Virus record (IMG/VR): IMGVR_UViG_3300020426_000016
Span: 1 to 35,345 of that record
Strand: one strand, 5' to 3'
Source: a virus
Lineage: Duplodnaviria > Caudoviricetes
DNA length: 35,345 bases
Made by a program: the position numbers and the translations under genes. How positions within the stretch are numbered: position 1 is the stretch's first letter; every line of letters begins with the position of its first letter. Under the pieces are notes generated by a model. The model saw only the letters and a program-made list of their open reading frames with translations. It did no database searches and had not been told where the DNA came from. Positions 1-35,345 of this stretch are shown here, in pieces.

Positions 1-82
1 CCTGGAATATGTAAGGCTTCTCGATAAAATCATGCAAAGGGAAAAATTTTATTTAATTCAGAATTTAAAAATAGATGTATAA
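1..82 (+). pseudogene. Host AraC-family transcriptional regulator, 5' part, truncated by prophage insertion
   Basis: The frame from position 2 reads LEYVRLLDKIMQREKFYLIQNLKID, then V-stop (TAA 80-82) inside the phage end. Joined to 35257 onward it continues EISKHLMLTSKELDYILKKSKQCTFNQYL, resembling the start of a Bacteroidota AraC HTH (M..EK.YL...L.I..ls..l......ls..i......F..Y). Confidence 0.75.
72..75. repeat. Left copy of target-site duplication TAGA (within direct repeat ATAGATG, 71-77)
   Basis: ATAGATG occurs at 71-77 and 35252-35258. Parsing with TG...CA termini leaves TAGA duplicated. Confidence 0.7.
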
Positions 83-153
83 TCGGCAAAACAAATTAAG
101 CATTTTCACAAATCAAAAACAGCATTTTAAACGCAACTAATAAATGTTATTGC

Positions 154-184
154 AAGCCCGTTTAACCATCAATTAAACGGGCTT
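154..184. terminator. Intrinsic terminator-like hairpin downstream of mom
   Basis: AAGCCCGTTTAA (154-165) / TTAAACGGGCTT (173-184), a perfect 12-bp inverted repeat next to the mom stop codon. Confidence 0.7.
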
Positions 185-189
185 TATTT

Positions 190-930
190 TTATATCTGGT
201 CAATGAATTTGTGTAATCGTTCTTTAATCAACTTTTCATTTCGTTTTAGCTTTACTGGCTCCATTCCTTTTTGATATTCTGGGTATGGTTGCTCTTTATG
301 AGTGCTTTTAAAGTGTTTACACAAAGGAAATATATAACGGTAAGTATTTACCTTAAAAGCCTCCAAATCACCAATTAGATAAGCTATATTGTTTCGCAAA
401 TATATAGATTTAGAATCCATTCGTGTCAAATTCATTTCATGACTAATTTCCCCACTTCTTTTATTTCTTAGAAACGTGGTTTTGTGGCGGCCGAAATACC
501 GGAAGTTAGAAGCCTTGTAAATTGTTCCACACCCTAGACGTCCATCTGCAAAAGATTGGACGGCTACGACATTGCTATTGGCTTCCTTAAGCAACTTTAA
601 GGATCGGCTAATTAAGATGCTCTCAGAATTCTTACCTAATTTATCACTAATCCACATTCGATTTAACTCCAGCATCATTGCATCTGGATTAGGGTGTGTG
701 AAATGTCGAGCCTTCGGATGCATCATATAACCATACACGGCCACACCCAAACATTGGCTTAATTATTCCTCCCCAGCTTTAAAAATTCCGTAATTATAAA
801 GACCAAACCCGGCATTCCATTTACCGGAATAATGGTTATTTATAATAAATTGCTTTGCTAAATTTTTAGGAACTTCCTGAATTATTAAAGCTCCCATTTT
901 ACTACTGTTTACTTGAATTCTTTTAATCAT
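190..930 (-). pseudogene. mom: Mom-family adenine-modification enzyme (GNAT fold) with an in-frame TAA at codon 56
   Basis: ATG at 930 gives MIKRIQ...FIINNHYSGKW...KAGEE*LSQCLGVAVYGY, in frame with the 190..750 ORF. Motifs HYS, LELNRMW, NSES..IS, QSFADGRLG-GTIYKASNFRYFG and the terminal position match Mu mom. Confidence 0.85.
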
Positions 931-950
931 TTTAAATGTTCGTTTTTTGA

Positions 951-981
951 TTGATGAATTGATGATTGATTTCTATATTTG
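951..981 (+). promoter_or_regulatory. Bacteroidota sigma70-type promoter, antisense to the tail/mom transcript
   Basis: TTG (951-953), 20 nt, TATATTTG (974-981), matching the -33/-7 consensus TTG-N~20-TAnnTTTG. Confidence 0.65.
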
Positions 982-984
982 CGC

Positions 985-1103
985 CTCTCACAATCTATAA
1001 CTAAAAAGCCACTAAGCACCGGGAAGATTTATGTCCTCCAGTAGCTTAGTGGCTTTTGGTTTTAAAGATTGTGAGAGATTTTTAAACGCTGGAGGACTTT
1101 TTT
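985..1103 (+). ncRNA. Structured RNA or cis-element upstream of mom (nested stems plus pseudoknot)
   Basis: 985-996 pairs with 1066-1077 (12 bp), 1004-1017 with 1044-1057 (14 bp), and loop 1033-1041 with 1089-1097 (9 bp), followed by T6. It starts just after the promoter at 974-981. Confidence 0.65.
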
Positions 1104-1131
1104 ACATCACACCTCCTTAGATGATTTATTT

Positions 1132-1986
1132 TCATCCCACGTAGGCAATCCATGCCATAGTGTAGAATTTCGGTCTATTTTCATGTGATTGCCCTTCACC
1201 TGTATTTTGCGTTGTGAGCGTAGCACTATGACCCGGTTCATAATCAGTTTGAGATACGAAAGTATTACTCGAATTATCTTTATTACTAAATAAATTCCCA
1301 TCCCCAATACCCCCATCTGGTGATGGCACTTGCTTGGGTAAGCTATGTCGATGGCCTTTAATATAAACAGAGCCCGAATGTTTATGTGCCGGTAATTGAG
1401 CCTCTGTCAAAGTTACTTTAGATTCTCCGCCTGTTTTCCCGATGGTGTTATGAGCTTCATCATTTGGATCATACCCGGCAATAAACATTCCCCTTAAATC
1501 AGGCGTGCCATTTGAACCGTCGCATAACTGCCATCCTTCCTTTATACTGTTTACCGATCCCCAGAAAGGTAAAGCGGATTGTACTGGTGGCAAACGCTTA
1601 GATATTTCTTTAAGTGGGCTTATGCGATTTAAATCACTCCAGGAAAAACCATTGTCGCTAAATTTTGCATATCGAGTGAAATAAGCATCTCTAATATCTG
1701 CCTGACCGGAATTTTCACTATCATTAAAATATTGTACTTGCTCTTTTGCCTCTACAACAATAACAGAAGACTGTACAGCTCCCCCAATAAAAGGCAATGC
1801 TTCACCATTCAAGATAATAATACCTTCATTTGCCTGGCCGTTTTCAATCTCGCAACCTTTCACTATACAATTATCACCACCTAATGCTGTAGCAGCTTCA
1901 TGTACTTCCTTAATCATATCACGGATAAAACGCCAGGTCTTTGATGTTCCCGGAAATCCTCCGCCTAATACTTCTATAGTGTTCAT
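1132..1986 (-). CDS. Tail fibre/baseplate protein with tail-collar domain
   Basis: Likely start MNTIEV at 1986. Collar motifs GWQLCDGSNGTPDLRGMFIAG, GGESKVTLTEAQLPAHKH and HENRPKFYTMAWI. Confidence 0.85.
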   Translation of the reverse strand: MNTIEVLGGGFPGTSKTWRFIRDMIKEVHEAATALGGDNCIVKGCEIENGQANEGIIILNGEALPFIGGAVQSSVIVVEAKEQVQYFNDSENSGQADIRDAYFTRYAKFSDNGFSWSDLNRISPLKEISKRLPPVQSALPFWGSVNSIKEGWQLCDGSNGTPDLRGMFIAGYDPNDEAHNTIGKTGGESKVTLTEAQLPAHKHSGSVYIKGHRHSLPKQVPSPDGGIGDGNLFSNKDNSSNTFVSQTDYEPGHSATLTTQNTGEGQSHENRPKFYTMAWIAYVG

Positions 1987-1987
1987 A

Positions 1988-2482
1988 TTAGTTAATTTGT
2001 AAATTATAAGTTTTATCTGGTAACCTGTAAAAATCAATAAGGCTACGCATGCGTATTTCTTGCGCTTCAGTAAGCTGAAAAGGTATTAGGACTACAAAAT
2101 CAGTATCCAGGCTAAAAAGCTCTGATCCATCAAAAAAATGTACCGGTGAGTTTTCATCTGGATCATAAAAATGTACAGGCTTTTGCTCTTCTGGATTGTA
2201 AAAATAAACCCCGTCCCTGTAAGCGCCATCAGAGATAATAATCCGCCTTAATTGTACATCAAAAGCATCGTTAAGTACATTTTCTATACTAAATACCTGA
2301 GGGGTATGATCTATCTTATAATTGGAATCCCTCCGGTAATTGATAAACTGAGTATGAATATTGACCATTGGTTTTATCAAGCAACGGAGCCAGCTAATCA
2401 TTTTTGTACGGCGTAATCCTGTAGGCAAAAAATGCACTATTAGTTGATTGAGCTGCAAATCATAAATCTTAGAGTAATCCAT
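1988..2482 (-). CDS. Baseplate wedge protein (P2 gpI / Mu gp48-like)
   Basis: Lies between the baseplate J-like gene and the fibre gene; size and motifs (LPTGLR, QVFSIENVLND, IDFYRL) fit this slot. Confidence 0.6.
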   Translation of the reverse strand: MDYSKIYDLQLNQLIVHFLPTGLRRTKMISWLRCLIKPMVNIHTQFINYRRDSNYKIDHTPQVFSIENVLNDAFDVQLRRIIISDGAYRDGVYFYNPEEQKPVHFYDPDENSPVHFFDGSELFSLDTDFVVLIPFQLTEAQEIRMRSLIDFYRLPDKTYNLQIN

Positions 2483-3384
2483 TATAACTGTACAGTTTTT
2501 GGCTTAAATATGATATTTAGAGCAGAGCTTTCAATATTTTCACCAGTTACCGGGTCAGGTGTTATCAGCGTTGCAATTTCCATATAACCTGAGTTTGCTA
2601 TATAGCTACTCTCTATTTGCTGCCAGTTTGGAGGCTGCAAATAATTAGCTTCAGCAGAATTAACGTAAACTTCACCATCTGCACAGCCTTCAATTTGCTG
2701 AAGGATATCTACAAGTTCAGAAAGGATAAACTCACCATTAAATTTTAAGTTCCCTAAATATTCACTGATTGCTGTTTGTACCGGCTCGTTATCTGAACCA
2801 TCAACCCTGGCTCCGGTTTCTGTTAAAACTAAAGGATTATAAAAAAACGTGATGTCAAGTTTTAGTTGATCTGGATCGTCACTAAAGGTGACTATCTTTG
2901 TTCCGGCGGGTTTTATCCTTGCGAAATATTGTTCCACACCAGATTTTTCGGCATCGCTAAGCTTTATTAATTGCCCATTTTCCTCTTTAGCCATTTTTAT
3001 AAATAGATGCTTCCGTTTGTTGATTTCGATTTCATTAACTGAAGCCCTGGCAACTACTTTGGACGCTTCGATTTCGGCATCATTATAACCTTCCCCGGAA
3101 TATGTGCCGGTGTTTTCATCTAAAAGATGTCCATGCCGATAATCTAAAGCGGCATTACGAAACCAAAGCAATGAGTAAAGCTTTTGGTTTCGTATTTTAT
3201 CATCCATTTCTAATTTAAAAATATCAAAGACAGAATACAATGCCCAAGCACAAACCGCTACGATATACGCCCATAGATTATAAATGGCAATATTAGAAGT
3301 ACTATCTAAACCACTTAAAGATTCCTGGTTGATTTTTTCGGATAGGATTTGATTTTTAATGGTATCAATTGTTGGTATAGCCAT
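2482..3384 (-). CDS. Baseplate J-like protein (Mu gp47-like)
   Basis: IKPAGTKI; AISEYLGNLKFNGEFILSELVDILQQIEG resembles the gpJ C-terminus; gene order. Confidence 0.7.
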   Translation of the reverse strand: MAIPTIDTIKNQILSEKINQESLSGLDSTSNIAIYNLWAYIVAVCAWALYSVFDIFKLEMDDKIRNQKLYSLLWFRNAALDYRHGHLLDENTGTYSGEGYNDAEIEASKVVARASVNEIEINKRKHLFIKMAKEENGQLIKLSDAEKSGVEQYFARIKPAGTKIVTFSDDPDQLKLDITFFYNPLVLTETGARVDGSDNEPVQTAISEYLGNLKFNGEFILSELVDILQQIEGCADGEVYVNSAEANYLQPPNWQQIESSYIANSGYMEIATLITPDPVTGENIESSALNIIFKPKTVQL

Positions 3385-3396
3385 GATAAAAATTTA

Positions 3397-4365
3397 TTAT
3401 AAATTCTTTTTTAAGTTTCTTAGATCAAATTTTGAACTATAAATATTTGAAGGGCTTGGATTTTCTGTATATATATACGCTAAATTCCCATCAATTTTTA
3501 CTCCGTGATTTCTAGTGTAATTACCGTTATTAAGAATTTGAACTATTTCTGTTACCTGGAAATTATTATTCGACTTACACAATACCAATTGCTTTTGTAC
3601 TCCGTTTGTGTTTTCAGAATCCTGCGCCTTTGATAGTGTTCCAATCCACCATTTTCTCCCCAAATAGTCAAAGAAGTCTCCGTAGCTTGGTTTAATCCAG
3701 TCCCCAACTTCAGGAACAAAACTACGAGCATCATATTCTTGCGATCTAGTCCAAACTCTGCCATCTGTAGATGTTGAAAAATACCACGGTTGTGGAATAC
3801 CACCTTTTGTTATATGGGTTCCCCGATAATTGTTTGGGCCTATTCTTTGCGGCCTAAAATACCCTGTGTGGTTTTCACCGGATAAAATTCCTAATGGTCG
3901 TCCACGATCAGTCCAGCTCATCGTATGAAGTTCGCTACCGCCTTGAGAAGTAATCAAACGTGTTTGTTGATAACCACTGTTTCCGGGTTCATTGCCTACT
4001 GTATGATAGAATAAGTGTAAAACTTCATTATCGGGTAACTCCTCAGCAGGAATACGCATTAAGACTGGAGTTTCTGATTGATAGCCAGAAGTTATTAATG
4101 CAATTTCTTGAAAATCTGACAAATCTAATTCATTTCCTTTCCCCCAATACAAACCTCCTGAGCCAACCGCGTGATCTGTCGAGTAAATGAAAAAATACTT
4201 TGTATCACAAATAACTTCAGGATATTTTGAACTTTCATAAGCATTGAAGAATAATATACCATCTGTAAGAACAGTATTTACACCTAATTCAATTCTAAGT
4301 TGATACTCTTGAATATCTTTAGGTATGCTGTTATAGTTTAATAAAGCAACATGGAATGGATTCAT
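3397..4365 (-). CDS. Putative beta-propeller, glycosidase-like tail-associated protein
   Basis: Aromatic- and Gly-rich beta sequence; YFFIYSTDH..GGLYW and QSETP; Asp-box-like STSTDGRVW; adjacent to the fibre gene; visibly AT-richer DNA. Confidence 0.45.
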   Translation of the reverse strand: MNPFHVALLNYNSIPKDIQEYQLRIELGVNTVLTDGILFFNAYESSKYPEVICDTKYFFIYSTDHAVGSGGLYWGKGNELDLSDFQEIALITSGYQSETPVLMRIPAEELPDNEVLHLFYHTVGNEPGNSGYQQTRLITSQGGSELHTMSWTDRGRPLGILSGENHTGYFRPQRIGPNNYRGTHITKGGIPQPWYFSTSTDGRVWTRSQEYDARSFVPEVGDWIKPSYGDFFDYLGRKWWIGTLSKAQDSENTNGVQKQLVLCKSNNNFQVTEIVQILNNGNYTRNHGVKIDGNLAYIYTENPSPSNIYSSKFDLRNLKKNL

Positions 4366-6278
4366 TATGGCCTGTCTATTAAATTAGTTATTGTTCTGTA
4401 AAAAGCTTGCGTTTCGCCCGTGCCTTGCATTTGATTGAATAATTGAACTACTGACATCGGAAAATCTGGTAGTTTTTGCGATGTATAAACAATAGACTCA
4501 TCCAAAGCAAAGGACATTGAATTTCCTGATATTATTAATTGGCATTTTAATGCATCCCCAAACCCTGCTTGGTTCTGAACTTTATTGACATTATTTTCTA
4601 ATACAGAAAAAGTTCCATCAGGCTTTGAAACAAAAGCTAACTCAACATTTGCCATATTTGTATTTGAATCATCTGCTATTGTGAAATCAGATGGTGCTAT
4701 CCCGAAGACTTGAACACCCGCGTTTTTTAATGGTAAAAAGTCAATAATAACATCTCCGTTTATTAATTTATCACTTATACCACCATTACGATTGCCTCCA
4801 AATCCATTATCTATATCAAATTGAATTGTTCCGCCGCCTAAATCAAAAGCATTAACTAAATCAACCCATGTGAATGGAACATCAACCGGATCAGATTGAT
4901 TGGTTTCAATATTAACTGAAACGCTATCCGTATAATTACCTGAACTGTCAATCGCCCTAACATATACTGCATAAATAGTTTCAGGGTCTAAACCATTAAT
5001 CTGAGCTGAATTAGTGAATGATTCAGCTTTTAAAATTTGATCAAGATATATCTCGTATTTTTCAACTTCTACATTGTCCGTTGATTCATCCCATGCAAGA
5101 CTAAATGATGACGCCGTTATATTACTTTCGGTTATATTAGTAGGTGCCGTCGGATCTTCATTATCTGGTAGGCTCACAATCCTATTAATAATTCTTACAT
5201 CATTGTCGCGTACATAAATAACTGTCAGCTCGTTAAGTTGTTGATTATTATCTGTGATTGGCTCACCCGAAATATTCCAAGAAGCCGGAATCAAATCTAT
5301 TTTTCCGCCTTGTATTCTTACAGTAGCTGTACTTCCCAATGATTTACTCTCAGAAGTACTAAGCGACACGGCTTCACCAGTATAATCATTGTAATAATTA
5401 TTACCTCCTGAAACATCTAATTCGCCGGAAAAATCACCCCTATCATAATTAGAGTTTTCCCCGCCTGTTTCTGTTAGATTCTCAAGCTTAGTTTTATGAT
5501 CATCCGTAAACGCGTTAGTATTCGGGTTGCTTTCGTATTTCTGTTTTATAGAGGCGGCTGTTTCTTCGGTACTTATGCCTTGCTGTGGTTGCCAACTAAG
5601 GTCGCTGGCATCCCAAATATACCTTAATACATTCTCCCCTGAACCGCCATCAACATCAGCCGTCCAACCTCCTTCATCATTATGCCAGGTTTCCCCGGCA
5701 CCTTCCGGCCAATCGTTTTGCAAGGCCGTAAGGCTTAAGTATTTCCCCTTCCATCGAGGGTCGTCTAAACCCGCTACTTTCTCCTTTTCTTCAGAGGAGT
5801 AATTTTGCTGTGAAAATCCCCAACCTTCTGGAGCGATTGGCTGTTTGTTTTCTAAAGCAGTAACGATATCAGTCAATTGCTCAGGTAAGTTTTCAATTTC
5901 ACTTATCTGATGATAATCGGGATGGACATAATTCTGCAAATTCACAAGCTTTTGGTAAAGCTCTGCTGTAAGATCATTGGTACTTAAACCTTTCCCCGGT
6001 ACTTTGACAACCCGGTTTCCTAAAGCTTCCTCTAAACCGGTTATAAAGCTTTGCGGCTTAGTATTGGGCAATGCAGGGATACTTACCACTTCGGTAGTAT
6101 CATCCTGCTTTTTAAAGATGAAATTTTTAGTGCCATCCTGAAGGGTCTGTACTTCTTTTAGCACTTTTCCATCAGCTTTATGCCAAAAGCTATCCAGTAG
6201 GTTAAAAAATTTATTCCTGGTTGCCGGGTCTTCGCAAGTGATATACCCTTTTAATATTTCTAATCCCTGTACACTCAT
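4365..6278 (-). CDS. Tail fibre / receptor-binding protein with fibronectin type III domain
   Basis: N-terminal LLDSFWHK anchor-like motif; fibre repeats KVPGKGLSTNDLT..QKL, QNYSSEEKEKV and TNAFTDDHKTKL; FN3 (DNEDPTAPTNI...LAWDESTDNVEVEKYEIY...GLDPETIYAVYVRAIDSSGN); beta-rich C-terminal domain. Confidence 0.7.
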   Translation of the reverse strand: MSVQGLEILKGYITCEDPATRNKFFNLLDSFWHKADGKVLKEVQTLQDGTKNFIFKKQDDTTEVVSIPALPNTKPQSFITGLEEALGNRVVKVPGKGLSTNDLTAELYQKLVNLQNYVHPDYHQISEIENLPEQLTDIVTALENKQPIAPEGWGFSQQNYSSEEKEKVAGLDDPRWKGKYLSLTALQNDWPEGAGETWHNDEGGWTADVDGGSGENVLRYIWDASDLSWQPQQGISTEETAASIKQKYESNPNTNAFTDDHKTKLENLTETGGENSNYDRGDFSGELDVSGGNNYYNDYTGEAVSLSTSESKSLGSTATVRIQGGKIDLIPASWNISGEPITDNNQQLNELTVIYVRDNDVRIINRIVSLPDNEDPTAPTNITESNITASSFSLAWDESTDNVEVEKYEIYLDQILKAESFTNSAQINGLDPETIYAVYVRAIDSSGNYTDSVSVNIETNQSDPVDVPFTWVDLVNAFDLGGGTIQFDIDNGFGGNRNGGISDKLINGDVIIDFLPLKNAGVQVFGIAPSDFTIADDSNTNMANVELAFVSKPDGTFSVLENNVNKVQNQAGFGDALKCQLIISGNSMSFALDESIVYTSQKLPDFPMSVVQLFNQMQGTGETQAFYRTITNLIDRP

Positions 6279-6280
6279 AG

Positions 6281-6562
6281 CTATTCAAATAATTTACAAT
6301 AGTTGCAGCTTTGGCCGCCTGAAGAACCTGCTTCGCTATCTAACTGTGATAAGGCCGTAGCGGGTTCAATTTCGTTTTCGTAATAATAATCCACAATGTC
6401 CTGGTCAATCGTTTCTAATTCCGGTATTGCTATTTCTTGCCCTGGATATAGCACCTCGGTTAATTGCATATTATTAGCCGCTGCCAGGTCAAAAATGGGC
6501 TCAATACTTCCGTAGGCTTTGATACAGATATCAAACAAGGATTGATTGTGTTTTACTTTCAT
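6281..6562 (-). CDS. LysM-like baseplate protein (P2 gpX-like)
   Basis: VKHNQSLFDICIKAYGS...LAAAN...LYPGQEIAIP is a LysM pattern. Confidence 0.75.
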   Translation of the reverse strand: MKVKHNQSLFDICIKAYGSIEPIFDLAAANNMQLTEVLYPGQEIAIPELETIDQDIVDYYYENEIEPATALSQLDSEAGSSGGQSCNYCKLFE

Positions 6563-6918
6563 TACGGATGTTTCTTTTTATAGGCATCAAATTCCTTTTT
6601 GAGGCTCGTATATTTATTTTTCCACATCTCCTGATCTTTCTTTAGTTGTTGAATCTGGAGGTTGGTATTGGCAAATTTTAGATCGTATTCATTCTTTAAA
6701 AAGGCATAGCGTTCCTCATACCGTATCTTTAAATCGGTCAAAGCTTCCTGGTAAATATCCATAATGGACTTACTGTAATCGGCCTCGGCTTTGTTGCCCT
6801 CCACGGCAAGGTTTGCGACTTCCACTTTTTTACGCTTACGTTCAAAAAACCATCCTATAAATGCGGCTATGATTGCCGTAATAAATTCGCCCAGGTATGG
6901 TTGTAAAAATTCTAACAT
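6562..6918 (-). CDS. Putative holin-like membrane protein (N-terminal TM plus coiled coil)
   Basis: Hydrophobic FITAIIAAFIGWFF followed by RKRKK and a heptad-rich tail; no other holin candidate seen. Confidence 0.45.
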   Translation of the reverse strand: MLEFLQPYLGEFITAIIAAFIGWFFERKRKKVEVANLAVEGNKAEADYSKSIMDIYQEALTDLKIRYEERYAFLKNEYDLKFANTNLQIQQLKKDQEMWKNKYTSLKKEFDAYKKKHP

Positions 6919-6921
6919 TGG

Positions 6922-7407
6922 TTACTCGTTTAGGTTTAAGATCGATTTGTTTTTTAGTTTAAATTCTTCAAATTTCACAGGGTTAAAGGATAACCCGTTT
7001 TGGGTAAATACCTTTGTGATCTCTGTAATGATATCCTCCTGAAGCTTTCCAAAATTGTTGTTATTGTTCTCCAGTAAAATCCCTTTTTCATCGACTTTAA
7101 AAAGCATTGCACCGATGTTTAAATGCAATTGCTCCAGCTCTGCATATTGCACCACAAAAAGGTTTTTTATGTCCTCATTAATGGCGGAGATCAGCACAGA
7201 GCTTTTAAGCTTTGGAATAAGATAAAACACATCTTTTCGCCCATTGACAACCGCCGAAAGTCGCACATCCGGGAAATCCATATCCCCATCGTTTACCGTA
7301 CAAGTGCCGTTCTCAGCATTTACAGCGATCACCGTAGCCGGAAAAGTGGACACTTCAGGTTTTTTAAATTGTTGTAGTGCGCTTTTTAATTGTCGTTCTA
7401 AACTCAT
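6922..7407 (-). CDS. Baseplate spike protein (gpV / Mu gp45-like OB fold)
   Basis: ATVIAVN...TCTV...DVRL...IPKLKSSVLI; follows the hub gene. Confidence 0.65.
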   Translation of the reverse strand: MSLERQLKSALQQFKKPEVSTFPATVIAVNAENGTCTVNDGDMDFPDVRLSAVVNGRKDVFYLIPKLKSSVLISAINEDIKNLFVVQYAELEQLHLNIGAMLFKVDEKGILLENNNNNFGKLQEDIITEITKVFTQNGLSFNPVKFEEFKLKNKSILNLNE

Positions 7408-8369
7408 AACTTCATTCCTATATTAACCGTTCTACGTGCGCCTTCACTACCGTAGCTTATCACTACCTTTTCAATAAAATAAGAACCATTACGGTTAGCA
7501 TGTTCCTGGTCTTCAATTACCGCTTTCATTCCCCTGGTTGCGTATGGAATTAAAAACGAGGTAACATCGCCCTGGTATCCATCATATTTTAAGCGTTCAA
7601 TTTCCGCCTCGGCCATTTCCCTAAGTTTTGCCTTACTGGATACTACCGAGGTGTGATAGGTTCTAAGTTCCCCGTCCGGGTCACCTACCTCGACCATCGT
7701 CTTTTTATTCTCACTATCCTGATAGGTATAGCGTACTTTAATTTTTCGATCCTCTTTAAACATGAATTCAAGGTTATTCTCCACCAGGTTATAATTCAGG
7801 TCATATTTAACCGTTTCCCCAATATTGGTACCCGCTTTTAGCCCACAATACAATTGGTTATTGTCATTCAAATATATTCGTAACCCGAATTCAGTTTTAA
7901 GCTTTTCCAATACTTGTGCGCCGCTGGCATTCCTTACCGTCCATTTCTCCAGTTGCATTTGCACCAGGTTAGGAGCTAACTCGATACCGCTACCTTTTAC
8001 AACTTCCTCCAAAAGTTCCTTAAGTGAAACTTTTGGCCAGGCTTTACTAATGTTATTACGGCGTAAAAGCCAAATCGAATCCTCACAATGGATTTCAAGC
8101 GGTATTTTTGAGCTTACTTTTCTCACATAACCCCGGAACTCCACACCACTATATTTGCCTTCATAGCCTAATTCGATGGTTACCGGATCACCGGCTTTTA
8201 TCGCCTCTTCCGTGTATTTTTCCTCACCACTTTGGCGAACGATAAACCTGGTTGGCAATTTTATAATTGCGGTATCGGCCAGCTCTTCCACAGACTTGGT
8301 AATTTCTACCTCGTGAACCGAGCGGAATGTAAATTCCCCAATTTGTATTTTCGCCTCCAGGACAAACAT
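7404..8369 (-). CDS. Baseplate hub protein (P2 gpD / Mu gp44-like)
   Basis: LADTAIIKLP, GDPVTIELGY..EFRGYV, CED and GSYFIEKVVISYG..GARRTV; 321 aa. Confidence 0.8.
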   Translation of the reverse strand: MFVLEAKIQIGEFTFRSVHEVEITKSVEELADTAIIKLPTRFIVRQSGEEKYTEEAIKAGDPVTIELGYEGKYSGVEFRGYVRKVSSKIPLEIHCEDSIWLLRRNNISKAWPKVSLKELLEEVVKGSGIELAPNLVQMQLEKWTVRNASGAQVLEKLKTEFGLRIYLNDNNQLYCGLKAGTNIGETVKYDLNYNLVENNLEFMFKEDRKIKVRYTYQDSENKKTMVEVGDPDGELRTYHTSVVSSKAKLREMAEAEIERLKYDGYQGDVTSFLIPYATRGMKAVIEDQEHANRNGSYFIEKVVISYGSEGARRTVNIGMKL

Positions 8370-8968
8370 TAGCTTAACAGGTTTAGTTTACTTTTCTTTT
8401 TCTCATCCAAATCCGCTAAAAATGGCTGATCGCTCACAGCGGTTATGGTGTATTTTTGCAGGCCTTGTTGTCCGGCCATTTCATCAAATCGTTTTTCCTT
8501 CAGTACGATATTTCGAACCTCAAAGAGTTCAAAGAATTTATTGCCTACCACCTGGATGGAATCATTGATTTCAAATAAGCGGTTAATTTCTTCCACTTGC
8601 TCGGCCGGATATCGCTTAAGGTCATTTGGATCAACACAAATTCCCCTTATGGTGATTTGGTAATCCTCTGTAGTGATATACTCTTTAACCGTACCTTTAC
8701 GGTATTTCCCCACCGTAGGGGTTTCCTTGATTGTTTTGGTAAGCCCAAAAGAAACCAATGGCTCATTTGGCAAAGAGAATTCCTCCCCTTTATATTTAAG
8801 TTTTATGGTCGTGAAATACGGTTTACCCCGCAATAGCTCTTCGGTGATCCCCATAAGATCAGGAAGGGTGAAGCCCGGTAAATTCTTTTTTAACCAGCTT
8901 GGGAAAGGCGGACCAACATAATCAAAATGCGCCCTTGCAACTAATTCTTTAAAATCGAATGTGGCCAT
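8369..8968 (-). CDS. Tail tube initiator-like protein (DUF6046-like)
   Basis: GTVKEYITTEDYQITIRG...YP...SD; immediately after the tape measure gene. Confidence 0.6.
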   Translation of the reverse strand: MATFDFKELVARAHFDYVGPPFPSWLKKNLPGFTLPDLMGITEELLRGKPYFTTIKLKYKGEEFSLPNEPLVSFGLTKTIKETPTVGKYRKGTVKEYITTEDYQITIRGICVDPNDLKRYPAEQVEEINRLFEINDSIQVVGNKFFELFEVRNIVLKEKRFDEMAGQQGLQKYTITAVSDQPFLADLDEKKKSKLNLLS

Positions 8969-8970
8969 AA

Positions 8971-10782
8971 TTAAGAGGTTTGCATTTGGTTAATACTATT
9001 GATCGCCCTTAGCAATATTTCCTGGGTTTTTTCGCCCAGGCTACTTAAACCTTCCTCTTTACTGGAGACAAAGATTTTTGTATCATCCTGAAGCTTTTGA
9101 ATGGTAATATTGATATTCGTCTTTCGGGTTCCTCCAGAGACTATGGTTTCCGCTCCGGCATTTTTATCGGTTCCTCCGGTTCCGGTTCCCGTTTCGGTTT
9201 CTCCACCTTCTTTATCATCCCCGTAAATACTTGTTGGATTTTTTGTTGGAGCACCTAAATTTGAAAATTTATCTTTCAGAGATTGCCAATCTTTTTTAAT
9301 GCCATCGCCATCGAAAGTGATGTTGATTTTTGAGAATTCTTCACCAGCTTTGGAAAAGTTGTTTAGAGCTTCTTTATTGGCATCGATAATTTGTTTTTTC
9401 CTGGCTTCAGTATCGGCATTGATTTGGGCTAAAATCTCTTTATTTTTTTGGCTATCACCAATCCCTAAAAGTTCTTTAAATTCAAACCAGCCAGTTTTAA
9501 TCTTATTAATCCCAATCATTATAGCATTAAGAAATGTTACAAAATGAGCTTTGGCACCGCTGGTAAAACCTTCCCATAAATATTTAGCTCCTTTAATAGT
9601 AGCTTTCCAGCTTTCACCCCAACCATCTGTGTGGCTTATTATTTCACCTATCAAACCAATGAGCACTGTAACTCCTAAAATAATCCAGGTTATGGGGTTA
9701 ACAGCTGCTATTGCATTGAAAATAGCAACGGCATTGCTCCAGGCTAACCAAGCAGCCGTTACAATCAAAATTGCAGGTGCAACAGGCTGTAAAGTTTCTA
9801 AAAGCCATGTGAGACCAGTTGACAAATAATTAACCACTAATAGAACTCCAGACATTACTTGTCCAAAACCAGACATGATATTTCCAGCACCTTCAAAACC
9901 AAATGCCGCTTGTAAAAAGCTCCATAATGCTATTCCAGCAGGCTCTAAGTATGTCCAAAGAATACGGAACCATTCTGCTACAACGGGTAAGATTCCAGTC
10001 ATAACAGATAAGCCAGCTGTCAACAAATCAATAGTACTATTAAAAATACCTTGAGATTCCCCACCAACGGCTACCAGGAACATATTCCACTCATCTTTCA
10101 TATTGGAAATTCGACCGCCCCAGGTCTTGGATATGGCATCCATAGAACCGGCCACACCGTCCATTTTACCGTATTCGATTAGAGCCGCCCGTATAGCATC
10201 ACTATTGTTATTGACTGTTTTGGTGACCCCTTTAAAAGAAAAAGTAATTTGATCTCCAGCTTTCGAAGCCCTAATACCAAATTCTTTTAGGCGTTCAAAC
10301 TCGGCGGTTTCTGCATCTAAAATAGCCTCTGCCAATTGATCAAAACCTTTCCCCTGGGATGCTGCTAAATCACCCAAATTTCCTAATTGGTTTTTGGTAG
10401 GGATAAAGCCCCGGTTAACCAGCTTCACAAAAGAACCGGTAAGCTCATTGAGCTGAAACGGTGTTTTTGCCGCAAAATCGGTAAGCATTTGGAGTTGGGA
10501 GGCCGCCACAATTTCACTACCTGAAGTATTGGTAAGCACTGCCTGGAAGCGTTCATATTCCGCCCGTGCCTCAATAACCTTATTCCCAAAAGTAGTTAAG
10601 GCCACAATGGTAAAAGCACCGGCAGCAAAACGCTTTAAATTCCTAAAGGTATTCCCCAGGCTTTTCGAACTACGGTTTAGCTCATCAACCTGACGATCAG
10701 CTGCACCAGCCATACGAGCAATATTCTTTAGCTCGCTGGTAGCGTAGTCCTTCATTTTTACAATAAACTGGTAAGCGTTCAT
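8971..10782 (-). CDS. Tape measure protein
   Basis: FAAKTPFQLNEL, LGDLAA, ERLKEFGI and SKTWGGRISNMKD; hydrophobic middle with ANPITWII; follows the chaperone gene. Confidence 0.9.
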   Translation of the reverse strand: MNAYQFIVKMKDYATSELKNIARMAGAADRQVDELNRSSKSLGNTFRNLKRFAAGAFTIVALTTFGNKVIEARAEYERFQAVLTNTSGSEIVAASQLQMLTDFAAKTPFQLNELTGSFVKLVNRGFIPTKNQLGNLGDLAASQGKGFDQLAEAILDAETAEFERLKEFGIRASKAGDQITFSFKGVTKTVNNNSDAIRAALIEYGKMDGVAGSMDAISKTWGGRISNMKDEWNMFLVAVGGESQGIFNSTIDLLTAGLSVMTGILPVVAEWFRILWTYLEPAGIALWSFLQAAFGFEGAGNIMSGFGQVMSGVLLVVNYLSTGLTWLLETLQPVAPAILIVTAAWLAWSNAVAIFNAIAAVNPITWIILGVTVLIGLIGEIISHTDGWGESWKATIKGAKYLWEGFTSGAKAHFVTFLNAIMIGINKIKTGWFEFKELLGIGDSQKNKEILAQINADTEARKKQIIDANKEALNNFSKAGEEFSKINITFDGDGIKKDWQSLKDKFSNLGAPTKNPTSIYGDDKEGGETETGTGTGGTDKNAGAETIVSGGTRKTNINITIQKLQDDTKIFVSSKEEGLSSLGEKTQEILLRAINSINQMQTS

Positions 10783-10783
10783 A

Positions 10784-10993
10784 TTAGTTGGGTTCTGATG
10801 CTTCTTTCTCTTTTTGTCTTATAAAATGGAGCGTCTGGATTTCCTCTGCCCACTCTTCATCTGTTAGTTGTTTCGGGTCGATATGCATATAATAGCGTAA
10901 AAGACCATCGTACAACCGTATATTACACCCCTCTGCCACTTCAAATGCCGAGGTATCTTCGGTATCTATAACCGCCTCGGCTAAAGCTTTTTT
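10784..10993 (-). CDS. Tail assembly chaperone, -1 frameshift extension (gpGT-like)
   Basis: Slippery A AAA AAG at 10993-10987. The -1 frame is open for 67 codons (ALAEAVIDTED...YYMHIDPKQLTDEEWA...) to TAA at 10786-10784. Stem GCCGAGG/CCTCGGC starts 5 nt downstream. Confidence 0.8.
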   Translation of the reverse strand, partial: KKALAEAVIDTEDTSAFEVAEGCNIRLYDGLLRYYMHIDPKQLTDEEWAEEIQTLHFIRQKEKEASEPN

Positions 10994-11538
10994 AGCATGG
11001 CGGTTTTTTTGTTCTGGAGCTTTTCTATAGCCTGGAATAATGGAAAGCGTATGGCTGCATTTTCACGGTCTTCAAAAGCTTTGTCCTTTTCCTGGCAAAC
11101 CATATCAAAAAGCTTTTCCTGGGTCACAAATGGTTTATCCCCCGGATTGGCTTTTTCAGCCATTTTAAGATCATGACGTGTAATTACCCGAATCACGCAA
11201 CGCTGGCCATCGATAATGATTTCACTTTTTTGACCTGGTAACGAATTGATTTCAGGGTCTTCATAATTAAAAAATTCCATAAGCTCCTTTCGTGCAGTAA
11301 AAAAATAGTCATCTACATTTTTAACTTCTTCGTCCCCACCAATCCAAAGAGTGGTTAACATCGCCTCCCCAAATGCAACATCGCCGTGACGTTTCATAGC
11401 GGTGAAGGCACGTTTATAGTCCTTCATTTTTGGCGCTCTTAAATAGGCTGTTTTATCATCAACCGGAAGCGCATAGATTTCTCCGTATTCTTGCTTCCAT
11501 GCTTTAATTTGTTCCTGGGTAACTTCTTGTTTTTTCAT
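10981..11538 (-). CDS. Tail assembly chaperone (gpG-like)
   Basis: Between tube and tape measure genes; QIKAWKQEYG, AYLRAP, WIGGDEE; ends LKKL at the slippery site. Confidence 0.8.
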   Translation of the reverse strand: MKKQEVTQEQIKAWKQEYGEIYALPVDDKTAYLRAPKMKDYKRAFTAMKRHGDVAFGEAMLTTLWIGGDEEVKNVDDYFFTARKELMEFFNYEDPEINSLPGQKSEIIIDGQRCVIRVITRHDLKMAEKANPGDKPFVTQEKLFDMVCQEKDKAFEDRENAAIRFPLFQAIEKLQNKKTAMLKKL

Positions 11539-11552
11539 CTTGAGGTTGTTTT

Positions 11553-11582
11553 AAAAAGTCCGCCCATTACGAGCGGACTTTT
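11553..11582 (-). terminator. Intrinsic terminator after the tail tube gene
   Basis: AAAAGTCCGC (11554-11563) / GCGGACTTTT (11573-11582). Confidence 0.65.
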
Positions 11583-11599
11583 GATTATTATGTTTCTGT

Positions 11600-12016
11600 T
11601 TATTGTTGTGGTTTTAGGTCTAAGAAAATGATCGGGAGGGCATGTAGTTTGTTTTTATCGCCCTGCTTCATTCCCTTTGGCATTTCCGTGAACTCGACCC
11701 CTTTTAAAATGTCGGTGACCGTCTGGCCGTCATCGGTAGCCTCATAGGTTACTACCAAATCAAAAGACAAATTTAAAATGTCTTTATCCGGCGCATCTTT
11801 GGTCATGGCCTCCAGTTCACTTTGCCATATCTCGATTTGACCGTCATAGGAATAATTCCCATGTACAATTTTATGAGGTTTGTTCCCACGGCCATATAAG
11901 TAATCCTTATCCTTTTTAGCGGTGTATTCCACATTGGTAATCCCTTCCAGGATTCGACCGCCATAAGCAACACTTATATCCGACCAGGCATACTGTTTAC
12001 TTGAAAAATCTGGCAT
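11600..12016 (-). CDS. Tail tube protein
   Basis: 138 aa after the sheath; YAWSDI, LYGRGNKP...GNYSYDG, TDILKGVEFTE. Confidence 0.85.
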   Translation of the reverse strand: MPDFSSKQYAWSDISVAYGGRILEGITNVEYTAKKDKDYLYGRGNKPHKIVHGNYSYDGQIEIWQSELEAMTKDAPDKDILNLSFDLVVTYEATDDGQTVTDILKGVEFTEMPKGMKQGDKNKLHALPIIFLDLKPQQ

Positions 12017-12021
12017 ATCTA

Positions 12022-13173
12022 TTATTGTTGAAGATTAGTTGTATATCCTATTTTAACCTCGATTTGCTTGGCATAGCCTACCGGCTGTAACCTTAAGGTT
12101 ATGGCCAGGGTATCGGTCGTTAAAATATCCTGATTGGTATCAATAAAGGCTTCAGCTCCATTAAGTTTAAGAGCGTTAACCATTAAATTGATTAGGTCAT
12201 TCTCTACATTCGACTGCCAGGACTTAATAATGGCAGGATGTATATTCCCGTTGCCATCTACCGGTATTTCGTCCGAAAGCTCTTCGGTTAGGCTATTATT
12301 GGCCACAAGTACCGCCTCGTCCATTACAAGCCCCCTGGCCAGGGATGAAAAATCACTATCAGATTTGCATAGCGTTTTATCGTCCGTAAAATAGTAACCG
12401 GAACGACCGGTAAAAGTTCTAAAAAACGTATAGCCCAACGCATCAATAGCATCCCAGGAATCTGTAAAGTCCTCGATCTTGGAACCATCGGTAAAATAGG
12501 CTTGCAAGTCGATTGCACTACCATCTTTTACCCTTGCGATACTACGCTGTACAGGTATGCGTGCCAGTCTTCCCATGGCCAGTCCAATGGAAGCCTCGGG
12601 CGAACCATCGTTATTGGCTATAAGCATATTTACACGGTCGTACTCCGCAGTCCGATAATCAAAAAGATCAGCTATCTGACCCGACCAGGCATTTCCTGAA
12701 ATCACCACACGGAATGGCATATACAATTTGGCAAATTCCTCTGCAAGACTTTGCACACCAATTACACCGGCTTTCACGTCCTGGTCAATACCTTCGGTAA
12801 TGCTTTCGGTTCCCTGGTGTTTTTTAAGCATGCCCAATATCCTGATCCTTCCACCGGCATCGGAAATAAGCTTGCGTAGCTCTTCCACCATTTGCTCGTA
12901 AGTCGTCGCATCGGAAACCATCATAAACCACAATTCCGCACCGGTTCCGGCTTCGCTGTAGAATTCGTTTAGGTGTTTAAAAGCAAATGGGTTATTTTCC
13001 TGGGTGATTCCAAGATCGGCAACGCCGTCCATTGAAAACACCTGGTGCGATGTGCCAATAGCTGCATCATCCGTACCTACGCCGGTAAGGATGATACCCG
13101 GTACTTTTTGCACCCCATCCCCGGAAAGGCTAAGCCCATTCTCAGCGATATCGAATATTATTTTTGGTATCAT
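12022..13173 (-). CDS. Tail sheath protein (DUF2586-like)
   Basis: 383 aa; GRLARIPVQRSIARVKDG, GYTFFRTFTGRSGYYFTDD and PVGYAKQIEVKIG. Confidence 0.85.
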   Translation of the reverse strand: MIPKIIFDIAENGLSLSGDGVQKVPGIILTGVGTDDAAIGTSHQVFSMDGVADLGITQENNPFAFKHLNEFYSEAGTGAELWFMMVSDATTYEQMVEELRKLISDAGGRIRILGMLKKHQGTESITEGIDQDVKAGVIGVQSLAEEFAKLYMPFRVVISGNAWSGQIADLFDYRTAEYDRVNMLIANNDGSPEASIGLAMGRLARIPVQRSIARVKDGSAIDLQAYFTDGSKIEDFTDSWDAIDALGYTFFRTFTGRSGYYFTDDKTLCKSDSDFSSLARGLVMDEAVLVANNSLTEELSDEIPVDGNGNIHPAIIKSWQSNVENDLINLMVNALKLNGAEAFIDTNQDILTTDTLAITLRLQPVGYAKQIEVKIGYTTNLQQ

Positions 13174-13177
13174 AAAA

Positions 13178-13642
13178 TTAAATTATAAAGGTTTTAGCAA
13201 TGACCCCGGCCACAAAACCAACCACGGCTGCCAGGATGATATACAGGATTAGCATAAATCTGGAAACGCCCCTTTTTTCTGTACTGGAGGATTCATTGGA
13301 CGTTGTGGAAACCTCCCGGAGTAGTTCTTGTTTTATCTGGGCGGCAAGGGCAATGCTATCACACTCCGCAGAAACATAAACCGCATCGTTATCAATGGTA
13401 AGCCTTGCCGTTGCATTACCATTTTTGCTTTCAAAATTGCGGGACTTTAAGGTCACTTTTTCAAACTCCACTTTAGGAATAATGAGCCTGGTTTGTGCCG
13501 CTGGTATGGTAAACACGGTATCTTTATAGGATACGGTATGCTCCCTAAAAGTTTCTTTGTTGGTTTCACTCTGGGTAACCTTATGGGTTCCCCCACAGGC
13601 TACCAGAGTAAAACAGAAAACAACCCAAAAAAATCGTTTCAT
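13178..13642 (-). CDS. Putative unimolecular spanin
   Basis: N-terminal lipoprotein signal with lipobox LVAC, beta-rich middle and C-terminal TM (FMLILYIILAAVVGFVAGVIA); directly after the endolysin. Confidence 0.7.
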   Translation of the reverse strand: MKRFFWVVFCFTLVACGGTHKVTQSETNKETFREHTVSYKDTVFTIPAAQTRLIIPKVEFEKVTLKSRNFESKNGNATARLTIDNDAVYVSAECDSIALAAQIKQELLREVSTTSNESSSTEKRGVSRFMLILYIILAAVVGFVAGVIAKTFII

Positions 13643-13645
13643 ATC

Positions 13646-14077
13646 TTAAATTCTTTTTAACTGAAAATGCATCCCGTCGGGCTTCGACCATGTACCGCCC
13701 CATTCAAAACCGGCATCAGTGAAACATTTTACCACTTCCTTTGGCATTTGCGGACGATCTCCAAATCCATTCCATGCAGCGTTGATATCTATAGCTATTG
13801 CCCAACTATGAAGGGAGTAGGTAGAACCACCACGCTTAAGGCGGATATTGAAACAACCGTCCCAGGTCATGATATGGCAAGCGAGGTCACGGTCAATAAG
13901 GTTTCTAAACGCTTTTAATAAAGGCTCTTTTAAATCCTTGTTGCAATACAGGCGGTTGGGAAGTTCTGGAATTGCCTTGTTGATATCGTCCGGGATATCC
14001 CAAAGGATCATGTGAGCACGTTCCATCGTAATGTCCGGCTTCCCATATTTCTTTATACAATCCTGACTTGTTACCAT
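13646..14077 (-). CDS. Endolysin, M15-family Zn peptidase
   Basis: R...SLHSWAIAIDIN (H-x6-D) and WGGTWSKPDGMHFQ. Confidence 0.9.
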   Translation of the reverse strand: MVTSQDCIKKYGKPDITMERAHMILWDIPDDINKAIPELPNRLYCNKDLKEPLLKAFRNLIDRDLACHIMTWDGCFNIRLKRGGSTYSLHSWAIAIDINAAWNGFGDRPQMPKEVVKCFTDAGFEWGGTWSKPDGMHFQLKRI

Positions 14078-14100
14078 AATTAATTGATTAAACCCCGTAG

Positions 14101-14133
14101 GGTTGCTGCCTCATCGCAATGATGAGCGCAGCC
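14101..14133. other. Intergenic hairpin between head and lysis genes
   Basis: GGTTGC/GCAGCC and CTCATC/GATGAG stems; no U-tract, so more likely a stability or processing element than a terminator. Confidence 0.4.
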
Positions 14134-14136
14134 TGT

Positions 14137-14508
14137 TTATTCGTTTTCTTCTTTAAGCTCTGCGATACGTGCTTCTATAGCTTCAATTGCAGTCTTTCTG
14201 GTATCTTCAGCGGCTTTTTCCTCTTCAATTAAGGCTTGCAGTTCCGCGATGTCTTTTTTATCGGCCAAAGCTTCAGCAATCTTACTTACGGATTGATCTA
14301 AAAATGGACTTTTAACCGGTTCGATAGCCGCTGATTTTGGAGCCGTCCTGTTATGGGTTTCCACTTTTTTATTTTCCAGGGTTCTCCCGTGGCTTTTAGC
14401 GTGATCCGCTTGCAGGAATAAATACCCATCTGATGTGGTATGAACTTTTTCTACCTGGTTGCTCTCAAAAAATTTGGCTACTTTTTCTTTTATGGTTGTC
14501 TTTTTCAT
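14137..14508 (-). CDS. Head-module accessory protein (Mu gp35-like position)
   Basis: TSDGYLF N-domain and a helical C-domain (SVSKIAEAL...EEEK...RKTAIEAIEARI), downstream of the capsid gene. Confidence 0.45.
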   Translation of the reverse strand: MKKTTIKEKVAKFFESNQVEKVHTTSDGYLFLQADHAKSHGRTLENKKVETHNRTAPKSAAIEPVKSPFLDQSVSKIAEALADKKDIAELQALIEEEKAAEDTRKTAIEAIEARIAELKEENE

Positions 14509-14522
14509 GATTACGGTATAAT

Positions 14523-14544
14523 ATCCCCGGCATGCACCGGGGAT
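14523..14544. other. GC-rich intergenic hairpin
   Basis: ATCCCCGG-catgca-CCGGGGAT, a perfect 8-bp stem. Confidence 0.45.
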
Positions 14545-14557
14545 GGTGAGACTTTAT

Positions 14558-14947
14558 TTAATGGTACCGGGGGCTCCGGTCATAACCTTCCTCCAGGTTA
14601 TAAATTTGCTTTTGGTCTTGCCGGGCTTGTGCTGTAGTCACGGCGAAGCCCAACACCTTTGCCGGTACTATGCCACTGCATCCAATACAGTGATTCTTTT
14701 CCCGATCTGCCTTGCTGTAGCGTAAGCGGAACAAATATTCCCTGCCTTGCTCCAGGCCTTTCGAGTTTACCTCAAAAAACCGTTTGTTATAGCGGTCGGC
14801 CACTAAGGCTTTATCCTTATGGATCATCACCACCGATGCAGGAATGGAAACCGTTACCGCGTCAGGTGATGTTAAGGAATCCTTTTTTGTAGTTTGTGCG
14901 CTGGCACTTACCACAAAGGCCATTAATAAAAAGGTTAGTATTCTCAT
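14558..14947 (-). CDS. Secreted hypothetical protein with signal peptide and CxxC
   Basis: MRILTFLLMAFVVSASA|QTT is a Sec/SPI signal with Gln at +1; HCIGC. Confidence 0.6.
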   Translation of the reverse strand: MRILTFLLMAFVVSASAQTTKKDSLTSPDAVTVSIPASVVMIHKDKALVADRYNKRFFEVNSKGLEQGREYLFRLRYSKADREKNHCIGCSGIVPAKVLGFAVTTAQARQDQKQIYNLEEGYDRSPRYH

Positions 14948-14965
14948 AACTATAGCTTTTAATGA

Positions 14966-15982
14966 TTAAAGGATTGCCCCTAAATACTTAGGGTTATTCG
15001 CTCTGATTTTACCTACCAATGCACGTTGCGCAAAAGACAGGGTATCTGCCTGAAGCCCTGAATCTCTCAGGTTCGGATACATCTCAGTATCCCCAAAACA
15101 TCTGAATACTTCATCCTTAGCCCAAAGGATCGTCGCTCTTTTATCGCCTTCTTCTGAAGCCGCACCATAAGGTTTTTTCACACCAGCGGCGGTATAAATC
15201 GGTAATTTGCTATAACGGAAGACGTTAAAACCGTAAAGCTTGCGCTCGTCCAAAACTTCTTTATAAAGCTTTTTATCTTCCTTTTTGATTCTGGCCATGT
15301 GGGCTGAATTAAAGCAGATATTTAAGCCTTCAAATTTGTCATGGTCACTAAAGAAAGCTTCTAAATCTATGATTGCATCAATGACAGAGTCATTTTCGCC
15401 CAGGTTCATGATCTTATTAAAAGCATTGTCGGCGCTTGGTGACCAGGAATAAGCGGCACGTGCTCCTATGTTTTTTGCAAGCGAATTACGGTGCCGGTTA
15501 ATAACGGACTGTTTTTTGTTGTACTGTAACTCTATTTCCTGAAGGTCTCTATGTCGCGTTTGCTCGGTACTATACGTTTTAAGCAACACTTCGCTTGGTA
15601 TATCCTGAATATCTGCAATCGGTAACGGGTCTTCATTACCAGCGAAATAATCCTCGTGTACCCCTGGCTCTATACCGGCCTCGACTAAATGCAGTTTATT
15701 GTTCTCCACATATTCCGACATATCCTCGGACTGATAGACAAAGGAGTGATCCGGTACCGGGTTTTCTTTAATGCCTGGTACCCATACTTCAGTTTGAAGT
15801 GCAAAAAGGGCTTTTCCCTTAAACATTCCACCAAAAAAATACTGAATAATAGCGACTACTATTACAAATACAATCGCCACCGGTAATGCCGGTAATTCGG
15901 TGATTGGTTGGGTCGCATAAGCCAAAACCAATGCCAGGACAAAATTTAAAACTAGGTTCTTAATAGAAAGTTTCTTTTTCAT
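14966..15982 (-). CDS. Major capsid protein with hydrophobic N-terminal leader
   Basis: Directly after the protease/scaffold gene; core begins ALQTEVW; ELQYNKKQSVINRHRNSL and LYGFNVF resemble capsid proteins of Bacteroidota Mu-like phages. Confidence 0.75.
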   Translation of the reverse strand: MKKKLSIKNLVLNFVLALVLAYATQPITELPALPVAIVFVIVVAIIQYFFGGMFKGKALFALQTEVWVPGIKENPVPDHSFVYQSEDMSEYVENNKLHLVEAGIEPGVHEDYFAGNEDPLPIADIQDIPSEVLLKTYSTEQTRHRDLQEIELQYNKKQSVINRHRNSLAKNIGARAAYSWSPSADNAFNKIMNLGENDSVIDAIIDLEAFFSDHDKFEGLNICFNSAHMARIKKEDKKLYKEVLDERKLYGFNVFRYSKLPIYTAAGVKKPYGAASEEGDKRATILWAKDEVFRCFGDTEMYPNLRDSGLQADTLSFAQRALVGKIRANNPKYLGAIL

Positions 15983-16008
15983 TACTTATAATTGTTAGAT
16001 TGGATTAA

Positions 16009-16998
16009 TTAGTCTTTATGGCGAATTCCGGCCGCATAGCCTTTGGCCAGTTCAGCATACTTTTTAGGCTCTTCGTCACGGATACGACGAAGCTCTGTAG
16101 GATCGTTCTTTTGCAGGTAGTCATAGTTCAACTCGATGTTCGGTGATTTACCAGAGCCTTTACCGCTTAAAACAACCTCTCTCACGGTTTTACTACGGTC
16201 TTGCTGCTGAGCACTTCCTTCTTTTTCCTGGATCAATCGGGAAAGCACGGCTTTTTGTCCTTCGTGATCACTTTCGAATGCCTTTAACTGGCTTTCTTTA
16301 AGACCATCAGAGATAAGCCCCAGGGCAACCGCTTTATCGGTTAGCGTTTCCGCTTCCTGCTTATTGGCCTCATTGAGTTTTTCTTCCAACTTATTGGCCT
16401 TGTCATCGGCTTGTTGTTTGGCCAATTGCAGCTCTTTTACTTTTTGTAGAACTGATTCCGGTTTGCTGTCGGCTCCCATATCCAATGCGAGCGCAATAGA
16501 TTTCATATCCATATCACTGTGTATTTCTGGTTTTGATTTTAAGCGTTTAAGTTTGATGCGCTTGCCGTCTTTGGAAAGCTTCAGCGCATTGTCATTGCCC
16601 CCGATATCCACTATGGATATTTCGATAAGCTTGGAGGTAAGTACTGTTTCAAAGATTTGATTGGGTAAGGTGTGTTCGGGATCGGTAGAGGTTTCAATAA
16701 CATCGGCATTAATAGAAGCCATCCTTATAAAGCCTCTTGCTACTTTCCCCTCTATCCGTTTAGCGAACTTGTCTTCAACATCAAATTCCACTTCAGCAAT
16801 TAGTTGACCGTCTTTTTTAGAAAGATTGGTAACACGTCCAATAACTTCGTGACCCTTTGGACTGGACAGCCCACGATCGTGGATGTAATAGACTACAGGG
16901 TTACGCATAAACTGTACGGTATCGATACCGTCGGTCATCACCCTAAAACCGTATTCATTTACATTATTCTCGTCACTGACTATAAACGTGTGCTTCAT
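16009..16998 (-). CDS. Prohead protease/scaffold fusion
   Basis: Likely start MKHTFIVSDE at 16998; NEYGFRV, NPVVYYIH, IGR, GFIRMASI and EISIVDIGGNDNAL; coiled-coil scaffold C-terminus. Confidence 0.85.
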   Translation of the reverse strand: MKHTFIVSDENNVNEYGFRVMTDGIDTVQFMRNPVVYYIHDRGLSSPKGHEVIGRVTNLSKKDGQLIAEVEFDVEDKFAKRIEGKVARGFIRMASINADVIETSTDPEHTLPNQIFETVLTSKLIEISIVDIGGNDNALKLSKDGKRIKLKRLKSKPEIHSDMDMKSIALALDMGADSKPESVLQKVKELQLAKQQADDKANKLEEKLNEANKQEAETLTDKAVALGLISDGLKESQLKAFESDHEGQKAVLSRLIQEKEGSAQQQDRSKTVREVVLSGKGSGKSPNIELNYDYLQKNDPTELRRIRDEEPKKYAELAKGYAAGIRHKD

Positions 16999-17030
16999 GC
17001 TGGCGGATATTTTGTTTTGAATCCTGGGGG

Positions 17031-17162
17031 CAAATTTGGTTGGAAATGATGGCTGTAAAAAAAAACCGATCAAGCCTTGTACGATTTCCATACAAGACTT
17101 GTAGAAAAATCCCCAAGCCTTGATCAAGAATTACGCATAGCTCCAAGTGAACACGAAATTTG
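17031..17162. promoter_or_regulatory. Divergent late promoters with three CAAG-N-CTTG palindromes
   Basis: CAAGCCTTG (17071), CAAGACTTG (17093) and CAAGCCTTG (17114). Variant -7 boxes CAAATTTG (17038-17031, minus) and GAAATTTG (17155-17162, plus) are placed symmetrically about 17097. Confidence 0.65.
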
Positions 17163-17167
17163 CCGGT

Positions 17168-17470
17168 ATGAAAGACATCTTATTAGACCAGGATGGAGAC
17201 CTTATTATTGAAAACGGGGACTTCAAAATCGGATATTCAGACAACCAACACCAGGAACATATTTTAAAAGCCGAGAAAGGTGAATACAAAGAGTTTCCAG
17301 AGGTGGGCGTTGGGATTTCCCAAATGCTTAGTGATGATCGTTACGATGAAATGATGATCGAGATGAAAAAGCAATTACAATATGATGGGATGAAAATAAA
17401 AACCATCCGGTTTGAACAAGATGGACAATTAATAATCGACGGTAAATATTCAGACAATGGCCAAAGGTAG
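17168..17470 (+). CDS. Baseplate wedge protein, gp25/gpW/Mu gp46-like
   Basis: MKDILLDQDGDLIIENGDF..G.SDNQH...KGEYKEFPEVGVGI; ATG lies 5 nt after the TTTG box. Confidence 0.6.
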   Translation: MKDILLDQDGDLIIENGDFKIGYSDNQHQEHILKAEKGEYKEFPEVGVGISQMLSDDRYDEMMIEMKKQLQYDGMKIKTIRFEQDGQLIIDGKYSDNGQR

Positions 17471-17930
17471 AATGACTTCAGCCCAAAGGGATTATGCAAT
17501 CAGCCAGGGCGGCGAATTATACGCTAAAGGCTTTTCAGTTCAAAGTATTTCAGAGCTTTTGGGCGTTGGAATCAAAACCGTCTATAAATGGCGGGATGAT
17601 GAAGACTGGGAAAAGCAAAAAGAGCTGAATAATATTAGGCCTTCAGAAATCAAAAAGATGATCCTGGAGTATGTGGTTGCGCTAAAGAATGGAGAAACAC
17701 CCGCCTATAAAGCGGATGACCTTTCCAAAATTTCAGCGGCCTTTGACCGGTTAAATGATTCCCGTAAAAAAGCCGTCTACACCATGGAAAGCCTGGACGA
17801 TTTTAGCGGCTACATGATCACCCAAGCGGGGAAATCAAAAGGCAAAAAAAGGCAGGAACTCTTAGACCTGATCAAAGAAATCAGGGTACACTTTGACAAA
17901 TACGTAACCGAACTATTGAAGCATGACTAA
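17457..17930 (+). CDS. Terminase small subunit (DUF1804-like HTH)
   Basis: N-terminal HTH (SVQSISELLGVGIKTVYKW...DW), ADDLSK; overlaps the start of TerL. Confidence 0.75.
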   Translation: MAKGRMTSAQRDYAISQGGELYAKGFSVQSISELLGVGIKTVYKWRDDEDWEKQKELNNIRPSEIKKMILEYVVALKNGETPAYKADDLSKISAAFDRLNDSRKKAVYTMESLDDFSGYMITQAGKSKGKKRQELLDLIKEIRVHFDKYVTELLKHD

Positions 17931-19473
17931 AACGGAACTTAAAGAGGCTAAAGAGCGGTATTTCGAGTTATCGAAAATGATTAGGCTGGCCACTTATGAA
18001 AGTTTGGTCAAGGAAACCGCTGACGAGCAAGAAGCCCGTATAAAGCACTTATTGAAACCCGAAAACTATATCGAATATTTTGATTATTACTATGGGATCA
18101 ATTCAGGATTACCGCTTGCTGATGCGCCTTCTTCCAGTTTTCACCTGGAGTCTTATATCAAGGTTTATAACGATCCTTTTATTAGACAGTTACGCAGATG
18201 GTTCCGGGGAGGTGCCAAGTCCATACATAGCAACGTTGGGAATGTTACTCACCTAAAGCAAAATGATTTAATGAATTTTCTTGCGCTTATTGGGCGTAAC
18301 GAGAATATGGCCAAGATTCTTTTACAGGATGTACAAATGCACCTTGAGAGTAACGAACGTTTTATTAAGGATTTTGGAATGCAGCTTAGTTACGGAAATT
18401 GGGCTGATGGTCAATTTCAGACCAAAGACAATAAAAACTTTTTAGCCAAAGGCCTTAACCAACCCTTTAGGGGGTTACGATTTGGGGCGGATAGAATTGA
18501 CCTTGCTATCGTTGACGATGTAGAAGATCGTGACCAGGCTAAAAATAAAGATATGGTTCGCAAATATGGTGACAAGATTGTTGGCGACCTGGTTAAAGCT
18601 TTCCATTTTAAAAGAGGTCGCCTAATAGTTCCTCAAAACTATATAGTTAAGGACGGGATCAACGATTATATCCTTAAAAAGTTTAAAAATTCAAAACACC
18701 TTGATGTTTCAACGGTCAACCTGACCGACAAGGACGGCAACCCGAGTTGGCCGGAACGCATGACCAAAGAAGATACCGACCGGATCAATGCGGACACTGA
18801 TTATTACACCTCACAACGGGAGGACTATAATAACCCTATCGAGGAAGGAAAGCTTTTTAAATCCCACCAGATGATTAAAAGAAAAGTTCACGGCAATGAG
18901 AGCTGGGACGGCTTTATCGTGCATTGGGATTTAAGTTACACCAGCAATGGGGATTATAAAGCCGGGGTTCTAATTGGTGTACAGGGAATCCGAATGACAG
19001 TTCTGGAGGTCTTCTGTCAAAGATGCAGTATTAACAGTGCAATGGAAGAGCACTTTAAATGGATTTTCAAATATAAGATTAAAGGTTATACCCCGCTATC
19101 CTTTTATGATGCTACAGCCGCTCAGTTGGCAGTCTACTCGCCGATTATTGAGCAATGTGCTGAGGATAACCAATGTCCCGACCTTCCTATTGGAAAACAC
19201 CAACAAGGGGACAAACACAATAAAATTGAAGCCACTGTGGGCAATGCACTACAAAGAAAAATACTCTATTGGGATGCTCGATTAGAAGGCGATGATTACG
19301 AGGAATTTATGAGCCAGGTACTATCCTTTGAAAAAGGAACGACCGGTAATGATGATGCGCCAGATACCTTATGTCATGGAATTCTTAATTGTCAGATTTA
19401 TTATGGTTTCTCTAAAGATCAAGGCAAGTCTAAACCAGTGATAGGTAAGAAAAACAAAAAACGCCGCTTATGA
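17923..19473 (+). CDS. terL: Terminase large subunit
   Basis: Walker A-like FRGGAKS, FRGLR...AIVDDVED Walker B, nuclease motifs WDLSY and NDDAPD. Confidence 0.9.
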   Translation: MTKTELKEAKERYFELSKMIRLATYESLVKETADEQEARIKHLLKPENYIEYFDYYYGINSGLPLADAPSSSFHLESYIKVYNDPFIRQLRRWFRGGAKSIHSNVGNVTHLKQNDLMNFLALIGRNENMAKILLQDVQMHLESNERFIKDFGMQLSYGNWADGQFQTKDNKNFLAKGLNQPFRGLRFGADRIDLAIVDDVEDRDQAKNKDMVRKYGDKIVGDLVKAFHFKRGRLIVPQNYIVKDGINDYILKKFKNSKHLDVSTVNLTDKDGNPSWPERMTKEDTDRINADTDYYTSQREDYNNPIEEGKLFKSHQMIKRKVHGNESWDGFIVHWDLSYTSNGDYKAGVLIGVQGIRMTVLEVFCQRCSINSAMEEHFKWIFKYKIKGYTPLSFYDATAAQLAVYSPIIEQCAEDNQCPDLPIGKHQQGDKHNKIEATVGNALQRKILYWDARLEGDDYEEFMSQVLSFEKGTTGNDDAPDTLCHGILNCQIYYGFSKDQGKSKPVIGKKNKKRRL

Positions 19474-19922
19474 CACCACGAAAGGAATTGTATTTAGCCT
19501 TAAAAGAAGCACTGGCCAGTATCACACAACTGGAGCTTGTTGATTATTACCGCAATCAGTTTAAAGATGAAGACTGGACAGCGGCTTTTATCCGCATTAA
19601 TACGGTGAATTGGGAAACCATGACCGGCAGGAACCAGGAGGGAAAATGTAGCGTGGATATATTGTTTTATAGCCGTGATGGTTGGATGGATCAGCACCAA
19701 CTTACCGACGATCAGGAAGGCGGATTAATGGAAATCGATCTTATTGATACCATTGTGGATAAAATTCAATTTTTAAAAGGCCAACAATTTACCAGCCTGG
19801 AGCAAAAAGACGAGGAAGACCAGGACGAAGGCTTACCAAATATTATGAGTTACCGGTTAAGCTTTGAAACCACACTATATCGAAAGCTCCAATCCAAATA
19901 CACGAATCGAATTAGAAACTAA
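19470..19922 (+). CDS. Tail terminator/completion protein (Mu gp37-like)
   Basis: 150 aa, acidic; VDYYRNQF...AAFIRI...YRLSFET pattern and context. Confidence 0.55.
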   Translation: MTPRKELYLALKEALASITQLELVDYYRNQFKDEDWTAAFIRINTVNWETMTGRNQEGKCSVDILFYSRDGWMDQHQLTDDQEGGLMEIDLIDTIVDKIQFLKGQQFTSLEQKDEEDQDEGLPNIMSYRLSFETTLYRKLQSKYTNRIRN

Positions 19923-19933
19923 TTGCTTTATCC

Positions 19934-20365
19934 ATGTTTTTAACTAAAGAAGAATTAAAGACCGGTATTACGGTTAAAAGTATTGATTTAATCACCAATA
20001 GCAGTGATACGACTGTCAACGATCTTATCCAAGAAAACATTGACCTGATTAAAAACTACCTGTTCAAATACTATGATGTAGCGGCCATATTTTCGGCTAC
20101 CGGTGATTCGAGATCCCGAATTATCCTGAAGCATTTAAAAATGCTCGTGATCTATGATTTACTGATGATCCGTAAAATGGATATCTCTGAAGAACAGGAA
20201 AAGAAGTATGACGAGGCCATGGGTTGGCTTGAAAAAATTGCTATGGGAAAGATCGAGGCAGATTTACCGCGTAAACAAGTAGACACCGATGGTGATGGTA
20301 ACCCGGATTCCAGTTCTACCTTTATGAAACTTGGTAGCCGTAAGAATTATAAAAACCACTTTTAA
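19934..20365 (+). CDS. Head-tail adaptor (Mu gp36 / DUF1320-like)
   Basis: YL...YD..AIF, KKYDEAMGWLEKIAMGK and ADLP. Confidence 0.8.
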   Translation: MFLTKEELKTGITVKSIDLITNSSDTTVNDLIQENIDLIKNYLFKYYDVAAIFSATGDSRSRIILKHLKMLVIYDLLMIRKMDISEEQEKKYDEAMGWLEKIAMGKIEADLPRKQVDTDGDGNPDSSSTFMKLGSRKNYKNHF

Positions 20366-20859
20366 TGGCTACAAAAGACATTAAAGAACTTCAGAAGCTA
20401 CTCAATAAAGGGATGAAGGTAATGCCGGAAAAGCTCCCAAAGATTATCGAGGTTGAAGGATTACAGTTTATCGAAAAGAACTTCAGGGATGAAGGCTTTA
20501 ACGATGGCAGTTTAAAAAAGTGGAAAAAACGAAAGACCAGGGACTCTGGAGGAAGAGATTTAACCCGGTACCGTACTAACCGGGTGGGACGAAAAGGCAA
20601 TTTGAACCGGTACGGGAGCAAAGTAAAAGACCGGGCATTGTTGGTAGGCCATGCCACCGGTGGGGACAAATTAAAAAACTCTTTTAGAGCCCGGCGGAAT
20701 TCCCGCCAAGTTCGGTTTATCACTTATAAAGGCTATGCCAGACGGCACAATGAGGGCTTAAAAGGAATGCCACAACGGCAATTTATGGGGCAATCCAAAA
20801 CCCTGACCCAGCAAATTGAGAAAAAGCTAACCAAAGAATTAGACAAGATTTTTAAATAA
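20365..20859 (+). CDS. Virion morphogenesis protein (Mu gpG-like)
   Basis: NFRDEGF...W..RK, L...G.LKNS and YARRHNEG..MPQRQFMG. Confidence 0.8.
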   Translation: MATKDIKELQKLLNKGMKVMPEKLPKIIEVEGLQFIEKNFRDEGFNDGSLKKWKKRKTRDSGGRDLTRYRTNRVGRKGNLNRYGSKVKDRALLVGHATGGDKLKNSFRARRNSRQVRFITYKGYARRHNEGLKGMPQRQFMGQSKTLTQQIEKKLTKELDKIFK

Positions 20860-20869
20860 GAAATTGATT

Positions 20870-22111
20870 ATGAGCAAGACCAGAGCCAATACCGTGAATT
20901 TATCCGGGAATGCAGTAAAGAAAGTAAGCCTTAGCGGCAATAAAGCCAAGGATATTCAAAAGGTAACCAATTTAATGGTCGATGTGGTACGCCGCCAGCG
21001 AAGACTTTGGCGAAAAGAAATAAACGACTGGCAGGCCGGAAGGTTTGCCCTGTACCATTCTGAACTTCCCCGAACCTATCCCATGCAGGAAGTTAACGAG
21101 GACATCATGCTCGATGGGCATCTAACAGGTATTACTGAAAACCGCACCCTTAGAACCACGAACAAGCAATATATTTTTGCCATTGATGGCATTAAGGATG
21201 ATAAACTGAGTGAATTTATTACCGATCAGGAGTGGTTTGAATTTATTACCGATGAAGCCCATAAATCAACCTATTACGGGTATTCTTTACTTTGGGTAAA
21301 AGAGTATGTACCTGGACAAATTAAAGAAGTGGAGCTTATCCCCAGGGGTTTGGTGATTCCTCAAAAAAAGGTATTGCTCTACAGCTACGATGCCGACCGT
21401 GGTATTGATTTTTCCGAGATTGACGATATCTTGATCTATGCGCAATTTTATGGCCATGTGGGGCTTTTGGAAAAAGCCGCACCATACGCCATTTTAAAAA
21501 GACATTCATGGGGTTCCTGGGATGAATTTGAGGAATTATTTGGAATTCCTATCCGTATCGCTAAAATAGCCTCACAAAGTGAAACCGTGAAGAATGAAGT
21601 AGCCGGATGGTTGGAAGATATGGGATCAGCTCCCTACGGTGTTTTTCCAATTGGCACCGAGGTCGACATTAAAGAAAACTCTAAAACAGATTCCTTTCAG
21701 GTTTTTTATAAGAAAATTGAAGCCCTGGACAAAGAGCTATCTAAATTGGTACTTCACCAAACCATGACCACTGAAAACGGAAGTTCCAAAGCTCAGGGCA
21801 GTGTTCATGAAAATACGCTCGGCGAAGTGGTTTATGCCGATGAAAAGAAAATGCTGGCATTTCTAAACCGTCGTTTGGTACCGGCTATGCGAAAGCTTGG
21901 TTATAACATCCCGGACAATGCAAAAATCATTGTAGAGAAAACAACTGATCCCAATAAACAAATCGATATCGATGGGGTACTACTTAAAAATGGGGTGAAG
22001 CTTAGTAAAAATTACATCGAGGAAACTTACGGCGTGGAAGTGGAAGCCATTACGGACAATGCTCCAGACCAGGACGAAGAAGAGGAAGAGGACACCACGG
22101 GAAAGCCCTAA
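20870..22111 (+). CDS. Portal protein (Mu gp29 / DUF935-like)
   Basis: DGHLTG, YYGYSL, WDEFEELFGIPIRIAK, ELSKLVLHQTMTT, SSKAQGSVHE and YIEETYGV; ATG at 20870. Confidence 0.9.
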   Translation: MSKTRANTVNLSGNAVKKVSLSGNKAKDIQKVTNLMVDVVRRQRRLWRKEINDWQAGRFALYHSELPRTYPMQEVNEDIMLDGHLTGITENRTLRTTNKQYIFAIDGIKDDKLSEFITDQEWFEFITDEAHKSTYYGYSLLWVKEYVPGQIKEVELIPRGLVIPQKKVLLYSYDADRGIDFSEIDDILIYAQFYGHVGLLEKAAPYAILKRHSWGSWDEFEELFGIPIRIAKIASQSETVKNEVAGWLEDMGSAPYGVFPIGTEVDIKENSKTDSFQVFYKKIEALDKELSKLVLHQTMTTENGSSKAQGSVHENTLGEVVYADEKKMLAFLNRRLVPAMRKLGYNIPDNAKIIVEKTTDPNKQIDIDGVLLKNGVKLSKNYIEETYGVEVEAITDNAPDQDEEEEEDTTGKP

Positions 22112-22138
22112 GCCTGCTAAGGTTGCATTATCGTAGCA
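22099..22138 (+). other. Candidate -1 programmed frameshift site joining portal to MuF
   Basis: G GGA AAG in the portal frame (22099-22105), just before the stop. The -1 frame (GCC CTA AGC CTG CTA AGG TTG CAT) runs without a stop into the MuF ORF. Possible hairpin TGCTA..TAGCA at 22115-22138. Confidence 0.7.
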
Positions 22139-23394
22139 AATGTTCCCATACTCCTACGATACAACTTGCAAAGCAAGACCAGCATTTTAGCGGGCTTATA
22201 GAGGAATATGTCAGGGAGCTTTTTGACGAGCGCCAATTATCTGAAGGTACCCGAAATAAACTTTGGCAGTATTATTATGATGAATTATCGGACGGGGTGG
22301 ATATTGGTTACTCCCCGGAACTGGAGCAATACGACCCGGAGCTTGCAGCCAGGTTAAAGTATAACATTGCCGAATTTTCCGCTTTTAAGGAAACCTCTTT
22401 TAAGAAACAACTGGAGGGACTCCTTACCAAAAACGGAAAAATACAGCCCTGGTCTACATTCAAGAAAGAAGCTTTAAAAGTATCCGGTGATTACAATGTA
22501 CGCTGGTTAAAAACAGAATATCACCAGACCGTTGCCACGGCAAACATGGCCGGAAAATGGAAAGATTTTGAAGCCAATAAAGACCTGTACCCGAATTTAA
22601 AGTATGTAACCGCCGGAGATAACCGGGTAAGGGAAGAACACCGCCAATGGGACGGACTGGTATTGCCTATTAATCATCCCTGGTGGGCTACGCATTTTCC
22701 GCCTCAGGATTGGGGCTGTAGATGTGGAGCCGTACAAACCGATGAAGAAGTGAGTACGGATATTCCAGGCGGTGAAGCTAAGAAAGGATTTGCGAACAAT
22801 GCCGGTTTATCCGGTGAAGTGTTTACCGATATTGCCTATAAAGATGGGCTTAGCGATACGGAAATCGACCAGGCAACGGCAACGGCCAATAGATTATTTA
22901 AACGGGATACCAGGCTTAAAGATTTCAAAACCTATAAGGATGATCCGGGATTTACCGATGTGAAATTCAACGAAGAAAACAGCGGTTTAAAAGCAACCCA
23001 TAAACTACATAATTTCGATAAGCGTACCGGTAAGTATGAAAAGCATGTACGGGATTTATTTTTTAACCAGGGCGATAAGATCGAGCTGGCCAAAGAGCTG
23101 GCCGCAAAAGGGGAAAAAGTTATTGAAGGCGTGAAGAAAGTAGACGGCTATCTAAACAATGCTTCCATCGATATCAGTTCTATTTTAGGAGAGGGAAAAA
23201 ATACGATCTCCAGGGCGTTAAAGCATTCCGCCGAAAAGCCGGCCGATGTGGCCATACTGTATTTCCCGGATGCAAGTAAATTTTCTATGAGTAGGCTTAT
23301 CACCGGAATTAAAAAATACGAGGGAAGGCATGACTTTAGGTTTCAAAAGATCATTTATATAGTAGATGACAAAATCAGGGAAATAAAGCCATAA
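22123..23394 (+). CDS. MuF (gpF) minor head protein with C-terminal CdiA-like PD-(D/E)xK toxin domain
   Basis: WLKTEY, YPNLKYVTAGDNRVREEH, HPWW..HFPPQDWGCRC = MuF. Extension with E...VDGYLN..SIDISSI...AILYF resembles CdiA C-terminal tRNase-type folds. Only a TTG start is available. Confidence 0.8.
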   Translation: MHYRSKCSHTPTIQLAKQDQHFSGLIEEYVRELFDERQLSEGTRNKLWQYYYDELSDGVDIGYSPELEQYDPELAARLKYNIAEFSAFKETSFKKQLEGLLTKNGKIQPWSTFKKEALKVSGDYNVRWLKTEYHQTVATANMAGKWKDFEANKDLYPNLKYVTAGDNRVREEHRQWDGLVLPINHPWWATHFPPQDWGCRCGAVQTDEEVSTDIPGGEAKKGFANNAGLSGEVFTDIAYKDGLSDTEIDQATATANRLFKRDTRLKDFKTYKDDPGFTDVKFNEENSGLKATHKLHNFDKRTGKYEKHVRDLFFNQGDKIELAKELAAKGEKVIEGVKKVDGYLNNASIDISSILGEGKNTISRALKHSAEKPADVAILYFPDASKFSMSRLITGIKKYEGRHDFRFQKIIYIVDDKIREIKP

Positions 23395-23465
23395 AAAAAC
23401 CGCCAACGGCTTAGAAAGCTTTTGGCGGTTGGAGCAATCCGCGGCAAAATGCCTACGGTCTGCAT
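23393..23465 (-). ncRNA. Putative small RNA: tRNA-acceptor-like minihelix + UCCA + terminator, convergent with muF
   Basis: The minus strand reads GCAGACCGUAGGCAUUUUGCCGCGGAUUGC-UCCA-ACCGCCAA...UUGGCGG-U7, directly downstream of TATATTTG (23476-23469). Confidence 0.6.
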
Positions 23466-23468
23466 TGG

Positions 23469-23501
23469 CAAATATACAAATAGTTTTAAATATCGTTGCA
23501 A
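23469..23501 (-). promoter_or_regulatory. Promoter for the minihelix RNA
   Basis: TATATTTG (23476-23469), with TTG at 23501-23499 (22-nt spacer). Confidence 0.6.
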
Positions 23502-23507
23502 TGGTAT

Positions 23508-23690
23508 TTAATCGGCATATACACCCTCAAATTTAATAATGGCATCGATGGTACGGGGGGAAAGGAAAAACTCCTTTTCGGCTTCCTGCAAAAGGGCATC
23601 CCATCGCCATTGCGGATGTTTACGCTCCAGGCAGGAAAAATAATCCCTGATTTTTTGGTTTCTGGCTTTAATACGATCTGGACGGCTCAT
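23508..23690 (-). CDS. Small HTH protein (Mor/C-like DNA-binding domain), probably leaderless
   Basis: RNQKIRDYF...AEKEFFLSPRTIDAII; ATG lies 5 nt after a consensus promoter. Confidence 0.65.
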   Translation of the reverse strand: MSRPDRIKARNQKIRDYFSCLERKHPQWRWDALLQEAEKEFFLSPRTIDAIIKFEGVYAD

Positions 23691-23695
23691 ACCGC

Positions 23696-23726
23696 CAAAA
23701 TTAACGTCTTTTAAGATAACGGCAAA
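23696..23726 (-). promoter_or_regulatory. Consensus promoter for the small HTH gene
   Basis: TTTG (23726-23723), 19 nt, TAATTTTG (23703-23696). Confidence 0.75.
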
Positions 23727-23742
23727 AAACTTGTTAAAGCAT

Positions 23743-23776
23743 AAAAAAAGCCCCCTGAAATTAACCAGGGGGCTTT
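23743..23776 (-). terminator. Intrinsic terminator closing the moron/early transcript
   Basis: AAAGCCCCCTG/CAGGGGGCTTT stem with A7 on the left (U7 on the minus strand). Confidence 0.8.
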
Positions 23777-23793
23777 ACTACTTGTATTATAAG

Positions 23794-24453
23794 TTATAGA
23801 CTTTCATAAATATCTAAAGTACGCTTTATAATAGCTTGTTCCTTAGCTGTTAAATTTCGATCCTTGTGGTATTGAGTACCAATATATCTAATTTTAGGAT
23901 TCTTCGATAGTGCAATATCCCTTAGCATTTTAATTTCAGATTCACGAGCTGGCATATCGTACCACTCCCAAATTACGGAGTTATGATCTCTCTCAAAATT
24001 CGCTTTAAGATCATAATCATTATAATCTGTCTTAACTTTAATTTGCTTTATAAAAAGCCAATCATCGGCAGTATATTGAAATTTTAGTCTTAAAAAATAA
24101 CGATCTTGTTTTTCTCCTATGTATGGGTAAACAAAGTTCCTGTTGGTATAAGCTGGTGTTCTATTATCCTGATAAAAAACCAGCCCTTCAAAATCATCTT
24201 TTTCAGTTCTAAAATTTTTCAATTCATTCAGAGCTTCAGATCGTTTTGCAGTTGCAATACTGTCTGAAATTCTTTTTTCTTCGGCTGCTTTTTCTTCAGC
24301 AGCTTTAATATCTTTTGCACTTACGATCTCTTCTTTTGCATCATTATTTGATTGAGTATCGGTTGTGAAGGCAACGAAAACTCCGATTAAGAAGAAAATA
24401 CCGATTAATCCAAAGAAACCAATTATGCCCCATTTAAGTAATTTTTTTATCAT
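23794..24453 (-). CDS. Membrane-anchored accessory protein (moron)
   Basis: N-terminal TM, charged linker, globular domain (DDFEG...YTADDWLFI...WEWYD); own -7 box and terminator; AT-rich. Confidence 0.7.
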   Translation of the reverse strand: MIKKLLKWGIIGFFGLIGIFFLIGVFVAFTTDTQSNNDAKEEIVSAKDIKAAEEKAAEEKRISDSIATAKRSEALNELKNFRTEKDDFEGLVFYQDNRTPAYTNRNFVYPYIGEKQDRYFLRLKFQYTADDWLFIKQIKVKTDYNDYDLKANFERDHNSVIWEWYDMPARESEIKMLRDIALSKNPKIRYIGTQYHKDRNLTAKEQAIIKRTLDIYESL

Positions 24454-24488
24454 TTTTTTGCTTTTAAGTTTATGAATGAGATTATTTA

Positions 24489-24496
24489 CAAATATA
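24489..24496 (-). promoter_or_regulatory. -7 promoter element for the moron
   Basis: TATATTTG about 35 nt upstream of the ATG; no clear -33 element. Confidence 0.5.
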
Positions 24497-24506
24497 ACGT
24501 CCTTGT

Positions 24507-24635
24507 TTAAAATAAAAATAGGAAAGCAGCAATTAATCCGGCACCAATCATAGCACCAATTAAAATACCTTGCACCATACCGCTTTTAAATCCACATTTA
24601 TAGCCATCGTTAAAAGCTTCCCTAATATATTTCAT
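24507..24635 (-). CDS. Small membrane protein (42 aa), not in ORF track
   Basis: MKYIREAFNDGYKCGFKSGMVQGILIGAMIGAGLIAAFLFLF. Confidence 0.45.
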   Translation of the reverse strand: MKYIREAFNDGYKCGFKSGMVQGILIGAMIGAGLIAAFLFLF

Positions 24636-24692
24636 ACATCTAATTTATTGAGTTGTTTTTATATGAGCATACGGTTTTACGTAATGCATCCA

Positions 24693-25118
24693 CTATAATT
24701 CCTTTCCACAATATAAACATGTATCGTACACCCCAAATACATCACTAAAATGCCTTGTTTTTCTTTGATGATTGCAAGGTTCGTTAGCTTCCAAAGCATT
24801 TATTAATTCCCCTAAATACTTAATATGTTTTTCTAATTCTATGCGATTAAATACTTTGTTTGTACTGATTCTGATTAATTCCGGGCGTTTATCTTCGTGG
24901 CGTATCCCTCTGGGATTTTGTCCTTCCCATAATTCCCAATTAATATCACCGGCATACAGTTGATAGTGTACCAAATCATCCTTAAGCCTATTTTTACTCA
25001 TTTCAGCGTCAATAAATGCTATCAGTCCTTTAGCTAAAGGATTTTTGTTTTCATGCCATCTTTCATCACGAAGTTCTTCGATACCGTTTTTTAGAAACTG
25101 TAAAATGTAATTTTCCAT
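24693..25118 (-). CDS. Hypothetical early protein with C-terminal Zn-ribbon-like motif
   Basis: CNH...CLYCGKEL; A-rich translation start. Confidence 0.6.
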   Translation of the reverse strand: MENYILQFLKNGIEELRDERWHENKNPLAKGLIAFIDAEMSKNRLKDDLVHYQLYAGDINWELWEGQNPRGIRHEDKRPELIRISTNKVFNRIELEKHIKYLGELINALEANEPCNHQRKTRHFSDVFGVYDTCLYCGKEL

Positions 25119-25123
25119 AATTA

Positions 25124-25252
25124 TTAATCTTCAAAACCTAAATCGGTCATTGTTAATCCTTCCCTTTCGCTCAGCCATCCCGTAAAATGTTGGTACCGAC
25201 CATTCTCATCTAAATAGTTTTGAAATAATTCAATTAATTGCTCTTTTTCCAT
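25124..25252 (-). CDS. Small hypothetical protein (42 aa), not in ORF track
   Basis: MEKEQLIELFQNYLDENGRYQHFTGWLSEREGLTMTDLGFED; tightly packed between neighbours. Confidence 0.55.
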   Translation of the reverse strand: MEKEQLIELFQNYLDENGRYQHFTGWLSEREGLTMTDLGFED

Positions 25253-25254
25253 AA

Positions 25255-25410
25255 TTATAAAATCTTGATATTGATTATATGATTAGATACCTTATTAATA
25301 TCTGTTTCTTTTTCTACCTCTACGATTTTGGATTTCTCTACCCAGTAATCGTCCAATAATGGGTGTCCACCATCTACAAGCTCTTTATATACAACTAATG
25401 CTTTAATCAT
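25255..25410 (-). CDS. Small hypothetical protein (51 aa), not in ORF track
   Basis: MIKALVVYKELVDGGHPLLDDYWVEKSKIVEV...; 1-2 nt gaps to both neighbours. Confidence 0.55.
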   Translation of the reverse strand: MIKALVVYKELVDGGHPLLDDYWVEKSKIVEVEKETDINKVSNHIINIKIL

Positions 25411-25411
25411 G

Positions 25412-25864
25412 TTAATCGATTTCTCCTTTGTGCTTTAAATCTTCGTATTCTTTTTTCATAATTGGTGACAGTTCTTTATAGCATTTCTGGCAGAAATAAT
25501 TGCAGTCATCATCTGCCACCATTCCTTCAAGCTCAAACCTTTTTTCACATCCTGTACAAATAGTTAGACAATCGAAGTAATGATTATCTAAATCTTGAAT
25601 AAATGCCATTGCTACAGCAGCTACCTGAATCAGTTCTGCCCGCATATTTTCTAAGACTCTTGTTGTTTCCTTGGAATCATTAAAAGTAAAAGTATAATTT
25701 ATGCCTTCTTGATTTACTTCGCCAACTTCTTCGCCCAAAATCATTAACCACTCCGCTGGATGGTGTTTTCTGTTTGCACCAAACTTTTTATCCTGTCGAA
25801 TACGTTCATTAATACAATCATTGATAATGTCTTCGTGTTCTTTTCTATATTTTTTAACTTCCAT
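25412..25864 (-). CDS. MazG-like NTP pyrophosphohydrolase with C-terminal Zn finger
   Basis: WLMILGEEVGEV...ELIQVAAVA; CTGC...CQKC. Confidence 0.75.
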   Translation of the reverse strand: MEVKKYRKEHEDIINDCINERIRQDKKFGANRKHHPAEWLMILGEEVGEVNQEGINYTFTFNDSKETTRVLENMRAELIQVAAVAMAFIQDLDNHYFDCLTICTGCEKRFELEGMVADDDCNYFCQKCYKELSPIMKKEYEDLKHKGEID

Positions 25865-25865
25865 T

Positions 25866-26324
25866 TTAATATTCGTTATTATAATATTCCTGGTTTATAA
25901 ATGTGGTGGGATAGGCTTTTTGGATGCCCGGATTGAGACGTAGATTATTGTTGTATCTCGGGATGGCCATAAGGGCTTTAATCTTATTTGCTTTAGAAAG
26001 ATTGTTCCATGAGCTCTCTGCCATTTTCTTTTTACCCACCTTGTTATTGTAGGTATTCCAAAAGGCATCGAAAGAAAGGTCTAAATCGGTCTTCTTTATT
26101 TCCAGTTTCGAGGTGATCTCTTTATCCTTTAACCACATGATCGTCATAAGCCGCTCGGTGGCCGGAAAGTTTTTACCGGAAAATAACCATTTCATTTGGG
26201 TGCCATTAAGCTGACCTTCTAAAATAGTGAACGAGTACAGGTCACCGTTTAACCGATATCGAAATTCCCATAATACCGGTGCCTTTCTTCCTTTTACGGT
26301 ATAGGTTACAAATTGCTCTTCCAT
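25866..26324 (-). CDS. Hypothetical protein with replication-protein-like helical C-domain
   Basis: FDAFWNTY..KVGKK.A...W..L...YPTTFINQEYY motif seen in phage replication-associated proteins. Confidence 0.55.
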   Translation of the reverse strand: MEEQFVTYTVKGRKAPVLWEFRYRLNGDLYSFTILEGQLNGTQMKWLFSGKNFPATERLMTIMWLKDKEITSKLEIKKTDLDLSFDAFWNTYNNKVGKKKMAESSWNNLSKANKIKALMAIPRYNNNLRLNPGIQKAYPTTFINQEYYNNEY

Positions 26325-26647
26325 TATGATAACTCCTTTTTAAGATTATAAAGGGAATTGTAAAGCGGCATATTAAATTCTGAAGCTAAACGTGTTTCTA
26401 ATTTTGCCCCAGGACTATTTGCACAATCAGGTAGCATGTAAACTGCATCACAATCCATCAATGCTTTAATACACTTTTTCATAGCATTCTCCCAAGTCGC
26501 TTTAAAATCATTTACAACTTCCAAAGGATTAACTGCTGTAAATCCTAAAGCTTCAATAGTTTTTTGAGCTACACCAAATTTCATAGTGCATTCAGCAATT
26601 GGTTCACCGGTAACTTTACCAGCGATATAGATTTTCTTTTTAATCAT
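26324..26647 (-). CDS. DUF4406 / nucleoside deoxyribosyltransferase-like protein
   Basis: KIYIAGKVTG, VNP, W...M..CI..L..CDAVYMLP and SPGAKLE. Confidence 0.8.
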   Translation of the reverse strand: MIKKKIYIAGKVTGEPIAECTMKFGVAQKTIEALGFTAVNPLEVVNDFKATWENAMKKCIKALMDCDAVYMLPDCANSPGAKLETRLASEFNMPLYNSLYNLKKELS

Positions 26648-26955
26648 TTTAATGGGTTTTTATAAGTTTTCTTAATTACCTCGAACACACATGTAAGAAT
26701 TGATGGAAGGTTCTTATTAGTATGTCTTATTTCAAGTCTTTCATCATCTAAATATTTTACCACTACATTGATATAATCATTATTAATGAAGTTTGCGTAT
26801 ATAGTCCAGTTATTAATACGAATGGTGTTCTCTACATTTTTAGCATCCTTTTTAAATTCAAATTGAGCGATAATCCAAAGTCCATCCATTACAGTTTGCC
26901 ATTCTCTACCCAAAACCGGTTTTACGCCCAGTTCCTTCCATTCGTTGTCGTTCAT
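26644..26955 (-). CDS. Hypothetical protein
   Basis: ATGA overlaps with both neighbours. Confidence 0.6.
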   Translation of the reverse strand: MNDNEWKELGVKPVLGREWQTVMDGLWIIAQFEFKKDAKNVENTIRINNWTIYANFINNDYINVVVKYLDDERLEIRHTNKNLPSILTCVFEVIKKTYKNPLK

Positions 26956-27284
26956 ACTAATTTTTCATTGAGTTGATTTATTAATTTTTGAAGTAGCATT
27001 TTTTGATATGGGTTTTGCTCATTCCATATCAGGTCACGTATAATTTCTTCTAAAGCCCAAGCCTCGTGATATTTGATCGTAAAACTTTTTAATTCACTAT
27101 CAAATAAATCAGCTTTCTTAATTAGGCTTTTGGTTTTCTTTTCAAACTTTTCTGAAAGGTCAAAACCAATACTTTTATAAACGTTTTGCCGTAAGTCATT
27201 AGAAATAGATATTTCAAATACATTTCTAAGTAATTTATTCGCTGCGAAAATGGTGTCGGGACTAAGTTTTAATTCTATTTTCAT
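26952..27284 (-). CDS. Hypothetical protein
   Basis: ATGA overlaps; operon packing. Confidence 0.6.
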   Translation of the reverse strand: MKIELKLSPDTIFAANKLLRNVFEISISNDLRQNVYKSIGFDLSEKFEKKTKSLIKKADLFDSELKSFTIKYHEAWALEEIIRDLIWNEQNPYQKMLLQKLINQLNEKLV

Positions 27285-27436
27285 CTACAATCTATTTTAG
27301 GTTTAGAAAGCTGTTTGCCGCATAGGCCGCAAATCTTAATGGTAGTTTCACAGTTTACAATTGCCTCTAACACCTTTATCCTTTGCTCGGATTCAGGATG
27401 TTTACAGGGCTTTTTAGGGGTTAACCGAGCTTTCAT
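27281..27436 (-). CDS. Small Cys-rich Zn-ribbon protein (51 aa), not in ORF track
   Basis: MKARLTPKKPCKH...NCETTIKICGLCGKQLSKPKIDCR; ATGA overlaps at both ends. Confidence 0.6.
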   Translation of the reverse strand: MKARLTPKKPCKHPESEQRIKVLEAIVNCETTIKICGLCGKQLSKPKIDCR

Positions 27437-27831
27437 TTATACTTTTTGGTTAGCATCCCCTGAAGGGCTGAAATGACTTTACTAAGCTCTTTAGTATCCA
27501 TTTGCTGAAGTGGTTTGTTAACCGGTGAACGAAAGCTTTTTAACCATTCTGACAGTCGTTTTAAATCCACAAACTTTGGATTGGCATCCTGTACCCATGC
27601 CAACTGATGGCAAAGGCTAAGGATAGTGGAATGTTTACGGTTATGCTTGTCGAAATATGCCCAATTGGTGGTTAAAAAGCTGATTAATTGCGTAGCTTCA
27701 GCAATCGAGAGATCGCCTACCTTCTTTTTAGTTTTGTCGCCGGTAATTTGCTGTACGTGTACCGCCTCGGTTTCGCTATTGTTGTCGAAAATACGGTATA
27801 AGATTTTGCGCTGTGAAGGAACTGCTTTCAT
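27433..27831 (-). CDS. GemA/gp16-like regulatory protein
   Basis: DLSIAEATQLI; C-terminal LSEWLKS...KPLQQMDTKELSKVISALQGM. Confidence 0.55.
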   Translation of the reverse strand: MKAVPSQRKILYRIFDNNSETEAVHVQQITGDKTKKKVGDLSIAEATQLISFLTTNWAYFDKHNRKHSTILSLCHQLAWVQDANPKFVDLKRLSEWLKSFRSPVNKPLQQMDTKELSKVISALQGMLTKKYK

Positions 27832-27881
27832 GATATTAGGTTTTAGACTTATTTTATGCAGATATTAGGCTTTTGCCTTAT

Positions 27882-27935
27882 TGTTCCCATGCCAGGATTC
27901 GAACCTGATTATGATGTCCTTTACATCGCACGGGT
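27882..27935 (-). ncRNA. Truncated tRNA-like element (acceptor stem, one hairpin, T-arm)
   Basis: Minus strand: CCCGUGC-GAUGUaaaggACAUC-auaau-CAGGUUCGAAUCCUG-GCAUGGG-AACA. Confidence 0.6.
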
Positions 27936-27940
27936 ATTGG

Positions 27941-28120
27941 TTACTGGTCGTAATCTTCCGGCATTTCCTCGGCGGTGATCTCCCTCAACACCAGAGGAAT
28001 TAAGAAAGTAAAGAATAATGGTATTACACTATCCTGTTTTAGTGCAACTATGGCAAGTAAACCCATCCAAAAAATGGCCAATCCTACCTTGATTGTATTT
28101 AAAGGAGATAGCGGTTTCAT
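27941..28120 (-). CDS. Small two-TM membrane protein (59 aa), not in ORF track
   Basis: MKPLSPLNTIKVGLAIFWMGLLAIVALKQDSVIPLFFTFLIPLVLRE...; ATGA overlap with the upstream gene. Confidence 0.6.
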   Translation of the reverse strand: MKPLSPLNTIKVGLAIFWMGLLAIVALKQDSVIPLFFTFLIPLVLREITAEEMPEDYDQ

Positions 28121-28767
28121 AAGCTGGAGAAGTTTAATTGAATGGTTTGAAATTTGCCATTTTTGCCTTTTTTCTTCAGCTCATACCCGAAGCCTTTTAA
28201 ATGGCTGCTATAGCTCTCTTTTATCAGCCTAAGCCCTTCTAACCATCGTGGATCATTAAACTTTTTCTCATGCTGTATAAGGATCATTACACGGGCATAC
28301 TCCAGGTCACCATTTTCATTGCGCTCAATAAAAGACATCAGCATTTCAAAAAGGTCTAAATCCCGTTTCTTTACGGTGTCGGTTAGAAAATCCTTAATGA
28401 GTTCCTGGGCTTTGGTAGAGCGTTCATCCCACTTTGGCTCGGTATCCCTTCTACGGGTTACCCGATAATCACCTTCACTATTAGTGATTGAAAAACCGCC
28501 TTTGCTATTGCTACGCATCATCCCGTAATCGTTAAGCGCTTCAGCCTGGATTTCCATTTTGTTCTCGCAAAGCTCCTTAAGCTCTTTAAGAACTTCGTTA
28601 GCCTGGATCGCACGGTTAACCAAAAAGTTTATAGTTTCATCCCGGTCAGCTTCATACTTCTTTTTTTGCTTGGCCAGTTCCGCCTGTTCCTTCTTTCTTT
28701 TTTTGGCTAAGAAAAGCTCTATTTCGTCAGAGCTCATTTGGTCTATTGACTTATTTATTGTTTCCAT
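28117..28767 (-). CDS. DUF3164-family protein (Gam-like position)
   Basis: Long N-terminal coiled coil; FSITN.EG, WDER...A.ELIKDFL, DPRWLEG..LIKESY and G.F..I.LNFS. Confidence 0.75.
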   Translation of the reverse strand: METINKSIDQMSSDEIELFLAKKRKKEQAELAKQKKKYEADRDETINFLVNRAIQANEVLKELKELCENKMEIQAEALNDYGMMRSNSKGGFSITNSEGDYRVTRRRDTEPKWDERSTKAQELIKDFLTDTVKKRDLDLFEMLMSFIERNENGDLEYARVMILIQHEKKFNDPRWLEGLRLIKESYSSHLKGFGYELKKKGKNGKFQTIQLNFSSL

Positions 28768-28773
28768 TTGTAA

Positions 28774-29022
28774 TTAAATTAAGGTTGATAATCTTTTAAA
28801 AGCTTTATCCGCGGCACTTTGATCGACACCATAAAAAGCTTCATCTCTTTTCACTTCATCTTTTTCGAAACCTATTGAAGCGGTTAAGCATAATCCGGAT
28901 AAATGAAGACTTATCTTTATCTCTTCTTGTTCTTCGTCTTCATTCCATTTTTTTTCATATAAAATTTGATTTCCATCAACTTCAAAAAGCTTGTAAAACT
29001 GGTTTTCTGGTTGTATCGCCAT
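28774..29022 (-). CDS. Hypothetical protein
   Basis: Operon packing. Confidence 0.6.
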   Translation of the reverse strand: MAIQPENQFYKLFEVDGNQILYEKKWNEDEEQEEIKISLHLSGLCLTASIGFEKDEVKRDEAFYGVDQSAADKAFKRLSTLI

Positions 29023-29024
29023 AT

Positions 29025-29306
29025 CTATTTTTGATTTTCTTTAAATTCTATTTTTATTCCTGCCCCTGATCGGCTGATCTGATAAGTTAACTCCCATGAA
29101 TCGGCATGAAAGCTTAAAGCATCCATTTGGATTTTATCCAAAACCTCGTTGGTGTTTATTTTCGCATGGATTAGCTTTTCCTCTTCAAATTCAATCTTTG
29201 AAAGTTGAAAAGCTTCGCTAAACACTTCGTTTAATGCCTTCCTAAACCTTACTTTTTGCATCGCCTGAAAATCTTCTAAATTGATTAACTCTTTTAAATC
29301 GTTCAT
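29025..29306 (-). CDS. Hypothetical protein
   Basis: Likely start MNDLKE at 29306; C-terminal ISRSGAGIKIEF. Confidence 0.6.
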   Translation of the reverse strand: MNDLKELINLEDFQAMQKVRFRKALNEVFSEAFQLSKIEFEEEKLIHAKINTNEVLDKIQMDALSFHADSWELTYQISRSGAGIKIEFKENQK

Positions 29307-29322
29307 TTTGGATTGTTTTTTA

Positions 29323-29595
29323 TTAAAATTTATTAAGTTCTTTAGTGCGTAATAACATGGTTTCAAAATCCATGTAATAAGCGATCTCTCGGGGTTTGTA
29401 ACCGCTATGCTTCATTTGTTTTTTGGCCTGGGTTACTTTGCTTTCAAGCTTTTCCTCCAAAATCACTGGAAGGCCATTTAAACCATTACTGATCGCTTTA
29501 TGGATTTCGTGGCGTTCTAATAAGGAAAGGAACTTTTCCCCATGCGTATCGTAGTTTAAAACCTCCCTAAGTGTAATAGTGTCGTAATACTTCAT
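29323..29595 (-). CDS. Hypothetical protein
   Basis: ATGA overlap with the upstream gene. Confidence 0.6.
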   Translation of the reverse strand: MKYYDTITLREVLNYDTHGEKFLSLLERHEIHKAISNGLNGLPVILEEKLESKVTQAKKQMKHSGYKPREIAYYMDFETMLLRTKELNKF

Positions 29596-29759
29596 ACTTC
29601 AATAGTTTGCAATTGGTTTTCTTCCATTTCCTGAGCTTTACAAGCGTAATAGCTAATACTTTGCTTTTTAATTCTCTCCAGCTCATGCCCTGGGTTATCC
29701 TGTACCCAATCGTTTAATTCTTTGAGTTTTCGTTCGATAAATAATTTATTTACTCTCAT
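29592..29759 (-). CDS. Hypothetical protein (55 aa)
   Basis: Likely start MRVNKL at 29759. Confidence 0.55.
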   Translation of the reverse strand: MRVNKLFIERKLKELNDWVQDNPGHELERIKKQSISYYACKAQEMEENQLQTIEV

Positions 29760-30102
29760 ACGCTGCTTTTTTGGTTTTTTTAGGACGTACCATCTGGATA
29801 AGAACCGTTGGTACCATTTGTAAAATTTCATCGGGATAGGTAAGAAGCAACTCCTGGACAAGTGAAGGCTCCAGATGATCTAAATCGCTTCCATAATCGT
29901 TTAAGAACTGGCTTTCCACATGGACAAGCCACATGTCGCAATACCAGTTTAACACGCCATCATGTTTAATAAGGAGCATAGCAGATATATATTCACGCTC
30001 GGCTATGGTATAGCACCAATCAATAAAACATGAATTTCGCCACTCATCATAAAGCGGATAGGTTAAACCAGTGGACTTTAAAATTTTTTGGGTTGTTTTC
30101 AT
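29746..30102 (-). CDS. Hypothetical early protein
   Basis: Starts 2 nt after the ATPase gene; aromatic helical sequence. Confidence 0.65.
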   Translation of the reverse strand: MKTTQKILKSTGLTYPLYDEWRNSCFIDWCYTIAEREYISAMLLIKHDGVLNWYCDMWLVHVESQFLNDYGSDLDHLEPSLVQELLLTYPDEILQMVPTVLIQMVRPKKTKKAAYESK

Positions 30103-30104
30103 TT

Positions 30105-30743
30105 TTATTCGTCTTGGTTGTTTTTAATTTCTGCACCGTGATAGAGTTGTGCTTTTTCTTCATCTATCGTTAATGAACCGCCCGGACAACGCCCGGAAAC
30201 AAAACAGGCCAATCCCTGCACCCGGATAATGATCTTACTAAGGCGTTTAATCATTTTCGCCGTAGCGGTATAAGGTTCGTTGCGCTCTTCGTGAGCAATG
30301 AATATGAAATGCGTGTTTGGATGCCGTCTCCAAAATTTTTGAAATGCGCCATAGGATAACTCGTCCTTGTACACGGTCACATTATCGAATACCACAAATT
30401 TTGGCGGGTTACGTTTCTCCAGGCGTTCGCTTATCTCTTCAAGCGGGGTGTATTCCACAAATTTTAGGGATTCGTTACCCGGTTCTAACCTGGCACGCTT
30501 CATCGCATCGATAAACTCTTTTTCAAGGCCTTCCTCGGCACTTATATAAAGCCCGCTACCAAATTGACTTAACATATCTGAAAGTTTCAGTGAAAGCCAG
30601 CTTTTACCATTCTTTTCAGCTCCGTACACGATCCACACGCCGTTTTTGGTTGCATTACCAAAAACATCTTTCCATATCCCGGTAAATGGGTACGTGTCGA
30701 ATTCTTTGGAATATGCCGTACGTATGTTTAAAGGTCGTTTCAT
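30105..30743 (-). CDS. RecA/KaiC-like P-loop ATPase
   Basis: VYGAEKNGKS Walker A, YISAEEG, VVFDN Walker B, FIFIAHE. Confidence 0.8.
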   Translation of the reverse strand: MKRPLNIRTAYSKEFDTYPFTGIWKDVFGNATKNGVWIVYGAEKNGKSWLSLKLSDMLSQFGSGLYISAEEGLEKEFIDAMKRARLEPGNESLKFVEYTPLEEISERLEKRNPPKFVVFDNVTVYKDELSYGAFQKFWRRHPNTHFIFIAHEERNEPYTATAKMIKRLSKIIIRVQGLACFVSGRCPGGSLTIDEEKAQLYHGAEIKNNQDE

Positions 30744-30744
30744 T

Positions 30745-31632
30745 TTAGGCTCCTATTTGGATTAAAGTTTCAAGGTGTCTAAGGCTACGATGGCGGTTTT
30801 CCACACGGTCGTAGCACTGGTTTACCAATTTGTTAATGTTATCGGTCTTAGAATTGGCGTAGGCTACATCACCGATAAGCTGAGTGTAAAATTTTCTACG
30901 GTCATCGGAACCGTTTGGGGTAAGGGTGATAAACTTTTCACTAAACCTGGAGAAAAGCTCTGCAAAACCAACTTTACGGTTATTGATCCCTTTATTGATC
31001 TTTGCTTTAAGGCCATCGGCTCCCATCATGTACCAACCGGCATTTCCCTCGGAGGCATTCCACAGCTCTTTAATCACTAACAAAGTGCTGTACTCCAAAT
31101 CCCCGGCTTCATCGAGAACAATTAGCGGCGATTCCAGCACGCTAAGGGCGTATTTAATGTTATCCTTTACATCGACGTGCTTTCCGTTCTCGTCTACGCC
31201 TAGAGTACGTGCTAAGAGCCTTACAAAGGTTATTTTGGTTTTACCCTGGGAACAATCCACATAAAATGAATTGCGCATTTTTCTCACGATATGCTTTGCA
31301 CAAAAAGTTTTACCGATACCGCAATCATCCACCAAAATCATACTTTGGTTTTTCGCCTGGCATTCGTGTAAATTGTCCTCAATTTCAGAGTACACCTTTG
31401 TCCTGGCAACGCTCCAATTTTTTTTGCGGATATCGACCTCTAATTTTCGACCAATAGCAAGCCAGCTGGTATCGCTAATAATACGCTCGGTCTGTCCTCC
31501 TTTTATACGGCTAAAAGCGGTGCCGCTAATCCCCAGTGTTCTTGCATAAGCTGCATTAGAACCGCCAAAGTTTTCACGGTCGGCCAGTATGGCCTCTCTA
31601 ACTTTTTCCTTAAAGTTCTCTGGTAAATTCAT
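30745..31632 (-). CDS. MuB-like AAA+ transposition ATPase with N-terminal HTH
   Basis: HTH (SNAAYARTLGISGTAFSRI), DDCGIGKT, IVLDEAG and ELFSRF; follows the transposase. Confidence 0.85.
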   Translation of the reverse strand: MNLPENFKEKVREAILADRENFGGSNAAYARTLGISGTAFSRIKGGQTERIISDTSWLAIGRKLEVDIRKKNWSVARTKVYSEIEDNLHECQAKNQSMILVDDCGIGKTFCAKHIVRKMRNSFYVDCSQGKTKITFVRLLARTLGVDENGKHVDVKDNIKYALSVLESPLIVLDEAGDLEYSTLLVIKELWNASEGNAGWYMMGADGLKAKINKGINNRKVGFAELFSRFSEKFITLTPNGSDDRRKFYTQLIGDVAYANSKTDNINKLVNQCYDRVENRHRSLRHLETLIQIGA

Positions 31633-31642
31633 ACTTTTGTCT

Positions 31643-33688
31643 TTAGTTATTAAAATTTGATCTCCAGCTACCTCCTTGGTATTCCTGAGGTTCGTAGTTT
31701 AGGAAGTCTTCAGCTTCCTGGTGATCCTTTAAAACTTCAGCTTCTTGCGATGCTGGAGTTTTTTGTTTATTCAGACCCGGTATCTGGAAATTATTATTAA
31801 GGGTCTTTGGTTTTCTATTAATGATCGTTACCGGTTCCAGTTCATTTTTACGTAATTTCTGGAAGGAATCAATAGTGCGATTGTAAGCGGCCATTATTTC
31901 AAATCCGTTTTCTTCACCGGCGGCACGTCTTTCATGGCTTGATTTATTAGGCTTGGGTTTAGTAATAGCCTCACAGATGTATTGCCCGTTTATATATACC
32001 AAGGCTTTGAAAACTTTACCTTCATGATCGTCTAGCCAGAATACTTCAATATTTCGACCTTCAGTTTTAGTCATAAGATTTAATAGCTTTTCTCCAGTGG
32101 CGATTTTTCCAGCATCACCTAAAAGAAATTCGCTTCTTTGTAATTTTATAATTCCTACATTACAGCTTGTTTCCGTTCTTTTACCCATGTATGGAAGTAT
32201 GGCTTTGTAATTGGTTGGTTTTAAATCTGGGTTTTGATTAGCTGTGAAGTAATCCCACCTACTAATACTATTGTCCACACTATGAGCGCTATTGTTCCAG
32301 TCTACCAAATCCTGAATACGATCATTGGCCAATTGTGGAAAAGGAATAATCTTTTTAGATGTTGAACCTGCTTGATTAGATTCACTCCTTGCGAATGGTC
32401 TTGCAATCCATCCCTCATGTTCTTTTTCCACTTCGTAACGGAGTTTCCCGAAATACCGCTCAATCTTTTTAGCCCGTGCCTTATTGGCTTCTATTCTTAC
32501 TTCCTGAAACATGGCTCCGTTACGTAGAAAAGTATTTTTAAAACTACTGTTAAGCGAACTCTCACACTCCAGTTCCAATGGAAGGCTATAACCCCACGCG
32601 TGATAATTACGTACAAGCTCTCGGTAAAAATTGATAATAAGATCTTCTTTAGTTTTACCGTGTACCCAACATGTGATTGCTTCGCTAGCAAGATCAATTC
32701 CAATATAGAACCACATCCTTTTTCCCTTTTCATATTCAAAGGGCGGCTGACGGTCATCTATAGATAAAATTGAGCCTGCAAATTTTGGGCGTTCAAAAGA
32801 ATGATACGGACTAAATTGCGACATAAGCTTTTGACGATCACCCGAGCGCGCCGCGTAGGTTCCGATTTTATTTTCCCATTTGTTTAGGTATAGCGCAATA
32901 GTAGATTGTGCTACTGGATTGAAGTCTTTAGGGTCGTAAACCTCCCCGGTTTTATTATTAACAATTTCTAAATAACCATTTAAAAAGGCCTCGTATTGTC
33001 TGGCCACTTTAGTAGCATGAGGCTTGTCTTGCTGAGTGGCAAAAAGATCATTAAGTAATTTTTCTTCAAGCTTTCTTACTTTTTTAGCGTTGGTATTGGA
33101 TTTATAATTTTTGATGATGCCTTTAAAACTCTCTTTTTTGAAATTTTTGAATTGATCCATGAAGTAGCGGTACTTTTTATTTAGGTTGTGCTGGAAGGAT
33201 TCCCCTTCGCGCTTCTCCTGAAGCTTGATAAAGCTCATAGCATCCTGCCACAATGTTTTATTGACATCACGAAGGGAACCCCCTTTATTTTTCCGTTCGG
33301 TACGTCTATCGATCTCCAACTTTTTAACCGCTTCCAAAATACTGGCACTGGTAATGTGCTTGTCCTGGGCATCCATTGTTAAAGGTTCCCCATCATCAAA
33401 TAAGTAGGTGGTATAAAATCGGGTTGCCGCCGGATCAATCTTATAGTGTTTATCTAAGGGGTGTTCAGGTTGTCTAGGATCACCTAAAGCATCCTGAATT
33501 TTTTTAGGTAGAGTATCAAAAACTACTAATAATTTTCTTCCATTGCCTCCTATTAAAGCTCTTTTTGGACCATAAGGTTTGTCTTTAAATTGAGATAATT
33601 TGGACGAAAGGCTTTTGCTATTAGAAAACCATAAGGGAACTAACTCCTCCTTTGTCGCAACTAATATTTCTCCTAAAAAATGAGGCAT
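31643..33688 (-). CDS. MuA-like DDE transposase
   Basis: 681 aa; RNase H-type core LSIDDRQ...IGIDLASEAITCW...LECES...AKKIERYFGKL (second acidic residue apparently Glu); position next to the MuB-like gene. Confidence 0.85.
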   Translation of the reverse strand: MPHFLGEILVATKEELVPLWFSNSKSLSSKLSQFKDKPYGPKRALIGGNGRKLLVVFDTLPKKIQDALGDPRQPEHPLDKHYKIDPAATRFYTTYLFDDGEPLTMDAQDKHITSASILEAVKKLEIDRRTERKNKGGSLRDVNKTLWQDAMSFIKLQEKREGESFQHNLNKKYRYFMDQFKNFKKESFKGIIKNYKSNTNAKKVRKLEEKLLNDLFATQQDKPHATKVARQYEAFLNGYLEIVNNKTGEVYDPKDFNPVAQSTIALYLNKWENKIGTYAARSGDRQKLMSQFSPYHSFERPKFAGSILSIDDRQPPFEYEKGKRMWFYIGIDLASEAITCWVHGKTKEDLIINFYRELVRNYHAWGYSLPLELECESSLNSSFKNTFLRNGAMFQEVRIEANKARAKKIERYFGKLRYEVEKEHEGWIARPFARSESNQAGSTSKKIIPFPQLANDRIQDLVDWNNSAHSVDNSISRWDYFTANQNPDLKPTNYKAILPYMGKRTETSCNVGIIKLQRSEFLLGDAGKIATGEKLLNLMTKTEGRNIEVFWLDDHEGKVFKALVYINGQYICEAITKPKPNKSSHERRAAGEENGFEIMAAYNRTIDSFQKLRKNELEPVTIINRKPKTLNNNFQIPGLNKQKTPASQEAEVLKDHQEAEDFLNYEPQEYQGGSWRSNFNN

Positions 33689-33693
33689 ATCTT

Positions 33694-33900
33694 TTATTGA
33701 ATTTTTATGTCTTCAGGTTTTAGAAACTCTGCTAAGTTTTTGAGAGAATCATAAACACTTTTAGCTAAATCAGTATTAATCTCCCGATCACCGTCTAAAA
33801 TCATTTTCACATACATCCTACTGCAATTATGTTTTCGGGCAATTGAGAACAAATGACCTTTTAAAAGTGTTTTATGGTTTTCTGTAAATTCTGCTTTCAT
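33694..33900 (-). CDS. Ner/Cro-like HTH regulator
   Basis: Likely start MKAEFT at 33900; SIARKHNCSRMYVKMILDG HTH; divergent from the repressor. Confidence 0.75.
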   Translation of the reverse strand: MKAEFTENHKTLLKGHLFSIARKHNCSRMYVKMILDGDREINTDLAKSVYDSLKNLAEFLKPEDIKIQ

Positions 33901-33908
33901 TTTTTTGA

Positions 33909-33984
33909 TACATTTGTTGACATGATGTAAACAAATATAATACAGTATTCTGTAATTAACCAAATAAAAATACATTTTTCTGTA
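33909..33984. promoter_or_regulatory. Lysis-lysogeny switch: face-to-face promoters and operators
   Basis: Plus-strand TACATTTG (33909-33916); minus-strand TTTG (33964-33961), 21 nt, TATATTTG (33939-33932); palindromes TACAGTATTCTGTA (33941-33954) and TACATTTTTCTGTA (33971-33984). Confidence 0.7.
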
Positions 33985-33987
33985 AAA

Positions 33988-34686
33988 ATGAGTAAATTAA
34001 ACGAGATAACATTAAGATTTATAGAGGTTTACGAACACCTCCAAAAAACAAAAAAAGTTAAAAATGTTTCTGATTTTGCAGAAAAAATAGGCATTAGCAA
34101 CTCTATGATGACTGAAATAAGTAAGTTTAGAAGTAATGTCGGTATTAAAGCTATACAGAATACTGTAAATACCTTTTCTTTTATTGATTCTGAGTGGTTA
34201 TTAACTGGGAATGGAAGAATGTCAACATTTAAAATACCAGGAAATTACAATGCGAATCCCGATCCTGATGAAGAACATGCTATTAAGAAATACGGCATCC
34301 CATTAATACCTATTGATGCTATGGCGGGCTGGGGCACCGGAAGTTTTCAGATTATGCAGTATGAGGTAGATCGCTATATAGTTCCTGAATTTGAAGAACT
34401 TAATGTAGATTTTATGATTAGAGTTCGAAATGATTCTATGTATCCAAAATATAAAAGCGGAGATATCGTTGCTTGTAAAAAATTACCTATGGATACTTTC
34501 TTTCAGTGGAATAAAGTTTATGTACTTGATACTATTCAGGGAGCTTTAATTAAGAGAGTTAAAAAATCGAAACTCGAAAATCATATTCTTTGCATTAGTG
34601 AAAATAAAGAATATGAACCTTTTGATTTAAATCTATCTGAAGTGAACTCTTTGGCATTAGTTGTGGGTGCAATAGGCTTAGAATGA
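33988..34686 (+). CDS. CI-like repressor, HTH plus S24 autopeptidase
   Basis: FAEKIGIS HTH, EWLLTGNG, AG cleavage site (AMAGWG), catalytic DSMYP and LIKRV. Confidence 0.9.
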   Translation: MSKLNEITLRFIEVYEHLQKTKKVKNVSDFAEKIGISNSMMTEISKFRSNVGIKAIQNTVNTFSFIDSEWLLTGNGRMSTFKIPGNYNANPDPDEEHAIKKYGIPLIPIDAMAGWGTGSFQIMQYEVDRYIVPEFEELNVDFMIRVRNDSMYPKYKSGDIVACKKLPMDTFFQWNKVYVLDTIQGALIKRVKKSKLENHILCISENKEYEPFDLNLSEVNSLALVVGAIGLE

Positions 34687-34876
34687 TATGTGCAATCATG
34701 TTTCTTATATTATAATACTTTAATAAAAATATAGGTTTTTGATTATTAGTGTTTTATGTGAACATATAAACTTTTACTTATTGCAATAAGTGGGTTGCAA
34801 AATAGAAATATTGCCATTTAACCACATATTAAATACAATATCCATTACTTACAGAACGCTTTTTTACACACATCTA

Positions 34877-34912
34877 TTAACCCAAACATTAACCCAACCG
34901 TTAACGCAGCGT
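34877..34912. repeat. Three 12-bp tandem repeats TTAAC(C/G)CA
   Basis: TTAACCCAAACA / TTAACCCAACCG / TTAACGCAGCGT. Confidence 0.65.
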
Positions 34913-35252
34913 AAAAACAACATTTATTTTAGAAATACCATCTTTACATACCGGCCTAATCTATTTTGCTATTTAATGAGTTAATTTTAGCCATTAAAAA
35001 AGCCTCTAAAGTGACGTTTTAAAGGCTTTTAGGTAATTAATAGAGGTATTTATAGTAAGTTTGGTACCTAGATACCCCTAATAGGTAATTAACGGCAATT
35101 TATAGGCTATTTAATTAGTATTTAATTTGTACTTAATGTGGTTTTTGATCGTTACCATAAAAACGGCAAAAAACGCTCTAAAGCCTTATAAACACTGGCA
35201 AAATCGGCAAAATACTATTACTGTTATCTTGTTGTATTTATATTAGGGGGCA

Positions 35253-35256
35253 TAGA
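35253..35256. repeat. Right copy of target-site duplication TAGA
   Basis: Immediately follows the terminal CA (35251-35252). Confidence 0.7.
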
Positions 35257-35345
35257 TGAAATCAGCAAGCATCTTATGCTCACCTCAAAAGAGCTGGATT
35301 ATATTCTTAAAAAATCGAAGCAGTGCACTTTTAATCAATATCTGG
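35253..35345 (+). pseudogene. Host AraC-family regulator, 3' part
   Basis: Open frame DEISKHLMLTSKELDYILKKSKQCTFNQYL, continuing the 1-75 frame. Confidence 0.75.

Follow-up and report, generated by a model that had tools for sequence, protein, structure and literature searches.

A predicted −1 ribosomal frameshift extending the portal protein into MuF in a marine Mu-like phage and its Bacteroidota relatives

The portal gene of a marine, Mu-like phage of the Bacteroidota type carries near its 3′ end the slippery heptamer G_GGA_AAG, which most probably (we put it at about 0.9) drives a programmed −1 ribosomal frameshift into the following gene, muF. An earlier note on this DNA had proposed that a portal-MuF-tail fusion of ~840 aa is made in this way, and the comparative data strongly support such a product. 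The evidence consists of the sequence anatomy of the junction, the constant placement of the site among relatives, the absence of a start for muF, and the lack of a tRNA-Lys(CUU) match in most of the host genomes searched.

The window, that is, the whole stretch of DNA analyzed, is a virus record of 35,345 bases. A Mu-type transposase, a transposition protein, a tail sheath, a head protease, and a major head protein are present in it, and its DNA has been found mostly in marine metagenome runs. The host is likely a flavobacterium, because the portals nearest to that of the window sit in prophages of Flavobacteriaceae and Weeksellaceae. On the plus strand the genes for small terminase, large terminase, a tail terminator-like protein, adaptor, neck, portal, and MuF lie in this order. 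The junction of the last two has the following features.

20864..22111, plus strand: Mu-type portal gene in the 0 frame (PF06074, E 3e-64; PHROG 113)
22009..23394, plus strand: open −1 frame with a linker (LSLLxLHY..CC), the MuF domain (PF04233) and a C-terminal tail; TTG 22123 is the start assigned by gene callers
22099..22105, plus strand: slippery heptamer G_GGA_AAG (X_XXY_YYZ), the predicted −1 shift site, one codon before the portal stop
22108..22121, plus strand: TAAGCCTRCT element around the portal stop, conserved at the level of codons, with restricted Leu/Ser codons and a possible 5-bp mini-hairpin

The portal likely starts at ATG 20870, its C-terminal tail is acidic and variable, and its 3′ end reads ACG GGA AAG CCC TAA with the stop codon at 22109-22111. 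As the earlier note had stated, the heptamer is in X_XXY_YYZ phase, and the −1 frame runs without a stop into muF: it opens at 22009 after two stops, reads GKALSLLRLHYR..., and ends at the stop 23392-23394. The MuF domain (E 1e-14) is thus encoded next to the portal. The same note was right that muF has a TTG as its nearby start and Met only far away, since TTG 22123, in frame and 11 nt past the portal stop, is the sole start in the vicinity, while the first ATG of this frame lies 437 nt downstream of that stop. Counted arithmetically from ATG 20870, the fusion would be ~841 aa long. A His/Cys-rich motif, HYRxxCC (22126-22145), is conserved in the linkers of frameshifted and many fused MuFs and absent from most ATG-started MuFs; it is a possible metal site.

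The predicted slip site in close relatives and in the wider family

Loci were pooled from 80 viral, 41 prophage, and 13 phage records. The 119 loci, window included, whose portal-profile score exceeded 400 bits formed 45 lineages at 90% portal identity. A canonical heptamer stands exactly 9 nt before the portal stop in 43 of the 45, and at the same position in 3/502 other ORFs of these loci, a difference in fixed position which excludes chance. The conservation that the earlier note had proposed to check is therefore present, and the phase between portal and muF is not random: it is the same −1 phase in 79 of the 80 viral loci, the remaining one being cut. Of the two lineages lacking the heptamer at this place, L185 is an in-frame fusion and L186 has a broken portal. 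In L186 the gene is broken upstream (L186:4195-4330) and the junction is otherwise intact; with its break inside the portal, this lineage is excluded from the 44 representatives considered below.

In these representatives the −1 frame starts with GGG AAA (20 cases), AAA AAA (23), or CCC CCA (1). At the wobble position preceding the site, the base equals the next two in 20/20 G_GGA and 23/23 A_AAA cases, against a background of 60/320 (19%) and 403/1112 (36%), respectively. The G_GGA_AAG and A_AAA_AAG forms are interleaved across a tree built by a quick method, on which the "short" labels of L001 and L018 denote cut contigs.

A non-canonical heptamer, C_CCC_CAG, was detected at the junction (AAC CCC CAG CAC TAA) in 21/62 loci of one Capnocytophaga-type cluster, namely L022, L177, and 19 related loci. 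Their muF is intact, has no nearby start codon, and is preceded by a −1 stop immediately before the site. These loci are masked in the cluster tallies given below, where the representative of their cluster reads A_AAA_AAA. They count against the rule of a canonical heptamer and possibly allow, at best, a single-tRNA slip on C_CCC.

How does the site relate to the tRNAs of the host? The tRNA-Lys(UUU) pattern was found in 18/18 host genomes and the CUU pattern in 2/18, and ARAGORN confirmed both findings; the genome of the L175 host matched neither pattern and is hence uninformative. The tRNA-Lys(CUU) match is thus absent from most hosts searched. Both CUU hosts are Capnocytophaga (L219 and L220, hosts of L177 and L176), and their prophages read A_AAA_AAA and C_CCC_CAG, not ..AAG. 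This is suggestive of a slip site matched to the host tRNA-Lys set; it concerns one lineage only, and L187 is a counterexample with A_AAA_AAA in the absence of CUU. In the genomes of the family the CUU pattern occurred in 2/151, one being the known positive and the other not tRNA-like, and tRNA-Lys(CUU) appears to be rare among the Flavobacteriaceae searched.

The structures downstream of the site were compared in the same set. The hairpin proposed earlier, 9 nt downstream (22115-22138), folds in the window (z −0.69), but only 40% of its cells are paired across the 44 relatives, no better than in slid controls, and we rejected it as a stimulator. A longer fold, 22106-22175, has z −3.4 in the window. 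The 60-nt windows 3′ of the site have a mean z of −0.3 and fall below −2 in 3/44 relatives; no conserved strong 3′ stimulator was found among the 44 representatives of the window clade. The mini-hairpin at TAAGCCTRCT, with 81% of cells paired and five cells changed on both sides, is a weak candidate for a stimulator and lies too near the site for the standard type. No Rfam family matched the junction. The slip site may need little help from structure.

To collect the wider family we searched 50% representatives, obtaining 150 MuF hits, of which 30 also matched the portal within one chain, and used three alignments of fused proteins as queries for further loci. From the resulting 373 loci we discarded 15 that did not have both domains; the other 358, grouped at 80% identity, gave 159 clusters, each scored on a single representative. 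Its queries skew this sample towards fusions. Among the clusters with a −1 overlap the heptamer is present in 110/111, where synonymous resampling predicts 36.3. Taken with the 43/45 against 3/502 and the 43/43 wobble matches, this conservation exceeds protein constraint. Where muF lies in frame 0 or +1 (eight clusters), it always has its own ATG.

In-frame portal-MuF fusions make up 60/358 loci. The linker heptamer is present in 40/40 fused clusters against 22.0 expected, and a −1 stop follows it. Windows of the same length in the portal body contain a heptamer in 30/202 cases, and the density is 76/2953 codons in linkers versus 49/13887 in the portal body. The fused-gene signal is tempered by the Lys-rich character of the linkers, 22 of the 40 hits being expected by chance. 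At the boundary of four fused genes with DNA (L185, L200, L201, and Porphyromonas phage010a) a heptamer is accompanied by a hairpin of −22 to −29 kcal and by a −1 stop that comes early; the gene of Porphyromonas phage010a is annotated as a single 852-aa portal. L185 is nested in the window clade, and the sole heptamer in its 678 codons is a G_GGA_AAG at the boundary with a hairpin of −28.6 kcal. The fused annotation together with a linker slip site and a −1 stop, a dnaX-like inverse polarity, is seen in L185, L200, L201, L204, and 36 further clusters. The cluster of L225 (L247) holds 18 fused loci and one with a −1 overlap, which may be a recent switch of polarity or an error.

Since the fused clusters keep the linker heptamer and the −1 stop, portal would be made in both a short and an extended form under either polarity. 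Stimulatory structures are present at T-rich sites (hairpins with a mean of −16.7 kcal) and at those of inverse polarity. For G_GGA_AAG the structure averages −5.3 (n=14) where a slip gives the long form and −18.5 (n=6) where it gives the short one, a pattern that we would expect if both layouts had to yield mainly short portal. An ATG lies within 25 nt of the portal stop in 12/111 −1 clusters, Hankyphage included, and separate initiation can coexist with frameshifting there. Five loci (L203, which is Hankyphage p00, L403, L416, L438, and L447) have T_TTT_TTC with a hairpin plus an ATG at the portal stop; their MuF may be both fused and free.

Nuclease-like tail and candidate RNA unit on the opposite strand

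The product of the −1 frame was modeled by AlphaFold with a mean pLDDT of 90.9 and a loose linker at residues 9-27. Its tail and the region behind it have the following features.

22984..23391, plus strand: C-terminal domain with a CdiA-CT tRNase-like (PD-(D/E)XK) fold
23393..23464, minus strand: predicted structured small RNA of ~70 nt with a U-tailed terminal hairpin; ends approximate, terminator-like site
23469..23476, minus strand: TATATTTG, a promoter-like motif matching the Bacteroidota −7 element TAnnTTTG

Model residues 296-431 match the CdiA-CT tRNase 4g6v with Z 11.9 and rmsd 3.2, the next match having 5.8; with Foldseek the best match was again 4g6v (3.5e-3), none reaching E<=0.001. 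PF18451 (CdiA_C tRNase) matches 15/17 aligned tails and is carried by 3/10 close homologues; the window tail has no match to it at E 0.1. In a by-eye alignment through the profile the window tail has E, D, and D of what we take to be the catalytic residues E, D, D, K, and the Lys position is Ala, with Arg and Lys adjacent. The tail is predicted to be a nuclease toxin that cuts RNA. The word "toxin" in the earlier note stands as a structural prediction from the CdiA-CT-like fold.

Several tail families occur on one MuF core, and the tails have been swapped freely. No immunity ORF was found downstream of muF in the window, and an adjacent ORF follows CdiA-like tails in 3/88 cases. The opposite strand bears a different candidate. 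TAnnTTTG is presumably the Bacteroidota −7 promoter consensus, and the sequence 23395-23475 folds with z −3.8. We scanned 200 distinct MuF ends for the motif 30-160 nt past the stop and found it behind 86/88 CdiA-like tails, 48/74 other tails, and 0/38 tail-less MuFs, counts that are not independent, as the CdiA class profile was partly built from the same tails and the loci are related. On the same strand the control gave 1 CdiA-like tail, 4 other tails, and 3 tail-less MuFs. The RNA-like sequences vary with the tail family, and in one tail family of 10 two-sided changes occur in 6/13 pairs; no Rfam family matched the small RNA. Its association with nuclease tails makes it a candidate RNA antitoxin, similar to type III. 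If real, it would explain how most nuclease-type MuF tails here do without an immunity gene.

Does the frameshift then serve mainly to hold down the toxin dose in the producing cell, as the earlier note had supposed in speaking of limiting free toxin? The missing immunity ORF speaks for this, and a weak site would keep the dose low. However, 13 tail-less MuFs (~265 aa) keep the slip site, the 40 clusters of inverse polarity make the long form by default, and a separate candidate neutralizer tracks the tails. Dose limitation is thus unlikely to be the reason for the site, and the frameshift probably serves MuF loading, because both the tail-less MuFs and the inverse-polarity clusters retain it.

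Possible routes into muF and the proposed role of the predicted fusion

The next question is whether muF could be translated without frameshifting. One possibility is coupled re-initiation at TTG 22123 or a near-cognate start, the heptamer being incidental. The TTG is suitably placed, in frame 11 nt after the stop, initiation in Bacteroidota does not require a Shine-Dalgarno sequence, and 8/159 relative clusters do have a separately started muF. Against this, all six Leu codons are found at the TTG position across the relatives, TTG itself in 5/44, and ATG stands there in 1/44; 32/44 representatives have no ATG, GTG, or TTG between −40 and +60 nt. In 21 loci the first Met falls at residue 34-306. 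Ahead of the TTG, the peptide encoded in the −1 frame is conserved in the 44 representatives, and re-initiation leaves the wobble covariation unexplained. By these comparisons muF is an open coding −1 frame that appears to have no conserved start codon of its own. This lack, combined with the conserved peptide upstream, disfavors a separate start, and we consider re-initiation highly improbable. Were the frameshift true, muF genes across Bacteroidota prophages would carry false annotated starts.

Equally improbable is slippage of RNA polymerase, by which an added base would let the mRNA be read normally into muF. It is known to substitute for frameshifting in T. thermophilus dnaX, according to the available text of PMC5009743, and runs of 7-10 A or T are present in many relatives. 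Yet the runs of the window are merely GGG and AAA, 20/44 relatives have G_GGA_AAG, and codon phase is always kept; it may play a part in the long-A relatives only. That muF is dead, or that the junction arose by misassembly or by recent mutation of a fused gene out of frame, we regard as practically negligible: in-frame fusions do exist (60/358 loci) and the L225 group holds both states, but contigs from five other runs, among which runs of one study may lack mutual independence, cover the junction free of indels or gaps, the identical predicted MuF protein occurs on 12 contigs, the phase is shared by the viral loci, and muF frames are intact.

Programmed frameshifting would operate as follows. 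The majority of ribosomes would terminate one codon past the heptamer and release a portal of 413 aa, and a minority would slip −1 into muF and make the portal-MuF-nuclease fusion. The tRNA-Gly and tRNA-Lys(UUU), paired with GGA AAG, would shift to GGG AAA with no strong hairpin to assist them, from which a low slip rate is expected. The extended subunits would co-assemble in the portal ring and, given the topology of the portal, bring MuF and its cargo into the head interior. A mixed portal ring may be the purpose, because the inverse-polarity relatives, with the fusion in frame and the short portal made by a slip, retain the signal. As long as MuF stayed covalently joined to the portal its ejection would be impeded, and this counts against a fusion. 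As a guess, the prohead protease could free MuF and its tail before ejection.

A possible protease motif, [ILVFMT]xL[SADNT], occurs in 88/159 linkers in an uncontrolled count and is a lead only. The head protease ORF (16009-17127, minus strand) contains an xKLSK stretch resembling xKLSK/xQLAK of MuF linkers, possibly a common cleavage motif, likewise uncontrolled.

All parts together would make up a broader scheme for Bacteroidota Mu-like phages: a −1 frameshift of two polarities giving mixed portal rings with MuF and a swappable RNase, a site tuned to the host tRNA-Lys, and a tail-specific opposite-strand small RNA replacing the immunity protein. We offer this whole tentatively, at slightly less than an even chance. 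If true, recoding would load the toxins of this polymorphic system and RNA would neutralize them.

Comparison with known systems

We found no description of a portal-MuF frameshift in the available texts of PMC5576092, PMC11699363, PMC4493119, PMC10367356, PMC8776804, and PMC6199706, nor in those of PMC5512222, PMC7302621, PMC5009743, PMC10885494, and PMC3711429; supplements or subscription literature could hold one. The portal as a recoding site is likewise not known from the accessible portions of the reviews searched, and the word "portal" is absent from the recoding text available from PMC5009743. Among the unannotated predictions of PRFect, as far as the available part of PMC10885494 goes, there are MuF-like genes, and the portal is not mentioned.

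The closest parallel is the tail chaperone G/GT of phage lambda, for which a passage on TP901-1 (PMC4493119, available part) gives a −1 frameshift at GGGAAAG. It shares with the window the heptamer, the position at the 3′ end of a gene, and short and extended products, and the window genome has a matching chaperone site.

10987..10993, minus strand: A_AAA_AAG in a likely tail-chaperone gene, followed by one codon and the stop; the −1 frame is open for 69 codons

The gene is likely a tail chaperone by its position between the tail tube and tape measure genes. No start for its −1 ORF lies close to the junction, and the layout, likely that of a G/GT frameshift, is as at the portal end. Unlike in lambda, the site of interest in the window is in the portal gene, and what it would append is MuF, a named protein family in its own right whose cargo varies.

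In E. coli G_GGA_AAG is shift-prone, and dnaX (tau/gamma) resembles our case in that AAG is read by a sole tRNA-Lys, both according to the available text of PMC5009743. The inverse-polarity relatives share the logic of dnaX, where a slip gives the short form; in contrast, a slip in the window would make the long form, and in its clade we found no strong hairpin that is conserved.

A frameshift-extended structural protein in the virion is also offered by phage A2, whose major head protein is reportedly extended by a −1 frameshift; there the subunit belongs to capsid or tail, not to the portal.

Portal and MuF in one polypeptide are described, in the parts available, for the single-ORF fusions of Microbacterium phages EA3/EA5/EA8/EB (PMC7302621) and for portal/MuF-PBECR fusions (PMC5512222). 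These texts present them as fixed and without recoding, whereas the 40 fused clusters analyzed here keep a slip site. If the frameshift is real, long "portal" annotations conceal two products.

MuF polymorphic toxins (PMC5576092; Bxa and Apk2, PMC11699363) have, in the available texts, muF directly after the portal, a conserved core, and a variable C-terminus, as here. The published MuF toxins and SPP1 gp7 are given there as separately translated, bound non-covalently to the portal, and accompanied by protein immunity genes. The window differs in that muF has no start codon and is followed by a small-RNA-like unit in place of an immunity ORF. For SPP1 gp7 the available part of PMC5576092 gives 1-2 copies bound to the portal, and a low copy number of the fusion at the portal vertex would by analogy fit this value. 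Beyond SPP1, the frameshift would offer a concrete answer to the question of how MuF and its toxins enter the phage head and in how many copies.

Follow-up and report, generated by a model that had tools for sequence, protein, structure and literature searches.

A convergent tRNA-end-like RNA gene as a candidate immunity factor for the nuclease tail of a phage MuF protein

The window analysed here, a 35-kb virus record taken at its full length (35,345 nucleotides; IMG/VR record IMGVR_UViG_3300020426_000016), is assigned to a Mu-like temperate phage on the basis of matches to a transposase, a transposition protein, a repressor, a terminase and a portal protein. Relatives of this phage are found in Bacteroidota. 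The portal gene (20864-22111, plus strand; Portal_Mu, Pfam PF06074, E 3e-64) is followed on its 3' side by a muF ORF of 423 aa, counted from a TTG codon (22123-23394, plus strand). The MuF domain occupies residues 121-202 of the muF product (PF04233, E 1e-14), and residues from about 260 to 423 (22900-23391, plus strand) form a CdiA_C-like PD-(D/E)xK nuclease domain, with a predicted active site composed of E306, D341, D350 and H368. Two traits of MuF polymorphic toxins are thus present, namely a MuF domain placed N-terminal to a variable C-terminal toxin domain and a position behind the portal gene in the packaging module of a temperate phage; close MuF relatives bear other tails or no tail. 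Convergent to muF, the minus strand carries a Bacteroidota sigma-A -7 box, a 12-bp acceptor-stem-like hairpin, a discriminator U with CCA and an intrinsic terminator. A 60-aa gene, also on the minus strand (23508-23690), is not part of this module. Further along, a 219-aa gene (23794-24453, minus strand) encodes an N-terminal membrane segment and is flanked by a TAnnTTTG promoter of its own (24496) and a strong terminator (23776-23747); it gave no family match of note and has the look of cargo that the lysogen expresses.

The convergent unit opens with the box TATATTTG (23476-23469, minus strand), separated by a 5-nt spacer from the hairpin (23463-23434). The hairpin consists of 12 pairs, two of them G.U, capped by a 3-nt loop and interrupted by one bulged A and, at stem position 5, by an A.A mismatch; its outer positions read G1-C72, C2-G71, A3-U70, G4.U69 and A5.A68. 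Its fold energy is -14.1 kcal/mol (z -2.9), and the 76-nt unit as a whole has a z of -4.3, none of 200 shuffles being equally good. The U-CCA follows directly (23433-23430, minus strand) and leads into the terminator (23430-23393, minus strand), whose stem spans 23430-23398 and whose run of seven U (23399-23393) shares bases with the stop codon of muF (23392-23394). The final A of the CCA is paired inside the terminator stem and may belong to the terminator. An earlier sequence-only reading of this DNA had described the promoter, the hairpin, the U-CCA and a terminator overlapping the muF stop, and both sequence and fold place each of them exactly where it had put them. In Bacteroidota the promoter box lies at -12 to -5, according to the available text of PMC9723704, and a purine is the preferred first transcribed base, according to that of PMC7366714; promoters of this kind fall outside a generic sigma-70 scan. 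The primary transcript is predicted to measure about 71 nt, with the hairpin beginning at the transcription start or one base after it. As in a minihelix, the RNA has a helix of about 12 bp with an N-CCA end (12 pairs and U-CCA). The 7-nt T-loop consensus is absent, the window having a 3-nt U loop and its homologues variable loops. Neither the window stretch nor 40 loci yielded an Rfam match at gathering score, and the 33 sub-threshold matches in the window stretch were all without meaning. Two metatranscriptome assemblies from the same sample contain no match over 22100-23800, a result that is uninformative either way.

The nuclease assignment is based on an AlphaFold2 model of the muF tail (pLDDT 94.9), on structure comparisons with Foldseek and VIA and on conservation among 157 homologues. 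In Foldseek, the top match of the model is 4g6v_A, the CdiA-CT of 1026b (E 7e-5), which is also the sole match at E <= 0.001. In the VIA comparison, chain A of 4G6V is aligned over 122 residues with Z 12.1 and rmsd 3.2, the next row reaching Z 6.4. These comparisons support the CdiA-type PD-(D/E)xK family call, made by eye in the sequence-only reading. Sequence searches are less telling: they yielded no solved structure, viral contigs scanned with a single protein gave no relative, and the window protein misses the gathering score of Pfam CdiA_C (PF18451) with 16.5 vs 26.6 bits, a cut-off passed by two of eight close homologues (27.7 and 29.5 bits). The three Atlas clusters listed have a score of 0.93, and PF18451 is found on 12% and 22% of the members in two of them.

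In the available text of PMC9086364, CdiA-CT 1026b has an active site composed of E187, D214, D223 and K242, and this toxin cuts the acceptor stem of tRNA-Ala and binds tRNA 1:1. A profile alignment of the muF tail to 4g6v is weak (E 0.3); it pairs E306, D341 and D350 with E187, D214 and D223 and places H368 next to K242, so that the CdiA_C trait of a catalytic E, D and D with a basic residue on the next helix is present as far as this alignment goes. Among the 157 homologues, the acidic positions are kept in 155 (E306), 156 (D/E341) and 156 (D/E350), and K352 and H368 hardly ever occur together: 37 have the lysine only, 111 the histidine only, two have both and seven neither. An active-site migration can thus be followed across this set, the lysine of the D/E-x-K position being traded for His368. 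The sequence DISS at this position had been taken as a hint of reduced activity, a view that does not hold, since the active 1026b lacks a lysine there as well, two residues past the second of its aspartates, and in the family H368 stands in for K352. DISS is rather a clade trait, the motif lysine having given way to His368, and a damaged site was rejected in view of the active sites of 1026b and of the related E479 toxin and of the K352/H368 exclusion. To judge from its residues, the active site of the tail looks intact. The tail resembles CdiA-CT/CdiI 1026b (PDB 4G6V, PF18451) in fold, in the E/D/D positions and in the basic residue on the following helix. On the other hand, identity is about 20%, the muF tail has an extra N-terminal helix and hairpin, it carries His for Lys (as does the E479 toxin), and it stands in a phage rather than a CDI context with no CdiI-like gene. 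The modelled fold and its active-site residues make the muF tail a predicted cutter of tRNA acceptor ends of the 1026b kind, and we infer its tRNA cleavage activity and its target by analogy with that toxin.

The muF frame is -1 relative to that of the portal gene and stays open across a slippery heptamer G_GGA_AAG (22099-22105, plus strand), which lies one codon ahead of the portal stop; no ATG stands ahead of the MuF domain. Among 74 distinct MuF loci, 58 show a -1 overlap with a long upstream ORF, three a +1 overlap and 13 none, and the upstream ORF matches portal in 54 of the 58 junctions of -1 type. An in-frame slippery heptamer is found at most 60 nt from the stop in 55 of these 58 junctions, against 82 of 513 in the background, and it stands exactly one codon before the stop in 35 of the 58, against 9 of 513. 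Downstream of the heptamer, a hairpin is present in 39 of 55 junctions and absent in the G_GGA_AAG class, this locus included. A -1 frameshift at 22099-22111 probably makes a portal-MuF-nuclease fusion of about 843 aa. Such a fusion would enter the capsid, and delivery of the toxin would need cleavage. Since MuF is probably made as a portal fusion, delivery with the virion is uncertain, and we lean somewhat against it; the toxin may act instead in the producing or in a superinfected cell. In the available text of PMC5576092, packaging in the virion and delivery on infection are themselves put forward as a hypothesis.

Viral, genome and metagenome collections, together with searches of whole genomes, supplied the homologous loci. 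We looked at 120 of them; once 11 that were truncated or had no hit were set aside, the remaining 109 gave 70 non-redundant proteins; the conservation counts refer to 54 non-redundant loci with a profile score of at least 100 bits. A convergent TAnnTTTG box located 35-130 nt past the muF stop is found in 52 of these 54 loci, compared with 287 of 4144 background windows (6.9%), and the remaining two loci hold the same RNA inverted to the sense orientation. A hairpin, called blind to the tail as a stem from the first purine 4-5 nt past the box, starts at the predicted +1 in 44 of the 52 loci but in only 3 of 128 control promoters. The offset from box to hairpin is 4 nt in 38 of the 44, the window having a 5-nt variant, and this 4-nt offset corresponds to the transcription start if the box occupies -12 to -5, as given in the available text of PMC9723704. 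The helix of the family spans 29-50 nt. After the stem, the 44 called hairpins, five miscalls included, continue with N-C in 37, N-CC in 30 and N-CCA in 15 cases. In an alignment of 38 RNAs, 88.5% of the cells of the eight outer pairs are paired, and seven of the eight vary on both sides; the covariation score of 0.64 exceeds that of shuffled alignments (0.34; reached by none of 500) and of slid controls (at most 0.31), in a test that leans towards structure because the RNAs, besides being related to each other, had been trimmed according to the hairpin call. The hairpin-NCCA-terminator that the sequence-only reading had proposed to look for in homologues is conserved as a covarying hairpin with N-C(C), whereas the full CCA is restricted to 15 of 44. 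Likewise, from the proposed acceptor-plus-T minihelix the acceptor-like hairpin with N-C(C) stands and the T-loop is missing, so that the RNA is better described as an acceptor-end mimic. A small peptide encoded in the hairpin was also considered and discarded, as the lengths spread over all three frames (19, 13 and 12 of 44).

The RNA can also be found by itself. A scan with the Gly-type RNA alone yielded 46 loci, of which 14 are distinct and 10 stable, and eight of these ten lie beside a nuclease domain. The Trp-type scan yielded 68 loci, 50 distinct and 18 stable; nine of the stable ones have a terminator (judged by eye), eight of which abut MuF or a nuclease domain, and the other nine gave no hit. 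A loose pattern for the exact end of the window RNA was swamped by chance: with 8 of 64 parts covered, it gave about 1100 matches, and none of 27 stable ones lay beside a toxin. In one locus of the Trp type (L334, match 901-940), the hairpin has a promoter and a terminator with no long adjoining ORF, and is possibly an orphan immunity RNA or a broken gene. In the two loci with inverted RNA (L074 and L077, 3' of the toxin gene), the promoter is a TAnnTTTA variant; these inverted copies are one event. In the sister loci L010, L051 and L076, stem base 1 is also preceded by a 5' leader, and processing would then be required. We consider it very probable that this RNA gene is genuine and is coupled to the nuclease.

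To relate the RNA to tail type, control MuF genes were drawn by Pfam from 502 genomes of two Bacteroidota orders, ignoring the tail. They gave 46 loci, of which 39 were classified (six nuclease and four peptidase labels by eye) and seven dropped (no usable hit, off locus or intein-like insert). A convergent promoter within 140 nt is present in 24 of 28 nuclease-tailed MuF and in none of the 11 others. By tail, the promoter accompanies 15 of 17 PD-(D/E)xK and 9 of 11 PBECR/LPD3-like domains, none of five HExxH or ADP-ribosyltransferase tails and none of six short MuF. The shape of the RNA varies as well, PD-(D/E)xK tails having a short hairpin with a separate terminator and PBECR tails one long hairpin; the earlier suggestion that the RNA switches with toxin type is thus borne out in this architecture. 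In distant PD-(D/E)xK tails, N-CC follows only three of eight blind calls.

The PBECR2/LPD3-type RNase tails (L185, L189, L191, L201-L203, L205, L206, L225 and L226, 3' of MuF, and L099) have a convergent promoter within 300 nt in 10 of 11 cases, and the outer stem of their RNA is the terminator. No Rfam match was found for these RNAs. Their interpretation as anticodon-loop mimics found no support, an exact host loop occurring in 1 of 10 vs 2.0 expected. The long hairpin linked to PBECR tails is a candidate second class of RNA antitoxin.

As had been noted from the sequence, no immunity ORF follows muF on the same strand: within 400 nt past its stop, no same-strand ATG ORF of at least 50 aa starts in the window. 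In 41 of 46 loci of the window's clade no immunity-like ORF lies 3' of the toxin, and an ATG ORF of at least 50 aa starting within 40 nt is found in 5 of 46 homologous loci, where the ORFs run across the RNA gene. The 60-aa gene at 23508-23690, which the sequence-only reading had named as the possible real immunity factor, turned out not to be tied to the toxin and was rejected in this role. Indeed, its homologues adjoin one MuF that is short (L216) and another with an ADP-ribosyltransferase tail (L217), and within the toxin clade it is confined to the window copy and to L007 and the L013 group, most clade loci lacking it. It has no Pfam, PHROG or PADLOC match.

The RNA ends were compared with the tRNAs of two host-group genomes, in which tRNA-Gly and tRNA-Thr have G1-C72, C2-G71 and U73, and tRNA-Trp has A1-U72, C2-G71 and G73. 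The counts use 42 RNAs, six miscalled ones being left out. G1 is combined with U73 in 30 of the 42 and A1-U72 with G73 in seven. The best host match is Gly alone for 21 RNAs, Gly or Thr for six and Ser or Trp for four; nine start with GUG and are without a host tRNA counterpart. There are also departures from tRNA: of the 42 RNAs, 20 have G1.U72 and nine are mismatched at pair 5:68, and a T-loop is absent. Host tRNA gene rows (L102-L160) encode C74 in 57 of 57 and C74-C75 in only 3 of 57, and the near-invariant C74 of the RNAs fits this convention. Mimic RNAs and host tRNA genes share this C74, yet the RNAs encode CC far more often. In five distant CdiA_C tails (L188, L198, L209, L215 and L183), hairpins 3' of MuF have other tRNA-like ends by eye: Cys-like in L209, Gly-like in L198 and with C73 in L215 and L183.

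The type of end clusters on the toxin tree, with 9 changes against a shuffled mean of 16.3 (none of 200 as low), 12 of the 54 labels having been set by eye and the clustering reflecting few independent events. The window toxin sits among the clade of G73 RNAs, matching it at 14 of 18 discriminating columns, whereas its own RNA has G1-C72 and U73. In the window RNA, positions 1, 72 and 73 have changed together to the Gly/Thr pattern. This concerted change favours a tRNA-like constraint on the RNA; on the other hand, the mismatch between RNA and toxin clade weakens the claim that the RNA end names the target. The A3-U70 pair of the window agrees with neither Gly nor Thr; among the host tRNAs Thr comes closest, reaching only 8 of 10 points. 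If specificity did switch, residues 367 and 402-403 are candidates for it.

The reading that we favour, and regard as probable, is that the convergent RNA is a substrate-mimic RNA antitoxin, acting as the immunity factor for the MuF nuclease. Conservation covers the promoter, the hairpin, the N-C(CA) and the terminator, which together take the place in which an immunity ORF is usually found. According to this scheme, the nuclease tail, with its 1026b-like fold and active site, would be a toxin predicted to cut tRNA acceptor ends. The RNA would be transcribed by the host housekeeping sigma factor without phage factors, so that it would be present in the lysogen and soon after DNA entry. It would start at or next to stem base 1, and either be trimmed and CCA-completed like host tRNAs or keep its terminator attached. 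It would then sit in the nuclease active site as a poorly cleaved or sacrificial substrate mimic, and its non-tRNA features (G1.U72, the mismatch at pair 5:68) may blunt cleavage or charging. The toxin would be made late, with the tail on some portal subunits via the -1 frameshift, and would harm cells without the RNA.

Such a system has parallels in several known ones. As in type III toxin-antitoxin systems (ToxIN/AbiQ, AbiF, AbiV), an RNase toxin would be checked by a small non-coding RNA. The ToxI antitoxin RNA is made of pseudoknot repeats, whereas the RNA described here resembles a tRNA acceptor end. The toxin here is a PD-(D/E)xK domain on a phage head protein, not ToxN or HEPN, and its RNA is a single stand-alone gene located downstream, convergent in 52 and sense in 2 of 54 loci, while type III RNAs lie upstream on the toxin strand. 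By analogy, and provided that the RNA is an inhibitor, as seems probable, the unit would work like a type III antitoxin but fails the layout of that family. In the available text of PMC13064643, the AbiF and ToxI RNAs would block the toxin active site. Described MuF polymorphic toxins (Jamet 2017; Apk2; Bxa) likewise have MuF behind the portal gene of a temperate phage and a swappable C-terminal toxin (PMC5576092 and PMC11699363, in the text available). However, their immunity is by proteins from adjacent small ORFs; here an RNA gene takes this place, as it does in most of the nuclease-tailed Bacteroidota MuFs sampled, and MuF is apparently read as a portal fusion by frameshift. The minihelix substrates of FaRel2 indicate that acceptor stem, discriminator and CCA are enough for recognition by a toxin (PMC11559606, in the text available). 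Those minihelices are synthetic substrates, and phage decoy tRNAs are full tRNAs replacing the target, in contrast to the natural, anticodon-less gene without a T-loop that is tied here to its own toxin. A type I antisense antitoxin has to be complementary to the message of its toxin; the RNA is convergent to muF in most loci and in sense in one sister pair.

PADLOC gave no match. In the literature searched, we came across no RNA-based immunity to MuF or CdiA_C toxins; such an RNA may nonetheless be listed among candidate motifs. No such RNA is mentioned in the available portions of PMC5576092, PMC9086364, PMC11699363, PMC9723704, PMC7366714, PMC11559606, PMC12948488, PMC5512222, PMC13064643 and bioRxiv 10.64898/2026.08.28.747851, nor was an account found in the AbiF literature as covered by reviews.

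An inhibitor is not the sole role that the RNA could have. It could be a partner or product of the nuclease, which would trim or carry the minihelix or be switched on by it, the minihelix perhaps serving as a decoy to tRNA-targeting defences or tRNA-handling enzymes of the host. The comparative results indeed show that RNA and nuclease are coupled but not the sign of this coupling, and the window RNA end departs from its own toxin clade. This role is nevertheless unlikely: the RNA occupies precisely the place that same-strand ORFs take in non-nuclease MuF toxins, short MuF have no such RNA, and an intact tRNase-type site without an immunity ORF needs some neutraliser. Another possibility, which we consider quite unlikely, is that the unit silences muF in cis, as an RNA antisense to its 3' end or by convergent collision in a type I-like manner, the hairpin only stabilising the RNA. 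The convergent orientation in 52 of 54 loci and the U-run that overlaps or abuts the stop codon would suit such silencing, and since no plus-strand terminator was called here, the muF message may cross the unit. It would leave unexplained the two sister loci that hold the same RNA in sense, and a stem pairing, discriminator and C74 kept beyond antisense need. Moreover, the overlap with coding sequence amounts to a few bases, and the architecture differs between PD-(D/E)xK and PBECR tails.

Immunity could also be provided by a protein, from the 60-aa or an unlinked gene, or the domain could be inactive, leaving the RNA with an unrelated job. Apart from the window protein falling under the Pfam cut-off, the evidence goes the other way and makes this very improbable: homologues of the 60-aa gene accompany toxin-free or ADP-ribosyltransferase MuF and are missing from most clade loci, and the near-complete retention of E306, D/E341 and D/E350 (155, 156 and 156 of 157) with the nearly exclusive K352/H368 speaks against an inactive domain. 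Finally, the element could be a terminator region with a chance promoter-like motif, since 6.9% of background windows contain TAnnTTTG and simple terminators abound. Against that background stand the 52 of 54 loci with the box, the 4-nt spacer in 38 of 44, the covariation and the reciprocal RNA-only scans, which leave this explanation hardly credible.

If the convergent RNA is indeed a substrate-mimic antitoxin, it bears on a field in which immunity to polymorphic toxins has been taken to be a matter of proteins and MuF nucleases lacking an immunity ORF have gone unexplained. A mimic of a tRNA end, 30-70 nt long, would bring a new toxin fold and a new RNA design into the biology of RNA antitoxins; it would account for the tolerance of lysogens to MuF nucleases and sharply predict the tRNA target of each toxin. 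The module is small, with about 165 aa and 71 nt, and offers dozens of natural variants. It is also common in the sampled prophages, since 24 of the 39 classified MuF loci, from two Bacteroidota orders, combine a convergent promoter with a nuclease tail. One wider reading, which we put just short of an even call, is that Mu-like phages of Bacteroidota have exchanged protein immunity for RNA immunity throughout their RNase-toxin repertoire, with acceptor-end mimics that name the attacked tRNA for PD-(D/E)xK tails, long-hairpin RNAs for PBECR tails, and toxins entering the capsid as frameshift extensions of the portal. If true, these phages would provide the first polymorphic toxin system whose immunity genes encode RNA, and its targets could be read from the antitoxin sequence.
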